Of a stretch of 64,000 bases of DNA, positions 1-64,000 are shown piece after piece. The notes beneath the pieces are model-generated. The model had not been told where the DNA came from, ran no database searches, and saw only the letters and a program-made list of their open reading frames with translations. Within the stretch, counting starts at the first letter, position 1. Each line of letters starts with the position of its first letter. This stretch comes from a bacterium HR15 (lineage in GTDB: Bacteria; Armatimonadota; Fimbriimonadia; Fimbriimonadales; GBS-DC). Where the stretch lies: positions 6,975 through 70,974 of the forward strand of contig BEHR01000009.1 in NCBI GenBank assembly GCA_002898555.1. Reading direction: 5' to 3'. Position numbers and translations under genes: made by a program.

Positions 1-668
1 CCGAGGCACCGCGTTGGGGCTGGGTCTGGCGTATTCTGCGGATTGGCATTCCTGCCTCGATGCGCACGCTCATCTACTCCACCAGCTCGATGGTGTTCAC
101 AATCATTCTCTCGGCAACGGTGGCAGGCACTGCTGCGGTAGCAGCGTTGCCTATCGGGCTGACAGCGGAATCGATCGCTTTTATGCCCGGTTTTGCTTTT
201 GCGATCGCGGCGTCCGCGCTGGTGGGGCAGGCACTGGGGGCAAAAAACGAACGATTGGCGGAGCGGTTCGGCTGGACCGCATCATGGCAGGCATGCGCTA
301 TCATGAGCGCGATGGCACTCGTGTTCTTCCTCTTTGCGGAATCGTTTGCCCGCTGGTTCACGCGTGACCCACAGGTCATTGCGCTGGCAGTGGCTTATTT
401 ACGCATTAATGCTCTCTCGGAGCCGTTGCTGGCGTTCGGGTTGGTGCTGGCAGGTGCACTGCAGGGGGCGGGCGATTCGCTCAAGGCGATGCTGGGGACT
501 TTCCTTACCCAGTGGGCGGTGCGTCTGCCGCTTGCCTGGCTGCTGGCGTTCGGACTTGGGCTGGATGCGACGGGTGCGTGGTGGGCGATGGCGCTCAGTT
601 CGATGTTTAGCGGGTTGCTCTTTATCGCCCTGTTCAGGCGTGGTGGCTGGAAGCGTGTGCGTGTGTAG
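1..668 (+). CDS. MATE family efflux transporter, C-terminal part (5' end outside window)
   Basis: ORF is open to the left edge in the frame of 60..668. The sequence is polytopic and hydrophobic, with 'AVAYLRINALSEPLLAF' and 'GALQGAGDS' typical of the second half of MATE/NorM transporters. Stop TAG at 666-668. Confidence 0.8.
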   Translation, partial: EAPRWGWVWRILRIGIPASMRTLIYSTSSMVFTIILSATVAGTAAVAALPIGLTAESIAFMPGFAFAIAASALVGQALGAKNERLAERFGWTASWQACAIMSAMALVFFLFAESFARWFTRDPQVIALAVAYLRINALSEPLLAFGLVLAGALQGAGDSLKAMLGTFLTQWAVRLPLAWLLAFGLGLDATGAWWAMALSSMFSGLLFIALFRRGGWKRVRV

Positions 669-670
669 AA

Positions 671-2041
671 TTACACGCGCGCCACATAGACCGTTTTGAT
701 GTTGGTGAACTCGCGGATGCCAAACAAACCCAGTTCGCGACCGTAGCCGCTTTGCTTGATCCCACCGAAAGGAAGGCGCGGATCCGAAAAGACAAAACTG
801 TTCACGAAGCAGTTTCCCGCTTCCAGCGCGTGCGCCGCGATTTGCTCACCCAGTACAAGGTCACGCGTGTAAACGCTGGCGCCCAGCCCGTAGGGAGTAT
901 CGTTTGCCATCCGAATCGCCTCCGCCCGATTGGGCGCGGCAACGATGGGTGCCACCGGTCCAAAGGTCTCCTCGTCCCACACGGGCATCCCACGCCGCAC
1001 ATCCACCAGCACGGTGGGCGGATAGAAGAAGCCGCGCCCCGCCGGGATTTCACCACCCAGCAGGCAGCGTGCTCCTTGCTGAACACTCTGCTGCACCTGG
1101 CGGTGCAGGTTCGCCCGCAAATCTTCGCGCGCCATGGGACCGATGGTGGTGCTTTCGTCGAAAGGATCACCCATCTTCTGCCCCCGCATCTGCTCCAGAA
1201 AGCCTTCCACGAACGCTTCGTAGAGGGGCTGCTCCACGATGAATCGCTTCGCCGCGATACAGCTCTGCCCGGAGTTGATCAGGCGTCCTGTGGCACACTG
1301 GTTCAGCGTGTGTGTCAGGTCTGCATCGGCTAAAATCACCGCCGGGTCGCTGCCGCCCAGTTCCAGCACGCACTTCTTGAGTTCCTCTCCTGCTACTCGG
1401 GCGACGGTGCGCCCCGCGCGCGGGCTACCTGTGAGCGTGACGGCTGCGATCCGCGGATGGCGGATGATCGGCTCCACCTGCTCATTCTCCACCAGCACGG
1501 CACGAAGCAAATGGGCGGGGAAGCCTGCCTCGCGCATTAGCGATTCGATCGCGAGGGCACATGCGGGTGTGCTGGGGGCATGCTTTAGCACCACACTGTT
1601 GCCTGCCATCATCGCTGGCGCCGCGAAGCGGAACACTTGCCAGAAGGGAAAATTCCACGGCATAATTGCCAGAATCGCGCCCAGCGGTTGGAAGGTCACA
1701 TAGCTTTTCTGTGCCTCCGTGGGCACTTCCAACGGCGCCAACATCGATTCGGCATGCTCCGCGAAATAGTCGCAACCCCAAGCGCACTTTTCGATTTCCG
1801 CGCGTGCTTGCACGATAGGCTTGCCCATCTCTTCGGTGATGAGGCGGGCGTATTCCTCCTTGCGTTCACGCAGAAGCTGGGCGACACGGTGCATAGGCGC
1901 GGCGCGTTCCGCGAAAGAGGTCGTGCGCCATTCCAGATAGGCGCGATGCACATCCTGCACGATTGCGTCCACCGTGTCCGCATCCATGGGCGAGTATACG
2001 CGCAGCGTCTCGCCAGTCGCAGGGTTCACACTGGCAATCAT
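671..2041 (-). CDS. gabD: NAD(P)-dependent succinate-semialdehyde dehydrogenase (aldehyde dehydrogenase superfamily)
   Basis: 456 aa. Carries 'FQPLGAILAIMPWNFPFWQV', 'LELGGSDP' and the catalytic Cys region 'GQSCIAAKRF', typical of the SSADH subfamily. A TATGAT -10 box lies 9 nt upstream of the ATG. Confidence 0.85.
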   Translation of the reverse strand: MIASVNPATGETLRVYSPMDADTVDAIVQDVHRAYLEWRTTSFAERAAPMHRVAQLLRERKEEYARLITEEMGKPIVQARAEIEKCAWGCDYFAEHAESMLAPLEVPTEAQKSYVTFQPLGAILAIMPWNFPFWQVFRFAAPAMMAGNSVVLKHAPSTPACALAIESLMREAGFPAHLLRAVLVENEQVEPIIRHPRIAAVTLTGSPRAGRTVARVAGEELKKCVLELGGSDPAVILADADLTHTLNQCATGRLINSGQSCIAAKRFIVEQPLYEAFVEGFLEQMRGQKMGDPFDESTTIGPMAREDLRANLHRQVQQSVQQGARCLLGGEIPAGRGFFYPPTVLVDVRRGMPVWDEETFGPVAPIVAAPNRAEAIRMANDTPYGLGASVYTRDLVLGEQIAAHALEAGNCFVNSFVFSDPRLPFGGIKQSGYGRELGLFGIREFTNIKTVYVARV

Positions 2042-2050
2042 TGCGCTATT

Positions 2051-2098
2051 ATCATACCCGAAGCTTGTAGGAGCCGACGCAGGGACGATGGGTATAAT
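2051..2098. promoter_or_regulatory. divergent -10 boxes for gabD-like (minus, TATGAT 2051-2056) and rtcA (plus, TATAAT 2093-2098)
   Basis: The boxes lie 9 and 11 nt from their respective ATGs, with no SD in between. Confidence 0.55.
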
Positions 2099-2109
2099 TT
2101 AGGATTAAG

Positions 2110-3237
2110 ATGGAAAGGCAATCAGGTACTCAGCATTATGTGGTGATTGATGGTGCCTATGGCGAGGGCGGCGGGCAAATTGTCCGCACAGGGCTTGCAT
2201 TGTCGGTGATCACGGGTCAGCCCGTGGAGTTTCGTAACATCCGTGCGCGGCGTCCCAACCCCGGCTTACAGCCACAGCATTTGACGGCAGTGCATGCGGC
2301 AGCGACCATCAGTCAAGCACGGGTAGAGGGAGCGATCTTGGGTTCGTCCACGCTGCGCTTCGAGCCGGGTGAGGTGGAGGGTGGCGAGTTTCTGTTTAAT
2401 GTGGAGGAGATCTCTGGCATGGGGTCGGCTGGCTCGGTGATGCTGATTGCGCAAACGATCCTGGTGCCGTTAGCTTTGCGCGGTCAGAGCGCCCGCATTA
2501 CTCTGATGGGTGGTACTCATGTCGGCTGGAGTCCCGGTGCGGACTACATTCGCTATGTCTATCTGCCTGCACTCCGCCATTTCGGCATCGAGGCGGAGCT
2601 GGAAGTGGAGGCGGCGGGTTTCTATCCCAAAGGAGGCGGACGCTGTGTTCTCACAGTTCACCCTGCGGAAACACCCCTGCGCCCCATCGAATGGGTGGAG
2701 CGTGGCAGCCTCAAAAAGATCTGGGCGCTCTTCACGATGTCGAACCTGCCCGAAGAGATTCTGCCACGAGGCGATCAGGTGGTAGATACCTTCGTGCGCC
2801 TGACCGGGCTGACGCCCAGCATCGTGCATCAGGTGTTGCCATCGCGTGGCTTCGGACTGTCCGTGACGCTCGCGGCGGAGGCGGAACACGGCTACGCAGG
2901 TTTCATTCGGCTCGGGCGCCGTGGTGTGGCAATTGAGCAAGTGGTGGAGGAGGCGTGGAACGAGTTCGTCGCATGGGCGCGCACGCGCACCGCGGTGGAC
3001 CACTTCTTAGCGGATCAGCTGCTGCTCCCTGCCCTGTTTGCCGAGGGGAGTAGCGCGTGGACCGCACCGCGCGCTTCCAGCCACCTGCGCACCTCGCTCT
3101 GGCTGGCAGGACACTTCGTGCAACTGGGTATAGAGCTTGCGCCCTATAATGAGCAGGGTGTGCTGATTCGGATTACGCCCGGCGGGGAGGGCATCGTCAA
3201 TCTGCTCAACCACTCAGCCACTCAAACATCCACATAG
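2110..3237 (+). CDS. rtcA: RNA 3'-terminal phosphate cyclase
   Basis: 375 aa. Has the N-terminal 'DGAYGEGGGQIVRTGLALS' and 'RRPNPGLQPQHL' motifs of RtcA. Confidence 0.9.
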   Translation: MERQSGTQHYVVIDGAYGEGGGQIVRTGLALSVITGQPVEFRNIRARRPNPGLQPQHLTAVHAAATISQARVEGAILGSSTLRFEPGEVEGGEFLFNVEEISGMGSAGSVMLIAQTILVPLALRGQSARITLMGGTHVGWSPGADYIRYVYLPALRHFGIEAELEVEAAGFYPKGGGRCVLTVHPAETPLRPIEWVERGSLKKIWALFTMSNLPEEILPRGDQVVDTFVRLTGLTPSIVHQVLPSRGFGLSVTLAAEAEHGYAGFIRLGRRGVAIEQVVEEAWNEFVAWARTRTAVDHFLADQLLLPALFAEGSSAWTAPRASSHLRTSLWLAGHFVQLGIELAPYNEQGVLIRITPGGEGIVNLLNHSATQTST

Positions 3238-3659
3238 AAGCGCAGGAACCAGCGCTCGCCCCGTTGTTGGAGGGTTAGCCCGTGATAGGTCACCGATTTG
3301 ACGGGCGCACCCTCCCACTCCAAGGCTTCGGGCGTGATGGGGCGATAGCCTACCCGCGCTTGCAATCGCCACTCGTCGCCCTGCTGCACTACCGCCTCCA
3401 CCTCGAACTGGCTGAAGAGCCGATGATGCACCTCGAACTGATAGAGCAGCTCATTCAGCCAGCGCACCATCAACATCTCCAGGTCAGGCGCGCGGATGGT
3501 CAGCTCGGTCTGCTCGGTTGCGGGGTAGCGGTCGGGGTCAATCATCAAGTGGAATAGTCCTCTCGCCGCCGTCGCGAACAGCTCAGGCAAAGTGGCTGCT
3601 TCCGCCTCCAACCCTTTATCCGCTGTATGCTCCACAATCCGAAACGCGCCCATAGCCAT
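3222..3659 (-). CDS. archease (RtcB ligase activator family)
   Basis: 145 aa. Has the N-terminal 'RIVEHTADKGLEA' (eHTAD motif) and C-terminal 'VKSVTYHGLTL'. Its 3' end overlaps the rtcA 3' end by 16 nt in convergent orientation. Confidence 0.85.
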   Translation of the reverse strand: MAMGAFRIVEHTADKGLEAEAATLPELFATAARGLFHLMIDPDRYPATEQTELTIRAPDLEMLMVRWLNELLYQFEVHHRLFSQFEVEAVVQQGDEWRLQARVGYRPITPEALEWEGAPVKSVTYHGLTLQQRGERWFLRFYVDV

Positions 3660-3756
3660 TTTTTACCCGAAAATCCCTTCTGACCTGTCGGAAAGGGCAG
3701 CGATTCGTAGGAAAATCATCGTGCAAAGCGAACCCTCCCCTTTACGGAGGTGGCTC

Positions 3757-4083
3757 ATGGTCATTACAACGATGGCAGAAGTGCCCGGCTATCGCATCGC
3801 GCGGGTGCTGGGCATCGTGAAGGGCAATACGGTGCGGGCAACCCATTTCGGCAAAGACATCCTTGCCAGCTTGCGACAGATTGTGGGCGGTGAACTTAAA
3901 GAGTATACCGAGATGCTCTCCAACGCGCGTGCGGAAGCGGAGCGACGCATGATCGAGGAAGCAACGCGCCTCGGCGCAAACGCGATTGTGAATGTGCGCT
4001 ATGCCACCGGGCATGTCACCCAGAATTCCGCCGAGATCTTGGTCTACGGCACGGCAGTGCAGATAGAACCTGCAGGTCTATGA
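3757..4083 (+). CDS. YbjQ/UPF0145 family protein
   Basis: Internal ATG at 3757 is preceded by GGAGG (3746-3750). 'GYRIARVLGIVKGNTVRATHFGKDI...GANAIVNVRY' is typical of YbjQ-like proteins. The upstream part of ORF 3592..4083 is antisense to the archease gene. Confidence 0.85.
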   Translation: MVITTMAEVPGYRIARVLGIVKGNTVRATHFGKDILASLRQIVGGELKEYTEMLSNARAEAERRMIEEATRLGANAIVNVRYATGHVTQNSAEILVYGTAVQIEPAGL

Positions 4084-4865
4084 GGTTGGCAAATCGAGTG
4101 GCTTGGATTACCGGGGCGGCACAGGGGTTAGGCGAGGCAATAGCCCACCGCCTCGCCCGAGAAGGTTGCCTCGGCTTGACCTTAACCGATCTGCAACACG
4201 AGAAGCTACAGGTGGTCGCCCAAGCGATTGAGCGCGAATCACCTGCATGTCGTGTGCTTGCGCTCTATGGCGATGTGACGGACGAGGCCCATGTGGCGGA
4301 CGCCGTGCGCCAGACGGTGCAGACCTTCGGCAAGCTGGACATTCTGGTCGCGAACGCGGGCGTTATCCACGCCGCTGAAGTGACCGAAATGACCCTCGCA
4401 CAGTGGCGCTGGCAAATCGAGGTGAACCTCACCGGCTATTTTCTTTGTGCGCGGGAAGCTGCCAAGGTGATGAAGCAACAAGGCAGCGGAGTCATCTTGC
4501 AAATCAACTCCAAGTCGGGGCTGAAAGGCAGTTATAAAAACTGCGCCTATGCTGCCAGCAAGTTCGGTGGCATCGGGCTAACCCAAAGCCTCGCGCTGGA
4601 TCTCGCGCCTTACGGCATCCGCGTGAACGCCATCTGCCCCGGCAACCTGTTCGAATCGCCCATGTGGCAAGAAACGCTGTTCGAGCAGTATGCCCGCAAA
4701 TGGGGGCTGCCCGAAGAAGCGATTCGCCGTTACTACGAGGCGCAGGTGCCCCTCGGACGCGGTTGCACCTACGACGATGTGTGCCATCTGGTGGTCTTTC
4801 TGGCTTCCGACGAGGCCAGCTATATCACAGGTGAGGCGATTCGCGTGGCAGGCGGGCAGCTGTAA
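4080..4865 (+). CDS. SDR family oxidoreductase (sorbitol-6-phosphate dehydrogenase-like)
   Basis: Carries 'ITGAAQGLGEA' (TGxxxGxG) and 'YAASK' (YxxxK). ATGA overlap with the upstream gene. Confidence 0.85.
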   Translation: MRLANRVAWITGAAQGLGEAIAHRLAREGCLGLTLTDLQHEKLQVVAQAIERESPACRVLALYGDVTDEAHVADAVRQTVQTFGKLDILVANAGVIHAAEVTEMTLAQWRWQIEVNLTGYFLCAREAAKVMKQQGSGVILQINSKSGLKGSYKNCAYAASKFGGIGLTQSLALDLAPYGIRVNAICPGNLFESPMWQETLFEQYARKWGLPEEAIRRYYEAQVPLGRGCTYDDVCHLVVFLASDEASYITGEAIRVAGGQL

Positions 4866-4905
4866 GCGAAAGAGGGTATAATATTTTCCAGCGGAGGTAG
4901 GTGGT

Positions 4906-5289
4906 ATGCGACTGGTAGAGCGTTTGAAAAGCAAAATTCATATGGCACGGGTGACGGAAGCGCGATTGGACTATATCGGTAGCATCGCCATCGATGAGGA
5001 ACTGCTGGACGCGGTTGGCATCGAGCCAGGCGAGATGGTGCATGTATGGGTGATGGATAATGGGGAGCGGTTCCAGACCTATGTGGTGCCCGCACCGCCG
5101 GGTTCAGGCGAGATAGCCGTTTACGGCGCCGCCGCTCATCGCGCCCAAAAAGGACACCGACTGATCATCGCGGCGACCTGTTGGACCGATGAATGGATCG
5201 AACCCCGTATGGTGCTGGTTAACGAGAAGAACCAAATCGTGCAGTACTTGCCCTTCCAAGCGCAGGCAATTCCCGTCGAGCTATCCTGA
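4906..5289 (+). CDS. panD: aspartate 1-decarboxylase
   Basis: 127 aa. 'LKSKIHMARVTEARLDYIGSIAIDEELLDAVGI' includes the Gly-Ser self-processing site. An SD (GCGGAGG) and a TATAAT box at 4877-4882 lie upstream. Confidence 0.93.
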   Translation: MRLVERLKSKIHMARVTEARLDYIGSIAIDEELLDAVGIEPGEMVHVWVMDNGERFQTYVVPAPPGSGEIAVYGAAAHRAQKGHRLIIAATCWTDEWIEPRMVLVNEKNQIVQYLPFQAQAIPVELS

Positions 5290-5298
5290 ACCCCCTTT

Positions 5299-5365
5299 GG
5301 AGGGCGAGGCTCCTGCCGAGCCGAAACAACCTCAAAATGGAGGGCGAGGCTCCTGGCGAGCCGAA
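5299..5365. repeat. two 27-nt units GGAGGGCGAGGCTCCTG(C/G)CGAGCCGAA, 40-nt period
   Basis: Units at 5299-5325 and 5339-5365 are 26/27 identical. A shortened relative 'TTTGGAGGGCGAGCCG' lies at 62358-62373. Confidence 0.85.
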
Positions 5366-6729
5366 CTATCCCTGATGAACGCGCTCTTAGCCACCACTCC
5401 GACTCCCCGCGTGGGTCGCGTAAACATTTCAAGCGAAGTTGCAAGGGCGGCAAGCCAGAGCGCACGGAAGGCAGCCGCCAGATAGTAATAATGCATCAGC
5501 GGAATCACAGGGGCAAGCGGTAAGTAAGCCAGCATAGAGCCAAATAGTCCCAACCAGACCAACAGATTCCGCCTTACCCGCGCCAACACCGCCACATAAA
5601 CCCCCAGCACCAACCATGCCTGCCAGAACGCAGGCATTAAAATCGCTGCGGGTGCATCGACCAGCAAATCCAGCTGCACCAGCACCTCAGGCAGGGGCGG
5701 AAGCAACCAGTACAGCAGCGATGTGTTCAGCGCGTAGAATCGACGCAGACGCTGCTGATGATACTCCGTCTCAGAGGGGATGGTGGCAAGATAGAACCAC
5801 AGATACAGCTCCAGCAGAATGAGACTCAGAGCGATGGGCAGCCAGTGGAATCGTCCACCTTTTGCGCGAATGACTATCCCGCACGCCGCCATCAGCAACG
5901 GTAGTACAATCGCCTGTTCGTAGCTGGCTAACGCCCCCGCGAAGCCAACGAGGCTCAGCACCGCCCAGCCCCAGTCGCCTCGCCAGCAGAGACGACAGTA
6001 TGCCCAGAGCGTAAACAACGCAAAGAGGGTCATTAGCGTTGCGGTACGCCCCGGAATCCAGCCCATTGCACGATAAGCAAACGATGCCTGATGCAGGTCA
6101 GGTAGATTCGGAATGAAGCCCAGCTCCAATCCCAGCACCAGCATCAAGCAGCCGACCATCAGCGCGATGGAGCGGTCGCCGCTGAATCGCCAGCTCAATC
6201 CCACGCCGACCAGCGCACCACCCCAGAGCAACCACTCTGGCACCCCCTGCAGCAGACCAGTTTGCCAGCCTGTGAAAATCAACCCCGTCCACAGCGCGAG
6301 TGAGCGGGAGCGGCTCAGCTCCGCGACCCAAACGACCAGTAGCAAGGCGCACCCCAAGCTGAGCAGCCCATTCAGCCATTTGTAGTGGAGCAGCTCGCGT
6401 CCCCAAAGGCGATAGTCTATTTCATAAAGCAGACTGGGCAGCGGACGATAGAAGCCGTTGCCCAGCACCCAGTCTCCCGTGAACCAGGTCAGTGGTTGGT
6501 GAGGCTGCTCTAATCGGGCAAGAATGGTCCGCACATCGAGGTTCTCGAAACTACTCCACAGCCCGTCGTCCCGATGCCAATAGAGGACAGCGCCCCCGTT
6601 CAGGACAACGATCAGCGCAAGCCCAATCCCGAACTGTTTCCCCCAGATGGCACGCCATGCCCGCTGAACACTCCGCGAGAGAAGCCCCTTTGCCAGCCAC
6701 CCATGCACAGAAGGTAGATTCGCGGCCAA
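5332..6729 (-). CDS. GT-C fold (PMT/ArnT-like) integral membrane glycosyltransferase-like protein
   Basis: 465 aa with more than 10 predicted TM segments. The 'FYRPLPSLLYEIDYRLWG...LHYKWLN' motif resembles bacterial PMT_2/TMTC-like GT-C enzymes. The last 11 codons are contributed by a dispersed repeat unit. Confidence 0.6.
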   Translation of the reverse strand: MAANLPSVHGWLAKGLLSRSVQRAWRAIWGKQFGIGLALIVVLNGGAVLYWHRDDGLWSSFENLDVRTILARLEQPHQPLTWFTGDWVLGNGFYRPLPSLLYEIDYRLWGRELLHYKWLNGLLSLGCALLLVVWVAELSRSRSLALWTGLIFTGWQTGLLQGVPEWLLWGGALVGVGLSWRFSGDRSIALMVGCLMLVLGLELGFIPNLPDLHQASFAYRAMGWIPGRTATLMTLFALFTLWAYCRLCWRGDWGWAVLSLVGFAGALASYEQAIVLPLLMAACGIVIRAKGGRFHWLPIALSLILLELYLWFYLATIPSETEYHQQRLRRFYALNTSLLYWLLPPLPEVLVQLDLLVDAPAAILMPAFWQAWLVLGVYVAVLARVRRNLLVWLGLFGSMLAYLPLAPVIPLMHYYYLAAAFRALWLAALATSLEMFTRPTRGVGVVAKSAFIRDSSARQEPRPPF

Positions 6730-6815
6730 GCGTGGGTATCCCTCTCACTTCACCACCAGCACATGGCAAGGCGCATGGTTGACCAGTCTCCGCGTGTTCG
6801 GGTACACTTCCTGCC

Positions 6816-7178
6816 ATGCGAAGGCGTGCGCAGGAAACGCGGCTCTATCGTCTGGAGATGAACGAGCGCATCTTAAAGAGCGGGTTCAAACCGTTTCAGC
6901 GATTTTTTGCGCTGGATGCCGCCGCGTATGAAGAGGGTGCTATCCCCACCAAATACAAGGAGATGATGGGGTTGGTCGGCTCGATGGTGCTGCGTTGCAA
7001 CGATTGTATCTTCTATCATCTGGACCGATGTGTGCAGGAAGGGGCAACACGCGAGGAGCTGCACGAGGCGATGAACATCGCGCTCGTTATCGGTGGTTCC
7101 ATCGTCATTCCCCACTTGCGCTACGCCTACGAGGTCATGGACGAGCTGTTCGAGGAGAAAAATCGGCAGGGAGGATAG
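6816..7178 (+). CDS. carboxymuconolactone decarboxylase (AhpD-like) family protein
   Basis: 'KYKEMMGLVGSMVLRCNDCIFYH' is CMD-family CxxC-type helix content. ATG 6816 sits 7 nt after a TACACT -10 box (leaderless pattern). An alternative start lies at 6858 (MNERIL). Confidence 0.75.
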   Translation: MRRRAQETRLYRLEMNERILKSGFKPFQRFFALDAAAYEEGAIPTKYKEMMGLVGSMVLRCNDCIFYHLDRCVQEGATREELHEAMNIALVIGGSIVIPHLRYAYEVMDELFEEKNRQGG

Positions 7179-7181
7179 AAA

Positions 7182-7424
7182 ATGGCTACCGTGCATATGA
7201 AAATTGCAACCGTTGCGCGCGATCAGGTAAAGGTGCCGTGGCTGTGGCGATTGGGGCGCGATTTCGACCTGCAGGTGAACATCCTGAAGGCGAACATCGA
7301 CGAAGATTTCGGCTGGGCACTGGTGGAGCTGCAAGGACCGGTGGAAGAGATTCAGCGAGCGACCGCTTGGCTCCATACGACAGGTCTGCATGTGGAGCCG
7401 ATTGAACGGTCGGTGTCGGAGTAG
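7182..7424 (+). CDS. NIL domain-containing protein
   Basis: 80 aa stand-alone domain resembling the MetN C-terminal NIL domain ('VNILKANIDEDFGWALVELQG'). SD GGAGG lies upstream. Confidence 0.7.
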   Translation: MATVHMKIATVARDQVKVPWLWRLGRDFDLQVNILKANIDEDFGWALVELQGPVEEIQRATAWLHTTGLHVEPIERSVSE

Positions 7425-7426
7425 CG

Positions 7427-8338
7427 ATGCCTGCGGTTTTGCTCAAGCAGCCTGCACCGCCGCCCGATTTCGAAGCGTTCTGGCAAGCCGTGGTCGCTGA
7501 GAGCGACGCGCTGCCGCTGATTTATGAGCGCGTGCATCAGCCTGAAGACGACACGCCCAGTCATCACATCTATCGCTTGCGTTGGCGTGGCGCGGACGGG
7601 AAGGGGCGCGAGGGCTGGTACGCCGTGCCCGCTGCCTTTCAGAACAAGCCGCTGCCGGGACTGCTCTATCTGCCCGGCTATGGCATTAACGCGGTATCTA
7701 TCAATGAGAACACTGCTTTCTCCCGCTTTATCACGCTTGCGCCCAACCTGCACGGCTACGCGGTGGAGCCGAGCATTCCTTACAGCCCCGAATATGGCTA
7801 CTTCACTCAGGGCATCGAATCGCCCCAGACCTATGTATACCGAAGGCTGATGCTCGACAGCATCCTCGCCGCGCGGGTTTTAGCCGCCCAACCAGAGGTC
7901 GATTCACACCGCCTGATCGCCGCTGGTCTCAGTCAAGGGGGTGGGTTGGCAGTGATGTTGGGCGCATGGTGTTCGCTGGTGCGGGTGGTGGTGGCAGAGC
8001 TGCCTGCCCTGACCTACTGGGAATATCTGCTGGATGCCACGGTCTGGCGCTACCCCATCAAGGAGTTTGCCGACTACATGCAAGCAACAGGGCACAGTAA
8101 AGAAGCCCTATTAGCCACGCTGCAATATTTCGATACGGTCAACCATGCGCCTCTGGTGCGTGTCCCTGTGCAGCTAAGCCTGGCACTGAAAGACCCCGGC
8201 ATTCGTCCCCCCGTGGTTTTTTCGCTCTATGACGCGCTGCCCCGCCCCAAGCGACTGCTCATCTATGAGGATTTGGGGCACGACTGGTCGCCCGAAATGC
8301 ACATCCGCCTGCAGGAGTGGGTGGAGCAGCACCTCTAA
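7427..8338 (+). CDS. alpha/beta hydrolase, acetylxylan esterase (AXE1/CE7)-like
   Basis: 303 aa. Has the N-terminal 'PDFEAFWQ' typical of AXE1, the nucleophile elbow 'GLSQGG', and a C-terminal 'GHDW' catalytic His region. Confidence 0.7.
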   Translation: MPAVLLKQPAPPPDFEAFWQAVVAESDALPLIYERVHQPEDDTPSHHIYRLRWRGADGKGREGWYAVPAAFQNKPLPGLLYLPGYGINAVSINENTAFSRFITLAPNLHGYAVEPSIPYSPEYGYFTQGIESPQTYVYRRLMLDSILAARVLAAQPEVDSHRLIAAGLSQGGGLAVMLGAWCSLVRVVVAELPALTYWEYLLDATVWRYPIKEFADYMQATGHSKEALLATLQYFDTVNHAPLVRVPVQLSLALKDPGIRPPVVFSLYDALPRPKRLLIYEDLGHDWSPEMHIRLQEWVEQHL

Positions 8339-8552
8339 AGGCGACGGCTGGAAAAATACCCCGAATCGCCCTTAAAATCGGGCAAAATCCCCCCAAATCC
8401 CCCGAATCGATGTCCGGTTTTGGGCGGTTCTTGAGTCTATTAAGGGTGGCTGACCCCTTTCAGGGGTCAGCCAACAGGGCGAAGAGTTTAGAGACATCGG
8501 CGGCGCTGGGCTTTGATCCTCCTTTCGACAGCGTCGCCCATTTTTTTAACTA

Positions 8553-8582
8553 AAAGGGGCAACCCCGCTGGGCTGCCCCTTC
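8553..8582 (-). terminator. terminator hairpin downstream of minus-strand gene 8608..8823
   Basis: AAGGGGCA / TGCCCCTT stem (8554-8561 / 8574-8581). On the minus strand it is followed by TTTTAGTTAAAAAAA. Confidence 0.6.
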
Positions 8583-8607
8583 GAATAGCCGATAAAGGGG
8601 GCTGTTT

Positions 8608-8823
8608 TTAGACACCAACTAACTCTTCAGCAAGTGTTTCGGAGGCTTGGGTGGTGGTCAGTACGGAGCCAGCGAATAGTTTGTGCAACACAGTCATCGT
8701 GATTTGCTCCACTTGCTCGGTCGTAATAGCCATCTGCTCAGCGACTTGTTCAGGGGTCAGACCCTCAGCGAACAATCGAATCGCGCTCCGCTCGCGCTCA
8801 GTCAGTTTGTATTGCGTCTCCAT
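8608..8823 (-). CDS. small LuxR/sigma-70 region 4-type HTH protein
   Basis: 71 aa. 'LTERERSAIRLFAEGLTPEQVAEQMAITTEQVEQI' resembles a GerE/region-4 HTH. It has its own SD (AAGGAGG) and a TATAAT box (8855-8860, minus). A terminator hairpin lies downstream. Confidence 0.7.
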   Translation of the reverse strand: METQYKLTERERSAIRLFAEGLTPEQVAEQMAITTEQVEQITMTVLHKLFAGSVLTTTQASETLAEELVGV

Positions 8824-8880
8824 AGTGTACCTCCTTTGGTTGTTTCCAGAGGGGATTATACCTACTGCATGGCAACGGAG

Positions 8881-9696
8881 TCAAGCGTTTTCGCGTGTAG
8901 GCGAAAAACTGGCAGAAATACTGGGTCGCCGGGCGCGTGAGCCGTTGCGCGGCAGGGGTGTGACGACCGTCTCGTAACCGTTGCCCTTGCGTCGGATGTA
9001 GCCGCGCGCCTCCAGCTCCTGCAAATAGTTATAGAGGGTTTGACGCGAGCAGCCCAGCTCCGCCGCCAGTTGCGTCCGAGTCAGCGTCGGGCGCTCGTAC
9101 AACAGGTAAAGCAGCCGCTCCAGGGCGGCTTCCCTGTTACCAGGCAGGTGATTGCGCTCGTTGGCAGATGTCAGGGCGACCACCGCCTGTGACGGCTCCG
9201 AGGTCGCCACATTGCCTGCAGCTTGCTCTTCGCCATTTGCCATCCGCTCATCGCTGCCTGCAACCTGCAACGCATAGTTGCGATCCTCGCCGATGATCTC
9301 GATGAGCGCGAACATAATAATTGGCAGCGTGACGGAAAGCAGGAACGGGCGCAGGAAGACCACCGCGCTGTCGAACGCGCTGGTGGTTGCCAGCGGCTGC
9401 TGGTGCATAATGCCATAGAGGTAGTTCGCATACGCGCTGATAAAGGTTACCAGGCTCAACACTGCCCACAGGGGTGCGGTGGAGCGGCTCTGACGCTTGC
9501 GCAGTTGAATGCCATACGCCAGCCCCAAAATGCCCAAATCGATTCCCAGCGCTTGTACATAGCCCCAAAGCAGATGACCGCCCTCCAATGTGCTGAAGGT
9601 GTACGCCACATGGTGCACGCTGCCCGCCAGCACGAACAGCGTGACCAGCACCAGCAGCGCGGTCGACAACGGCATGTCTTTCAGCTGATATCGCAT
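8881..9696 (-). CDS. membrane protein (DUF2637-like 4-TM N-terminus) with C-terminal winged-helix HTH
   Basis: Start was chosen at MRYQLK (ATG 9696, GGGAGG SD), because the longer 408-aa ORF runs into ctaA. TM helices are followed by 'TLTRTQLAAELGCSRQTLYNYLQELEARGYI'. Confidence 0.6.
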   Translation of the reverse strand: MRYQLKDMPLSTALLVLVTLFVLAGSVHHVAYTFSTLEGGHLLWGYVQALGIDLGILGLAYGIQLRKRQSRSTAPLWAVLSLVTFISAYANYLYGIMHQQPLATTSAFDSAVVFLRPFLLSVTLPIIMFALIEIIGEDRNYALQVAGSDERMANGEEQAAGNVATSEPSQAVVALTSANERNHLPGNREAALERLLYLLYERPTLTRTQLAAELGCSRQTLYNYLQELEARGYIRRKGNGYETVVTPLPRNGSRARRPSISASFSPTRENA

Positions 9697-9815
9697 CGGT
9701 TGCAACCTCCCTGTCGTTTTTCTTAAGCGCGAAAGCGGATTAGGCACGCCCTCTTTGCCCGTTTCAAAGTTGAATATCCTTAATTCAAGGGGGCGATATC
9801 GAATCCTGCTCGATG

Positions 9816-10745
9816 TTAAGCAGGATGTCGGTGCATTTCGACCGCCGCTGCGGGCTGTGGCTGGGCTGTTAGCACGCCGGCGGCGAAAATCACCAGCATT
9901 ATCCACAAAAGGTCGGTCATAGCAAGGTGCGCGAGCTGCATCCATACGGGGGCTTTGAGCCACACATTGAGCGCACCCAGCAGCAGTTGCCCCACATAGA
10001 GCAAATTGAACGCTACGGCAAGGCGTAGCGTCATGCGCGTCGGTCGCTGCAGCGCCAGCGTTGTCAGCACAAGAATCATATAGACACTTACCAGAATCGC
10101 CATCCATGGATGGTAGAGGCGTAGGGCAAGCAGGGTCTGCCCGACCACGGGCGATTGCTGAATCGCGCCCAGCTGGAGCAGGGTGTCACCCAATGCCGTG
10201 ACGGCCCCCCCCATGCCCACCACCATTAGGAGCAGCAATGCGCCCAGCACACCGGCTCCCACCCAGCCTTGTCCTCGCAGGCGGAATCGCGCTCCACCCG
10301 ACGCCCAATATGCCGTTAGCGTGAAAGCACCCAGCAAAAGCAGCGTGTTGGCTAAATGCACCGCCATGACGATTGCCCGCTCGTAGGACACATTGCGCGC
10401 CACCCACTCATAACGCACCAGGCTCATGCCAACCAGTGCTTCGGTAATGATAAAGAAGAGGCTCCATAATACGCCCCGTCGCACGATATGCCCGCGAGGA
10501 TAAATACGGAACGCCCAGAGGACCATTATCAGCACCAGCAGCCCGGACAGCCCGCTCGTCAATCGATGGGTGAACTCGATGAGGGTCTCTATGGCAGGGG
10601 CGCGGGGAATAATCTCGCCATTGCAGAGGGGCCAGTGGCTGCCGCAGCCCGCCCCACTGCCCGTCGCTCGCACAAACGCGCCCCACAGGATGACCAACAC
10701 ATTGTAGCCCAGCACCAGCCAGCAAAACTTCGCAAAGCGAGTCAT
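9816..10745 (-). CDS. ctaA: heme A synthase (COX15/CtaA family)
   Basis: 'LGYNVLVILWGAFVRATGSGAGCGSHWPLCNG' is the CtaA N-terminal Cys/His motif, followed by 8 TM segments. ATG 10745 lies 9 nt after a TATCAT -10 box. Confidence 0.88.
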   Translation of the reverse strand: MTRFAKFCWLVLGYNVLVILWGAFVRATGSGAGCGSHWPLCNGEIIPRAPAIETLIEFTHRLTSGLSGLLVLIMVLWAFRIYPRGHIVRRGVLWSLFFIITEALVGMSLVRYEWVARNVSYERAIVMAVHLANTLLLLGAFTLTAYWASGGARFRLRGQGWVGAGVLGALLLLMVVGMGGAVTALGDTLLQLGAIQQSPVVGQTLLALRLYHPWMAILVSVYMILVLTTLALQRPTRMTLRLAVAFNLLYVGQLLLGALNVWLKAPVWMQLAHLAMTDLLWIMLVIFAAGVLTAQPQPAAAVEMHRHPA

Positions 10746-10754
10746 CGCATCCCC

Positions 10755-10799
10755 ATGATACCTCCTTTTCCGCCCCTGTCCCCTCGCCTGAGGTAAAAT
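10755..10799. promoter_or_regulatory. divergent -10 boxes for ctaA (minus, TATCAT 10755-10760) and ORF 10809 (plus, TAAAAT 10794-10799)
   Basis: Each box lies 9 nt from its ATG. Confidence 0.5.
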
Positions 10800-10808
10800 A
10801 GCCCTGCC

Positions 10809-11858
10809 ATGTCCATGCAGTTGCCGACCGTCAATCTGCACCATCTGGATCGGTTGCTGACCCCGTTGGGCATCTGGCAGCACACGCATTATGGGGAGCC
10901 GTGGATAGAACACGGCTTCTCTATTGACGATCAGGCTCGTGGGTTAATCGTGGGCGCATGGCTGCACTGGTTCCAACCGCATCAGCCTGCATGGCTGGAG
11001 ATTCATGACCCGCAGTTGCCCACACGCTTGATAGAAGTTTGCTTGCGCTATATTGAGGAGGCGCAGCTACCCAGTGGGCGATTTCATAACTTCCGTGATG
11101 CCGAAGGTGGCTGGCGTGACGAGGTGGGCAGCGATGATTCCTTTGGGCGTACCATCTGGTCGCTTTATACGCTCAAAAAGTTGTTCCCTCAGAGTGAGTG
11201 GGCAAGTCGCGCAGATGCCCTGCTGCGCCCTGCTCGCAAGCACTTCTATCAAATTGGCGCGTTCCGCGCGGTGGCGTTCTTATGCTTGGAAGAGGAGGAA
11301 CCGGAACGCCTGCGTCGGCTGGGCGGCTATCTCGTAGAGCAGTACCGAATCACGCGCGAACCCGATTGGCGCTGGTTTGAACCCTATCTCACTTATGAGA
11401 ATCCCCGCTTGCCCCAGGCGGTGTTGTTGGCGGGGGCACGCTTGCAACAGCCCGATTGGCTCAAAGTTGCCCGCGAGGCGTTGCTTTTCCTTGCCGAGAC
11501 CACCTTCGCGCCCACCGGCTACTTCAGTGCCATCGGCACGGAGGGCTGGTACTTCCGAGGCAGGAGCCGTGCCCTGTTCGATCAGCAGCCCGTCTGTGCA
11601 GGTGCGACCGTCGAAGCCTTTCTGGATGCATGGCAGGTATTTGACCGCTACGAGCCATTCCGGGAATATGCGGCACGCGCATTGATGTGGTATCACGGCG
11701 ATAACATTCACCAACTTCCCCTCTACGACCCGGCGACCGGCATCGTGTACGATGGACTGACACCGCTGGGTTTAAATCTCAATCGCGGCGCCGAATCGGT
11801 GTTGAGCTACCTGATGGCGCGCATCAAGTGGGAAGTTTATACGGGGATGAGGGATTAG
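10809..11858 (+). CDS. conserved hypothetical protein (possibly alpha/alpha-barrel glycosidase-like)
   Basis: 349 aa with coding-like composition. Function is not recognised with confidence. ATG lies 9 nt after a TAAAAT -10 box. Confidence 0.4.
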   Translation: MSMQLPTVNLHHLDRLLTPLGIWQHTHYGEPWIEHGFSIDDQARGLIVGAWLHWFQPHQPAWLEIHDPQLPTRLIEVCLRYIEEAQLPSGRFHNFRDAEGGWRDEVGSDDSFGRTIWSLYTLKKLFPQSEWASRADALLRPARKHFYQIGAFRAVAFLCLEEEEPERLRRLGGYLVEQYRITREPDWRWFEPYLTYENPRLPQAVLLAGARLQQPDWLKVAREALLFLAETTFAPTGYFSAIGTEGWYFRGRSRALFDQQPVCAGATVEAFLDAWQVFDRYEPFREYAARALMWYHGDNIHQLPLYDPATGIVYDGLTPLGLNLNRGAESVLSYLMARIKWEVYTGMRD

Positions 11859-11890
11859 CAAGGCGGGTACACTATGCAGGAGGTTACGCG

Positions 11891-13099
11891 ATGGATTTCA
11901 CACTGACGGAAGAGCATCGGATGGTACGCGAGATGGTGCGCCGCTTCGTGGAAAACGAGGTCAAGCCCTTCCTTCACGACTGGGATCGGCACGGCGCTGA
12001 CCCGAAAGTGTACGCCCGCATGGCGGAGTTGGGCTTACTGGGCATCTGCATTCCACGCAAGTGGGGCGGTGCAGGACTGGACTATATTAGCCTTGGGATT
12101 GCCTGCGAGGAGCTGGAATATGGGGACACTTTCTTGCGCGTGATTATGTCGGTGCATGTCGGGCTGACCGCGCTGACCATCCTCTCTTGGGGCACAGAGG
12201 CACAAAAAGAGCGGTTCTTGCGCCCTCAGGCAACAGGGCAACGACTGGGCGCGTTCTGCCTGACCGAGCCGAACGCGGGCAGCGATGTGGCTGGCATGCA
12301 AAGCACTGCCCGGCGCGAGGGCGACCACTATGTGCTCAATGGCGAAAAGATATGGATTTCGCTGGCGGAAGTGGCGGACCAGTACCTCGTCGTCGCATGG
12401 ACCGATTTGGACAAGAAGGCGCGGCGTGATCATTCGGGCATGAGCGCGTTTATTGTGGAGCGCGAACGCGAGGGGGTCAAGCCCTACACGCTGCACGGGA
12501 AGCTGGGCGTGCGCGCCGGCAACACAGGGGGCGTGGTGTTCGAAAATGTCGCCGTGCCCATCGAAAATCGCCTCGGAGAGGAAGGCGAGGGCTTCAAAAT
12601 CGCCATGTTCGCTCTGGATCAGGGACGCTATACCGTCGCCGCGGGCGCAGCCGGACTGATACGAGCCTGCCTCGATGAATCGGTGCGCTATGCCAAAGAG
12701 CGCCACACCTTTGGCAGACCCATCGCCGAGCACCAGCTTATCAAACAGAAAATCGCGCAGATGGCAGCAGACTACGAGATTAGCGTGTTGCTCTATCAAA
12801 AAGTGGGCTGGATGAAGAATCAGGGCATGCGCAACACACGGGAGACCTCCCTGGCGAAATGGTACGCGACCGAAGCGGCACAACGCGCTGCCAATACCGC
12901 CGTACAACTTTTTGGCGCGTATGGCTTCATCGACGAGTATCCTGTGGAACGGTTCTATCGCAATAGCAAAGGCGCCACTATCTACGAAGGCACTTCCGAG
13001 ATACATACCCTGCTCCAAGCCGACTACGCACTGGGCTACCGCGTCGACAAACCGCTGCGTGTAACCTTACCACCTTATCCCTTTGCCGAGGACCGGTAA
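11891..13099 (+). CDS. acyl-CoA dehydrogenase
   Basis: 'MDFTLTEEHRMVREMVRRFVENEV', 'CLTEPNAGSDV' and 'YEGTSEIH' are classic ACAD motifs. SD GCAGGAGG lies before ATG 11891. Confidence 0.92.
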   Translation: MDFTLTEEHRMVREMVRRFVENEVKPFLHDWDRHGADPKVYARMAELGLLGICIPRKWGGAGLDYISLGIACEELEYGDTFLRVIMSVHVGLTALTILSWGTEAQKERFLRPQATGQRLGAFCLTEPNAGSDVAGMQSTARREGDHYVLNGEKIWISLAEVADQYLVVAWTDLDKKARRDHSGMSAFIVEREREGVKPYTLHGKLGVRAGNTGGVVFENVAVPIENRLGEEGEGFKIAMFALDQGRYTVAAGAAGLIRACLDESVRYAKERHTFGRPIAEHQLIKQKIAQMAADYEISVLLYQKVGWMKNQGMRNTRETSLAKWYATEAAQRAANTAVQLFGAYGFIDEYPVERFYRNSKGATIYEGTSEIHTLLQADYALGYRVDKPLRVTLPPYPFAEDR

Positions 13100-13147
13100 G
13101 AGGAACCCTACCTTAGGGCGCGAATTTCTGTCCAGGAGGAGAGATCG

Positions 13148-14305
13148 ATGAGACCGCTGGACGGTTTTGAAGGGTCGGGTCCCCTGGCGCGGTTGATTTA
13201 TCGGCGGGAAGGACGCTCTCGGCGTATTTCGAGCTGGGATCGCACCGGGGGCAATCGCGATTTTTTGACCATTCCTGCCGGGCAAACGGCGACGCTTGCC
13301 GAGATTCAAGGCGCAGGCTGTATCCGCCATATCTGGATCACAGTTGGCTGTCGAGATCGTCTCTACCTGCGCAAGGTGGTGCTGCGCATGTTCTGGGACG
13401 GCGAACTGGAGCCGAGCGTGCTTGCCCCGCTGGGCGACTTTTTCGGGCTGGGGCACGGCATTGCACGCTCCTTTATGTCGTTGCCGTTGGCAACCGTCAC
13501 GCACGAGAACAACGAAGGCAACTATGGGGGTGGTATCGCGCTCAATTGCTATTTCCCGATGCCTTTCTCGCAGGGCGCACGCATCGAGGTCGTCAACGAG
13601 TGCGAGGTGGAGGTCAGTTCGTTTTACTATTACATCGACTATGAGCAGTACGATGCCCCGCTGCCCGATCATGTGCTGCGCTTTCATGCGCACTATCGGC
13701 AGGAGTATCCCACACGCGGCGTGCAAGGCAACCTGTTCGAGCAGCGACGCAATTACTGGGAGCTGGGCGACACACCCAATCTGAGTGATGCCGAGAACTA
13801 TCTGATTTTAGAGGCGGAAGGCGCAGGGCACTATGTGGGCTGCGTGTTGTCGGTGGACAACATCGACCCGCTGCCTGTGATTCGCAAGCTCGGCTCGCAG
13901 GAACAACTCATCAAGGAGTACACTTGGTGGGGCGAGGGCGACGATATGATTTTCATCGACGGCGAGCCGTGGCCACCCTCGCTGCACGGCACCGGCTCCG
14001 AAGATTATTTCTCGCAGGCGTGGGGCATGCATCCGAAAGCGTATCTCTACTCGGGCGCGTCCATCTATGAACATGACCCGAAGTTCCCCGACCGCCGCCA
14101 GTGCACCTCCTATCGCTTCCATATCGAGGACCCCATCCTTTTTACCCGTTCAATACGGGTGAGCATCGAGCATGGTCACGCGAACTTGCAGGAGAACGAC
14201 TACTCCAGCGTGGCGTACTGGTATCAAACGGAACCGCACAAGCCGCTGCCACCATTACCCCCCGTGCATGAGCGGCTGCCTCGCAACATGCGGGAAGCGA
14301 AATGA
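13148..14305 (+). CDS. DUF2961 / glycoside hydrolase family 172 protein
   Basis: 'ISSWDRTGGNRDFLTIPAGQTATLAEIQGAGCIRHIWIT' and the C-terminal 'YSSVAYWYQ' are typical of DUF2961. Confidence 0.85.
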   Translation: MRPLDGFEGSGPLARLIYRREGRSRRISSWDRTGGNRDFLTIPAGQTATLAEIQGAGCIRHIWITVGCRDRLYLRKVVLRMFWDGELEPSVLAPLGDFFGLGHGIARSFMSLPLATVTHENNEGNYGGGIALNCYFPMPFSQGARIEVVNECEVEVSSFYYYIDYEQYDAPLPDHVLRFHAHYRQEYPTRGVQGNLFEQRRNYWELGDTPNLSDAENYLILEAEGAGHYVGCVLSVDNIDPLPVIRKLGSQEQLIKEYTWWGEGDDMIFIDGEPWPPSLHGTGSEDYFSQAWGMHPKAYLYSGASIYEHDPKFPDRRQCTSYRFHIEDPILFTRSIRVSIEHGHANLQENDYSSVAYWYQTEPHKPLPPLPPVHERLPRNMREAK

Positions 14306-15084
14306 GTTCCCTCTGGATATTTCTGGTGGCGTTAGGCGCAGGGGCATTCGGCTCGATGCTGGGGCTGGGCGGTGGCATTATTCTGGTGCCTGCGCTCACG
14401 CTGCTTTTTAATGTGCCCATCAAGCAGGCAGTTGGTGCCAGCCTGGTCGGGGTCGTAGCGACCTCGTGTGCCGGGGTGCAGGGCTACCTACGAGCAGGGC
14501 TGGTCGATTGGCAGATCGCGGTGCGCCTGCTGATTCCCACAGTGCTGGGCGCGATTGTGGGCGGATTGCTTGTGGGCATAATCCCGCCTAAAATGGTAGC
14601 GGGCCTGTTTATCTTGCTGGTGCTGTATGTGCTGGGACAGATGCTGTGGGCAGGTCGCCATGCGACGCCTGCAGAAACGGCAAGCGACACCTGCTATGCG
14701 ACATGGGGTAATGCTCGTCAAAAAGGGCTCGCAGCCGCCTTGTCGGCAATGGGTGGCGTCATCTCGGCATTGCTGGGCGTGGGCGGCGGGCTGATCCAGG
14801 TGCCCGTGCTGCATACCCTGCTCCATGCGCCCTTGCGCTGCGCGATTGGCACCAGCTCGTTTTTAATCGGCACAACCGCCTCCACCAGCGCACTGCTCTA
14901 TTTCGTTCAGGGTAAACTTCAGCCCGATATCGTGGTGCCTGCTGCGCTGGGAGTGTTGATCGGTGCGAAGCTCGGCATGCGCCTTGCTCACCGAACCCCA
15001 GCAGGTGTGCTGCGAGGTATCTTCATGATGGTGATGATTTACACCATCATCCGAATATATATTAAGTGGTTCGCAGGCGGTTGA
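14302..15084 (+). CDS. TauE/SafE family sulfite-exporter-like permease
   Basis: 'GAFGSMLGLGGGIILVPAL' is repeated as 'LLGVGGGLIQVPVL' in the second half. ATGA overlap with the upstream gene. Confidence 0.88.
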   Translation: MSSLWIFLVALGAGAFGSMLGLGGGIILVPALTLLFNVPIKQAVGASLVGVVATSCAGVQGYLRAGLVDWQIAVRLLIPTVLGAIVGGLLVGIIPPKMVAGLFILLVLYVLGQMLWAGRHATPAETASDTCYATWGNARQKGLAAALSAMGGVISALLGVGGGLIQVPVLHTLLHAPLRCAIGTSSFLIGTTASTSALLYFVQGKLQPDIVVPAALGVLIGAKLGMRLAHRTPAGVLRGIFMMVMIYTIIRIYIKWFAGG

Positions 15085-15154
15085 CCGTCTTATTTACTCA
15101 CCCATGAAGAACCTGCCAGCGGGCAGAGCGTCAAAAACAAGGAGGACACAGGCA

Positions 15155-16402
15155 ATGAGAAAACAGGAGCTAATTGCTGGCGTAGGGGTATTGAGTCTGC
15201 TACTGCTGCTTATCGTCGGTTGCGGTGGTGGCGGTAACGGCGGTGGTAACGGTGGCGGTACAGGCACTTCCGTCACGGCAACGATCACGGGCGCAGCTTT
15301 TGTGGCGGTGCAGGACGGCAAAACAGGCGCGTGGCAACGACTTAGCGGTTCCGGACCGGACTACAACTTTAATGTGACAGCGACCGACGGGCGCTACTCG
15401 ATCGCCTGGGTCTGCGAGGGCACGAAGCTGCAGGTCAACATCATCCACACCACGACAGCTGAAACCACCAGCATCGCGGCACGCTGCCCCACCTCTGCCA
15501 CAACCATTACCGCCTCCGGCACGGTGCAGGGGCTGAACAGTGGACAGACAGCACTGGTCTCTATCGGTTCTCAGACACAGACGGTCTCGACGAATGGCGG
15601 GAGCTTTAACCTCACGCTACTCCCTGGCACGCATGATATTATCGCGGTGCGATTTGGTGCCTCGGGTCCGAACAAGGTCTGGCTGCGGCGGAATGTAACC
15701 ATCAACAGCAATACCTCCGGGTTGTCTATCGATTTCAACCAGCCTGACGGCACTGTAGTGCGCGTGTTTGATGTATCTGCTGGCACTTTGACCGTGGCAG
15801 GTGCAGATCCGTCGGAAACGGTGAGTAGCCAAATATCGCTGCAGAGCAGCGGGCGGTTCTCGCTGCTGGGATTAGGTAGTTTCACCGCGACCTATCCTCT
15901 TTTCCCTGCAGGCATCTTGGAAGCGGGTGAAAACTTTCGCATTGTAGCGGACACGGATGCGCAGCGTGGCGAAGTGCGCGGGCTGAACAGCTTGCCCAAC
16001 TCGCTCAGTATCACGCTGCCCACCCTTTTCAATTCACTCTTCGACTTCACCAGCGCGGGTGCGCTGACCTTCACGGTGCGGTGGAGCGCGTATACCGAAA
16101 ATCCCGTGCGCGGTTATCGGCTGACTCTGGGCGGCGACCAGCAGCAGCGCAACTGGCACATCCTGATTACCACAGGCTGGTTGGGCAGCGACACGCAATA
16201 TACTACGCCCGTGCTGAACACGCTCAACGGCTGGAACAGCACCGCGTGGGACATCCAGCGCGGTCGCCCAGTAAATGCCAGCTTCACCGTGCTGGTCAGC
16301 TCCAATTCGGTGCAGCAGCTGCTGGAGTACGAGCGCACGGGCATCGCGCCAACAGGGTTCCAGCTGCGCTTTGCTACCCGCTCTGTAATACTGACGCCAT
16401 AG
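15155..16402 (+). CDS. secreted lipoprotein of unknown function
   Basis: SD AAGGAGG precedes ATG 15155. The signal with lipobox 'LLLLIVGC' is followed by a Gly/Asn-rich linker. No recognisable catalytic motif. Confidence 0.65.
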   Translation: MRKQELIAGVGVLSLLLLLIVGCGGGGNGGGNGGGTGTSVTATITGAAFVAVQDGKTGAWQRLSGSGPDYNFNVTATDGRYSIAWVCEGTKLQVNIIHTTTAETTSIAARCPTSATTITASGTVQGLNSGQTALVSIGSQTQTVSTNGGSFNLTLLPGTHDIIAVRFGASGPNKVWLRRNVTINSNTSGLSIDFNQPDGTVVRVFDVSAGTLTVAGADPSETVSSQISLQSSGRFSLLGLGSFTATYPLFPAGILEAGENFRIVADTDAQRGEVRGLNSLPNSLSITLPTLFNSLFDFTSAGALTFTVRWSAYTENPVRGYRLTLGGDQQQRNWHILITTGWLGSDTQYTTPVLNTLNGWNSTAWDIQRGRPVNASFTVLVSSNSVQQLLEYERTGIAPTGFQLRFATRSVILTP

Positions 16403-16411
16403 AGGCAAGGG

Positions 16412-16432
16412 GCGAGTAGCGAGTAGCGAGTG
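16412..16432 (+). repeat. GCGAGTA x3 heptamer tandem
   Basis: GCGAGTAGCGAGTAGCGAGTG, between the two secreted-protein genes. Confidence 0.8.
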
Positions 16433-16507
16433 ATGGGCGGTAGGGGTATCTTGCAGGGCGTCCTCCCTTTCCCACACAATGGGAGAGGGGTAGGAGGTGA
16501 GAGCATC

Positions 16508-17728
16508 TTGCTCACCCTCAGAGGGCAGAGAGCGTTTCTGACAGGAATCGCACTCGGCTGGATGCTTGCTCTCGCCTCAGCGCAAGGTTGGTCGCTACGC
16601 GTGCGTGGCACGATTCTGGAGATTTTCTACGGTGCGGGTGGCTCCACACCTCAATACGGTGCGCTCCATCTCGACAGCAGCTACTTCCGCATGAACTACG
16701 GACCTAACTCCAGCTGGGGCACTTCGGTGATTCTGATGCCCGCCTTCTGGTCGAATGGACGCTACTATCAGGGCGCGCCTGTAAGCTGGAGCCACCGCAT
16801 CGAAGGTGCCGATCTGGTGCTGTTGCTTTCTGGCAGCATCGCCTCGTTGCAGGTCAACTTGCAGGTGCGCTTGCTGCCCCCGCGCCCGAATGAGCTGGTC
16901 GCTTATGTGAGCGCGTCGGTCAATGGCTCTGTGCCCATCGACAACCGCCCCGGCGAGGCATTTAAGCCCGTGATGCTTTCCTCGATGCATGTGTCCAGCA
17001 CCTTGTGGGACGCGCAATCGGCATATGCCGAATGCAGCAGCTATGCCATCCCATCCAGCGGGTGGATTGTCTACCCTGCGACCAGCGGAAGGCTATTTGG
17101 GCTGCTGGGCGGCACTTCTGCATGGAAGCCGAACGCGCCCACGATTGAGGTGCTGCTGCCGCAACCGCTGCAAATCACAGGCTGGGTCACCTATAGCACG
17201 AACCCGAACGACGACAATGTGGGCTTCTGGGCGGCGTCCAACCAGTTGATGCACTCATGGAGCTATACGCTGCGCGCCGCGCCCGACCGCACCTATCGAC
17301 TGTCGGGCTATATCACGCTGGAGCAGTACCGCGGAAATGTGATAGGACAGCCCATTACGGTGGAACTGCGCCTGCCGGGCAGTACGACACCTTTGCGTAC
17401 CGAGTCGGTTGCCCTGCAGCTGAATGGCTACTACACCCTTTATCAGGTCGCGCCTGGCACCTACGATGTGGCGTTCCAAGGCGCACACTGGCTGCGCAAG
17501 GTTGTGCGCAATGTGGCGGTCAGCGGCTGCCTATCGGGTGTCAACGCCTCGTTGGTGAATGGCGATGTGGATCATGACAACCGCATCGACGACGCGGACC
17601 TGCTTGCGGTGCTATTCGCCTTCGGGCAGACAGGTCAGAACCTGCCCGCAGACCTGAATGGCGACGGACATGTGGACGACGCCGATCTGCTCATCGTGCT
17701 GTTCAATTTCGGGCGCGAGGGGGAATAA
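16508..17728 (+). CDS. secreted protein with CarboxypepD_reg-like domain and C-terminal dockerin-like module
   Basis: In-frame TTG 16508 lies 7 nt after AGGAGGTGA and yields the signal peptide 'MLTLRGQRAFLTGIALGWMLALASAQG'. The longer GTG/ATG start at 16430/16433 is less likely. The C-terminus reads 'NGDVDHDNRIDDADLLAVLFAFG...DLNGDGHVDDADLLIVLFNFG'. Confidence 0.7.
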   Translation: MLTLRGQRAFLTGIALGWMLALASAQGWSLRVRGTILEIFYGAGGSTPQYGALHLDSSYFRMNYGPNSSWGTSVILMPAFWSNGRYYQGAPVSWSHRIEGADLVLLLSGSIASLQVNLQVRLLPPRPNELVAYVSASVNGSVPIDNRPGEAFKPVMLSSMHVSSTLWDAQSAYAECSSYAIPSSGWIVYPATSGRLFGLLGGTSAWKPNAPTIEVLLPQPLQITGWVTYSTNPNDDNVGFWAASNQLMHSWSYTLRAAPDRTYRLSGYITLEQYRGNVIGQPITVELRLPGSTTPLRTESVALQLNGYYTLYQVAPGTYDVAFQGAHWLRKVVRNVAVSGCLSGVNASLVNGDVDHDNRIDDADLLAVLFAFGQTGQNLPADLNGDGHVDDADLLIVLFNFGREGE

Positions 17729-17782
17729 CCACAGGAACCCTGCCTTACCGCGCTGAAATTTTTTTAAGGCAGGAGGGAAGCG

Positions 17783-19249
17783 ATGCGCAGCTACGGTGTA
17801 TTTATCGACGGCGAGTGGCAGGTGACTGCCGAGCAGTATGAGGTGCGCAACCCTGCGAATGGAGAAGTGATTGCTCTGTGCGCGGTCGCAGGTGCGCAGG
17901 GGGTCGAGCAGGCGGTTCAAGCGGCGCAGCAAGCGTTTCCCGATTGGTCTGCCCGCTCTTACGAGGAGCGGGGCGAGATTCTGCGCGCGGTGGCAGCAGG
18001 CATCCAGAAGCGCTTCGATGAGTTCGCCTTCACCGAGAGCCAGCAGACGGGACGATGCATCCGCGAGACAATGGCGCACGACATCCCCGCGACCATCAGT
18101 GTGTTCGAATATTTCGCGGGGATTGCGCCTGCCATCCATGGTGAAACCTTGCCCATTCCGGGCAACTATCTGAACTACACGCGGCGCGAACCCTACGGTG
18201 TTGTTGCGGCGATAACCCCGTGGAACTTTCCTCTGTGGCTGGCAGCGATCAAGATTGCCCCTGCCCTTGTGGCGGGCAACACGATGGTCATCAAGCCCGC
18301 ACCTACCACACCCATCACCACCCTGATGCTGGCAGAGGTGATGACGGAGGCGGGTTTGCCACGAGGTGTGTTCAATGTGCTGACCGACCCGACACCGGGT
18401 ACCTTAGGCGACCTACTAACTGCGCATCCCAAAGTGAACAAAATCGCCTTTACGGGCTCAACCGCCGTCGGTATTCGGGTCATGCAGCGCGCCGCGATGA
18501 ATGTGACGCCCGTGTCGCTGGAGCTGGGCGGCAAGTCGCCCTTTATCGTGTTTGCCGATTGCGATTTTGAACGCGCACTTGCCTATGCGCTGTTGGCGAA
18601 CTTCTTTGCGCAGGGTCAAATGTGCACCGCGGCAACGCGCATCTTGGTGGAGCGACCGCTGTATGAGCGATTTAAAGAGGCGTTCGTGGCACGGGCAGCA
18701 CGCCTGCAGATTGGCGACCCGCTGGACCCTGCCACCGAGTTTGCCACGCTGCACAAGCACGAGCAATTGGAAAAAACCATGCGCTATGTGCAGATCGCCC
18801 GTCAGGATGGTGCGACGGTGTTGACAGGGGGCAACCGCCTAACAGAACCCCCGTTCGATAAGGGCTTTTACTTTCAACCCACCGTGCTGGAGGGTGTGCC
18901 TGTCGATTCGCGTGTCGCCTGCGAAGAGATTTTCGGTCCTGTGGTGATGCTGTTTCCCTTCGAGGGCGAGGCGGAAGCAGTTCAACGCGCCAATGCAACC
19001 GAGTATGGGCTGGCGGCAGGCATCTGGACACAGGACATCGGCAAAGCCCATCGAGTGGCGCACCAGCTGCAAGCAGGTAAGGTATGGATCAACTGCTACA
19101 ATATGATCCCGCCCGGCGCGCCCTATGGGGGCTACAAAAAGAGCGGCTTCGGACGCGAACTGGGCTTACACTGTTTACTGGAACTGTATACCCAAGTCAA
19201 GGACATCCAAGTGGATCTCAGCCCGGATTACTTTGAGTGGTTCGGTTAA
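17783..19249 (+). CDS. aldehyde dehydrogenase family protein (betaine-aldehyde DH-like)
   Basis: 488 aa. Carries 'ITPWNFPL', 'ELGGKSP' and 'FAQGQMCTAATR' (catalytic Cys). Confidence 0.9.
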   Translation: MRSYGVFIDGEWQVTAEQYEVRNPANGEVIALCAVAGAQGVEQAVQAAQQAFPDWSARSYEERGEILRAVAAGIQKRFDEFAFTESQQTGRCIRETMAHDIPATISVFEYFAGIAPAIHGETLPIPGNYLNYTRREPYGVVAAITPWNFPLWLAAIKIAPALVAGNTMVIKPAPTTPITTLMLAEVMTEAGLPRGVFNVLTDPTPGTLGDLLTAHPKVNKIAFTGSTAVGIRVMQRAAMNVTPVSLELGGKSPFIVFADCDFERALAYALLANFFAQGQMCTAATRILVERPLYERFKEAFVARAARLQIGDPLDPATEFATLHKHEQLEKTMRYVQIARQDGATVLTGGNRLTEPPFDKGFYFQPTVLEGVPVDSRVACEEIFGPVVMLFPFEGEAEAVQRANATEYGLAAGIWTQDIGKAHRVAHQLQAGKVWINCYNMIPPGAPYGGYKKSGFGRELGLHCLLELYTQVKDIQVDLSPDYFEWFG

Positions 19250-19275
19250 GGTGGGGATCGGCTTTTCCCGCAAGG

Positions 19276-19281
19276 TATAAT
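19276..19281 (+). promoter_or_regulatory. -10 box of nuoHJK (leaderless pattern)
   Basis: 'AAGGTATAAT', 11 nt before ATG 19293, with no SD. Confidence 0.55.
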
Positions 19282-19292
19282 CTCAGGCACAG

Positions 19293-20564
19293 ATGACACC
19301 GAGCGAGTTGGGCTGGGCGCTGTTGCGTGTGGCAATTGTGCTGGGTTTCTTGTTAGGCACGCTGCCGCTGGTTATCTGGTTCGAAAGGCGGGCGATTGCA
19401 TGGTTTCAGGATCGAATCGGTCCGAACCGTTTGGGCCCGTTCGGTTTGTTCCAGCCGATTGCCGACGCGGTAAAGCTTTTTTTCAAAGAGGAGATTGTGC
19501 CGGCGAATGCCGACCGATTCATCTGGTCGCTGGCGCCTGCGCTCTCCTTGTTTCCTGCGTTGGTGGCTGCCGCTACCATCCCGTGGGGACCGAATCGTCT
19601 GCTGACCCCCGTGGCCGATGTGGAGATTGGCATCCTCTACTTTCTGGCGATGTCGTCGCTGGCGGCATATGGCGTGCTGCTGGCGGGCTGGTCGTCCAAC
19701 AACAAATACTCGCTGCTGGGTGGTCTGCGAGCGTCCGCACAGGTGATTAGCTATGAGTTGGGCATGGGGCTGGCGCTGGCAACGGCTATCGTGGCGAGCG
19801 GCAGCCTACGCATGACCGAGATGGTGGCGATTCAGGCGGAGCCACTGTGGGGTGTCGTGCCCTTTCTTCATAACTGGCTGGTGTTTACCCCATGGGGGCT
19901 GGTGGGCGCTGCGCTCTTTTTTATCTGCATGCTGGCGGAGACCAACCGCGCCCCCTTCGACCTGCCGGAAGCCGAGAGCGAGCTGGTCGCCGGCTACCAG
20001 ACCGAGTACAGCAGCATGAAGTTCGCTGCCTTCTTCATGGGCGAGTATATGGCAGTGCTCACCATCAGCGGCATTATGACGACCTGCTTTTTGGGTGGCT
20101 ATCTGGCACCTGTGAACTGGTCGCCCCTGCAGTCGCTGGCGGAGACGGGGGGCGGAATCTTTGTGCCGCTGGCGACGCTCACGGGTGCGCTTGCGCCACC
20201 GTTCTGGTTCCTGCTCAAAGTAGCAGCGTTGGTATTTGTCTTTGTGTGGGTGCGGGCAACGCTCTTGCGTTTGCGTTATGACCAGCTGATGAACCTCGGC
20301 TGGCGCGTGCTGATTCCCGTTGGGCTAATGAATCTTGCGCTGCTGACGGTCTATCTGCTCTATGGCTGGCTGCCTGCTTTAGTCGGGTATGTGTTGGCGA
20401 TCGCCCTTTATGCGATTTGGGCAGGTGAGCGTGCGCGCAGGGTGGAGCGGCGCCAAGTGATTTTGTATGCGGAAGCGCGCCCCTATCGACGAGCAGAAAG
20501 TTCCCCGTCCTCAACGCCTCTTTCAGAAGGCAAAGGGCTTCCACAGGAGGTGCTGCATGGCTGA
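19293..20564 (+). CDS. nuoH: NADH-quinone oxidoreductase subunit H, with about 60-aa C-terminal extension
   Basis: Carries 'WFERRAIAWFQDRIGPNRLGPFGLFQPIADAVKLFFKE' and 'ETNRAPFDLPEAESELVAGY'. Confidence 0.93.
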   Translation: MTPSELGWALLRVAIVLGFLLGTLPLVIWFERRAIAWFQDRIGPNRLGPFGLFQPIADAVKLFFKEEIVPANADRFIWSLAPALSLFPALVAAATIPWGPNRLLTPVADVEIGILYFLAMSSLAAYGVLLAGWSSNNKYSLLGGLRASAQVISYELGMGLALATAIVASGSLRMTEMVAIQAEPLWGVVPFLHNWLVFTPWGLVGAALFFICMLAETNRAPFDLPEAESELVAGYQTEYSSMKFAAFFMGEYMAVLTISGIMTTCFLGGYLAPVNWSPLQSLAETGGGIFVPLATLTGALAPPFWFLLKVAALVFVFVWVRATLLRLRYDQLMNLGWRVLIPVGLMNLALLTVYLLYGWLPALVGYVLAIALYAIWAGERARRVERRQVILYAEARPYRRAESSPSSTPLSEGKGLPQEVLHG

Positions 20565-21054
20565 ACGGCTGTTTTTCTTTCTGTGCGCGCTCGTGGCGAT
20601 TAGCACCGCGGTGGGGATGGTCGCCTCGCGCAATCCGGTGCGTAGCGCACTCCTGCTTGTGGCGAACTTCTTCTGCCTCGCCATGCTCTATTTCACGCTG
20701 AGCGCCCAGTTTGTGGGCATCATCCAGATTATCGTCTACGCCGGCGCGATTATGGTGCTGTTTTTGTTCGTGATTATGCTGCTTAATCTCGGCTCGCCCG
20801 AAGCGCAGTTGCAAGAGCGCGAGTTGCGTCGCCCCCTCGCATGGCTATTGGCAATAGGGCTATTTCTGGTGTTAGTCAGCCAGGTGTTCCTCGTGGTAAA
20901 CGCGCAGCCTCAGCCGCATGGGGCAGCGGGCACGGCACGCATGATCGGCAGTGCGATGTTCACGCAGTGGTCGTTCCCGCTGCTGATTGTGGCGGTGCTG
21001 CTGACGGTGGGGGTGATTGGTTCCATCTTGCTTGCACGGAGGAGGTCGGCATGA
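20557..21054 (+). CDS. nuoJ: NADH-quinone oxidoreductase subunit J
   Basis: Internal ATG 20557 overlaps the nuoH stop by 8 nt. '[55 protein letters not shown]' is typical of NuoJ. Confidence 0.9.
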
Positions 21055-21371
21055 CGGCGGTTCCAGCAAGCGCGTATCTCACACTGGCGGCATTTCTGTT
21101 CGCGATTGGCGCGGCAGGCGTGCTGATCAAGCGCAATCCTATCGTGATTTTTATGTGCATCGAGTTGATGTTGAACGCGGTCAATCTGACTTTTCTGACC
21201 TTCGCGCTGCATCAGCCCAATTTGCAGGCGCAGGTGGCAGGGCATGTGTTCGTGCTGTTCGTGATTGGCGTGGCCGCGGCGGAAGTGGCGGTCGGATTGG
21301 GCATTATCGTGGTCATCTTCCGCCTGCGCGAAACAATCGATGTCGACTCGGTCAGCCTGCTGCGTGAGTAG
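21051..21371 (+). CDS. nuoK: NADH-quinone oxidoreductase subunit K
   Basis: ATGA overlap with nuoJ. '[24 protein letters not shown]' is the NuoK signature. 106 aa. Confidence 0.9.
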
Positions 21372-21383
21372 ACATAAGAAAGG

Positions 21384-21389
21384 TATAAT
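21384..21389 (+). promoter_or_regulatory. -10 box upstream of metE
   Basis: 'AGGTATAAT', 16 nt before ATG 21406. Confidence 0.5.
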
Positions 21390-21405
21390 CCCCTTAGGTG
21401 AAACC

Positions 21406-23643
21406 ATGCTGACGGACTATATTCAGACCTATGCATACGGCTACCCGCGATTAGGGGAGCAGCGTGAATTCAAGCGGTTGATTGAGGGCTACTGGCAGGG
21501 CAAGGTCTCCGAGCAGGAGCTGCTTCAGGGCATCGCGACGCTGGAAGCAGACCGCATAGCGACTTATGCCCAGTTCGTGGATACACATCCTGTTGGTGAG
21601 ATGACTCTGTATGACCACATGCTCGATACCGCGCTTATGCTGGGCGTGTACGAGATAGATCCGAATGACCTGAACGCCTATTTTGAGCTGGCGCGTGGAG
21701 CAAACGCTCTGCCCATGACCAAATGGTTCAACACCAACTATCATTATCTGGTGCCGCATATCACGCGGGCAACTCGGTTTCAGCTGGGTTGGGTCAAACC
21801 TCTACCGGAGCGGGCCCTTTACTCACCGCGTCAAACCCTTCCCTACTTAATCGGTCCTTACACCTTTGTGCGGTTGAGCAAAGGCTACGCTCCTGAAGAT
21901 GTTCCTTATCTGCTGCAGGCGGTGGCGGAGCCTTATCAAGAGTTATTGCGGATTTTGAACGAGACGGGTGCGCCCTATGTGCATATGGACGAACCGGCAT
22001 TTGTGCTGGATATGCCTGCGGAACATCTGTCAGCCATCCAGCAGGTCTATCTACTGCTGGGTCAGGAAGCGAACTTGCTGCTCATGACCTATTATGACAG
22101 CGTGGACTTCCTGCCCCTGCTGTACGAGCTACCGATTGCGGGCATCGGGCTGGATTTGGTGCATGGCAAGCGCAACCTGCAGCATATTGGGCAGTTCGGC
22201 TTCCCCAGCGATAAGATTCTGGTCGCAGGCGTGGTTGACGGGCGCAATGTGTGGCGCTCCGATTTTGCAGCGATTATCGAGTTGATTCGCAACCTGCAAA
22301 GCCGCACCGAAGCAACCCTCTGGCTCTCCAACGGCTCGCCCCTGATGCACCTGCCGGTCACCGTCGAGCCAGAGGAGAAGCTGGACCCCGCGTTGAAGGA
22401 GCGTATCGCCTTCGCGAAGGAACGCCTGGAGGAGCTCCTGATCCTGGGCAAACTCCTATCGGATCAGTCCGATGAGTGGGACATGAGCAGTCTGGATGAT
22501 TTTCAGCCCACCCACCGAATCGACCACTGGTACTCGGCGGAGGTGCAGCAGTGCGTGGCGCGCCTGCACCCAGAGGATTTTGAACGCGCCCTGCCCTACA
22601 GCGAGCGCGATTGCCTCCAGCGCGAGCGATTACAACTGCCCCTGTTCCCCACCACCACCATCGGCAGTTTTCCACAAACGCCCGAAGTGCGTCAAATGCG
22701 CACCGCCTACCGCAACGGCAAAATCAGCCAAGCCGAGTATGAAGCGTTCATCCAAGACCAGATTAGACGATGCATCCAGCTGCAAGAGGAGATTGGTCTG
22801 GATGTGCTGGTGCATGGTGAGTTTGAGCGCACTGACATGGTGGAGTTCTTCGCCGAGAAGATGGAAGGCATCGCCTTCACGCAGCAGGGCTGGGTGCTCT
22901 CTTACGGTACGCGCGTGTATCGCCCGCCCATCATCTATGGTGATGTGCGGCGACGCGAGCCGATGACCCTCAAGGAAATCACCTTCGCTCAATCGCTCAC
23001 GCAAAAGCCCGTGAAGGGGATGCTGACGGGCCCCGTCACGATTGTGGCGTGGAGCTTCGTGCGCGAGGACATCCCCATCGAGCAGGTCGCGTTCCAGATT
23101 GCGCTGGCGTTGCAAGAGGAAGTGCGCGATCTGGAGGCAGCGGGCATCAAGATGATACAAATCGATGAGCCTGCCTACCGCGAGAAGGCGCCGCTCAAAC
23201 GCGCCGACTGGGAGCCGTACTTCCGCTGGGCGGCGCAGGCGTTCCGACTGGCGGCACGCGCCAAACCCGAAACGCAGGTACATACCCACATGTGCTATTC
23301 CGAGTTCAGCGAAGTGTTGCCCTTTATCGACTGGATGGACGCCGATGTGATTACCATCGAGGCGACGCGCAGCAAGGGCGAGGTCATCAGCGCGTTCGAA
23401 CATTACAACTATGCCCGGCAGATTGGTCCAGGCGTGTTCGATGTGCATTCGCCCGTGGTGCCGAGCGTCGAATCGATAGAGTCCATTATCGAGCGGGCGA
23501 TTCGGGTCATTCCGCGCGAGCGGTTCTGGATTAATCCTGACTGCGGGCTGAAGACGCGCCGTTGGGAGGAGGTCATCCCTGCGCTGCACCACATGGTGCA
23601 AGCGGCACGCAACCTGCGGGCACGCTACGGCGCAACGGGATAA
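21406..23643 (+). CDS. metE: cobalamin-independent methionine synthase (5-methyltetrahydropteroyltriglutamate-homocysteine methyltransferase)
   Basis: 745 aa starting at MLTDYIQTYAYGYPRLGEQREFK. The C-terminal half has 'FPTTTIGSFPQT', 'HMCYSEF' and 'INPDCGLKTR' (zinc ligands). The longer ORF start at 21265 overlaps nuoK and is rejected. Confidence 0.95.
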   Translation: MLTDYIQTYAYGYPRLGEQREFKRLIEGYWQGKVSEQELLQGIATLEADRIATYAQFVDTHPVGEMTLYDHMLDTALMLGVYEIDPNDLNAYFELARGANALPMTKWFNTNYHYLVPHITRATRFQLGWVKPLPERALYSPRQTLPYLIGPYTFVRLSKGYAPEDVPYLLQAVAEPYQELLRILNETGAPYVHMDEPAFVLDMPAEHLSAIQQVYLLLGQEANLLLMTYYDSVDFLPLLYELPIAGIGLDLVHGKRNLQHIGQFGFPSDKILVAGVVDGRNVWRSDFAAIIELIRNLQSRTEATLWLSNGSPLMHLPVTVEPEEKLDPALKERIAFAKERLEELLILGKLLSDQSDEWDMSSLDDFQPTHRIDHWYSAEVQQCVARLHPEDFERALPYSERDCLQRERLQLPLFPTTTIGSFPQTPEVRQMRTAYRNGKISQAEYEAFIQDQIRRCIQLQEEIGLDVLVHGEFERTDMVEFFAEKMEGIAFTQQGWVLSYGTRVYRPPIIYGDVRRREPMTLKEITFAQSLTQKPVKGMLTGPVTIVAWSFVREDIPIEQVAFQIALALQEEVRDLEAAGIKMIQIDEPAYREKAPLKRADWEPYFRWAAQAFRLAARAKPETQVHTHMCYSEFSEVLPFIDWMDADVITIEATRSKGEVISAFEHYNYARQIGPGVFDVHSPVVPSVESIESIIERAIRVIPRERFWINPDCGLKTRRWEEVIPALHHMVQAARNLRARYGATG

Positions 23644-23646
23644 GCA

Positions 23647-24063
23647 CTAACACCCACTGCCGAAGTTGAACAGCACGATGAGCAAGTCTGCGTCGTCTAC
23701 CGTGGCGTCGCAGTTCACATCGGCGATGTTGAACCCCGTCGCACCGAAGTTGAACAGCACAACCAGCAGATCGGCGTCGTCCACACAGCCGTTGCCGTCC
23801 ACATCCCCATTCGTCGGGATGCAGGCAGGTGTGAACCAGAAGCCACCCGTGAGGGTAAACGCGCCCCCTGTGAGCGTGTTGCTTGCATCGGGCTGTCCGA
23901 TGGTGCCGCCCAAGTTGAAACTGCCACCTGTGGCGAAGGTGATGCCGCCCCCGTCGATTGTCCACCAAGTCAGGTCGTAACCACCGCCCGATTGGGCATT
24001 GGCAAGCATCAGACTGAGCAGCGCAATAGCTGCAATGCTTACCCGTTTCGTCAGTTTGCTCAT
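23647..24063 (-). CDS. small secreted protein with dockerin-like double repeat
   Basis: Signal peptide 'AAIALLSLMLANAQS' and SD AAGGAGG. The C-terminus reads 'NGDVDGNGCVDDADLLVVLFNFG...DVNCDATVDDADLLIVLFNFG'. Confidence 0.75.
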   Translation of the reverse strand: MSKLTKRVSIAAIALLSLMLANAQSGGGYDLTWWTIDGGGITFATGGSFNLGGTIGQPDASNTLTGGAFTLTGGFWFTPACIPTNGDVDGNGCVDDADLLVVLFNFGATGFNIADVNCDATVDDADLLIVLFNFGSGC

Positions 24064-24135
24064 TATTTGCCTCCTTCTTGGTGGTGGATTCCCTTCCCCA
24101 TGGGGTGGGAGCGGAGTTTCCCGCCTTGTGACAGC

Positions 24136-26022
24136 CTATTTAGAGCGCTCGGGGGCACGGGAGCGATTGAGATCGGGATGATAGAAAATCCCTCGCTCCT
24201 TTGGTTGCCCATAGAGTTCCGGGTGCAGGTACTTGCCCTGTTGCTCCCTCGGTTTCTCCTGCTCGGTCTGGTAGCCATAGTGTTGCACCCACCGGTCGTT
24301 GCGGATTGCCTCCACACGCCAAGACACCTTTTTACCAGGAACACCTCCAGCAATTTTGAATCGGTTACCTTGAACCTCCTGTGCAATATGCAGATTAGGC
24401 ATGGGCGCTCCTATAGGGGTTAGCAAGTAGCGCGGGGAGCGATTGATAAGTTCAAAGTAATCAGGTAGCTGTACCCACGCCTCTCCGTTTGCATCCAGCT
24501 CCACGACGCCACTATAGGCGTTATAGGGTTCTGGACCTTCAGTGCAGAAGTGGTTGAGGTAATAGGTTTCGGGATGGATAGGATGATCAATTATCCAGCT
24601 TTTGGTACCAGATGCTGCAAACCGTCCTAAAGAAAATACGCCATATCCATCGCGGCTCTCAGCCTGCCCCACTACTCCTTGAGAAGATCCCGTCAAATCC
24701 CAGGCATAGCCGAAAACGCCGTATTGCGGCGCCATGCCGAGTACCCCGCGCCCGTCAAGGCTATCAGCCCGACCTATCACACCGCATCCGTTACCTTCAG
24801 AACTAATGTTCCAGCCATAAACGCCAGCACTGTATCGATCGGTACCCCTTGCAACGCCTTGTACACCGACGCCGTAGTCGTTACTAAGGCTTTCAAACTG
24901 ACCACCAACTCCTCCACCAGAAGAGGCATAAGCATATCCACGCACACCGACTCCTGCGTTGGACATGGTGGTACCGGTCACCCCGGCAGCAGTCCCAGTG
25001 GTGCTTTCGGAAGTACCATATATTGCAGCGCCCATATTCAGGCTGTTGTAAGCGACAACAGCCCTTCCTATACTGGACCGGACTTCGAGAGGACTGTTAG
25101 GATTATTTGTACCAATTCCAACGAAGCCCGAGGTGTAGTAAATCGTACCCGCTCCTACTCCACGCTGCCACAGTTCGTTACTCGGTGCCCACTGGGTTCC
25201 ATCCCACTTCAGTACCTGACCAGTAGCAGGAGATGCATTAGAGACGGGAAGCCCCTGTATCTTAGCTACCGTGGGATTGGGGTAATTACCACTCAGATCA
25301 CCTCCCGCTACACCCCCAGGTGGGATACCTGAAATTGTCACATTACTTGCCGAAGTAATACGCCCCTACGGGTCTACTGTGAACACACCCACCTGCGTTG
25401 GGCTACCGTAAGTGCCTGCAACAACTCCCGTGGTTGAAAGCTTAGCACTTGTCACGGCACCGTCAGCAATCTTGGGCGTGGTTACCACACCATCTGCCAG
25501 CATCGGTGTAGAGATTCTGCCAGTGGCCACGCTAAAGGTCGTGCCTGTGAGTGTAAGCCCTGCACCTGCTGAGTAGGTCGTGTCGTTGTCGACCCCGTCG
25601 GCAAATCCACCCGGCATACCTGTAATCCCACTCCATGGTACTTGCAGCGCAGATTGTGCTTGTCGGGCGAATATCGCGTAAGGTGTATGGGTGATTGCCA
25701 CTAAAGGGGAAAGCACCGTGTAGCTCCCTGTGCCCGCACGACGGACGCTAATTTCCAGATAACGCGGCTCTCCTGTCCACACATTGCCGAAATCCAGCGA
25801 GACAGTGAACAGTCCATTTTGGACGGCAACATTGGCACGAAAGATCGCAGAGCCGACCTGATTACTCCCGTCAGGGTCGCTGTAGAGACGAAAACGGAAG
25901 TCGTAGTTGCCGTTTGCTGGGTTTGTACCCTCCCTCAGGAAACCCTGATAGGTAAAGGTTTGGGCGCGAGTCGCTGTTAGCAGCCCTATCAGCCCTACTA
26001 TCAGCCATGTCGCTTTGACCAT
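24136..26022 (-). pseudogene. secreted tail-fibre-like / repeat protein interrupted by one in-frame TAG (25366-25368)
   Basis: ORFs 25366..26022 (signal peptide, 218 aa) and 24136..25341 (401 aa, no signal, GTG pseudo-start) share one frame (26022-25341=681=227x3). They are separated only by TAG, inside a '...[18 protein letters not shown]...[13 protein letters not shown]' repeat context. The second ORF has no SD of its own. Confidence 0.7.
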
Positions 26023-26096
26023 TTGGGATTACCTCCTCCACTGATGATAGAAATAAGCACTTAGCACCTTGGGCTACGGTAAGCTGCGGTACCGAC

Positions 26097-28448
26097 CTAC
26101 TCGCTCTCGCAACCATGACCAAAGTCTGCGAGAACCGCAAGAAGGTCTTCATCGTCCACAATCCCGTTCCAATCAATGTCTGCAGCGGCATCATCACTGG
26201 TACCTAAAGCCTGTAGCACTCGGAGCAGGTCTTGGTCGTCCACACAACCATCACCATTCACATCTGATAAGTAGATAATGAGGTCTTCTGGTGAATACAA
26301 GCAGCGTCCATCTTCGCCTGGTGGGGTCAATCCATCACCACAGTTCGCAGGACATTCGCCGCTTCTGAACTGACCAGGTTCACCAACCATCGGAGTGCCT
26401 CTTAACGGTGGTCCGAGATAGCCACGCGCGTCTCTGCAACCGTAATCTATTGAAACTATTTGACCACTCAGTCGTACAGGCTTATCGTCAGGCGGGTTGA
26501 TAATCTGGTAAGGCCGCGTAAAGGTTATGGTACTCCCCCTTTTAGTGAATTCTCCAACTTGAAAGTGGAGGTGAGGCCCAGTAACATCGCCTGAGGCTCC
26601 GACCTTAGCGATCGGCTGCCCTCGGCTTACCTGATCACCATTACTACCTAGGAACCCACTCAAGTGGAGATAAATGGTACCAAGGTACACTTCCGTACCA
26701 TCAAGTTTCCTAGCAATCCACGAAGCTACAAGATATATATAGTTTCCATTTGTTTCGCATTTACTACCTGTTATAATCTTGCCATCATGAGATGCCAAAA
26801 CGACTTCATTGCAGTCATTAGGTAGACCAGTATGATATCGACACTCCGCTTGAGCGCCATTGACTAAGTTAAAATCAACCGCGTAATCTCGCCCCCCTCG
26901 AGGATGGTCATCATAAGTCGAAGGCTGCCAGAGCTGACCCTGTTGCCACGGTGCAGCAAGGTTAAGCAGAAACTCTCTGACGCGATCTGGTTGATTCCCA
27001 CCCTGCGTGGTTATCGTATAAACCGCCGTAAAGGTGTCGTTGGCATTTACAGTAAACGAAATCGTTTGACTGGTGGAGAAGTCCACCCCATTCCGCTGCC
27101 ACTTCTGGAAGCGGTTCCCATTCGGAGCCGTTGCCGGGGCTGTCAGCGACACCGAAGTCCCCTGATTGTAGGTACGAGTAAACGGCGTTGTACCACTGCC
27201 CTGACCAGAGTTGTCAGGAGGCGAAACCGTTATCGAAACCCCACTACTCGGATTAGACGATTGAATAGTAATGGTGTTGGTCGGCACACCATAAACCGCC
27301 GTAAAGGTGTCGTTGGCATTTACAGTAAACGAAATCGTTTGACTGGTGGAGAAGTCCACCCCATTCCGCTGCCACTTCTGGAAGCGGTTCCCATTCGGAG
27401 CCGTTGCCGGGGCTGTCAGCGACACCGAAGTCCCCTGATTGTAGGTACGAGTAAACGGCGTTGTACCACTGCCCTGACCAGAGTTGTCAGGAGGCGAAAC
27501 CGTTATCGAAACCCCACTACTCGGATTAGACGATTGAATAGTAATGGTGTTGGTCGGCACACCATAAACCGCCGTAAAGGTGTCGTTGGCGGTTATATTA
27601 AATTCTATGTATTGGCTTGAAGAGTAAAAACTACCATTCCGTAGCCAGCGCTGAAACGGAGCCCCATTAGGCGCAGTCGGAGGCGCGGTCAACCTGAGAC
27701 GGTCCCCAGAAACATACCGCAGCGTCGTCGGAGTTGAAACGGTAAAGTTCGCAGGAACCACCGCATCTAAGTCGGGAGTATCTACACGAATACCTACACT
27801 ACCGCCACTGCCAGACGCCTCAAGCCGAAGCTGAACTACCGTGTACCCTGAAGGGGCACCGGTTTTGATTAGGTAGACCCCATACGGTATTTGCGAGTCC
27901 GCAGACCACCCTATATCCCCATTCGACCATCGGATTCGCCACCAGACCAAGTTGTTGCCTATGCGTACCGCATAAGCGGTTCCCGTTGCCCCTGCAAAAC
28001 GCGGGTTCGCTACTTCCGGGTAATTAGTGCTGGGACCCAAACGCACACGTAAACCAGCACTTCCTACATCGTCATAGACTCGCACAGGGTATGCGCCTAA
28101 GTTCGCGGTTACATTCGGGTAATAGCCTTCGCCTGGCATTGGAACCAGCCAGCGTGTGGAGCCACTGCCTTGGGCAATCCAGCCGTGCGGGTTGACACGC
28201 CAAAATCGGTAAGTGGTCCCCCCAATCGAACAGTCTTGCCAACAAGACGAGGAGGCAATTTGACCTTCGTTGCCAGCACGAATTGTGCCGATGACAGAGC
28301 CGCATGCAGTAGAGCGTACATTAACACCATCTCCAGCGTAGGTCACGCCGACGCGGTCGCCGCAATTGAGGGTCTGCGTCCAGGCAGTTAGCATTACTAT
28401 CCACCCAATGATGCCCAATCCAACAGCGCGGACGACCCTGTTCTTCAT
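26097..28448 (-). CDS. secreted SH3-like / triple beta-domain / M23 metallopeptidase / dockerin-like multidomain protein
   Basis: Start MKNRVV (ATG 28448, SD GAGGTGA). The M23 motif is 'IYLHLSGF...GQPIAKVGASGDVTGPHLHFQV'. The C-terminus reads 'DVNGDGCVDDQDLLRVLQALG...DWNGIVDDEDLLAVLADFG'. Two 91-aa units are identical. Confidence 0.85.
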   Translation of the reverse strand: MKNRVVRAVGLGIIGWIVMLTAWTQTLNCGDRVGVTYAGDGVNVRSTACGSVIGTIRAGNEGQIASSSCWQDCSIGGTTYRFWRVNPHGWIAQGSGSTRWLVPMPGEGYYPNVTANLGAYPVRVYDDVGSAGLRVRLGPSTNYPEVANPRFAGATGTAYAVRIGNNLVWWRIRWSNGDIGWSADSQIPYGVYLIKTGAPSGYTVVQLRLEASGSGGSVGIRVDTPDLDAVVPANFTVSTPTTLRYVSGDRLRLTAPPTAPNGAPFQRWLRNGSFYSSSQYIEFNITANDTFTAVYGVPTNTITIQSSNPSSGVSITVSPPDNSGQGSGTTPFTRTYNQGTSVSLTAPATAPNGNRFQKWQRNGVDFSTSQTISFTVNANDTFTAVYGVPTNTITIQSSNPSSGVSITVSPPDNSGQGSGTTPFTRTYNQGTSVSLTAPATAPNGNRFQKWQRNGVDFSTSQTISFTVNANDTFTAVYTITTQGGNQPDRVREFLLNLAAPWQQGQLWQPSTYDDHPRGGRDYAVDFNLVNGAQAECRYHTGLPNDCNEVVLASHDGKIITGSKCETNGNYIYLVASWIARKLDGTEVYLGTIYLHLSGFLGSNGDQVSRGQPIAKVGASGDVTGPHLHFQVGEFTKRGSTITFTRPYQIINPPDDKPVRLSGQIVSIDYGCRDARGYLGPPLRGTPMVGEPGQFRSGECPANCGDGLTPPGEDGRCLYSPEDLIIYLSDVNGDGCVDDQDLLRVLQALGTSDDAAADIDWNGIVDDEDLLAVLADFGHGCESE
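27018..27590 (-). repeat. perfect 273-bp tandem duplication inside the M23/dockerin gene
   Basis: 27018-27290 equals 27291-27563 base for base by my line-by-line comparison, plus a further 27 identical nt (27564-27590). It encodes two identical 91-aa domains. Confidence 0.9.
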
Positions 28449-28677
28449 GTCCGTCACCTCAAATGCGATTTTTGCACTGTAACAAGTGCTACCCATCCCA
28501 CACTTGACCTTCGCCATCATGCTCACCGTCCTTCTGCTTGATGTTGGCGAGACAGGTAAGCCTGCCTACGCCAGTGCTATTATACATCGCTGGGATAGCC
28601 CCTCCTGCAACGGGTTTTGGCGCGTAACTGATAGAAATCTATCGGAAATTTCGAATCGGACCCCCTGCACGCGAAGC

Positions 28678-28725
28678 AAGAGCAGGAATCGGACAGACTC
28701 AAAGGCAAAAGCAGGAATCGGACAG
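28678..28725 (+). promoter_or_regulatory. direct repeat AGCAGGAATCGGACAG x2 (29-nt period) in a divergent intergenic region
   Basis: 28681-28696 and 28710-28725 are identical. They lie 35-80 nt upstream of ORF 28760. Confidence 0.5.
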
Positions 28726-28759
28726 CAGGAGGTGTATCATGTAAGCGGAGGTGTAAAGG

Positions 28760-29785
28760 ATGATGCCATACCGAATGCGCTTTACCGTTCCAGAGGATGT
28801 TCCTATGTGCGTGGCGATGGAACCCACGCATTTCGGATGTTCTGACGCCAACCAAGAGGAAGCGTGCCGATGGTTGGGAACGCTCCTTGCAAAGGGACGC
28901 GCGCTCTCGGCGGTCGTGGTGAACGAGCAGGATGAACCCGTCGCCTTCGGCTTGACGCTCTTTATCTCCGACGAGTTCCGCCAGTTTCTGCTCAGCGAGC
29001 ACAACCAGCAGCTGATAGGGCAGCGGCTTCGACAGTTCTGCACCCCACGCACTATCTTGGCATTGCTCGGGATTGAGCGCGGGCATCGGGGCGAAGGGTT
29101 GAACATGGTGGGCTTCTACGGCTGGCGCGAGGAGTTGCCCGAAGCCGACCTCGCTGCGGTGCGGTCGCTGCTTTATGCGAGCTTCCCCTATCTGCATGCG
29201 GGCTACCATCTGAAGTCGTTCCTGAAAGAGGTGTATGGGGCGCAGGAGGCGGCGATGTATACCCAGATGGGTTTCACGGTGCATAAGCAGCCGTCGGACT
29301 ATCCACTGCCGCGTCGCGCTTTGGAGCCGTATCTAATGGGCGTGGTGCGCGGTGAGGTGTCCTTTCCTGCGCGGGCAGCGGACCTCTTTCAGGGGACATC
29401 ACCCCCAATCGAGCTGAAGCGGCGTTATCGGGAAGTGGGACAGCTGGCGTACATGATGCGATTGGACGACGGAGAGATTACGCAGTGCTTGGGTCTTACC
29501 GACAATGCCCTGTATAACCTTTGGTCTCGACTTGGGCGGAGGCTGAACGGCAATAGTGAGCATCCCAACAGTCGTTTCGGGCGACGCGGCTGCTTGCGCG
29601 TGATTGCGGAGTGCCCTGCAATCATCTACCCGTTGTCGGTTCATACCCGGTTTTATCATTGTCCTGAGCGGGCGCGTCGGTATCCGCTGCCGTTGCAGGA
29701 GCGTGTGTTGTCGCCGCCTGCGGCGAGGTGGGCTAATGCCCATGAGAGGGGCTTGGAGGGCGTACAGGTGGTGCAGGGTGCGTGA
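28760..29785 (+). CDS. hypothetical regulator: acyltransferase-like N-domain plus LuxR/sigma-r4-like HTH
   Basis: 341 aa. The central 'LKRRYREVGQLAYMMRLDDGEITQCLGLTDNALYNLWSRLGRRL' resembles a region-4 type HTH. The N-domain assignment is weak. The C-terminal about 80 aa are atypical. Confidence 0.4.
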   Translation: MMPYRMRFTVPEDVPMCVAMEPTHFGCSDANQEEACRWLGTLLAKGRALSAVVVNEQDEPVAFGLTLFISDEFRQFLLSEHNQQLIGQRLRQFCTPRTILALLGIERGHRGEGLNMVGFYGWREELPEADLAAVRSLLYASFPYLHAGYHLKSFLKEVYGAQEAAMYTQMGFTVHKQPSDYPLPRRALEPYLMGVVRGEVSFPARAADLFQGTSPPIELKRRYREVGQLAYMMRLDDGEITQCLGLTDNALYNLWSRLGRRLNGNSEHPNSRFGRRGCLRVIAECPAIIYPLSVHTRFYHCPERARRYPLPLQERVLSPPAARWANAHERGLEGVQVVQGA

Positions 29786-29841
29786 TCGGGGTGCGCTCTT
29801 TGCTTTACCGTGAACTTATAGGGCGGTCATCCTGAGTGTTT

Positions 29842-30966
29842 TCAACTTGCTGTGTTCACGAGCGGTTCCTCTATCAAGCGCAGGAACTCGGCGAAAAAGG
29901 GGCGGCTGTCCCATGGTCCTGGCGCCGCTTCCGGGTGGAATTGCAGCGTGATGAGTTTCAGGTCGGGATGGCGCACCCCTTCAATCGTGCCGTCGTTCAG
30001 CTGCAGATGGGTGATCTCCAGTCCGGTGTTTGCTAAGCTCTCTGGCACGACGGCGTAGCCGTGATTGTGCGAGGTAATCGCCACTTGTCCTGTCAGCAGG
30101 TTCTTGACGGGATGATTGCAGCCCCGATGTCCGAACTTGAGTTTGTAGGTGCTTGCGCCCAGTGCCAAGCAGAGCAATTGATGTCCCAGGCAGATCCCCG
30201 CGATGGGTTTTTTGCCGATTAGTTCGCGGATGGTTGTCACGACGCTGCTCAATCGCGCGGGGTCGCCTGGTCCGGGCGAGAGCAGGATGCCGTCTGGGTT
30301 CAGCGCGAGGATTTCGTGCGCGGGCGTGGTCGCGGGCAAGATGAGGGAGCGCACGCCCAGGCTTGCCAGTCGTCGTGGGATGTTCCACTTCACCCCACAA
30401 TCGAGGATTGCCACGCGGTAGCGATAGCGGTCATCGGGTGCGCTCATCGGCTCCAGCCCGTTATAGCCCCACTTATACGGCTCCGGCGTGGTGACGCGGA
30501 AGACGAAATCGCCTTCCTCGTAGCGCGGGGTGTTCTGGAGCCGTTCGAAGGCGTCGGCGGGCGTCTCGTCGGTGGTGAGAGTGCCCATCATCACGCCGCG
30601 CTCACGGATACGGCGGGTAATGGCGCGTGTATCCACGCCTGCGATGCCCACCACGCCGTGCATCGCGAGATAGTCGTGCAGGGCGAGCCGCGCCCGCCAA
30701 TTGGAAGGCGAATCGCACGCTTCGCGCACCACGAAGCCCGCCACCTGCACGCGGAACGATTCCTGATCTTCAGGGTTCAGCCCGTAGTTGCCCACCAGGG
30801 GATAGGTCATCAGCACGATTTGCCCGGCGTAGGAGGGGTCGGTCAGCACTTCCTGATAGCCCGTCATGCCGGTGTTGAACACCAGTTCGCCGGTGGTGTG
30901 CCCCTCCGCGCCGATGGCTTCGCCCTCGTACCAGCTCCCATCTTCCAGCACCAGATAGGCTCGCAT
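29842..30966 (-). CDS. carA: carbamoyl-phosphate synthase small (glutaminase) subunit
   Basis: Carries 'VFNTGMTGYQEVLTDPSYAGQIVLMTYPLVGNYG' and the GATase 'ICLGHQLL' catalytic Cys. Confidence 0.95.
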   Translation of the reverse strand: MRAYLVLEDGSWYEGEAIGAEGHTTGELVFNTGMTGYQEVLTDPSYAGQIVLMTYPLVGNYGLNPEDQESFRVQVAGFVVREACDSPSNWRARLALHDYLAMHGVVGIAGVDTRAITRRIRERGVMMGTLTTDETPADAFERLQNTPRYEEGDFVFRVTTPEPYKWGYNGLEPMSAPDDRYRYRVAILDCGVKWNIPRRLASLGVRSLILPATTPAHEILALNPDGILLSPGPGDPARLSSVVTTIRELIGKKPIAGICLGHQLLCLALGASTYKLKFGHRGCNHPVKNLLTGQVAITSHNHGYAVVPESLANTGLEITHLQLNDGTIEGVRHPDLKLITLQFHPEAAPGPWDSRPFFAEFLRLIEEPLVNTAS

Positions 30967-31045
30967 CGGTCAACAGGAAGTATACCTGAAGGCATACCTT
31001 TCACCTACCCTCTTGGAACCTGAATGCGCCAGAGAGTTTGGCGTT

Positions 31046-31157
31046 GCGAATTTTCGAACACCCTCAGAGGTTCCGTGTTCGGAAAAGGGTTTTGGGCAGA
31101 GACAGGGGCCTGCTCCTACACACCCTCCATTCGCCTGGCGAATTTTTCGAACACCCT
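31046..31157. repeat. two copies of GCGAATTTT(T)CGAACACCCT motif
   Basis: Copies at 31046-31065 and 31137-31157, with a third at 62377-62394. Copy 1 can pair with GTGTTCGGAAAA (31075-31086). Confidence 0.8.
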
Positions 31158-31165
31158 ACCCCCCC

Positions 31166-31195
31166 TTGACAAAGCTGTCATCGATTGGGTATAAT
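31166..31195 (+). promoter_or_regulatory. sigma-70-type promoter of nosZ
   Basis: TTGACA (31166-31171), 18 nt spacer, TATAAT (31190-31195). An A/T-rich 'GAATTTTTCGAA' sits at UP-element distance. Confidence 0.75.
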
Positions 31196-31204
31196 GGATG
31201 GCGT

Positions 31205-31227
31205 CATTAGACCAAATCGGTCTAATG
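31205..31227 (+). promoter_or_regulatory. perfect 9-bp inverted repeat at the predicted 5' end of the nosZ transcript
   Basis: CATTAGACC-aaatc-GGTCTAATG, starting 10 nt after the -10 box. Confidence 0.5.
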
Positions 31228-31259
31228 AATTCGGAGACAGAGAGATGGGAGGAGATACG

Positions 31260-33242
31260 ATGAGAAGCTGGATGCGATACCTGATTGCAGGCGTGGTGTT
31301 GATTGTGTTCGTCGCGATCGTTGTGATCGTGCGCAACGCGCGTCAATCGGCTCTACCGGCTGGCTTACCCAGCGATGCGCTCGCACTTGCGCGAGAACGC
31401 GGTCTAACGCCTGACGATGTGTATGCCGCCCTGGCGACCTATGTGCCAGGAGGCAAATCCGACGAGTATGTGATGTTCGCCTCCGGCGGACACAGCGGGC
31501 AAGTCATCGCTATCGGCATCCCCTCGATGCGCATTCTGAAAGTCATCGCCGTGTTCGCTCCGGAGCCGTGGCAGGGCTATGGGTATGGCGTGGAGGAGAA
31601 CCCGCTGAACGAACTCTACGGACGCGGTCCTTATCCCGCTGCCGATACTCATCACCCTGCGTTGAGCGAGACCAACGGCGAGTACGATGGGCAGTTCCTG
31701 TTCATTGGTGACAAGGCGAACGGGCGCGTGGCGGTGATCGACCTGCGCGACTGGGAGACCAAGCAGATTGTGAAGAACCCCGTGTTTGAGAACAACCATG
31801 GCGCAGCGTTCGTCACGCCCAATACCGAGTATGTGGTGGAGGTCTCACAATACGGTTTGCCGCTGGGCAACAAGTATGCGCCCCTGGAGCGCTACAAGGA
31901 GGATTATCGCGGGCTGATTACCTTCTGGAAGTTCGACCGCAAGAAGGGGCGCATCGTGCCGGAGCAGTCTTTCGGCATCGAGGTGCCTCCTTACTGGCAG
32001 GATTTGGCGGACTGCGGCAAGGCTGCCAGCGACGGCTGGGTGTTTGTGAACTCCTTCAACACTGAGCTGGCGACAGGCGGCATCGAGAAAGGCAAGCCCC
32101 CATTTGAAGCGGGTGTTTCCCAGAACGACATGGACTACCTGCACATCATCAACTGGAGGCAGGCGGAGAAGCTGGTGCAGCAGGGTAAGTTCATCACCAT
32201 TAACGGCTTCAAAGTGCTGCCGCTGAAAGAGGCGATTGCAGGGGGCGTACTCTACTTCACGCCGGAGCCGAAAAGCCCTCACGGCGTCGATGTATGCCCA
32301 TGCGGCAAGCACATCGTAGTCGGTGGCAAGCTTGATCCGCATGTGACTATCTACAACATCGAGAAGATCAAGCAAGCGATTGCCAACAAGGACTACGAGA
32401 AGACCGATCCCTACGGCGTGCCTGTGCTGCGCTTCGACGCCACCAAAGAGGCGCAGGTGGAGGTCGGGCTGGGACCGCTGCACACGCAGTTCGACGATCA
32501 AGGCTATGCTTACACCAGCCTCTTCCTGGACACCGCGGTTGCCCGCTGGACACTGGGCGGCTGCAAATACAAGGCGCCCGAGGAGCCGTGGAAGCTGGTG
32601 GGCAAGATTCAGACCCACTACAATATCGGGCACCTGGCAGTGACCGAAGGCGACACAGTGAACCCGCAGAGCAAGTACCTCGTTGCGCTCAACAAGTGGT
32701 CGGTTGACCGCTTCACCAACACTGGTCCGCTGCTGCCCCAGAACTTACAGCTGATCGATATCAGCAACACGGGCGAGCGGATGCGCCTACTATACGACAT
32801 GCCCTTGGGCATCGGCGAGCCGCACTATGCCCAGATTATCCGCGCCGACCGTCTGAAGAGCTGGGAGGTCTATCCAGAGATAGGTTGGGACGCGCATAAG
32901 CAGGCGAAAAGCCCCTATGCCGCCACCAAAGGGCGCATCGAGGTCAGCGGCAACACCGTCACGATCTACTCCACGCTGATCCGCAGCCACTTTGAGCCAG
33001 AGCATATCAAGGTGAAGAAGGGTCAGCGTGTGGTATGGCATCTTACCAACCTGGAGCGCACGCGCGACGCCACTCACGGCTTCACCGTGCCCGGCTACGG
33101 GTTGAGCGCGAGCCTTGAACCGGGCGAAACCGTCACGGTGGAATTCGTGGCGGATAAGGAAGGGGTTTACTCCTTCTATTGCTCCGAGTTCTGCTCCGCG
33201 CTTCACCTGGAGATGATGGGCTATCTGCTGGTGGAGCCGTGA
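31260..33242 (+). CDS. nosZ: nitrous-oxide reductase, Sec-type (clade II-like)
   Basis: Carries 'AADTHHPALSETNGEYDG' (CuZ His pair) and the C-terminal CuA site 'FYCSEFCSALHLEMMG'. The N-terminus 'MRSWMRYLIAGVVLIVFVAIVVIV' has no twin-arginine motif. ATG 31260 follows GGGAGGAG. Confidence 0.93.
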   Translation: MRSWMRYLIAGVVLIVFVAIVVIVRNARQSALPAGLPSDALALARERGLTPDDVYAALATYVPGGKSDEYVMFASGGHSGQVIAIGIPSMRILKVIAVFAPEPWQGYGYGVEENPLNELYGRGPYPAADTHHPALSETNGEYDGQFLFIGDKANGRVAVIDLRDWETKQIVKNPVFENNHGAAFVTPNTEYVVEVSQYGLPLGNKYAPLERYKEDYRGLITFWKFDRKKGRIVPEQSFGIEVPPYWQDLADCGKAASDGWVFVNSFNTELATGGIEKGKPPFEAGVSQNDMDYLHIINWRQAEKLVQQGKFITINGFKVLPLKEAIAGGVLYFTPEPKSPHGVDVCPCGKHIVVGGKLDPHVTIYNIEKIKQAIANKDYEKTDPYGVPVLRFDATKEAQVEVGLGPLHTQFDDQGYAYTSLFLDTAVARWTLGGCKYKAPEEPWKLVGKIQTHYNIGHLAVTEGDTVNPQSKYLVALNKWSVDRFTNTGPLLPQNLQLIDISNTGERMRLLYDMPLGIGEPHYAQIIRADRLKSWEVYPEIGWDAHKQAKSPYAATKGRIEVSGNTVTIYSTLIRSHFEPEHIKVKKGQRVVWHLTNLERTRDATHGFTVPGYGLSASLEPGETVTVEFVADKEGVYSFYCSEFCSALHLEMMGYLLVEP

Positions 33243-33254
33243 GACCTCTCCACT

Positions 33255-33288
33255 GGGGGCAGGGGTTGCCCCCCTGCCCCATTTTTTA
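33255..33288 (+). terminator. intrinsic terminator after nosZ
   Basis: GGGGCAGGGG-ttgcc-CCCCTGCCCC followed by ATTTTTTA, 13 nt after the nosZ stop. Confidence 0.85.
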
Positions 33289-33300
33289 GAGCGCGTGTTG

Positions 33301-33361
33301 CGTGGACAGCTTGTCCACGAGGCTCCAGAGAAAAGAAAAGTCGCCCGAGCATCCTGCTCGG
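33301..33361 (+). promoter_or_regulatory. two short perfect palindromes in the nosZ / nosBDFY spacer
   Basis: CGTGGACA-gct-TGTCCACG (33301-33319) and CCGAGCA-tcc-TGCTCGG (33345-33361), upstream of the SD at 33369-33377. Confidence 0.4.
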
Positions 33362-33380
33362 AACAACGGAAGGAGGTCTA

Positions 33381-36300
33381 ATGATGAGAACGACGGTCAA
33401 TTGCCCTGGAGAGGGTCGGAACAAAGTGATGTTGCTGGTCGCGGCGCTCCTGGTGTTTGCTTCGATCTGGCTGCCCTACTGGCAGATTCACATCGTTGCG
33501 CCGCAGTACCCGAAGGGACTGAATGTCATTGTGTATGTCACGGGTGCGGGCGGCGATGTGCGCGAGGTGGATGGGTTGAACCACTACATCGGCATGCGCC
33601 CGCTGGGTGAGGCAGCACCGTTTGAGCGCAAAATCTCCATCCCTGGTTTGAGCGCGATCGCGCTCGCCCTCCTGCTGCTGATGCTGCTGCCCCGACCACG
33701 CTGGCTGCAAATTCTACTCGCGTTGCCTGTGTGGGCAGTCCCATTTGTGTTTGCAGGCGACCTCTACTACTGGCTGCGTGAATACGGCTTGAACTTGGAT
33801 CCCAAAGCACCTCTCAGCGCGATGATCAAGCCCTTCATCCCACCACTAATAGGACCGGGCAAAGTGGGGCAGTTTCAGGTCTATGCCTGGTTCCATATTG
33901 GCTACTTCATCGTGCTGATCGCAGGGGTTTTGACCTTCGTAGCGGTCTATCGCCGGCTCACCTGCAAACAACTGCAGCAGGCAGTGCCCGCTGTTACCAG
34001 AGTGGCGACCACGGTGGCATTCCTACTGGTGATGGGTCTGGCGCTGTATGGACAGGAACAGACTACCTGGGTTGTCGGTCCTCAAAGCGGTTTGAGCCTG
34101 CAGCAGGCGATTCGGCAGGCGCGCCCGGGCGACACTATTCGCGTGATCGGCGGCGAACACCGGGGCAACTTCATCGTGGATAAAACGCTCACGCTCGTGG
34201 GCGAAGGCTCCCCCGTCCTCAACGGCGAGGGGCGGGGGAGCGTCATCCGTCTGAAAGCGCCCCGATGCGTTTTGCGGGGATTCGTTATTCGCAATAGCGG
34301 GATTGTGCTCAGCACCCAGGACAGTGGCGTGCAGGTTTCCGCACCCGATTGTATCGTGGAAAATAATCGCCTCGAAAAAGTGCTTTTTGGGGTGCATTTA
34401 CAGCGTGCCCATCGAACAATCATTCGTCATAATAAAATCTATTCACACCATTTGCCTGTTGCGCGGCGCGGCGACCAGATTCGCATCTGGTACAGCCACC
34501 ATACCCGCGTTGAAGCCAATCAGGTGGTGGGTGGGCGCGACCTCGTGTTCTGGTATTCAGAGGGGTTGATCATCCGTAATAATCGCGTGCGCAACTGTCG
34601 CTATGGTGTGCATTTTATGTACTGCAACGATAGCCTCGTGGAGGGCAACGATTTAGAGGGCAACTCGGTGGGGGTTTATGTCATGTACAGCGAGGGGGTT
34701 CAGGTGCGTGCCAACCAGATACTGCGCTCGCGCGGTCCGAGCGGAATGGGGTTAGGAGTCAAAGATGGCTATCGCTTACAGATTGAGCGGAACCTTATCG
34801 CGGGCAATCGTACGGGGCTGTTCATCGATAGCGGGGAGGGGGTCTATCGGGAGAACTGGTTTATTCGCAATGATGTGGGCATCCATCTGGTGCTGGCGGT
34901 CAAGCCGAATCTGTTTCAGGGCAATCGGATGGTGGAGAATATCGAGCAGGTGCAGATGGATCGTGCCGATTCGGTGGCGGGCGTGCGCTGGGCAGGCAAC
35001 TTCTGGAGCGACTACTCCGGCTACGATGCAGATGGGGATGGTATCGGCGAGGTGCCTTATCGCGCCATGAAAGTCTTCGATCAGATTGCAGCGAGCAACA
35101 GTGCGCTTCGCTTACTAACATATAGTCCCTCCGCCCAAGCGCTCGATTTCGGAGCGCGATTGTTCCCCCTCTTCGCACCGCAGACGATGGTGACCGACGA
35201 GAAGCCCTTGACCCGTGCAGGCACACCGCCTTCCCTGCCTTTTGAGCAGCCGTTTCCCATGCGCAGCCGATGGCTACTGACCGCTCTGGGATTGCTCATG
35301 GCGGGTGTACTAAGCATGCAGGCTCCCAAGTCCTCTCGTCAAGGAAGACACCTTCGATTGCAGAAACTAATTCAACTGTCCAAGCGGTCGGACAAATCAG
35401 CAAAGTCCGAAATGAAGCCAATGGTGATTCGGGTGGAGAGGTTAACGCGCCGCTTCGGCACGCTGACGGCGGTGGATAACCTGAGTTTTATCGTGCGCGA
35501 GGGCGAAACTCTTGCTCTTTGGGGCGCGAACGGCGCAGGGAAGACGACCATCCTGCGCTGCCTGCTGGGGCTGCTGCGCTTTGAGGGCGAGGCGCAGATC
35601 CTGGGACACTCTGTCAAGCGGGAGGGCGTCATCGTGCGTCAGCAGGTCGGATATGTGCCGCAGCTGGTCTCATTGCATTCCGACCTGAGCGTGCAGGAAA
35701 CCGTTTCCTTCTATGCCCAGTTGCGCGGCGTGCCGATGGAGCGCGCGGATGCCTTGCTCAATGAATGGGAACTGCAAGCCCATCGGGAGAAGCCTATTAG
35801 CGCGCTTTCGGGTGGAATGAAGCAGAAGCTTGCGTTGGTCTTGGCGTTGCTTTCCGATCCACCTGTGCTGCTGCTGGACGAACCGACCGCCCACCTGGAC
35901 GCTGCCTCCCGTGCCGAATGGCTGGAGTTGCTCCGACGGCTGAAAGCACAGGGCAAGACCCTGCTTTTTTGCACGCACCAGCTCAACGAGGTGCGCGCCT
36001 TAGCCGACCGGGTGATCGTGTTGGAGCGTGGGCGCAAAGTGGCGGAGCTGACAGGCGCGCAGTTCACTCGACTCTGGCAACAGCATGGCAGTTTGCGCCT
36101 CTCGGTGCCGCCCGATCAGGTGGAACAAGCCCATCGGGTTCTGCAGGAAGCAGGCTACGACCCTGAAAGCACCGATGGATTGATTCTGGTGCGCCATTTA
36201 GAGGCGAAGCAGGTGGAACCGCTCCGCCTGCTGCTGCAGGCAGGCGTCGAAGTGCTGGACTATGAGTGGCGACCACCCAGCGAACCGCCCGACTGGACCC

Positions 36301-37250
36301 TTTTAGATGAAGCGACACGCTTCATGGCTCTGACCTCCTCACCAACAAGCGACGCACACCCTAACACCCCCACTAAAGGAGAGGGCAGCCCCCTACTGGC
36401 TAACAGTGAAGCATGGGGGCGATGGGGGCGGGTTTATTTGCTTGTTAGCAAAGAGGTGCGTGATGCGCGGCGCAACCGCTGGTTTCTGATGCTGATGGGT
36501 ATTTTTGTGGCACTCTCGCTGCTGCTGACCCTGTTCGGGTTAACGGGCATGGGGCAGAGTGGCGCATCGGGTTTCGGGCGCACCTTCGCCAGCCTGCTGA
36601 ACCTATCGCTGTTGATTGTACCGCTGATGGGGCTGCTGCTGGGCGCACTGAGCATTGCGGTGGAGCGCGATCAGCAAACGCTGCACACCTTGCTGGCGCA
36701 ACCGCTGACACCTGCGACCCTCGTGTTCGGCAAGTTTCTGGGCACGATGCTGACCCTGGGCGCGGCGGTGCTGATCGGCTTCGGCAGTAGCGGGCTGATC
36801 ATTTATATGTCAGGCGCGAATGTGCCGCTTGCGCCGTTCCTGGGGCAGCTGGGGCTAACCCTGCTGCTGGGCTGGAGCTGCCTCGCGCTGGGTTTGTTGG
36901 TCTCCGTGCTGGTGAAACGCGGCCCCACAGCGGTCGGCGTCGCCTTGTTGCTGTGGCTTTTCCTGACCTTTATTAGTGACTTGGGCATTATCGGCACAGC
37001 CATCGCGCTCCAACTACGGGCATCCACGCTGTTGTGGCTGACCCTGCTGAACCCGTTGCAAGTGTTCAAGGTAGCGGTCATCCAGCTGATGGAGGGCAAT
37101 CTGGAGGTGCTTGGCTCGGCAGGGTTGTATGCTCGCGATGTGCTGGGCGACGCTGTGCTACCCATCTTATCAGGTATACTTGTGGCATGGGTTGCAGTTC
37201 CGTTTCTGCTCGCTCTGGGCTGGTTCACCCGCAGGGGGGCAATCGAATGA
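33381..37250 (+). CDS. nosDFY: fused NosB-like membrane module / NosD beta-helix / NosF ABC ATPase / NosY ABC-2 permease (single 1289-aa ORF)
   Basis: No in-frame stop from 33381 to 37250.
- Codons 1-195: 4-TM module.
- Codons about 215-610: NosD motifs, including 'GNFWSDYSGYDADGDGIGEVPY'.
- One TM: 'WLLTALGLLMAGVLSM'.
- Codons 678-about 900: 'GANGAGKTT', 'LSGGMKQKLAL', 'LLLDEPTAHLD'.
- Codons about 1017-1289: NosY-like 'KEVRDARRNRWFLML' plus 6 TM.
SD GGAAGGAGG lies before the ATG. Confidence 0.85.
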   Translation: MMRTTVNCPGEGRNKVMLLVAALLVFASIWLPYWQIHIVAPQYPKGLNVIVYVTGAGGDVREVDGLNHYIGMRPLGEAAPFERKISIPGLSAIALALLLLMLLPRPRWLQILLALPVWAVPFVFAGDLYYWLREYGLNLDPKAPLSAMIKPFIPPLIGPGKVGQFQVYAWFHIGYFIVLIAGVLTFVAVYRRLTCKQLQQAVPAVTRVATTVAFLLVMGLALYGQEQTTWVVGPQSGLSLQQAIRQARPGDTIRVIGGEHRGNFIVDKTLTLVGEGSPVLNGEGRGSVIRLKAPRCVLRGFVIRNSGIVLSTQDSGVQVSAPDCIVENNRLEKVLFGVHLQRAHRTIIRHNKIYSHHLPVARRGDQIRIWYSHHTRVEANQVVGGRDLVFWYSEGLIIRNNRVRNCRYGVHFMYCNDSLVEGNDLEGNSVGVYVMYSEGVQVRANQILRSRGPSGMGLGVKDGYRLQIERNLIAGNRTGLFIDSGEGVYRENWFIRNDVGIHLVLAVKPNLFQGNRMVENIEQVQMDRADSVAGVRWAGNFWSDYSGYDADGDGIGEVPYRAMKVFDQIAASNSALRLLTYSPSAQALDFGARLFPLFAPQTMVTDEKPLTRAGTPPSLPFEQPFPMRSRWLLTALGLLMAGVLSMQAPKSSRQGRHLRLQKLIQLSKRSDKSAKSEMKPMVIRVERLTRRFGTLTAVDNLSFIVREGETLALWGANGAGKTTILRCLLGLLRFEGEAQILGHSVKREGVIVRQQVGYVPQLVSLHSDLSVQETVSFYAQLRGVPMERADALLNEWELQAHREKPISALSGGMKQKLALVLALLSDPPVLLLDEPTAHLDAASRAEWLELLRRLKAQGKTLLFCTHQLNEVRALADRVIVLERGRKVAELTGAQFTRLWQQHGSLRLSVPPDQVEQAHRVLQEAGYDPESTDGLILVRHLEAKQVEPLRLLLQAGVEVLDYEWRPPSEPPDWTLLDEATRFMALTSSPTSDAHPNTPTKGEGSPLLANSEAWGRWGRVYLLVSKEVRDARRNRWFLMLMGIFVALSLLLTLFGLTGMGQSGASGFGRTFASLLNLSLLIVPLMGLLLGALSIAVERDQQTLHTLLAQPLTPATLVFGKFLGTMLTLGAAVLIGFGSSGLIIYMSGANVPLAPFLGQLGLTLLLGWSCLALGLLVSVLVKRGPTAVGVALLLWLFLTFISDLGIIGTAIALQLRASTLLWLTLLNPLQVFKVAVIQLMEGNLEVLGSAGLYARDVLGDAVLPILSGILVAWVAVPFLLALGWFTRRGAIE

Positions 37251-37687
37251 GAGGGTTCTGGCTGCTGGTGCTGCTCGCAGGCTGCCAGCAAGCCGCTCCG
37301 CCACCTACTATTCGCTATGGCGAGGATGCCTGCGCTCACTGCCGCATGATTATCAATGAAGCGCCCTACGCCTGTGCCGTTGAAACGCAGCAGGGCGAGA
37401 TCCGCAAGTACGATGACTTCAATTGCATGTTTTTAGACAGTGGGCAGAGCAAACCCAAACGCTACTGGGTGCATGATTACAACAAGCCTGACCGATGGCT
37501 CGACGGCGTCAAAGCCTACTATGTGCGGGCAGAGGAGCTGCAAACACCGATGGGTAGCCGCACGCTGGCTGTGGCTACACGCGAGGAAGCGGAGCACAAA
37601 GCGCAATTGCTCAAGGGCAAAGTGTTCACTTTCGAACAGATTCGGCAGGAGTTCCTGCCGAGCAAACAACCAACAGACAGGAGGTAG
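37247..37687 (+). CDS. nosL: NosL copper-chaperone lipoprotein
   Basis: ATGA overlap with the preceding ORF. Lipobox 'LLVLLAGC'. 'CAHCRMII' and 'YDDFNCMF' are typical of NosL. Confidence 0.88.
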   Translation: MRGFWLLVLLAGCQQAAPPPTIRYGEDACAHCRMIINEAPYACAVETQQGEIRKYDDFNCMFLDSGQSKPKRYWVHDYNKPDRWLDGVKAYYVRAEELQTPMGSRTLAVATREEAEHKAQLLKGKVFTFEQIRQEFLPSKQPTDRR

Positions 37688-37694
37688 ATCGCTT

Positions 37695-38504
37695 ATGCGC
37701 AAATGGACGCTTGTATCGACGGGTTTTGTCATCGCGCTGACGCTCTGGAGTTGCAAAGGTGGTCAGCAGCAACAGACACAGCAACCGCCCTCTCAACCCC
37801 CTGCAACCACAACGGAGCATCCGACCACTCCACCGGCGGGACCACCACCTGCCCCGACCGATGGCACGGCGACCATCTATGGCATGGTCAAGTTCGAGGG
37901 CACACCCCCGAAACCGGAGCCGATCAACATGGGCGCGGAGCTGCAGTGTGCTGCCATGCATCCCCAACCGCCCACCCGTGAAGACCTGGTAGTGAACAAT
38001 AATGGCACGCTGCGCTGGACGCTGGTCTATGTCAAATCGGGGCTGCCTGCCAACTATAAGCCGACCGTCCCGTCCGAACCCGTGGTGCTGGATCAACAGG
38101 GCTGCGTGTTTCACCCCCATGTGGTGGGGGTTGTAGCAGGGCAGAAAATCATCTTTCGCAACAGCGACCCTGTGCTGCATAACACGCGCGGCACCTCCAA
38201 GAACAACGGCTCCTTCAACTACACACAGCCCCAGAAAGGGCAGGAGAGCGAGCATGTCTTCAAAAATCCCGAACTGGGGATCAAGACGGTGTGCGATGTG
38301 CATCCATGGATGCTGAGTTATATCCATGTGCTGCCGCACCCCTTCTTTGCCGTGACGGGCGAGGACGGGAGCTTCACCATCAAGGGGTTGCCACCGGGCA
38401 AGTACACGCTGGAGTTCGTGCATGAGAAGCTCGGTACCAAGACCGTCGAGGTGGAGGCGAAGGCAAATGCGGTGACGCAGACGGAGGTCGTGTTTAAACA
38501 ATAA
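37695..38504 (+). CDS. cupredoxin-like (amicyanin-type Cu site) lipoprotein with C-terminal CarboxypepD_reg-like domain
   Basis: SD GGAGG. Lipobox 'LTLWSC' and a Pro/Thr/Gln-rich linker. Candidate type-1 Cu ligands are 'VLHNTRG' and 'CDVHPWM' (C-x2-H-P-x-M, as in amicyanin). The C-terminus reads 'DGSFTIKGLPPGKYTLEF'. Confidence 0.65.
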   Translation: MRKWTLVSTGFVIALTLWSCKGGQQQQTQQPPSQPPATTTEHPTTPPAGPPPAPTDGTATIYGMVKFEGTPPKPEPINMGAELQCAAMHPQPPTREDLVVNNNGTLRWTLVYVKSGLPANYKPTVPSEPVVLDQQGCVFHPHVVGVVAGQKIIFRNSDPVLHNTRGTSKNNGSFNYTQPQKGQESEHVFKNPELGIKTVCDVHPWMLSYIHVLPHPFFAVTGEDGSFTIKGLPPGKYTLEFVHEKLGTKTVEVEAKANAVTQTEVVFKQ

Positions 38505-38565
38505 CAACCTTGTCGGATACTCGCCTACAGAGGCATCCTTGCGATTGCGCAGGGATGGAAGCGGG

Positions 38566-38571
38566 TATGAT
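38566..38571 (+). promoter_or_regulatory. -10 box of aspS (leaderless pattern)
   Basis: 'GGGTATGAT', 7 nt before ATG 38579. Confidence 0.55.
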
Positions 38572-38578
38572 TCTGTTG

Positions 38579-40357
38579 ATGAGTTCGTGGAAAAGAACCC
38601 ACTTCTGTGGCGAGTTGCGTTCGGAGCATGTCGGGCAGGCGGTGCGCTTGAACGGTTGGGTGCATCGCCTGCGCGACTTGGGTGGGTTAATCTTTATCGA
38701 TATGCGCGACCGCAGCGGGTTAGTGCAGATTGTATTTGACCCGGCGGTCGATCGCGAGTTGCATGCGCGTGCAGGCGATTTGCGCGTGGAGTATTGCATC
38801 GGGATTGAAGGCGAGGTGCGCCGTCGGCGCCCCGGTGCCGAGAACCCGAAACTGCCGACGGGCGAGATCGAGGTGTTCGCGCAACGCATGATCGTGTTCA
38901 ACCCGTCGCGCACGCCCCCATTCCCCCTCAATGAGGAGCGGCTGGAAGTGGACGAGAACCTGCGCCTCAAATATCGCTATCTGGACCTGCGTCGCCCCGC
39001 GATGTATCGCCGCCTGGAGTTGCGCCACCGCGTGGTCAAGTATATTCGCGATTTTCTCTCGGCACGTGGCTTCCTGGAGGTGGAGACACCTATTCTTATC
39101 AAAAGCACACCGGAAGGGGCACGCGACTACCTTGTGCCCAGCCGGCTCTATCCGGGCAAGTTCTACGCGCTACCTCAATCGCCCCAGCAACTCAAGCAGC
39201 TGCTCATGGTTGCCGGCGTGGAACGCTATTTCCAGATTGCTCGTTGCTTCCGCGACGAGGACCCGCGTGCGGACCGTCAACCCGAATTCACCCAGCTTGA
39301 CCTGGAAATGTCCTTTGTGGAGCGTGAAGATATTCTTAATCTCATCGAGGAGCTATTCACGGGTGCGGTGGAGGAATGTACCGATAAGCGTGTGTTGAAA
39401 CCCTTTCCACGGTTGACCTATGAAGAGGCGATTGCCCGCTATGGCACGGACAAGCCCGACCTACGCTTCGGAATGGAACTTATCGATCTCACGGACCTGC
39501 TGCGCGAGACGGGGTTTCAAGCGTTCCGCGCCGTCATCGAAAGCGGGGGTATTGTCAAAGCGATCGTGATGCCTAACTGTGCCGGTTACTCCCGTAAAGA
39601 GTGGGACGAACTCAGCGAGTTCGTCAAGCGGTTCGGGGCGAAGGGGTTGGCGCCTATCGCGCTGACCGATGGGGGCATTCGCTCACCTATCGCCAAGTTT
39701 CTGAGCGAGGTAGAAGTGCAGGGTATCCTGGCACGCACAGGCGCGCAGGTGGGCGATCTGATCGGCATCGTCGCAGATGAGCCAAAGGTGGTGCATGATG
39801 CGCTCGGACACCTGCGCCAGCAGATGGGTGAGCGATTGCAGCTAATTGACCCGAACTTAATGGCGTTCGCATGGATTTTGGACTTTCCGTTGCTGGAGTG
39901 GAACGAGAAGGAGAACCGCTGGGACCCGACACACCATCCCTTCACCGCACCCCGTGAGGAAGATATCCCCTTGCTGGACAGCGATCCTGGCAGAGTGCGG
40001 GCTCAGTGCTATGACCTGGTGTGCAACGGCAACGAACTCGCCAGCGGCAGCATCCGAATCCATCGGCGTGACCTGCAGGACAAAATCTTTCACCTGCTGG
40101 GCTACACCGATGAGGAAATCAAAGAACGCTTTGGACATCTATTGGAGGCGTTCGAGTTTGGCGCGCCACCGCACGGGGGAATCGCGCCCGGCATCGACCG
40201 CTTCGTGATGCTGCTGACCAACGATGAGACCATCCGCAATGTCATCGCCTTCCCCAAGAACACCGCGATGGTCGATGTGATGTTTGGTGCGCCCGCCCCC
40301 GTGAGCGAGGAGCAGCTGCGCGAATTGCATATCCGCATCGTGCTGAATGAGGAATGA
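38579..40357 (+). CDS. aspS: aspartate--tRNA ligase
   Basis: 'MSSWKRTHFCGELR...GWVHRLRDLGGLIFIDMRDRSG', 'FRDEDPRADRQPEFTQLD' and 'GGIAPGIDR' are AspRS motifs. ATG 38579 lies 7 nt after TATGAT (leaderless pattern), so the upstream ORF extension is rejected. Confidence 0.93.
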   Translation: MSSWKRTHFCGELRSEHVGQAVRLNGWVHRLRDLGGLIFIDMRDRSGLVQIVFDPAVDRELHARAGDLRVEYCIGIEGEVRRRRPGAENPKLPTGEIEVFAQRMIVFNPSRTPPFPLNEERLEVDENLRLKYRYLDLRRPAMYRRLELRHRVVKYIRDFLSARGFLEVETPILIKSTPEGARDYLVPSRLYPGKFYALPQSPQQLKQLLMVAGVERYFQIARCFRDEDPRADRQPEFTQLDLEMSFVEREDILNLIEELFTGAVEECTDKRVLKPFPRLTYEEAIARYGTDKPDLRFGMELIDLTDLLRETGFQAFRAVIESGGIVKAIVMPNCAGYSRKEWDELSEFVKRFGAKGLAPIALTDGGIRSPIAKFLSEVEVQGILARTGAQVGDLIGIVADEPKVVHDALGHLRQQMGERLQLIDPNLMAFAWILDFPLLEWNEKENRWDPTHHPFTAPREEDIPLLDSDPGRVRAQCYDLVCNGNELASGSIRIHRRDLQDKIFHLLGYTDEEIKERFGHLLEAFEFGAPPHGGIAPGIDRFVMLLTNDETIRNVIAFPKNTAMVDVMFGAPAPVSEEQLRELHIRIVLNEE

Positions 40358-41202
40358 TCCAGCTCACCGCGCCCGCCAAGATGAACCTCACCTTGGAGGT
40401 GCTTGGGCGTCGCGAGGATGGGTATCACACCATCGCGAGCCTGATGCATAGGCTGAGCCTGCACGATACCCTGGTCCTAACCCCCATCCCGACGCGGGCG
40501 GGTCAAATACATATCGAGGTGGAGGGCTTTCCTGTCCCGACTGATGAGCGCAACCTGGTCTGGCGCGCGCTAAAATGGGTGGGCGCAACGGCACAATCGG
40601 GTTGGCATGTGCGCCTGATAAAACACATTCCACCCCAAGCAGGGCTGGGTGGTGGCAGCAGCGATGCAGCAGCCATTTTGAAGCACTTCTCCCCATCGCT
40701 TGAGATAGCTCTCCAGCTTGGCTCCGATGTGCCGTTCTTTCTGAATGGGTGCTGCGCTCGCGTGGAGGGGCGTGGCGAGCAGGTGAAGCCATTACCCTCT
40801 ATGCCACCGTTCTGGTGGGTGCTTGCTAAACCGCAAGCAGTAAGCGTTTCCACCGCATGGGCGTATGCGCAGCTCAATCGCCCCCACGGTCGAACCTGCC
40901 CGTCTTATCGGACCAGCGCAACTGATGTCATAGAAAAAGCCCTTCTGCAAGGCACGATTCGGACCCCTGAGGAGCTTGCGCCGCTCTTGCACAACGATTT
41001 TGAGGCGGTGGTGTTGCCCATGTATGAACCGCTGCAACGATTGCGCACTCGCATGGAAAGGCTGGGCGCGTTGCGAGTGCTCCTGTGCGGTAGTGGCGCA
41101 GCCCAGGCAGCACTCTGCCTCTCCCAAACCGAGGCGGAACAGATGGCAGCTACTCTCCGCTGTGAGGGCTACTGGGCGGAAGCGGTCCACCTCGAGAGAT
41201 AA
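40354..41202 (+). CDS. ispE: 4-diphosphocytidyl-2-C-methyl-D-erythritol kinase
   Basis: Carries 'APAKMNLTLEVLGRREDGYH' and the GHMP motif 'PPQAGLGGGSSDAAA'. ATGA overlap with aspS. Confidence 0.9.
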   Translation: MIQLTAPAKMNLTLEVLGRREDGYHTIASLMHRLSLHDTLVLTPIPTRAGQIHIEVEGFPVPTDERNLVWRALKWVGATAQSGWHVRLIKHIPPQAGLGGGSSDAAAILKHFSPSLEIALQLGSDVPFFLNGCCARVEGRGEQVKPLPSMPPFWWVLAKPQAVSVSTAWAYAQLNRPHGRTCPSYRTSATDVIEKALLQGTIRTPEELAPLLHNDFEAVVLPMYEPLQRLRTRMERLGALRVLLCGSGAAQAALCLSQTEAEQMAATLRCEGYWAEAVHLER

Positions 41203-41445
41203 TCGCCCCCATCGTGCCCATGGTACAGCAACCACCTCAAGCTCACTGCATGACCCCGCACAGGTCTATCGCCCCCACCGCCTCTATCCCCCTGCCACCT
41301 AACAAGTGTGCCCGCGTCTGTGGCAAAACACCGCTCTGAAAATCTTGCTCGCACACAGGCATCTGCAAAATTTCAGTTGGCTTGATTCATCCCTCTGGCA
41401 TTGGTGCTATCCACCCGGTGGGCGACAACCGCGCTTTGCATGCCA

Positions 41446-42645
41446 TCAGCTTTTCGCAAGCCATAGGCTCAACCCTGCCATGAGGATGGCGACGCACCAG
41501 GCACCTACCACTAAGCTTAGCATACCGATCTGAAAGTCGCCCGTGAGGCTGACTAATGTGCCCGGCACCAGGGAGCCACCCACTCCACCGAATAGCACGG
41601 TCAGCCCATTATACAGCCCTGTGCCTGCGCCCACGCGGTCGGGTGGAAGCAGTTGTTGCAGCGTGGCAAACTCTTGCGCATTATAGGTGCTTTGCAGGAA
41701 TACGGCTATGGCAAACAGCCCGACAACCGCTATAGGTGAATGGGCATATGCTGTGCCCCAGACCGCACCGCCTGCCAGCAAAAGCCCTGCACTGGCAAGC
41801 TCCACGCGTCGCCCGGTTCGATCACCCACTACCGCCCAGCTTAGAATCCCTACAATGCCCGCGAGGAACACCACGAAGAGCGGGAGGCTCAACGAGGAGA
41901 AGGCAATTCCCTTTGTGTGGGTGAGATAGGTGGGTAGCCAGTTCAGCACACCGAACACGCAGAAGGCGTTAAAGATGCCCGCTGAAATATAGAGCCAGAG
42001 CCGTCCATCACGGATGAAGGGCATGTGCCTGAACTGTTTTGTGGTGCGCCAATCGGGCGGTTGATCATTGATGAAGCGTGCTACCAGTGGCAACGAGAGA
42101 ATCAAACCGGCCAACCCCAGTAATGCGAACGCCAATCGCCAACCGAATCGTTCCGTCAACGGCACGATCAACCATGGCGCTGCCATCAACGCGAGAAGGA
42201 TGCCTGCGCCATAGATGGCGTTCGCGCGTCCCCGTTCATGGGGAGCAAACCAGCGACTGACAATTGCGCTGTTCATCGGCATATGTACACTTTCTGCTGC
42301 GCCCAGCAAGAGACGCAGCCCGATTAACGCCAGCAACGAGCCGCCGAGTGGGTGCATGAGGATGGTGCAGAGCGAGAATCCCACGATGGCGAGCATCAGG
42401 CTGCGCTTTGGGCCAAACTGTTCAGCAAGCGGGCTAAGCACGATTTGCATCAGTCCGAAGGTAAGATAGAACGCGCCCATCAGGAGTTGCCCTTGCGCCC
42501 CAATTTCACGCTCGTTCCAGCCGAAATCGGTGGCAATTTGTGGTAGGGCAATCGCCATGTTGTTGCGGTCGATGTAATGTACGAACACCGTCACCGCCAG
42601 CACGCACGGAATCACCCAGCGATTGCGTGTTGCCGCCGTGCTCAT
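41446..42645 (-). CDS. MFS transporter
   Basis: 399 aa with 12 predicted TM segments. 'YIDRNNMAIALPQI' and 'FGPKRSL' are MFS motif-A-like. ATGA overlap with tyrS. Confidence 0.85.
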   Translation of the reverse strand: MSTAATRNRWVIPCVLAVTVFVHYIDRNNMAIALPQIATDFGWNEREIGAQGQLLMGAFYLTFGLMQIVLSPLAEQFGPKRSLMLAIVGFSLCTILMHPLGGSLLALIGLRLLLGAAESVHMPMNSAIVSRWFAPHERGRANAIYGAGILLALMAAPWLIVPLTERFGWRLAFALLGLAGLILSLPLVARFINDQPPDWRTTKQFRHMPFIRDGRLWLYISAGIFNAFCVFGVLNWLPTYLTHTKGIAFSSLSLPLFVVFLAGIVGILSWAVVGDRTGRRVELASAGLLLAGGAVWGTAYAHSPIAVVGLFAIAVFLQSTYNAQEFATLQQLLPPDRVGAGTGLYNGLTVLFGGVGGSLVPGTLVSLTGDFQIGMLSLVVGAWCVAILMAGLSLWLAKS

Positions 42646-43865
42646 TCTGCTTGGGTCAGGCGGGCGAAACGGTGCTTGCCCACGCGCAGTAGGCGTCCGG
42701 CGAGCTGGTCAGGTGTCAGGTGGGCGTTCGGATCGCGGATGCGCTGTCCGTCCAGCTCCACGCCACCCCCTTGGATAATGCGTCGCGCCTCTGAGTTGCT
42801 GGATGCCAACCCAATTGCGGCGATGAGCGCTGCCAGTGGAATGGTGCCATCCTCGCGCATTAGGTGGGTTGGGATAGGTGCTTCGGGCGCTTCGGTGGGC
42901 AGTTCACGCTGTGAAAAGATGCGCATAAACTGCTCATCCGCGCGTTGTGCGGCGTCTTTTCCATGATAGAGAGTGACGATCTCGCGCGCCAGCCGCCGCT
43001 TCACATCACGAGGATTGACCCGTCCTTCACGCCAGTCGCGTTCTAACGCTTGCACCTCCTCCAGGGGCACTTCGGTGCAAAGCACAAAGTAATGCGTCAT
43101 CAATTCATCGGGCAGGCTCATCACCTTGCCGAACATCTGGTCTGGGGGTTCGTTGATGCCGATATAATTGCCCAGCGACTGGCTCATCTTCTCCTTGCCA
43201 TCCAACCCGATGAGCAGGGGCATGAGGAACACCACCTGTGGCTCCTGTCCGAATTCGCGCTGCAGGTCGCGTCCCACCAGATTGTTAAATCGCTGGTCGC
43301 TGCCACCCAGCTCCACATCCGCTTCGATGGCTACGGAGTCGTAGCCCTGGCACAGGGGATAGAGTATCTCGTGCATGCCTAATGGCTGTCCCGTTGCCAA
43401 TCGGGTGGCGAAATCCTCGCGCTCCAGCATGCGGGCGACAGTGTATTTGCTGGCGAGCTGGATCACCTCGGCGAAGCTCATCTTGCCCAACCAGTCGGCA
43501 TTATAGAAAAGCTCGGTGCGGTTGGGGTCTAAGATACGGAACAGTTGCGGTTTGAGTTTTTCGACATACGCCATTACTTCCTCGCGTGGCAGTTGGCGTC
43601 GTGTGCGCGATTTGCCTGTTGGGTCGCCAATCATTGCGGTGAAATCGCCCACAATTAGGCACGCGATATGCCCGAAGTCTTGAAACTGGCGTAATTTGCG
43701 CAACACAACTGCCCAGCCCAGATGCACATCGGGCGCGGTCGGGTCGATGCCCAGCTTCACGCGCAGCGGTTTGCCGCGTGCAAGCTTTTCCAGCAGCTCC
43801 TGCTCGGTGATAATCTCTTCCGCCCCGCGTTTGAGAACCGCCAGTTGCTGTTCGGTCGCCTCCAT
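42642..43865 (-). CDS. tyrS: tyrosine--tRNA ligase (with C-terminal S4-like domain)
   Basis: Carries 'GIDPTAPDVHLGW' (HIGH region), 'KMSQSLGN' (KMSKS) and the C-terminal 'ARRIIQGGGVELDGQRI'. Confidence 0.93.
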   Translation of the reverse strand: MEATEQQLAVLKRGAEEIITEQELLEKLARGKPLRVKLGIDPTAPDVHLGWAVVLRKLRQFQDFGHIACLIVGDFTAMIGDPTGKSRTRRQLPREEVMAYVEKLKPQLFRILDPNRTELFYNADWLGKMSFAEVIQLASKYTVARMLEREDFATRLATGQPLGMHEILYPLCQGYDSVAIEADVELGGSDQRFNNLVGRDLQREFGQEPQVVFLMPLLIGLDGKEKMSQSLGNYIGINEPPDQMFGKVMSLPDELMTHYFVLCTEVPLEEVQALERDWREGRVNPRDVKRRLAREIVTLYHGKDAAQRADEQFMRIFSQRELPTEAPEAPIPTHLMREDGTIPLAALIAAIGLASSNSEARRIIQGGGVELDGQRIRDPNAHLTPDQLAGRLLRVGKHRFARLTQAE

Positions 43866-43873
43866 CGAGGGCT

Positions 43874-43879
43874 ATTGTA
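43874..43879 (-). promoter_or_regulatory. -10 box of tyrS (leaderless pattern)
   Basis: The minus strand reads 'GGGGTACAAT', 8 nt before ATG 43865. Confidence 0.55.
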
Positions 43880-43971
43880 CCCCCAAATTTTTTCCTCCAA
43901 CCCAAACGGGTTTGCACAGGAAGAAATTTTGAGGGGTATCATGCGGGCAGCGTTCAGGGACGGGTGCACGG

Positions 43972-45045
43972 ATGGCAGTCAGGCTTTTGCACATGGCAGA
44001 TGTGCATTTGGGGCGCGCATTTGGCTATTTGGCAGAACGCGCTCACGACCATCAGCAACGCCTGTTCCAGGCATTCATGAGGGCGACCGAAGTGGCTCGC
44101 CAGCACGAGTGCCACGCGATACTGATTGCGGGCGACCTGTTCGATTCGCCGCGCGTTGCGCGTCAGTGGGTAGACCGTGCCCTTGATGCCCTGAGTGCTG
44201 TCCACCTGCCTGTGTTGGTTATTCCCGGTAATCATGACCCTGCGGAACACCATCCTTTTCGCGAGCGCAACTTGCCTGCGAATCTCCACTTTTTGCCACG
44301 CGCGGAGCGTCATGAGTTACCTGCGTTGGGGTTGAGCGTGGTTGCCTGTCCTGCGGGCACCGCACGCGAGTGGGGACGCTTGCTGGTGCGCGAGCCAGAC
44401 GGTGCCCCTTATCAGGTTGCTCTGCTGCACGGTTCCATGCCGACCCCTGACGGGCCCGGCGATTTAAATCCCTCCCTGATCGCCCATAGCCAGTTAGACT
44501 ACATTGCGTTGGGCGACTGGCATTCGCCTCAGGACTTTTCGGCAGGCAACACCGCCTGCTGGTACAGCGGTGCGCCGGAGATGATCTTGCCCGATCAGCG
44601 ATTGCCTGGTTGTGTGTTGATAGTGGAGGTGGAGCATGGTCAGCCTGCGCGGGTGCAGCCTATTCCTGTTGGCTACGCCTGCTATCCCAGTAGTGGTGCA
44701 GAAATCACGATGGACATCACCTCATTCAATGACAGCCAGCAGTTAATAGAAGCCATTCTGCCCCTTCTCACCCCTGAAACTGTGGTGCAGATTCGCTTGA
44801 TAGGACGCTGGGGTGGTGCGGAGCCGCTGGAGCCGTTTCAGATACAGCGGCGATTGCAACCCTTCTGTCTCTGGATTCGGGTGGTTCCCGCCTTTCAGAT
44901 GGGTGTGCTGGAACCTGATAACCCCTTCGAGCGGGTGTTCGCCTCTGTTGTGACGGAGTGCAAGGCACAAGCAGGCTCGTCCGCAGAATTACTGGACGAA
45001 GCATTTCAACTGGGGCTGTATCTGCTGCGAGGAGGGCGGTTATGA
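43972..45045 (+). CDS. sbcD: SbcD/Mre11-like (YhaO-like) metallophosphoesterase nuclease subunit
   Basis: Carries 'LLHMADVHLGR', 'LIAGDLFD' and 'VIPGNHD'. Confidence 0.8.
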   Translation: MAVRLLHMADVHLGRAFGYLAERAHDHQQRLFQAFMRATEVARQHECHAILIAGDLFDSPRVARQWVDRALDALSAVHLPVLVIPGNHDPAEHHPFRERNLPANLHFLPRAERHELPALGLSVVACPAGTAREWGRLLVREPDGAPYQVALLHGSMPTPDGPGDLNPSLIAHSQLDYIALGDWHSPQDFSAGNTACWYSGAPEMILPDQRLPGCVLIVEVEHGQPARVQPIPVGYACYPSSGAEITMDITSFNDSQQLIEAILPLLTPETVVQIRLIGRWGGAEPLEPFQIQRRLQPFCLWIRVVPAFQMGVLEPDNPFERVFASVVTECKAQAGSSAELLDEAFQLGLYLLRGGRL

Positions 45046-47150
45046 TTCGCTTCCGACGCCTACATCTGCGGGGCTATCGGCGGTTCCACCAATTCAGCTG
45101 TAGCTTCGGCGAGGGGCTTAATATCATCGTCGGTCCCAACGAGTCGGGCAAAAGCACCCTACTCGATGCTATCCTTAATGCGCTCTACGCGAATCCGTTC
45201 AGCACCGCGCAGGAGCTGCGCGAGCGTGTCCGCTGGGGGCATGCAGGCGGCTGGGAACTGGAGCTGGAACTCTGCGAAGATGGGCAAACGCTCTCCATTC
45301 GCAAGCGCTACTGTCCCGACGATCCCGTGCGCCGCTCCGAGTGTGCCATTCTTGAAAAATCACTGGAGGGCAAGGAGGCGCTGCAATATTGGGAGCAATA
45401 TTGGGGTGTGCCACGCGAGGTCTACCTTGCCACCGCCTGCATTCGTCAGCGCGAACTGAACGCGATTGCCTCGAACAAAAAGAGCCTCGCAGCTCTGCAG
45501 CAGCAACTGCGCGAGAGCGCCCTCATGACCGACTTGGAACGCATCTTGAAACAACTTCAGGAGCAGGTGCGCAAACTTCAGGAGCAGCGCGACATATTTC
45601 AGCAGCAGCGTCAATCGCTGCTCGTCCAGCTGCGGGAAGCAGAAGCGACCCAAGCGCGTCAGCAAGAATATCGCTTGCGCCTGCACACACTCGCCGAGCA
45701 GATTGAACAATATCAACACCATATTGCGCAGGAGCAGGCGATATTAGAGCGGTGGCAATCGCTGACGAGAACCCAATCGGAACTAAAACGAGTGCGCACC
45801 GAAGTGGAGGTTCGGCGTCGCCTGTTGGATACCCTTGAACGCATCGAGCGTGACTTGCAACGGCTTCAGGTGGAGAGCGGGCACACAGGGTCGTGGGAGC
45901 AGTTGCGCACCGCTCTGCGGGAACAATACGAAGCTGCCTGGCACGAAGAGCAGGCTACCCACCGCGCTGTGGAAGACCTTGTATCTGCCCATCAACCAAA
46001 ATCTTCTCCGACCCAGCCTCTAACAGAGCGGCAGCGACTGCGCCTTGGGATAGGCATAGCAGGAGTTGCTCTTGTGCTGACCGGCGTCTCCCTTATCCCG
46101 CTGAATGGCTTCCTCGGAGGTATCATCGCGGGGTTGGGTGGCGTAACGCTGCTTATTGCCTTACTCTGGCGCCCATCAAGCACGCACGAAATAGAATCCC
46201 AGCAGCAACACCTTCAACAGCAACCAACATTTTCTTCTCCGACCCACGAGCGTGCCCAGCAGCGACGCATGCAAGCGGAGCGGCGACTGCGCGAGTGTGA
46301 AGATTTGCTGAACCAGCGTGCCGGGCTGCTCCAAGCCCATGACCCAGACGAGCTGCGTCAACAATTTGCTCAACTTGCCGTGCGACAGCATGCGCTGGAG
46401 ACCGAGCTGCACAGTGACCCTGTGGCACAGCAACTGCTTGCACGCCCCGCAGAGGAGTGGCTACAGCGTGAGCGACAGCTGCAAGTTTTGCAACAGGAAC
46501 TGGAACAGGCGGTTCAGGAGAAGTTGCGTATAGAAGGCGCGTTGCAACAGTTCATTTTGGAACATGATCCTGACGAACTGCGCTTGCAGTTGCAGTTGCT
46601 GAATGAGCAAGACGCTTACTTACAGAGGCGAATCGAACTGCTACAGACGACACGCGAGTTGTTGATGGAGGCGAATCGTCGATATCTGAGCGATCTTCGC
46701 CCTCTATTGCAGCCACGCATCGCTGCCCTTTTGCCGATGCTTACTTGCGGGCGATACACACAAGTTCGGTTAGGTGACGGGCTACTCTTCCAGGTTTATC
46801 ATCCTGATGCGGACGAATGGCTCGATGCGGAGCCGCGCGAAGCAGGCTGGAGTGCGGGCACGCTGGATCAGATATTTTTCGCGTGTCGGCTGGGGCTGTC
46901 TGACGCGCTGACCGGTGACCGACGCTTGCCCCTGTTGCTGGACGAACCGTTTCTCGCGTTTGATGATGCGCGTTTGCAGGCGGCAATGGAACTGCTAACT
47001 CGTGTTGCCGAGCACACGCAAGTGCTGCTGTTCACTTGTCGCCTGCCCGATTCACTGGTGCCCATGCGGGTCGGAGGAGAAATTTTTGCTACTGGATCGG
47101 AGAAGAAAACTTTGAATGTCACATGGATCGAGCTGGATGGTTCACGGTGA
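45042..47150 (+). CDS. sbcC: SbcC/Rad50-like (YhaN-like) AAA ATPase with membrane hairpin in the coiled coil
   Basis: ATGA overlap with sbcD. Walker A 'GPNESGKST'. Long Q/E/L/R-rich coiled coils. The C-terminal 'LPLLLDEPFLAFDD' is a Walker B motif. The central 'LGIGIAGVALVLTGVSLIPLNGFLGGIIAGLGGVTLLIALLW' lies at about 46040-46175. No CxxC hook is present. Confidence 0.75.
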   Translation: MIRFRRLHLRGYRRFHQFSCSFGEGLNIIVGPNESGKSTLLDAILNALYANPFSTAQELRERVRWGHAGGWELELELCEDGQTLSIRKRYCPDDPVRRSECAILEKSLEGKEALQYWEQYWGVPREVYLATACIRQRELNAIASNKKSLAALQQQLRESALMTDLERILKQLQEQVRKLQEQRDIFQQQRQSLLVQLREAEATQARQQEYRLRLHTLAEQIEQYQHHIAQEQAILERWQSLTRTQSELKRVRTEVEVRRRLLDTLERIERDLQRLQVESGHTGSWEQLRTALREQYEAAWHEEQATHRAVEDLVSAHQPKSSPTQPLTERQRLRLGIGIAGVALVLTGVSLIPLNGFLGGIIAGLGGVTLLIALLWRPSSTHEIESQQQHLQQQPTFSSPTHERAQQRRMQAERRLRECEDLLNQRAGLLQAHDPDELRQQFAQLAVRQHALETELHSDPVAQQLLARPAEEWLQRERQLQVLQQELEQAVQEKLRIEGALQQFILEHDPDELRLQLQLLNEQDAYLQRRIELLQTTRELLMEANRRYLSDLRPLLQPRIAALLPMLTCGRYTQVRLGDGLLFQVYHPDADEWLDAEPREAGWSAGTLDQIFFACRLGLSDALTGDRRLPLLLDEPFLAFDDARLQAAMELLTRVAEHTQVLLFTCRLPDSLVPMRVGGEIFATGSEKKTLNVTWIELDGSR

Positions 47151-47301
47151 GGCATAGCGTTTGATGGGGATGTTCTTTTTGATACTCGCGCTGAGTTGGG
47201 GGTTGCGGCGTACAGCGTGTTGAAAGAGCGATATATTGGCTAATGTGGTGACCTCAGCTATTGGTGTGCTCATCGTGCTTCCGCTCTGGCTCCGATGGTT
47301 T

Positions 47302-47330
47302 TTGTGATGGGCAGGGTAGTAGGGTATAAT
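47302..47330 (+). promoter_or_regulatory. rpmA promoter
   Basis: TTGTGA (47302-47307), 17 nt spacer, TATAAT (47325-47330). SD and ATG lie 25 nt downstream. Confidence 0.6.
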
Positions 47331-47354
47331 CTCTTTGAGAAGGAGGTGGAGCTG

Positions 47355-47606
47355 ATGGCAAGTAAGAAAGCAGGTGGTAGCACGCGCAACGGTCGGGATA
47401 GCAATCCCAAGTTTCTGGGCGTGAAGGAGTTTGGTGGGGAGTTCGTGCGCGTGGGGCATATCATTGTGCGTCAGCGAGGCACGCGCTTCCATCCGGGTCT
47501 GAATGTGGGGCGTGGCAAGGATGACACCCTGTTCGCCCTCGTGGACGGCTATGTGCGCTTCGAGGGTCCACGCCACCGCCGTCGGGTAAGCGTTATTCCT
47601 GCCTGA
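47355..47606 (+). CDS. rpmA: 50S ribosomal protein L27
   Basis: '[25 protein letters not shown]...[24 protein letters not shown]' is the L27 signature. SD AAGGAGG. Confidence 0.96.
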
Positions 47607-47610
47607 GCGA

Positions 47611-48681
47611 ATGGCTCGACGCACCGTGGATTACGATAGTCCGTGGAAGGAGGCGCTGGAGCATTTTCTGGAGCCGTGTATTGCACTGTGCTTCCCAGAC
47701 CTTCATGCTCTCATCGATTGGTCGCGCGGCTTCACTTTCCTTGAGAACGAGCTTCAGCGCCTCCTGCCTGACAGTCGCACCCGACGCCAGTTCGTAGATA
47801 AGTTGGTGCAGGTTTATCTGAAAGATGGTAGCGAGCAATGGATTCTCATCCATCTGGAGGTTCAAGCACAGCCCGAAACGGAATTCGGCGAGCGCGTATT
47901 TGCCTACCATGTGCGCATCTGGATCCACTTTCGCCGTCCTGTAGTGACTGCGGCTATCCTTGCGGATGATGACCCGAACTGGCGTCCGCAAGAGTATCGT
48001 TACGAGCTGGCGGGCTGCGAAGTACGGTTTCGCTTCCCTATCTTCAAGCTGATCGACCTGGACGAGAGCGCGTTGGAAACCAGTTCAAATCCTTTCGCAT
48101 TGGTGGTTCTGGCATATCTCCGTGCGTTGCGCACACGCGGTACTCCAGAGTTGCGGCTGGGCGATAAGATACGCTTGACTCGGCTGCTTGCCGATCGAGG
48201 GTATAATACGGATGTAGCCGTTCAACTATTTCGGCTTCTGGACTGGTTTATGAAACTGCCCGAAGGTTTAGAAGAGGTCTATCAGCAGTATTTGCGCGAG
48301 CTGCGCGAAGAGGGTCAGGTCGGCTACCTGACCAGTTTCGAACGCGCAGCTATTTTGCGCGGCTTACAGCAAGGCTTGGAAGAAGGAAGGGAACAAGGTT
48401 TACAACAAGGTTTACAACAGGGTTTACAACAGGGTTTACAACAGGGTTTACAACAGGGTTTGCAGGAGGCGGTTATCGGATTCCTGGAAGGGCGGTTCGG
48501 ACAGATAGATGAATCACTTCAGCAAAAGGTGCGTCAGGTAGGCTCAAATGAGGCACTGCGCGCTCTATGCCATTTAGCTGCTGTGGTGGAGAGTCTTGCC
48601 TCGTTTGAGGAGCAGCTGAACCGCTTGCTGCAGTCCCCATCGGCAGAGTCGCGAATGCCTGATTCCGACGGTCAGCGATAG
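47611..48681 (+). CDS. Rpn-family recombination-promoting nuclease / putative transposase (PD-(D/E)XK) with DUF4351-like C-terminus
   Basis: The N-terminal 'YDSPWKEALEHFLEPCIALCFPDL...FVDKLVQVYLKDGSEQWILIHLEVQ' is typical of this family. Contains a (GLQQ)n repeat. Confidence 0.75.
   Translation: MARRTVDYDSPWKEALEHFLEPCIALCFPDLHALIDWSRGFTFLENELQRLLPDSRTRRQFVDKLVQVYLKDGSEQWILIHLEVQAQPETEFGERVFAYHVRIWIHFRRPVVTAAILADDDPNWRPQEYRYELAGCEVRFRFPIFKLIDLDESALETSSNPFALVVLAYLRALRTRGTPELRLGDKIRLTRLLADRGYNTDVAVQLFRLLDWFMKLPEGLEEVYQQYLRELREEGQVGYLTSFERAAILRGLQQGLEEGREQGLQQGLQQGLQQGLQQGLQQGLQEAVIGFLEGRFGQIDESLQQKVRQVGSNEALRALCHLAAVVESLASFEEQLNRLLQSPSAESRMPDSDGQR
48361..48468 (+). repeat. 12-nt coding microsatellite (GGTTTACAACAG)n in the Rpn-like gene
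   Basis: Nine 12-nt units, with five near-perfect units at 48397-48456, encoding GLQQ repeats. Confidence 0.9.
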
Positions 48682-48718
48682 GTGTATTCCAAATCCTATT
48701 CTTTCCGGGACAAAAAAC

Positions 48719-49291
48719 TTAGATGGTGTATTCCCGCAACTCATATTTGCCCGGCTGTAGGCGCACTAAAACGCAGAGACAATCGGAATCACTGTCATAG
48801 AACACATGGAACGGTTCCTGCTCCAGCTCCGCCTGCAGCAGGGCTTCCTCAACGGGCATTGGCTTCAAAGCAACGCGGCGTGTACGCACGATGGTAGGGT
48901 TCGATTCCATCGCTTCGGTGCTGGTTTCCGGTGGCGGTGTACTTAGTATCTCGCGTGTGAGGCGGTTCGTGCCGCGCTGCAACCGCTCTTTGTAGCGGGC
49001 AAGTTGATGCTCTAATCCCTGCACCGCGGCGTCCACCGCCGTGCGCAACTCGGCCGCGCGCTCCTCATAGTGGAAGCGGTGTCCATCGGCACTTTCCAGA
49101 TGAATTGAGATGATATGCTGCCCGCGTTGCCACTCGTGGGTCACCTCAATCCAGAGGATGCGAGGGAAAAAGCGGGTGAGCTTCTGTAATTTGCGCTCGA
49201 TATAGGCTTTGGCGTCCGCAGGGAGTTCGTCGTGCGGGCTGCGGATAGTAATCTCACCGATTTCGGTTGCTTTACGCTTGCGCTTTGCCAT
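48719..49291 (-). CDS. hpf: ribosome hibernation-promoting factor, long form
   Basis: Carries 'LPADAKAYIERKLQKLTRFF' (S30AE N-domain) and the C-terminal dimerisation domain 'KPMPVEEALLQAELEQEPFHVFY'. SD AAGGAGGA. Confidence 0.88.
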   Translation of the reverse strand: MAKRKRKATEIGEITIRSPHDELPADAKAYIERKLQKLTRFFPRILWIEVTHEWQRGQHIISIHLESADGHRFHYEERAAELRTAVDAAVQGLEHQLARYKERLQRGTNRLTREILSTPPPETSTEAMESNPTIVRTRRVALKPMPVEEALLQAELEQEPFHVFYDSDSDCLCVLVRLQPGKYELREYTI

Positions 49292-49334
49292 TGGGTTCCT
49301 CCTTGTTAAGGATTGGGTGTTCGAGATTTAGGAA

Positions 49335-50564
49335 TCAAGGGAGGGCAGGGCGCAGAATGGTTGCCAGGGCAAAGCAGGCAATCGCGCGTTGCTCTCCAAC
49401 TGCATCCATGCCCTCGTTCGTGGTTGCCTTCAGGCCAATCTGTTCTTGTAGAATGCCCAGTGTTTCGGCTATTCTTGCGCGCATGGCAGGCACATAGGGC
49501 GCGAGCTTGGGTGCCTCCGCCAGGATGGTGGCGTCGAGATGCGCAATCTGCCAGCCCTGCTGCTTCAGCATCTGATGGACCTGTCGCAGCAGTTCGAGGC
49601 TGCTGACATCCTGCCAGCGCGGGTCGGTGTCGGGAAAGTGTTGCCCAATATCACCGAGCGCCGCAGCACCCAGCAGCGCATCGCAGATGGCATGCAGCAC
49701 CACATCTGCGTCCGAATGTCCCTTTAGCCCCAGCGTGTGTTCGATTTTCAAACCTCCCAAAATTAGTTTGCGTCCCGCCACAAGGAGATGTATATCATAC
49801 CCGATTCCAGTGCGGATTTGCATCGGCATCTCAGTCAGGCGCAGGAGCATCGCGTAGTCCTCCGGGGTGGTGATTTTAATATTGAAAGGTTCGCCGGGCA
49901 CGGTATAAACAGGATAACCTATCCATTCCAGCAGGCTGGCGTCGTCGGTGGCAGCCTCGTAGCCGGCGTCGGTGGCGCGCTGATGTGCCGCACGGAGCCA
50001 GTCGGCACGGAAGACTTGAGGTGTCTGAACTCGGTAGAGTGGTTCGCGCGGGATTGTTCGCTCCACCTGTCCATCGGGCATGAGCCGTTTCAGGGTGTCA
50101 TAGATGGGCAAGACCGGCACGGCAGCCCCATGGCTGCGGGCGCAGGCGAAGAGGCGGTCAAGAAGCGCGTGCGAGATGAGCGGGCGCGCGGCGTCATGCA
50201 CGGCCACCCATTCCACATCGGGCGGCACTAAATTTAGCCCATTGCGCACGCTTTGCTGGCGTGTTATGCCCCCAACGCCTACAATCTGTATCTTTTTGCC
50301 TTTCTCTCCCCCTTGATGGGATGGGAGAAGGGGAGCAAGGCTTCCGCCCGGTGGAATGCTTTCAAGCTCTGCCTGAAAGCGCGGCTCATCTCCAGGAGCG
50401 ACCACGATGGTTGCCCCGGATACCTCTGGATGTGTCAGCAGCGGTTGCACGGCGTGCCACCAGAGTGGCTTGCCCTGCAAAGGTTGCCAAAGCTTGTCGG
50501 GACTACCGTATCGGTCGCCCTTTCCTGCTGCCACGATAAGCGCGTGTACCGTACTCAACGCCAC
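49335..50564 (-). CDS. ispDF: bifunctional 2-C-methyl-D-erythritol 4-phosphate cytidylyltransferase / MEcPP synthase
   Basis: The IspD part has '[13 protein letters not shown]' and the IspF part has 'GIGYDIHLL...[26 protein letters not shown]'. The start is uncertain (GTG 50564 or TTG 50558). The 5' end overlaps the upstream gene by about 55-60 nt. Confidence 0.88.
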
Positions 50565-51636
50565 TCTCCGTCGATTCTGCCCACGCTTTCGGCTCGGCAA
50601 ACAGCATTTTGCCCCGGGCCGACTGTAAGACGCTGGTGACGACCACATCGATCGCCTGATTGAGGTAGGCACGCCCACCTTCCACGACAACCATCGTGCC
50701 ATCTTCCAGATAGGCGACCCCCTGATCGGGTTCCTGCCCCTCGCGGATGGGGGTTACCGTCAGCTCCTCACCTGGCAGCACATGGATACGCACCGCTTCC
50801 GCCAACTCATTGATATTCAGCACACGCACGCCCTGCAACTCCGCTACCCGATTCAAATTGTAATCGTTGGTGATGATGTCTGCTCGCAGCGCTTTGGCAA
50901 GGCGCACCAGTCGTCCATCCACTCCGTCGCTGGCGGGGGGTGCAAGACGATCATGGGTGCGCACTTCGAGTTCGGCTTCCTGCTGGAGCTGCTTCAGCAC
51001 ATCGAGTCCGCGCCTGCCACGCGCACGACGCAGCGGGTCCTCCGAATCGGCAATATGTTGCAGCTCGTCCAGCACGAAGCCGGGCACATAGAGCCGCCCC
51101 TCCAGAAAGCCCGAACGCCAGATGTCGCGGATGCGCCCATCAATAATCACGCTGGTGTCCAGCACCTTGATCCCACGCGAGCGACGCGCCATCTGTGCGG
51201 TGATGGGCAGATACTCCTTCATGCTGAGGAAACTGACCACGCTGAGATAAACCAGCACCACAAAAGCAAGCAAGGTGAGCGTCCAGCCCAGTCGACTACC
51301 ACCTATAGCGAACAGCAGGGGATAAAGCGCGAAGGTGATAACGGCAGCGGAGAGCAACCCCAGCCCAATAGCGAGCTTCTCATCCGGTTCCGCCTCCTCC
51401 AGGTGCTGCGCCACTCGCGAAAGCAGTTCAAACCCGTGATTGCCCACCAGAATGCCCAGCAGCAGCCCCGCCGTGGTGAAGCCGATGCGTGTCCACAACG
51501 GCGAAAGCATCACATCTTCACCCCAACGCTGGCTCACCGCTCGCAGGAAAGGGTCGGTCAGCAAGAAGCCGACGGTGGCAAACAACACCATCCCAACCGC
51601 CACGAATAGCCAGTACATCAAGCGATGAATCGTCAT
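50503..51636 (-). CDS. PIN/TRAM domain membrane protein (YacL-like)
   Basis: 4 N-terminal TM segments are followed by '[13 protein letters not shown]...[12 protein letters not shown]' (PIN) and a C-terminal TRAM-like '[18 protein letters not shown]'. SD GGAGG and a TATAAT box (51655-51660, minus). Confidence 0.8.
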
Positions 51637-51686
51637 CCCGTAGCCTCCATAAAGATTATACGCTCCAACCCCCTAAAAAGTGGCGG

Positions 51687-52157
51687 TTAATCCCATCGAT
51701 GATAGGCAGGATGGTCGGGTGGCACTGCTACGAACACGCCCCGGCAGGTGGCGCACACCTGGCCCTTCGCAAGCAACTCGCCTTCCACCACCACGCGATT
51801 GCCCTTAACTTCCACGGGGCGTGCCACAAGGCGCACAGGCGCGTCAGTCGGTGTGGGACGTAGTAAACGAATGTGATACTCCGCTGTGACGGTCGCCGGT
51901 GGGTGATCCAGTCCCTGCATTTTCATTAAATGATAGGCAGCTGCCCAGTTGCAGTGGCAGTCGAGCAACGTGCCAATCACGCCGCCATTCAGGACGCCCG
52001 GAAATGCCTCATGGTGCGGCTCCGGTTGCCATTCCGCAACTACTTGGTCGTTTTCCACAAAGCTGCGAATGTGCAACCCTTTCGGGTTCGCAGGTCCGCA
52101 TCCGTAGCAGGTGCTGTGGGGTGCGTAGGTCTCTTGCAAACTCTTTTGGGTGTTCAT
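51687..52157 (-). CDS. PaaI-family hotdog-fold thioesterase
   Basis: Start at MNTQKS. Carries 'CYGCGPANPKGLHI' and 'HEAFPGVLNGGVIGTLLDC'. The upstream 120 codons of the 276-aa ORF look non-coding. Confidence 0.75.
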   Translation of the reverse strand: MNTQKSLQETYAPHSTCYGCGPANPKGLHIRSFVENDQVVAEWQPEPHHEAFPGVLNGGVIGTLLDCHCNWAAAYHLMKMQGLDHPPATVTAEYHIRLLRPTPTDAPVRLVARPVEVKGNRVVVEGELLAKGQVCATCRGVFVAVPPDHPAYHRWD

Positions 52158-52235
52158 AATCTTTTGCTTCGCCCTTTCCTGCAGGAATCCTGCCCGCCAC
52201 ATGGTATACAAATGTCTACTATTTGTCCTTGAGTC

Positions 52236-52676
52236 ATGGAGGTTTTGGCGATGGAACAGAAGGAGCCGATGGATCGGGACTTTGTCATTGCGTCGGAGCG
52301 TAACGGGGAGTACCCGTTCACGCGCGAGGATTCGTTCGAGCGCAAGTTGCGCCGTCACCGTCGTCGCCATACGGAGCTGGGCGAACACATCGCGCTGCCT
52401 GATACTGCCGTCGAATATTTCGAACGGGTGGAGATTGAGGCGATGCTCGACTGCGCCGATCTGACCCCGCGTCAGCGGTATGTGTGCGAGCAGTATCTGC
52501 GTGGTTGGACACTGCAAGAGATTGGCAAGCAGTTGCGCATCTCGAAGCAGGCGGTCGCGAAAACGCTCAAATTCGCCGTCGCGAAACTTAAACGCGCCTG
52601 GGAACTCAACCCCTATCGGGGCCTGGCGGAGGTCTATCGCTACGAGGTCAGCCGCTGTGGAGGGGTCCGAAGATGA
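52236..52676 (+). CDS. sigma-70 region 4-like HTH protein (no region 2)
   Basis: 'LTPRQRYVCEQYLRGWTLQEIGKQLRISKQAVAKTLKFAVAKLKRA'. The exact start is uncertain (52236 or 52251). Confidence 0.6.
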   Translation: MEVLAMEQKEPMDRDFVIASERNGEYPFTREDSFERKLRRHRRRHTELGEHIALPDTAVEYFERVEIEAMLDCADLTPRQRYVCEQYLRGWTLQEIGKQLRISKQAVAKTLKFAVAKLKRAWELNPYRGLAEVYRYEVSRCGGVRR

Positions 52677-52787
52677 CGGAACATGGTATACTCATAAAGC
52701 GTCTAATTGAAATGAGGAGGGAAGCAGAGCCGCGGATGGGAACTTCTCGCTATCCACCGCCGTATAACTCAACTGACGGAGGCGAGA

Positions 52788-53387
52788 ATGGTCTATACGG
52801 CGGCTGCGAAATACATGGAAGACGAGATCCAGCGCGAGTTCGATGAACTGGTGCGTCGCTATTACCGCCAGGCATATAACCTCGCCTACCGCCTCACCGG
52901 AAATGCGGCCGACGCGGAAGATCTTGTGCAGGATGCGTTCCTGCGGGCCTATCGTTTCTTCGATCGCTATGACCGCAGCATGCCTTTCATGAACTGGTTC
53001 AGCCGTATTATGACGAACCTCTACATCGACGAGTATCGTCGGCGTGGACGGCTGAAAACAGTTTCCCTGGACGAACCGCTGCAGACCGAGGAGGGTGAGG
53101 AAGGTACCGCCTTAGATATCCCTGATCCAGGGCTTAGCCCACTGGAGATCGCGCTCGACAAGGAGTATGTTGATGCGATCAACGAAGGTCTGCAGCATCT
53201 GGCACCCGATTTTCGCACCGCCGTTGTGCTGGCGGATATTCAGGGACATTCCTACGAAGAGATTGCCGAGATTATGGGCACTTCCATCGGCACGGTGCGC
53301 TCGCGTATCCATCGCGGACGCAAGCAATTGCGGGACTACCTGATGAAACGCCATCCAGAACTCTTCGAGCGAGGTGATTTGAAATGA
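52788..53387 (+). CDS. ECF-type RNA polymerase sigma factor
   Basis: Region 2 is 'AEDLVQDAFLRAYRFFDRYD' and region 4 is 'SYEEIAEIMGTSIGTVRSRIHRGRKQL'. Confidence 0.92.
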   Translation: MVYTAAAKYMEDEIQREFDELVRRYYRQAYNLAYRLTGNAADAEDLVQDAFLRAYRFFDRYDRSMPFMNWFSRIMTNLYIDEYRRRGRLKTVSLDEPLQTEEGEEGTALDIPDPGLSPLEIALDKEYVDAINEGLQHLAPDFRTAVVLADIQGHSYEEIAEIMGTSIGTVRSRIHRGRKQLRDYLMKRHPELFERGDLK

Positions 53388-53986
53388 ATTGTCGATATGT
53401 TCAGTCTCATCTTTCAGCATACATCGATATGGAATTGACAGGCATCGAACAGCAACGATTTCGCGCTCATCTGGAGTGTTGCCTGGAGTGTTCCGCCGAG
53501 TATGAAACGCTGTTACGCGTGAAGCATCTGATGCGGCATTTGCCGACCGTAGCGCCTCTCAGAAGCGGCGAGGAGGTGATGTTGCAGCGTATTCAGGAGT
53601 ATCGCATGGCGCAGCGTGCGCCACGGCGAACGCTCTTTCATACGCGCTGGTGGCGCTACGCGTGGGGTGCCGCCGCCGTGGCACTGGCTATATGGCTCAC
53701 TCCACGCGAGGAAAATAAGCAGCTGCGCCCTATCCAAAGCGATGCCTTAACGACCTCATTGACCAGCCCTTATTCGAAACGAACCTTCTCCTTCCCTCCC
53801 TTGAGACGCTCTGAATCTAATCCTTTAGTATCTTCCTCCAATATGTCCCCACATACCCCTGTGATTCTTCTCTCACCGGAGCCATTCGGCCCGATTCCAC
53901 CGAACCCGGTGATAATGCCTGTCGTCGAGAATCGCTGGGGCACCACGGGCACGCTGCAGCCCACCTTTGAACTGCAACCCCGGTGA
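53384..53986 (+). CDS. anti-sigma factor (zf-HC2), single-pass membrane
   Basis: ATGA overlap with the sigma gene. 'HLSAYIDMELTGIEQQRFRAHLECCLECSAEY' is the zf-HC2 motif. TM 'WRYAWGAAAVALAIWL'. Confidence 0.85.
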   Translation: MNCRYVQSHLSAYIDMELTGIEQQRFRAHLECCLECSAEYETLLRVKHLMRHLPTVAPLRSGEEVMLQRIQEYRMAQRAPRRTLFHTRWWRYAWGAAAVALAIWLTPREENKQLRPIQSDALTTSLTSPYSKRTFSFPPLRRSESNPLVSSSNMSPHTPVILLSPEPFGPIPPNPVIMPVVENRWGTTGTLQPTFELQPR

Positions 53987-54037
53987 GAACCAGCCATGTC
54001 CTGCAAGTGAGACAATGCCGACAAGGAGGTAGAGACG

Positions 54038-55543
54038 ATGAAACGATGGTGGTTAATAGTGAGTGCTGTGGGCATACTGGGTATTGGCATCGTGTTGGCG
54101 CTGCGCTCGCCGTTAGGGGCGATTGCGCAGGAGCGTTTAGCGACGGTCGCCTTCACGCCCCAGGAGCGCACCACATTGGTGAGCCTCGAATCGGCACTTT
54201 CGCGCCTCGTCGAAACCGTTCAACCAACGGTGGTGCATATCAAAGTAAAAAAGCGATTGCCTCAGGTGCAAGCCCCCGATGACAGTAGGATGCGCCAATT
54301 CTTCCGCCGATTTGGCATCCCTGATGACGAACTACCCCGATGGTTCGAGTTTCCTTCCCCCCGTTTCATTGAGGGAGAAGGCTCCGGGGTAATTATCCGC
54401 AGCGATGGCTATATCCTGACCAATGACCATGTGGTCAGTGGTGCAGACGAGGTGGAAGTCACTTTTGCGGACGGCAGCAAGGCGAACGGCACTGTGCTAC
54501 GCGCCCCGAATATGGACATCGCCCTGGTCAAGGTCGATCGCGAGAACCTACCTGCTGCCGTACTGGGCGACTCGTCCACCGTCAAACCCGGTCAGATTGT
54601 GTTTGCCTTCGGCAGCCCGTTCGGTCTGGAAAAGACGGTGACGATGGGCATCGTGAGCGCGGTGGGTCGTCGGGAGGTCATTCGCGGCGCAGACATGCCC
54701 CGCTTCTATCCCGATCTTATTCAGACCGACGCGGCGATTAATGGCGGCAACTCTGGTGGTCCGCTGGTCAACACGCGCGGCGAAGTGATTGGCATCAACA
54801 CCGCCATCGTAAGCGGGCTGACAGGGGGCAATGTGGGCGTCGGGTTCGCCATCCCGGTCAATCGGGTGAAGAGTGTCATCCGCCGACTCATTGAGAAAGG
54901 CTCCTATGTGCGCGGCTACCTGGGTGTGGCACTGGATGACCTAACCCCCGAAATGAAAGAGGAGCTGAAGGTGGAGCGCGGCGCGTTAGTCGTGCAGGTG
55001 GAACGCAACTCGCCTGCCGATAAAGCCGGCATTCAAGCGGGCGATGTGATCGTCGAGATGGATGGCAAGCCCATCGAAGATCAGGTCGCCCTGCGCGACA
55101 TGATTGCCGAAAAGGGACCCGAAGCCGAAGCGCGCTTCAAGATCGTGCGCGGTGGACGCACGCTGACCGTCTCCGCCAAGCTGACCACCCATCCGGAGGA
55201 TGTGAAAGCACCTCCTGTGCGCGGCAAAGCGGAAGTGGGCGCACAAACCGCCTTGGAGAAACTGGGTATCCGCGTAGGCTCCATCCCCGACGATATGCGG
55301 AAGGTTTTTGACCGCCAGCAGGGCGCGTTCGTAACGGAAATCGATCGGGATAGCCCTGCCGCAGAAGGCGGCTTGCAAGTGGGCGATCTGATTATCGCCC
55401 TCAACGACAAGCCCATCAACTCGCCCAGTGAGTTCGAGCAAGCCGCAGGCAGCCTCAAGAGCGGTCAGCGAGTGCGCCTGCGCGTGCTACGCCAGGTGGA
55501 CGACAAGGTCTTCGAAACGCTCGTGATGTTCCGCGTACCTTGA
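54038..55543 (+). CDS. htrA: HtrA/DegP-family serine protease with two PDZ domains
   Basis: Carries 'TNDHVV', 'DIALVKV' and 'GNSGGPLVN' (catalytic triad), followed by two PDZ-like segments. SD AAGGAGG. Confidence 0.92.
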   Translation: MKRWWLIVSAVGILGIGIVLALRSPLGAIAQERLATVAFTPQERTTLVSLESALSRLVETVQPTVVHIKVKKRLPQVQAPDDSRMRQFFRRFGIPDDELPRWFEFPSPRFIEGEGSGVIIRSDGYILTNDHVVSGADEVEVTFADGSKANGTVLRAPNMDIALVKVDRENLPAAVLGDSSTVKPGQIVFAFGSPFGLEKTVTMGIVSAVGRREVIRGADMPRFYPDLIQTDAAINGGNSGGPLVNTRGEVIGINTAIVSGLTGGNVGVGFAIPVNRVKSVIRRLIEKGSYVRGYLGVALDDLTPEMKEELKVERGALVVQVERNSPADKAGIQAGDVIVEMDGKPIEDQVALRDMIAEKGPEAEARFKIVRGGRTLTVSAKLTTHPEDVKAPPVRGKAEVGAQTALEKLGIRVGSIPDDMRKVFDRQQGAFVTEIDRDSPAAEGGLQVGDLIIALNDKPINSPSEFEQAAGSLKSGQRVRLRVLRQVDDKVFETLVMFRVP

Positions 55544-55550
55544 ACACCGC

Positions 55551-55577
55551 GGGGTGACGGCAAACAGCCGTCGCCCC
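55551..55577 (+). terminator. GC-rich hairpin after htrA (no U-tract)
   Basis: GGGGTGACGGC-aaaca-GCCGTCGCCCC, 8 nt after the stop. Confidence 0.4.
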
Positions 55578-55660
55578 ACACCACCGCCTCCTTACAACGC
55601 TTCAGCAATTCCTGACAAACTTTCTCCAACGCCGATCACAGGGTCAGGTACAATCGCACT

Positions 55661-57292
55661 GTGCCCAGGAAAGGGTGGCTGAGTGCAGGGATGCTGTTTG
55701 GGGTGGCATTGGGGATACGGCTGATTGGTATCGGCTGGGGACTACCCAATGCCCAACACCACTTCTCTTATCACCCAGACGAGTGGCTGGTGTTGGCGGT
55801 GAGCTATTTGAATCTGAACCCTTATGCGGGCGATTGGCTGCCTCATTTTTACAACTACGGCTCATTGCCGCTTTATTTGTGGAGTGTCTGGTTGCATTGG
55901 CTGACGGCGGTAGGTGTGCTGCCTGTGCTGCCCGATAATCCCGATGCTCTACAGGTTGCCGAATGGCGTGCCGCGTCGCATTTCTGGGCGCGGGTACTGG
56001 TTGCGCTGATGGGCGCGGGTGCGTCGCTCATTGTGGCGCGAGCGATGGCACGCTTGGCGGGCAAGTGGGCGGGCTGGGTGGCAGGGTTGGCGATGGCGTT
56101 CGCGCCCGCCTTTGTGGTGCATTCCCGCTTTCAGACGGTCGATGTGCCCGCGACCTTCTTTGTGGCGCTAACGCTCTGGTCATCGGTCGTGCTGTTTAGT
56201 TCCGCGCGTCCCATGCGAACGCTGATGTGGGGGGCGGTTTGGGCAGGGTGTGCTGCAGGTTGCAAATATAACGCGGGGTTGGCTCTGCTTGCACCGCTGG
56301 TAAGCCTCTGGTTGCAGGCACGCACGGAGCGATGGATCAGCGGTCGCCTGCTGGGTTGGACGGCAGGCGCAATAGCCGTCGCGATGGGCGCGTTTTTGCT
56401 GACCTGCCCGGGCGCATGGGCAGAGCCACAGGTATTCTGGCGGGACTTTCGTTACGAGCTGTTCCATGTGCAACGCGGACACGGCGAAATCTTTACCCAG
56501 ACGGGACCGGGTTGGTTGTTCCATCTCCATCCGAACATGACAACAGGCTTTGGGATGCTGCCGCTGGTACTCAGTTTGCTGGGGTGGTTGATAGTGGGCA
56601 TACGCCATCGTGAGGGGGTGGGTATTCTTGTCGCTTCTCTTGCCTACTTTGCACTGATTGGCGCGGCGGAGGTGCGTTTTATGCGCTACACTTTCCCACT
56701 GTTTCCGATGCTGGCGATGGGGCTGGGATGGCTGGCTTCTCCTGCGCTCGCGAAGTACCACCCGGTATTTGTCAAGAGCGTGGTGGGAGCGTCCTTCGTT
56801 GCGCTGGGGTGGCAGCTGGTATGGACAGCGGCTCTCACTGCCTGCATGTTGCGCCCCGATCCGCGCGAGCAGGCGCTGCGATGGTTTGAATCGCATGTGC
56901 CTGCAGGGCGCACGATTGCCTTCCCGACGGTGCCGTGGTTCTACACGCCACCTTTTTATCCCGACACGGGCGAGTTGCGCTGGCAAGATCGGCTGCGATT
57001 AATGCAAGAGGCACACTCGCCCTATCGCTTGATTGCCCTGGCACCGCCTGAATGGGATGCGGAGGCGTTGCAGCGTGTGCAGCCAGACTATGTGGTGATA
57101 AGCGACTTTGAGGAGCGCGATGTGAAGCGTATTGGGCGAGCGGACTATCGTGCCTTTACGGCGATACTGCGGCGCGATTATCGCCTTGTGCGCGTGTTCC
57201 GCAATGATCTGCACCCGCTGATTCGCGCTGATGCCCTCCCACACGACCTGCTCTACATTTGCCCAGCGGTACGGGTGTATGCTGCTAAGTAG
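55661..57292 (+). CDS. GT39/ArnT-like (PMT_2) membrane glycosyltransferase
   Basis: 543 aa and polytopic. 'FSYHPDEW' lies in the first loop. GTG 55661 is only 6 nt after a TACAAT -10 box. An alternative ATG lies at 55691. Confidence 0.7.
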   Translation: MPRKGWLSAGMLFGVALGIRLIGIGWGLPNAQHHFSYHPDEWLVLAVSYLNLNPYAGDWLPHFYNYGSLPLYLWSVWLHWLTAVGVLPVLPDNPDALQVAEWRAASHFWARVLVALMGAGASLIVARAMARLAGKWAGWVAGLAMAFAPAFVVHSRFQTVDVPATFFVALTLWSSVVLFSSARPMRTLMWGAVWAGCAAGCKYNAGLALLAPLVSLWLQARTERWISGRLLGWTAGAIAVAMGAFLLTCPGAWAEPQVFWRDFRYELFHVQRGHGEIFTQTGPGWLFHLHPNMTTGFGMLPLVLSLLGWLIVGIRHREGVGILVASLAYFALIGAAEVRFMRYTFPLFPMLAMGLGWLASPALAKYHPVFVKSVVGASFVALGWQLVWTAALTACMLRPDPREQALRWFESHVPAGRTIAFPTVPWFYTPPFYPDTGELRWQDRLRLMQEAHSPYRLIALAPPEWDAEALQRVQPDYVVISDFEERDVKRIGRADYRAFTAILRRDYRLVRVFRNDLHPLIRADALPHDLLYICPAVRVYAAK

Positions 57293-57392
57293 CCGATGCT
57301 CCTCGGTCATTTACCGCCGGCAATCATCGTCAGAGTGGCGAGTTCCTGGTGCCACCTCCTGAACCGCCGTTCTGAACCTTCTAAGGGAGGAC

Positions 57393-58568
57393 TCAGAACC
57401 CGTACTCTGCGGGGTTCACAGGATCGCCATTGATACGCACTTCGAAGTGGAGATGGGGTCCAGTGGAGTAGCCGGTGCTGCCGACTCGCGCGATGACCTG
57501 CCCACGCTGCACCGTTTGCCCCTCCTGCACCAAGAGGGCAGAGCAGTGCGCGTAGAGGGTGGCAACACCGCCCCCATGGTCGATAATCACGGTGTTGCCG
57601 TAGCCGCGGATATAGCGGGCTTCGACCACCACCCCGGAATCGGCAGCAACGATAGGCGCACCATGGGGTGCAGAGAAGTCGATGCCCGTGTGCATGCGGC
57701 GCACCTTAAAAATTGGGTGAACGCGCATGCCGTAGCGTGAGGAGACGCTACCGTGCACAGGTCGAATAAATCGCCCTGACCAGCGCTGGTCGGCACGGGC
57801 GCGTCCCGCAGGGGTTTCCATCATGGCACGCAAGCGTCGCGCAATCGCCTGCGACTCGGCTTCCAGCTCCGCCAGTTGGCGTTCATACAAGGCGCGCTCG
57901 CTGGCAATCTGTTTGAGAGTGAGCTGTTTCTCCTGCTGCGCTGCGTGCAGCTCCTGTGCCTGCTGGCTTAGGTCGCGTTCCCACCCCGCAATTTGCGCGA
58001 CAAGGGCATCCATCCGTGCCTTCGCCTGCGCCACGGCTTGCTGATCGGCACGCACCGCATCGAGCAGCGCGCGGTCCGTTTTCACAATTTGGCGCAACAC
58101 ATAGCTGCGGCTGGTCAACTCGCGCATCGAACTCGCCCCCATCAGTACATTGAGATAGGAGATGCTGCGGTGCTTATAGGCAGCGCGCAATCGCTGGGCG
58201 AGCAATACCTGACGCTGTTTAAGTCGCGCCGTTAGGATTTGCAGCCGTTTCGCCAACTCTTTTTGTTCCTTGCGGGCAGACGCTAATTGGGCGCGTGTAG
58301 CGCGCAGGCGCTGGGTCGTGCGGTCGATTTGGGCGTCGATCTCGGCAATATCACGACGCACCTGTCGCTCTTGATGCTTCTTTTCTCGAATCTGGGTGCG
58401 TAGCTGCCCGATCTGCCCCTGTAGGCTTTGCAACTGCTGTTGCAATCGCTGTTTCTGCTGGTGCTTATCCGATTGCGTGTTGACAGGGGAGAGCAGCATT
58501 AGCCCTCCTATGCATAGCACCAGCCACCATCCTTGCCCTTTACCGCACATTGCTCTTACTATACCCAT
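57393..58568 (-). CDS. EnvC-like murein hydrolase activator / M23 peptidase with coiled coil
   Basis: A Q/R/L-rich coiled coil is followed by 'HTGIDFSAPHGAPI...GYGNTVIIDHGGGVATLYAH...GSTGYSTGPHLHFEVR'. The start is uncertain (58550-58577). Confidence 0.85.
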   Translation of the reverse strand: MGIVRAMCGKGQGWWLVLCIGGLMLLSPVNTQSDKHQQKQRLQQQLQSLQGQIGQLRTQIREKKHQERQVRRDIAEIDAQIDRTTQRLRATRAQLASARKEQKELAKRLQILTARLKQRQVLLAQRLRAAYKHRSISYLNVLMGASSMRELTSRSYVLRQIVKTDRALLDAVRADQQAVAQAKARMDALVAQIAGWERDLSQQAQELHAAQQEKQLTLKQIASERALYERQLAELEAESQAIARRLRAMMETPAGRARADQRWSGRFIRPVHGSVSSRYGMRVHPIFKVRRMHTGIDFSAPHGAPIVAADSGVVVEARYIRGYGNTVIIDHGGGVATLYAHCSALLVQEGQTVQRGQVIARVGSTGYSTGPHLHFEVRINGDPVNPAEYGF

Positions 58569-58717
58569 TTCGCCCATGCCGAGCAAACTCCTGCCTGTTG
58601 CAGTGGGCTCATCCAGCTGGTCCGCCATGCCCGACTTGATAGGCATCTCTAAAAAACAAAAGAACACTCCCTGCACACTTGCATTTTATGATACGCGCGG
58701 GGTATAATAGGGCTACT

Positions 58718-59404
58718 ATGAGACTCATCGACATACTGAAACAGTACCGGCAACAGGAGTACTTTACTATCGAGGAACTGGTGGCGGTTGCCAACAGTTT
58801 GCTGGAACAGTGGGCTCCTGTTCAACCGCGCTATAAGGTGGTCACTTTTCCCGATGTGCGCACAGTGCGTTTCTATGCGGCGCATCGGTTGATTGACCCG
58901 CCTGCGAAGCGCAAGGGCAATCGCGTGCTGTATGATTACCACCATCTCCTGCAACTCGTTGCGCTCAAGCTGCTGCAGTCGCAGTATATCCCGCTGCGAG
59001 CGGTGCACCACCTGATTGAGGGCAAGAGCGCAGAGGAGATAGAGAGCCTAATTGAGTCGGTGCTGGAAAGCCGCTCCGAGAAGGAGCTACTCAAGCGAAT
59101 GAGCGAGGCGACCAAATCGCTGGTTGCTGAGGCGCCTGCACCGGCTTACGCGATTGCCGCGCCACGCTCGGCTGGCTCGCCCTACCCCTCGCCCGAAGAG
59201 TGGCATCGATTTATGGTCACTCCGTGGCTGGAGGTGGCGGTGCGTCCCGAAGCGGCGCGTCAAGCCAGCGCAACCGAACTCAATCGGGTGGCGGAGCTGG
59301 TGCGCCTGAGCATCCAGAAAGCCTACGAGGCACAGGCACAGGCGCAGGCGGAACAGCCGAAAGCGGAAGCGACCACTCGCGGGCGCGGACGCAAGCGCGG
59401 CTGA
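58718..59404 (+). CDS. MerR-like HTH protein with basic RGRGRKRG tail
   Basis: '[11 protein letters not shown]...[16 protein letters not shown]...[15 protein letters not shown]' resembles a MerR N-domain. ATG lies 9 nt after TATAAT (58703-58708). Confidence 0.55.
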
Positions 59405-59431
59405 TGCGCGGGTAACGCCCGCCCGAACAGT

Positions 59432-60157
59432 ATGAAAGCTGCCATTATCGGTGGCACGGGCGTGCAGCAGCTGCCGGGTTTCGATCTACAGCATGAGCAT
59501 GGGGTAGCAGAGGATACCTATCTGCTGGAGGGCACTTTGGAGGGATACCCGGTGCTGCTGCTGCCCCGCCACAGCAAAGGGCATCGCGTACCACCGCACC
59601 AGATCGACCACCGACGCCATGTACAACTCCTCCGGGAGCTTGGCGTCCAAGCAGTGCTGGCGACCGCGGCGGTCGGTTCCTTGCGTGCCGACTGGACGCC
59701 CGGCACCCTGGTCATCTTGAGCGATTTTCTCGATTTCACACGCACCGTTTACACCCTCTTTGACCACGAGGTAGTACACACCGACTTTTCGCAGCCATTT
59801 AGCCCGCTGTTGCGCAACGCCCTGCTTCAAACCGCGTCTGAGTCGCACATCCCTGTGCAATCGGAAGGCGTCTATGTATGCGCTCCTGGACCACGCTACG
59901 AGACGCCTGCCGAGATTCGGATGTTCCGCATGCTGGGCGGGGATGTGATTGGCATGACCGTCGTGCCCGAAGCGATTCTGTGTCGCGAGGCAGGCATCCA
60001 TTACGCTGCCGTCGCAGTCGTCACCAATCTGGGTACAGGATTGAGCCAGCAGCCACTGTCCCATGCGGAGGTCACGGAGGTCATGGCGACCGCCACCCAG
60101 ACCATCGCCTGCCTGTTTGCAGGCGCACTCCGCCGCCTTCAAGCCGTCCCGTTGTAA
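59432..60157 (+). CDS. mtnP: S-methyl-5'-thioadenosine phosphorylase
   Basis: Carries 'AIIGGTGV', 'LLPRHSKGHRVPPHQI', 'GPRYETPAEIRMFRMLGGDVIGMT.VPE' and 'VTN'. Confidence 0.88.
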   Translation: MKAAIIGGTGVQQLPGFDLQHEHGVAEDTYLLEGTLEGYPVLLLPRHSKGHRVPPHQIDHRRHVQLLRELGVQAVLATAAVGSLRADWTPGTLVILSDFLDFTRTVYTLFDHEVVHTDFSQPFSPLLRNALLQTASESHIPVQSEGVYVCAPGPRYETPAEIRMFRMLGGDVIGMTVVPEAILCREAGIHYAAVAVVTNLGTGLSQQPLSHAEVTEVMATATQTIACLFAGALRRLQAVPL

Positions 60158-60187
60158 ACCTCTCCTGGAAAGCGGAGGGAGGGAAAG

Positions 60188-62332
60188 ATGTCCAACTGGC
60201 TATCAGCTATCCATGACGCTTTTAGTCGCCTGGAGGCGCGGGCGGGGTTCGAGGCGCGTCCCGCACAGCATGAGATGTCCGCTTTCATCGCTGAATGTCT
60301 GTCCACAGGGCAGACCGCGTGCATCGAAGCCCCTACCGGAGTGGGCAAAAGCCTCGGCGCGCTGATCCCGCTGATCGCATGGACACTTGCCACAGGCAAG
60401 CGTGTGGTGGTCTCCACCTATACCAATGTGCTTGCCGAGCAATACTGGCGCAAAGACCTACCGCTGGCGCTGGAGCTGTTCGGTGAGGCAGGCAGCGAGT
60501 TGAAAACTCAGCTGGTGATGGGGCGCTCGCGCTATGCCTGCATCGACCGCATCTACGGGCGCGAAGGCACGCATCTGGAGCCTGCTTTGCTGCGGTTCCT
60601 GAAGGAGTGGGTTCCCCTCGCGCAGGAGGGGGTGGAGAGCGAACTGGCACCTTTTCTGCGACGCAAGGGTGTGCCCGAAGGCTTGACACGCGACCTGTGG
60701 CGACAGATTGCGACACCGCCCGCCTGCCGCGCACGCACCTGCCCCCATTACGCCAGCTGCTTCTACTATCGTCAGCGACGCGCGGCGGCGAACGCCCAGC
60801 TCATCATCACCAATCACTCGGTCGTGCTGACCGATGCCCTGCTCAAAGCAAGTGGCGCGGAAGGGCTTCTGGACGAATACGATTGGCTGCTGGTGGACGA
60901 GGCACACGATCTCCCTGAAGCGGCGTGCAGCGCACTGGAGTTCGAACTTTCACCCGAAACGCTGGAAGAGATGATTCGCAACGCCTCCAGCCTGAGCCAC
61001 CAAATTGCGAACGCGCTGGAGGGGGAACAGCGTCCTGACGCTCTGCTGCACACGATAGCCGAGCTGGTGCAGGTTCTATCGCGTGGTTGCCATGCAGCTG
61101 TTGCGCCCTTGAACATGGCGGACATTCCCTCCGAAGGACGCATCGTCGCCATCGCGCCGAAAATTTTCCTTTCCGACCCAGACGGGTACCCCGGAAAAGA
61201 AAATTTTCCCGAACTCATGGAAGACGAGAGCGTGCAGAAAGCCTCGCGCACCGACTGGTTGCCCGTGCTGCAGGCGGTGGTGGAAAACCTCCAGAGCGAA
61301 CTGCGCCGATTTTACAGCGAAATCAAGCGCGAACTGAAACATCACCGCGCTCAGATGACCGATCGGCAATATGAGGCGGTGCGTGAAGCGGTGAATCAAT
61401 ATGCCAGCTGGTTCCGCAATCTCTATACGGGGCTGAACCTGCTGGTGAACCCGGTGGAGGGGGTCAGCTGGGTGGAAGCAGCACCGATGGGTTGGCGTGC
61501 CTGCTATCAGCCGTTAGAGGTGGGAGCCTGGTTGGCGGAGCACTTATGGAGCCGTCAGCCAGCGACGCTGATGAGCGCGACGCTCACTATCGACGGCACA
61601 TTCGACTTTTTCCTGCGCCAAGTGGGCTTATCTGAGGGGGTACGCACGCTGTGCCTGCCACCTGTGTTTGACTATGCGCGTCAGTGCGCGCTCTATTTGC
61701 CTCCGCGAGGCGTGCTGCCTCCACCTCCACGCTCAGCACGCTCGCACGACGCGCCTGCCTATTATCGCGCTGTGGCAGAGCAACTGATGCAGATTCTGCA
61801 AGCGACACGCGGGCGCGCGTTGGTGCTGTTCACCTCGCGAGCGGAGATGGAAGCGGTGCGCGACGCGCTGCCACCGATGCCTTCCCTCCGCTTGATGATG
61901 CAGGGCGATAGCGCGAATGCAGACCTCTCACAACGCTTCCGTGAAGACACCGAATCGGTTCTGTTCGGACTGCGCTCTTTCTGGACAGGGTTCGATGCGC
62001 CGGGTGAAACGCTCAGCTGCGTGGTGCTGGTGCGTATCCCGTTTGAAGTGCCCGTCAGTCCACCCCAGGTGGCACGGCATGCGCTGCTGCGCTGGCGCGG
62101 TGAGGATCCGTTCGAAAGCTGGACACTGCCACGGGCGAAGCAGCAGGTGCGCCAAGGTTTCGGGCGACTCATCCGCCGTGCCGATGACCGAGGCATCATC
62201 TGCCTGCTGGATGCTCGCTTCCACACGCGCCCTTACGGCAAGCAAATCCTGGCGAACCTGCCACCCAATATACCCATCTATCACCGTATCGAAGACGCCA
62301 TCCAAGTGCTCAATAACCCCCTTTCGCCCTGA
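60188..62332 (+). CDS. dinG: DinG/XPD (Rad3)-family ATP-dependent DNA helicase with Fe-S cluster cysteines
   Basis: Walker A 'APTGVGKS', DEAH 'LVDEAHDL', and the Cys cluster 'YACI...PACRARTCPHYASCFY'. Confidence 0.85.
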   Translation: MSNWLSAIHDAFSRLEARAGFEARPAQHEMSAFIAECLSTGQTACIEAPTGVGKSLGALIPLIAWTLATGKRVVVSTYTNVLAEQYWRKDLPLALELFGEAGSELKTQLVMGRSRYACIDRIYGREGTHLEPALLRFLKEWVPLAQEGVESELAPFLRRKGVPEGLTRDLWRQIATPPACRARTCPHYASCFYYRQRRAAANAQLIITNHSVVLTDALLKASGAEGLLDEYDWLLVDEAHDLPEAACSALEFELSPETLEEMIRNASSLSHQIANALEGEQRPDALLHTIAELVQVLSRGCHAAVAPLNMADIPSEGRIVAIAPKIFLSDPDGYPGKENFPELMEDESVQKASRTDWLPVLQAVVENLQSELRRFYSEIKRELKHHRAQMTDRQYEAVREAVNQYASWFRNLYTGLNLLVNPVEGVSWVEAAPMGWRACYQPLEVGAWLAEHLWSRQPATLMSATLTIDGTFDFFLRQVGLSEGVRTLCLPPVFDYARQCALYLPPRGVLPPPPRSARSHDAPAYYRAVAEQLMQILQATRGRALVLFTSRAEMEAVRDALPPMPSLRLMMQGDSANADLSQRFREDTESVLFGLRSFWTGFDAPGETLSCVVLVRIPFEVPVSPPQVARHALLRWRGEDPFESWTLPRAKQQVRQGFGRLIRRADDRGIICLLDARFHTRPYGKQILANLPPNIPIYHRIEDAIQVLNNPLSP

Positions 62333-62402
62333 GGCTGCTCGAAAAATCCGCCAAGCATTTGGAGGGCGAGCCGCATGAATTTTCGAACACCCTCCGCCCC
62401 TA

Positions 62403-62432
62403 TTGACATGATGAGACTATATAGGGTATACT
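62403..62432 (+). promoter_or_regulatory. sigma-70-type promoter of lipoprotein gene 62486
   Basis: TTGACA (62403-62408), 18 nt spacer, TATACT (62427-62432). The same upstream 'GAATTTTCGAACACCCT' module as nosZ. Confidence 0.7.
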
Positions 62433-62485
62433 ACTCATTAGTGCCAGAGACCTTAGTAGGGTCATTGGCACGCAAGGAGGAAATA

Positions 62486-64000
62486 ATGAACAAGAACTTG
62501 CATTTCGGGCATCGTGTATTGGTAACGCTTGCCTCGCTCTGCCTAGCGCTATTCCTGTCCCATTGCGGTGGTGGCGGTGGTGGCGGTATAACAGGCGGGC
62601 TGAACATTGTTGGTGATGTGTTTGCTCCTCAAGGTACACCCCGTTCGCGAAGCCTTGCTGGCAGCGCCTTGCCGAACGCAACCGTGAAAGCATACCTCTT
62701 ACAACGCCTTGATAATCCTCTGGCGCAAGCTCAAACCGATGCAAATGGTCGCTACACGCTAACACTTCCTGCACAATATGCAGGGAATGACCTCGTCATT
62801 ATCGCCGAGAAAAGCGTGCAGAACCGCACCGTGCGATTGATGACCATCCTTGCATCCACTCCGCGCGAAGGCAAAATGGGCGTTGACCTGAACGCTGACA
62901 CTACCCTCGCAAGTGAAGAGATTCTGAGGCTGGTGCATGACGGCAATCTGGCATCGCCCCTGTCTCCTAACGGAGTTGCCAGTGTTATTGATCAGGTGCG
63001 TCAGTGGATCGACGAGCAGGGTATCTCCAGCCTGGATTTGACCGTAGGAGGCGGTCTTCTGCCTGATACGCCAGGCACGGGTCTACAAGGCTCGCTGGGG
63101 AGCGATGTGCGTACCCTCGTTCAGCAACAGCGCAACAACCTGACACAATCCACAGACAACGATGTGCGAACCGCCAAACGCATGAGCCAAATCATGCGCG
63201 ACCAGATCGACGCCTTCCTTGGTAGTGGCGACGACGAACAAGTTGGCATCGAAGAGGCGGTGCATCGGCAAGAAACAGTCGTGCGTGAGGAAATCATCAG
63301 TCCCACTGAGGCGTTTATGGAGCGAATCCGTTTCGCGGAGCGGGTGCTCGGCTTTGATAACCGCTGGAACATCTCCTTGATAGGCATGGCGCCTGGGCAT
63401 TACCGGGAGGAATCCACGGGGAGCTGGCCACCCTATCGACTGCGGAGAGTCGGCGATACGGACAATCGAACTTGGCGAGTAGACTCGACCTTACCAGATA
63501 CACAAGGCATGACGCTCACCATAACCACTCAAAACCCTCTTGCTCGGTTCGAGTGGACTTCCGACGCGGGTGCCTATACGCTCACTGTTCGTCGCGCAGG
63601 CGACAGCATGCTTCAATATGACGGCTCCCTGCGCGTGGTCGAGCGTGATCAAACTGGGAACCCCACCCGCATCTCCTGGCAGGTTACTTTGCGCGACAAG
63701 GACCTGCGCGCACCCATCCAGTTCACAGGTGAGGTTTCTGGCACCCCGGGTAGTGGCAACATCCCCTTCGACTCGCTCGCTCTCTCAGGCACACTCAGCA
63801 GTCAATTCGGGATGGTCACGCTTCAGGGCTTACAAGGGGACCTCTATGCTTCGGGCAACCCGCGCCAAATTCGCCTCAGCAGAGCTCAGGTACAGAGCGC
63901 GACCAGCCGCCCCGTCAGCCTTCAGGTAACCAACCTCTCCCTTACATTAACCGATAGCAGCGAGCACCCCCAGCCCACCGCAGCTGCTGCCAGTTTGACG
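62486..64000 (+). CDS. large lipoprotein of unknown function, 3' end outside window
   Basis: Not in the supplied ORF track because it has no stop. I translated 505 codons by hand from ATG 62486 (SD AAGGAGG at 62474-62480) and found none. Signal/lipobox-like 'LCLALFLSHC' plus poly-Gly. N-terminal CarboxypepD_reg-like segment 'ATVKAYLL...TDANGRYTLTLP'. Confidence 0.75.
   Translation, partial: MNKNLHFGHRVLVTLASLCLALFLSHCGGGGGGGITGGLNIVGDVFAPQGTPRSRSLAGSALPNATVKAYLLQRLDNPLAQAQTDANGRYTLTLPAQYAGNDLVIIAEKSVQNRTVRLMTILASTPREGKMGVDLNADTTLASEEILRLVHDGNLASPLSPNGVASVIDQVRQWIDEQGISSLDLTVGGGLLPDTPGTGLQGSLGSDVRTLVQQQRNNLTQSTDNDVRTAKRMSQIMRDQIDAFLGSGDDEQVGIEEAVHRQETVVREEIISPTEAFMERIRFAERVLGFDNRWNISLIGMAPGHYREESTGSWPPYRLRRVGDTDNRTWRVDSTLPDTQGMTLTITTQNPLARFEWTSDAGAYTLTVRRAGDSMLQYDGSLRVVERDQTGNPTRISWQVTLRDKDLRAPIQFTGEVSGTPGSGNIPFDSLALSGTLSSQFGMVTLQGLQGDLYASGNPRQIRLSRAQVQSATSRPVSLQVTNLSLTLTDSSEHPQPTAAAASLT

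Follow-up and report, generated by a model that had tools for sequence, protein, structure and literature searches.

The window, by which we mean the whole 64,000-nucleotide stretch of DNA that was analysed, carries on its forward strand a nos cluster that closes with the gene for a predicted copper lipoprotein. The features of the cluster are as follows.

31166..31195, + strand: sigma-70-like promoter sequence 5′ of nosZ (TTGACA-18-TATAAT, 12/12 matches; a consensus match only)
31185..33242, + strand: nosZ, Sec-dependent clade II, with a C-terminal CuA domain (TIGR04246, 838.5 bits against a cut-off of 625)
33256..33290, + strand: terminator-like hairpin and T-run 3′ of nosZ (10-bp stem with 9 GC pairs, then ATTTTTT)
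33381..37250, + strand: nosB-like/nosD/nosF/nosY fusion in one 1289-codon ORF (NosD TIGR04247, 402 bits; ABC_tran; ABC2_membrane_2)
37247..37687, + strand: nosL, a copper chaperone lipoprotein (PF05573 NosL, E 4e-12)
37680..37684, + strand: Shine-Dalgarno sequence GGAGG of the cupredoxin gene, within the 3′ end of nosL and 10 nt 5′ of the ATG
37695-38504, + strand: cupredoxin-lipoprotein gene (269-aa translation without internal stop)

In the profile search, the nosZ product matched nos_propeller, Cupredoxin_1, and COX2; its true start is probably near 31260, because the nosZ products of relatives are 660 to 664 aa long. The nosB/D/F/Y fusion is also a single gene in relatives (1273 to 1300 aa), and its stop codon is overlapped by the ATG of nosL, a start (37247) that we infer from its LLAGC lipobox and the length of relatives (149 to 168 aa). 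The first-pass annotation had placed the cupredoxin gene at the end of the nos cluster, just past the nosL stop and with a Shine-Dalgarno sequence of its own, and the locus bears this out: nosL lies directly 5′, aspS comes next on the 3′ side, and 7 nt separate the nosL stop (TAG, 37685-37687) from the ATG. Given this short gap, the ribosome binding site inside nosL, and the lack of a promoter-like site between the two genes when the sequence was inspected for promoters, nosL and the cupredoxin gene are likely cotranscribed.

The 269-residue product is divided as follows.

37695..37754, + strand: signal peptide and lipobox, aa 1-20, with Cys20 as the predicted lipidated residue
37755..37868, + strand: P/T/Q-rich flexible tether, aa 21-58 (composition; low pLDDT)
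37869..38072, + strand: N-terminal strands of a transthyretin-like (CarboxypepD_reg) sandwich and a loop with invariant Cys85, aa 59-126
38073..38333, + strand: type-1 copper cupredoxin domain, aa 127-213 (Foldseek and VIA matches; 5fc9 profile match; invariant ligands)
38178-38180, + strand: codon of predicted copper ligand H162, in PVLHNTRG
38292-38294, + strand: codon of predicted copper ligand C200, in C200-D-V-H203-P-W-M206
38301-38303, + strand: codon of predicted copper ligand H203
38310-38312, + strand: codon of predicted copper ligand M206
38334..38504, + strand: C-terminal strands of the transthyretin-like sandwich, aa 214-269, and the stop codon (PF13620; structure matches)

The signal peptide runs from MRK through a hydrophobic core to L-W-S-C20, in which Trp at −2 is atypical relative to [LVI][ASTVI][GAS]C; homologues carry LWGC, FTGC, or canonical LAGC at the equivalent position, and the lipobox is kept in the aligned proteins L001, P0007, P0010, and P0014. 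The tether contains 11 Pro, 8 Thr, and 7 Gln among its 38 residues and is modelled with low confidence (pLDDT 53-79). The putative lipobox (LTLWSC) and the Q/P/T-rich tether had both been recognized in the first reading of this DNA; the tether is specific to the lineage of the window gene, and sister copies bear plain signal peptides. A CarboxypepD_reg-like beta-sandwich, also proposed earlier, is present: PF13620 matches aa 219-265 (E 1.4e-7; 32.2 bits, marginally under the cut-off of 32.3), and by VIA, transthyretin-like domains match across model residues 59..269, just some 80 of which are aligned, as for 5aq0_B over this range (Z 10.4, rmsd 1.9 Å, 79/82 residues aligned). It does not follow the cupredoxin, however; in the AlphaFold2 model (pLDDT 90), the cupredoxin (aa 127-213) is nested within the sandwich, which is built from aa 59-126 and 214-269.

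Structure prediction returns a confident cupredoxin fold, a Greek-key beta-sandwich, that superposes on solved blue-copper proteins. Residues 127-213 match plastocyanin, amicyanin, the purple cupredoxin 5fc9, and the C-terminal cupredoxin of NirK (Z 11.5-12.9, rmsd 1.5-2.1 Å by VIA), Foldseek reports a probability of 1.00 and a TM score of about 0.7 relative to targets, and the profile match to 5fc9 (E 1.7e-5) is the best sequence match among solved structures. The candidate type-1 ligand set pointed out at first (the His of PVLHNTRG with C-D-V-H-P-W-M) proved near-invariant across the family. All four ligands, along with N163, C85, and C137, are invariant among 42 aligned homologues and 100% conserved in 82 locus-derived copies, and the ligand set is intact in 236/242 database homologues, a level of conservation far beyond chance. 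In alignment, both 5fc9 and 9cck have the equivalent residues opposite H162 and the Cys-x2-His loop, and 9cck has Met opposite Met206, where 5fc9 has Arg; superposition on solved cupredoxins suggests that the ligand side chains meet at one site, and the protein would bind copper there. Current models pass the domain by: among Pfam profiles, PF00127 Copper-bind gave no match to the protein at E ≤ 0.1, no cupredoxin model in Pfam or NCBIfam matched, and the CarboxypepD_reg part alone was recognized. In two related Atlas clusters, just 12-33% of the proteins carry PF00127. The family effectively lies outside the current Pfam cupredoxin models.

We compared the protein with characterized cupredoxins and electron donors. 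The label "amicyanin-type" given to it initially fits its overall fold and the spacing within its ligand loop: amicyanin (MauC) shares the fold (1aac; Z 11.5, rmsd 2.0 Å over 86 residues), as does plastocyanin (Z 12.1-12.3), and amicyanin has the same Cys-x2-His-x2-Met spacing (its loop we take to be C-T-P-H-P-F-M) with Asn after the first His. The label does not extend to membership in the amicyanin family, which we reject on the basis of 16-21% identity (16-24% for amicyanin-, plastocyanin-, and pseudoazurin-type small blue copper proteins together), a profile E-value of 0.003 to 0.5, which purple cupredoxin and NirK domains better, and gene neighbours that are nos and not mau genes. Methylamine dehydrogenase (PF02975) had no match in this 98%-complete genome, a weak negative given that control genomes were equally silent. 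Unlike amicyanin and plastocyanin, the window protein is nested in a transthyretin-like sandwich, has an extra loop of ~55 residues and an invariant Cys pair, and would be tethered as a lipoprotein, with clade II NosZ as its partner. The best matches are instead the C-terminal cupredoxins of three-domain NirK from Thermus scotoductus (6hbe) and Nitrosopumilus (9cck), with Z of 12.9 and 11.6, respectively, and E 4e-5; the 9cck loop reads C-T-L-H-P-W-M, versus C-D-V-H-P-W-M here. These NirK domains are built-in donors fused to their copper enzyme, whereas the window protein is a separate lipoprotein with a scaffold domain.

The nested-cupredoxin family, as yet unnamed, comprises about 13,000 cluster representatives; its members are annotated just as "carboxypeptidase regulatory-like" or "hypothetical," and in full-text literature, with subscription journals outside the search, we found no account of the family or of a clade II nos cluster with a cupredoxin gene. 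The usual place of a member is in an aa3 cytochrome oxidase cluster, immediately 5′ of COX2. Such clusters hold 72 of the 108 copies from fetched loci, and wherever gene order was read (seven loci in the f33 group and P0020), the next gene 3′ of the copy is COX2, for the CuA subunit; CtaA, COX1, COX3, and DUF420 are also found on the 3′ side, and genes for cytochrome b or c on the 5′ side. The cox-linked paralogues (e.g., Fervidibacter sacchari P0020) share the nested architecture, the ligands, and the Cys85-Cys137 pair with the window protein at 47-53% identity, and differ in their aa3 oxidase context and at five diagnostic positions. Among the 80 best loci from GTDB there was one nos-linked copy, as there was among the 80 best from metagenomes; these counts are limited by the pattern and by the number of loci listed and do not give the true nos-linked fraction. 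Short relatives (about 180-230 aa) also occur in Armatimonadota; of eight loci examined, seven (L109-L113, L115, L116) had no nos or cox neighbour with the queries used, and near the eighth (L114) there are two CuA-like ORFs.

The window copy belongs to a nos-linked branch and bears all five of its diagnostic residues, F139, F154, R165, G195, and H211, none of which occurs in more than 8% of the 71 cox-linked copies; those paralogues have Y, I, H, M, and G at the same positions. All 11 nos-linked copies fall on one side of a branch in a 52-row LG+G4 tree, with moderate support (SH-aLRT 84), the related genomes being nonindependent observations. All 10 signature proteins examined for context lie directly after nosL, as do copies at 7 further genome loci, for 17 nos-linked loci altogether, from Armatimonadota and Planctomycetota. 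For three of these 10 (P0028, P0055, and P0097), the signature was applied prospectively, the context being read once it had been defined, and all three genes sit right after nosL; P0020, which lacks it, is located before COX2. Flanking genes vary between these loci, as does the degree of nosB/D/F/Y fusion. The nos-type signature is present in 59/242 close database homologues, a list biased towards the query. Among f33 genomes, which are of the same phylum, copy number tracks nosZ: of six genomes with nosZ, five pair a cox-linked copy with a nos-linked one and one has a nos-linked copy only, and eight genomes lacking nosZ each carry a single full copy, cox-linked in both loci fetched (G077 and G101). 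An independent case of nos linkage comes from another family, in which a genome (G002) encodes a 31%-identical lipoprotein directly upstream of nosZ with the same architecture, ligands, and P/T-rich tether. The family is absent from two nosZ-bearing genomes in the phylum sample (G135 and G181, the latter with nosZ on a contig fragment), so the carrier is not universally required. The link between this family and nos genes implied by the first-pass annotation survives this check, as does the cupredoxin fold: the family is widespread and mostly cytochrome oxidase-linked, but a distinct branch, set apart by phylogeny and by residues, is strictly nos-linked. The arrangement, first described as an unusual solution, is also not an isolated case: many nos clusters of clade II share it.

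The window cluster is clade II-like and, as reported from the start, appears to lack NosC and NosGH. No gene of plausible size with a CxxCH or ferredoxin motif lies within about 13 kb on either side of the nos cluster, no Fer4_5 (NapH/NosH/NosR) domain was found in this genome, and no NosC, NosGH, or NosR-type genes were found. Elsewhere, the genome encodes a Rieske plus cytochrome b/c complex (contig C21), alternative complex III (ACIII) with a caa3 cluster (contig C3), and other candidate donors, namely, several c-type cytochromes and a second small cupredoxin. The 98%-complete assembly holds one copy of the nested-cupredoxin family, at nos. The only sequencing run listed as containing this DNA is a DNA run from a hot-spring metagenome.

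Since the branch is always placed after nosL, its members are most likely electron suppliers to NosZ, and we consider the window protein to be probably a dedicated periplasmic type-1 copper electron donor to the CuA site of that enzyme. Its closest relatives by sequence and structure, 9cck and 6hbe, are tethered electron-donor domains, and the family is apparently wired to CuA enzymes. In this scheme, Sec would export the protein, Cys20 would be lipidated, and the flexible tether of about 38 residues would hold it at the membrane, with one copper on His162, Cys200, His203, and Met206 of a cupredoxin nested in a rigid transthyretin-like sandwich. A quinol-oxidizing complex (Rieske/cytochrome b-c or ACIII) would reduce the copper, and single electrons would then pass to CuA and on to CuZ of NosZ, which works as a head-to-tail dimer, for the conversion of N2O to N2. 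The fold, the conserved ligands, the linkage to nos, and the nos-specific clade of paralogues are observations; copper binding, the upstream reductant, and electron transfer to NosZ are inferred. The cupredoxin would take the part that NosC, a cytochrome c, and the NosGH/NosR modules play in other nos clusters.

There are precedents for such a donor. Pseudoazurin as a NosZ donor applies to clade I enzymes. Pseudoazurin or cytochrome c has been suggested in this role (PMC9240420). In the clade II clusters of Gram-positive bacteria, each nosZ is preceded by a gene for a lipoprotein cytochrome c, NosC, likewise a membrane-anchored periplasmic one-electron carrier that is presumed to feed NosZ (PMC3475470); it is encoded beside nosZ in other clade II clusters too. 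NosC is nonhomologous, carries haem c versus type-1 copper, and precedes nosZ, whereas the cupredoxin gene follows nosL. Auracyanins, compared here by description, are membrane-tethered, single-domain, azurin-like proteins. These periplasmic blue copper proteins of Chloroflexus and Roseiflexus accept electrons from ACIII (PMC7439408, PMC10873879), a complex that this genome also encodes; they differ in serving photosynthetic/respiratory chains, with no known nos link.

An unlikely alternative is that the protein is a general respiratory carrier for aa3 oxidase, placed after nosL by shared regulation or chance or serving oxidase and NosZ unspecifically. The cox linkage of most family members fits this reading, as does the presence of a single copy in the genome. 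An aa3 oxidase on contig C15 is without the cupredoxin gene that usually precedes COX2, and its COX2 and COX1 are 43% and 46% identical, respectively, to those of cox clusters that usually carry the gene; with no cupredoxin of this oxidase's own, the single nos copy might therefore also, or instead, serve it. Against such a general role, the window copy sits in the nos-linked branch with the full signature, the nos-linked copy in f33 coexists with a cox-linked one and is found only where nosZ is present, and the 10 signature proteins all follow nosL amid unrelated flanks.

Gene order offers a point against a carrier: the gene is at the maturation end of the cluster, after nosDFY-L, and the strong terminator-like hairpin lies between it and nosZ, a location that would also suit an assembly factor. 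Such a copper-handling or maturation factor would deliver copper to CuA (or CuZ), place it there, or hold the site in its reduced state while the enzyme is assembled, in partnership with NosL/NosDFY in nos clusters and with CtaA/Sco-type proteins in cox clusters. Consistent with this, the gene directly follows that of a chaperone, nosL, cox-cluster copies adjoin COX2, CtaA, and, at a distance, SCO1/SenC, and the structural matches include cupredoxin-fold chaperones and metal-binding proteins (CupA 4f2e, Z 9.5; FtrB 8vuk, Z 11.4; an EfeO domain, Z 9.8). We nevertheless think it quite improbable. A full His/Cys/His/Met set with C-x2-H-x2-M spacing and a His-Asn dipeptide is characteristic of type-1 electron-transfer sites, which are buried and bind their copper tightly, and the window protein has all of these; known CuA chaperones use other ligand sets (Met/His in PCuAC, CxxxC plus His in Sco), and the top structural matches are electron carriers and tethered donor domains.

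Another redox role, either as a NO- or O2-scavenging copper protein that protects NosZ, like the purple cupredoxin of Nitrosopumilus, or as a redox sensor, is very improbable: purple cupredoxin is the nearest solved structure by sequence and the extra transthyretin-like domain has an unexplained function, but the family has an invariant axial Met206 where 5fc9 has Arg, so that the copper site here would be of the classical type, and its members are linked to CuA-bearing terminal reductases and not to NO-handling genes.

A dedicated donor to NosZ would bear on a gap in the understanding of clade II (Sec-type) N2O reductases, whose electron supply is known only where NosC, NosGH, or a bc complex is present; many "minimal" clade II clusters, including that in the window, have no recognized electron input. 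For these, a conserved blue copper protein encoded by the cluster itself is a concrete, testable candidate, and the five-residue signature can be used to annotate nos clusters in metagenomes, which matters for judging whether organisms that carry nosZ in the environment can in fact respire the greenhouse gas N2O. More tentatively, as a possibility that we would not yet call probable, the nested cupredoxin-in-transthyretin proteins may be a major, unrecognized family of periplasmic electron carriers for CuA-bearing terminal reductases. Their partners would be the aa3 oxidases of Acidobacteriota, Gemmatimonadota, Planctomycetota, Omnitrophota, Rhodothermota, and Armatimonadota and, for a dedicated paralogue branch, clade II NosZ, with the choice between the two set by residues 139, 154, 165, 195, and 211 around the copper site and the transthyretin-like domain acting as a docking or spacing module. 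In several phyla that are abundant in soil and water, genes of the family precede COX2, and their generic annotation means that a common respiratory component is probably being overlooked.

The last gene of the nos cluster encodes the cupredoxin, and the cluster and its 3′ neighbor are arranged as follows.

31185-33242: nosZ, a Sec-type clade II enzyme (TIGR04246, 838 bits)
33381-37250: single 1289-codon ORF in which a NosB-like membrane segment is fused to NosD, NosF, and NosY
directly 3′ of the nosBDFY-like fusion ORF and 5′ of the cupredoxin gene: nosL
37695-38504, forward strand: cupredoxin gene, a 269-residue ORF
3′ of the cupredoxin gene: aspS

The cupredoxin ATG lies 7 nt after the nosL stop and is preceded at 10 nt by a GGAGG inside the nosL end. 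A sequence scan found nosZ preceded by a consensus promoter sequence and followed by a strong terminator-like hairpin, and found no promoter-like site between nosL and the cupredoxin gene; the close spacing and the lack of an intervening promoter-like site suggest that the gene is co-transcribed with the accessory genes. Between the cupredoxin stop and aspS lies an imperfect inverted repeat (38532-38556) that lacks a T-run and was not flagged by the terminator scan. No plausible heme c or ferredoxin gene was found within ∼13 kb on either side of the cluster. On the 5′ side of nosZ is carA, on the opposite strand, with no Rrf2-family gene upstream; several related clusters carry an Rrf2-family regulator gene directly 5′ of nosZ (loci L004, 2891-3355; L202, 193-555; L203, 1395-1844; L095, 9996-10565), in L095 divergently oriented to it. 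Fusion of nosB, nosD, nosF, and nosY also varies among clusters related to window ORF 33381-37250 (L200, L202, L203, L204, L197). The full BDFY fusion (1273-1300 aa) occurs in the window, L001, L002, and L004; L200 has a separate nosB, a DF fusion, and a separate Y; and in L202, L203, L204, and the cluster of homolog P0055, Y is separate and the first gene (875-1011 aa, with NosD and ABC_tran domains) is long enough for a NosB-like part.

All of the features listed by the first-pass annotation (putative lipobox, tether, candidate ligands, CarboxypepD_reg-like sandwich, and close nosL spacing with a Shine-Dalgarno site) were recovered. The protein begins with MRK, a hydrophobic core, and L-W-S-C20, and aligned relatives keep the lipobox at the same position, the canonical LAGC among them. 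Of the 38 residues from 21 to 58, 11 are Pro, 8 Thr, and 7 Gln, and the structure model has low confidence over this part. The ligand motifs are H162 within PVLHNTRG and C200-D-V-H203-P-W-M206, and the sole Pfam match is CarboxypepD_reg at residues 219-265 (E = 1.4e-7; 32.2 bits versus a cutoff of 32.3). C85, C137, H162, N163, C200, H203, and M206 are invariant in an alignment of 42 homologs, 100% conserved in 82 copies from genome loci, and intact in 236 of 242 database homologs.

Structure prediction bore out the cupredoxin fold. The AlphaFold2 model has a pLDDT of 90 overall and >93 from residue 55 onward, and residues 127-213 superpose (Foldseek, VIA-align) on plastocyanin, amicyanin, pseudoazurin, and the NirK tethered domain (Z, 11.5 to 12.9; rmsd, 1.5 to 2.0 Å; 82 to 99 residues aligned). 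Transthyretin-like domains (e.g., human carboxypeptidase D domain 5aq0_B; Z, 10.4) match ∼80 residues across model range 59 to 269 (VIA-align), and therefore the cupredoxin, in the model, sits as an insert within the beta-sandwich and not ahead of it. C85 and C137, both invariant, probably form a disulfide that pins an extra loop to the cupredoxin. Against solved structures, the family profile matched Nitrosopumilus purple cupredoxin (5fc9; E = 1.7e-5) and the cupredoxin at the C terminus of a Nitrosopumilus multicopper oxidase/NirK (9cck; E = 4e-5); the His and the Cys-x2-His loop aligned with both, and the Met aligned with Met in 9cck and with Arg in 5fc9. The earlier label "amicyanin-type" thus suits the ligand-loop spacing and the fold but not family membership, since amicyanins matched the profile weakly (E = 0.003 and above). 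With these ligands, the protein would be expected to bind copper.

The family is very large, with 12,983 representatives at 50% identity (E ≤ 0.001; 1,254 at E ≤ 1e-30), annotated in their sources as "plastocyanin," "carboxypeptidase regulatory-like domain-containing," or "hypothetical." Neighbor clustering covered 84 loci (80 GTDB species-representative loci plus four from close relatives): downstream same-strand neighbors include CtaA (40 loci), COX1 (24 loci), COX3, and DUF420, COX2 also adjoins the family gene, and cytochrome c or cytochrome b genes lie upstream. Fervidibacter sacchari, for example, has the order multiheme cytochrome, family gene, COX2, COX1, CtaA, UbiA, COX3, COX3, COX4. 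When the copies from every locus are pooled (108 in all), 72 lie in cox contexts, 11 in nos contexts, and 15 in neither, with the other 10 on short contigs. On these counts, the family overall is linked to the aa3 oxidase subunit that carries CuA. Some homologs carry two modules, or one module at the C terminus of giant proteins of 1,800 to 2,000 aa, and several cox loci have two tandem copies; these variants were seen among P0122, P0009, P0123, P0141, P0165, and P0174 and in loci L044, L055, L056, L058, L070, and L082. A shorter subfamily (∼180 to 230 aa) without the Cys85 loop retains HN...C-x2-H-x2-M and the nested architecture; its loci L109-L116 come from Armatimonadota genomes G209, G165, G052, G112, G036, G154, G028, and G002. 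Our queries detected no nos or cox neighbors in seven of these eight, and L114 (G154) has two CuA-like ORFs near the gene.

Within the family, a distinct branch belongs to nos clusters. Among the nearest relatives of the window protein, every one is encoded directly after nosL: P0003, P0004, and P0010 (50 to 82% identity) lie in clusters ordered nosZ, nosBDFY fusion, nosL, cupredoxin, with differing flanking genes. NosZ occurs in 10 of 301 sampled genomes of the phylum. A full-length member lies ∼5 kb 3′ of nosZ, directly after nosL, in the window genome, G119, G128, G137, G164, and G200; the cluster of G110, divided over two contigs, is consistent with this arrangement; G002 has a distant relative directly 5′ of nosZ; nosZ-bearing G135 yielded no family member; and the nosZ of G181 is on a contig fragment. 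In one bacterial family of this phylum (f33), copy number follows nosZ. Five of the six nosZ-bearing f33 genomes have two copies, one cox-linked (cytochrome b ... cupredoxin, COX2, COX1, CtaA, COX3) and one nos-linked, and the sixth has only the nos-linked copy; eight genomes without nosZ have one full copy each, cox-linked in the two whose loci were fetched (G077 and G101).

Nos-linked copies group in a 108-row tree (2 label changes versus a shuffled mean of 10.7) and form one side of a branch in a 52-row tree (SH-aLRT, 84). Five positions part them from cox-linked copies: F139, F154, R165, G195, and H211, against Y (99%), I, H, M, and G. At least four of these residues occur in 59 of 242 database homologs. 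Signature carriers whose contexts were read just before this screen (P0006, P0011, P0012, P0022) and, as a prospective test, after it (P0028, P0055, P0097) all follow nosL, in loci that differ in their degree of nosB/D/F/Y fusion; the P0097 contig bears PSCyt/PSD1/DUF1501 genes of Planctomycete type. P0020, without the signature, lies in a cox context. Counting three read earlier, nos linkage holds for all 10 signature proteins whose contexts were read. The association with nos genes implied by the first-pass annotation applies to this residue-defined branch but not to the mostly cox-linked family. Separately, genome G002 has a family-type gene beside nosZ (L095, contig C6), whose product, a 31%-identical lipoprotein, shares the nested architecture, keeps an HN...C-x2-H-x2-M site, and carries a P/T/A-rich tether of its own:

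9099-9899, reverse strand: distant cupredoxin/CarboxypepD_reg lipoprotein gene, directly 5′ of nosZ
482-1963, forward strand: 493-aa Fer4_5 membrane protein, beyond nosL on the opposite strand

The nos-linked gene is the sole family member in the window genome, which comes from a hot-spring metagenome and is 98% complete. The respiratory genes of this genome include an alternative complex III (ACIII) and caa3 cluster (contig C3), a Rieske and cytochrome b/c complex (C21), and an aa3-type oxidase cluster (COX2, COX1, COX3, COX3; C15:10900-14900), homologous to clusters that usually have a cupredoxin 5′ of COX2 and here without one. A triheme cytochrome c gene followed by narG-, narH-, and narJ-like genes (C31:29367-36538), together with nosZ and no NirK found in the genome, suggests a truncated pathway of nitrate plus N2O reduction. 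No Fer4_5 domain of the NapH/NosH/NosR type was found in the genome. Contig C11 encodes a 165-aa dockerin-tailed cupredoxin in nonrespiratory surroundings (C11:5831-6328); a similar tail (DDADLL.VLFNFG...C), which could serve as a lineage-specific signal for sorting or anchoring, ends several other secreted proteins (C11:1394-2251, C11:10254-11594, and window 26097-28526, reverse strand).

The protein is likely a lipid-anchored, tethered type-1 copper carrier that would pick up electrons from a bc-type complex or ACIII and hand them to the CuA of NosZ. Auracyanin, an electron acceptor in the periplasm, is reduced by ACIII (PMC7439408, PMC10873879), each Gram-positive clade II nosZ gene has the gene for NosC, a cytochrome c lipoprotein, ahead of it (PMC3475470), and pseudoazurin or cytochrome c has been suggested as the NosZ donor (PMC9240420). 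It is unlikely that the gene instead encodes a general oxidase carrier that lies in the nos cluster: the paralog pattern speaks against exclusive oxidase service, although in the window genome the protein may serve both oxidase and NosZ because the C15 oxidase lacks its own family copy. A copper chaperone or maturation factor would fit a gene placed among maturation genes, but the classical type-1 site makes that role improbable, and some other redox role is very improbable.

NosZ donors encoded within the cluster are already known, as are donors of the cupredoxin type. The searchable literature, whose coverage is incomplete, yielded no published description of the family or its nos branch. 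What seems new is the nested cupredoxin/transthyretin family itself, unnamed and with no Pfam cupredoxin match, its dominant linkage to COX2, and a residue-defined branch that appears dedicated to clade II nos clusters without NosC, NosGH, and NosR.
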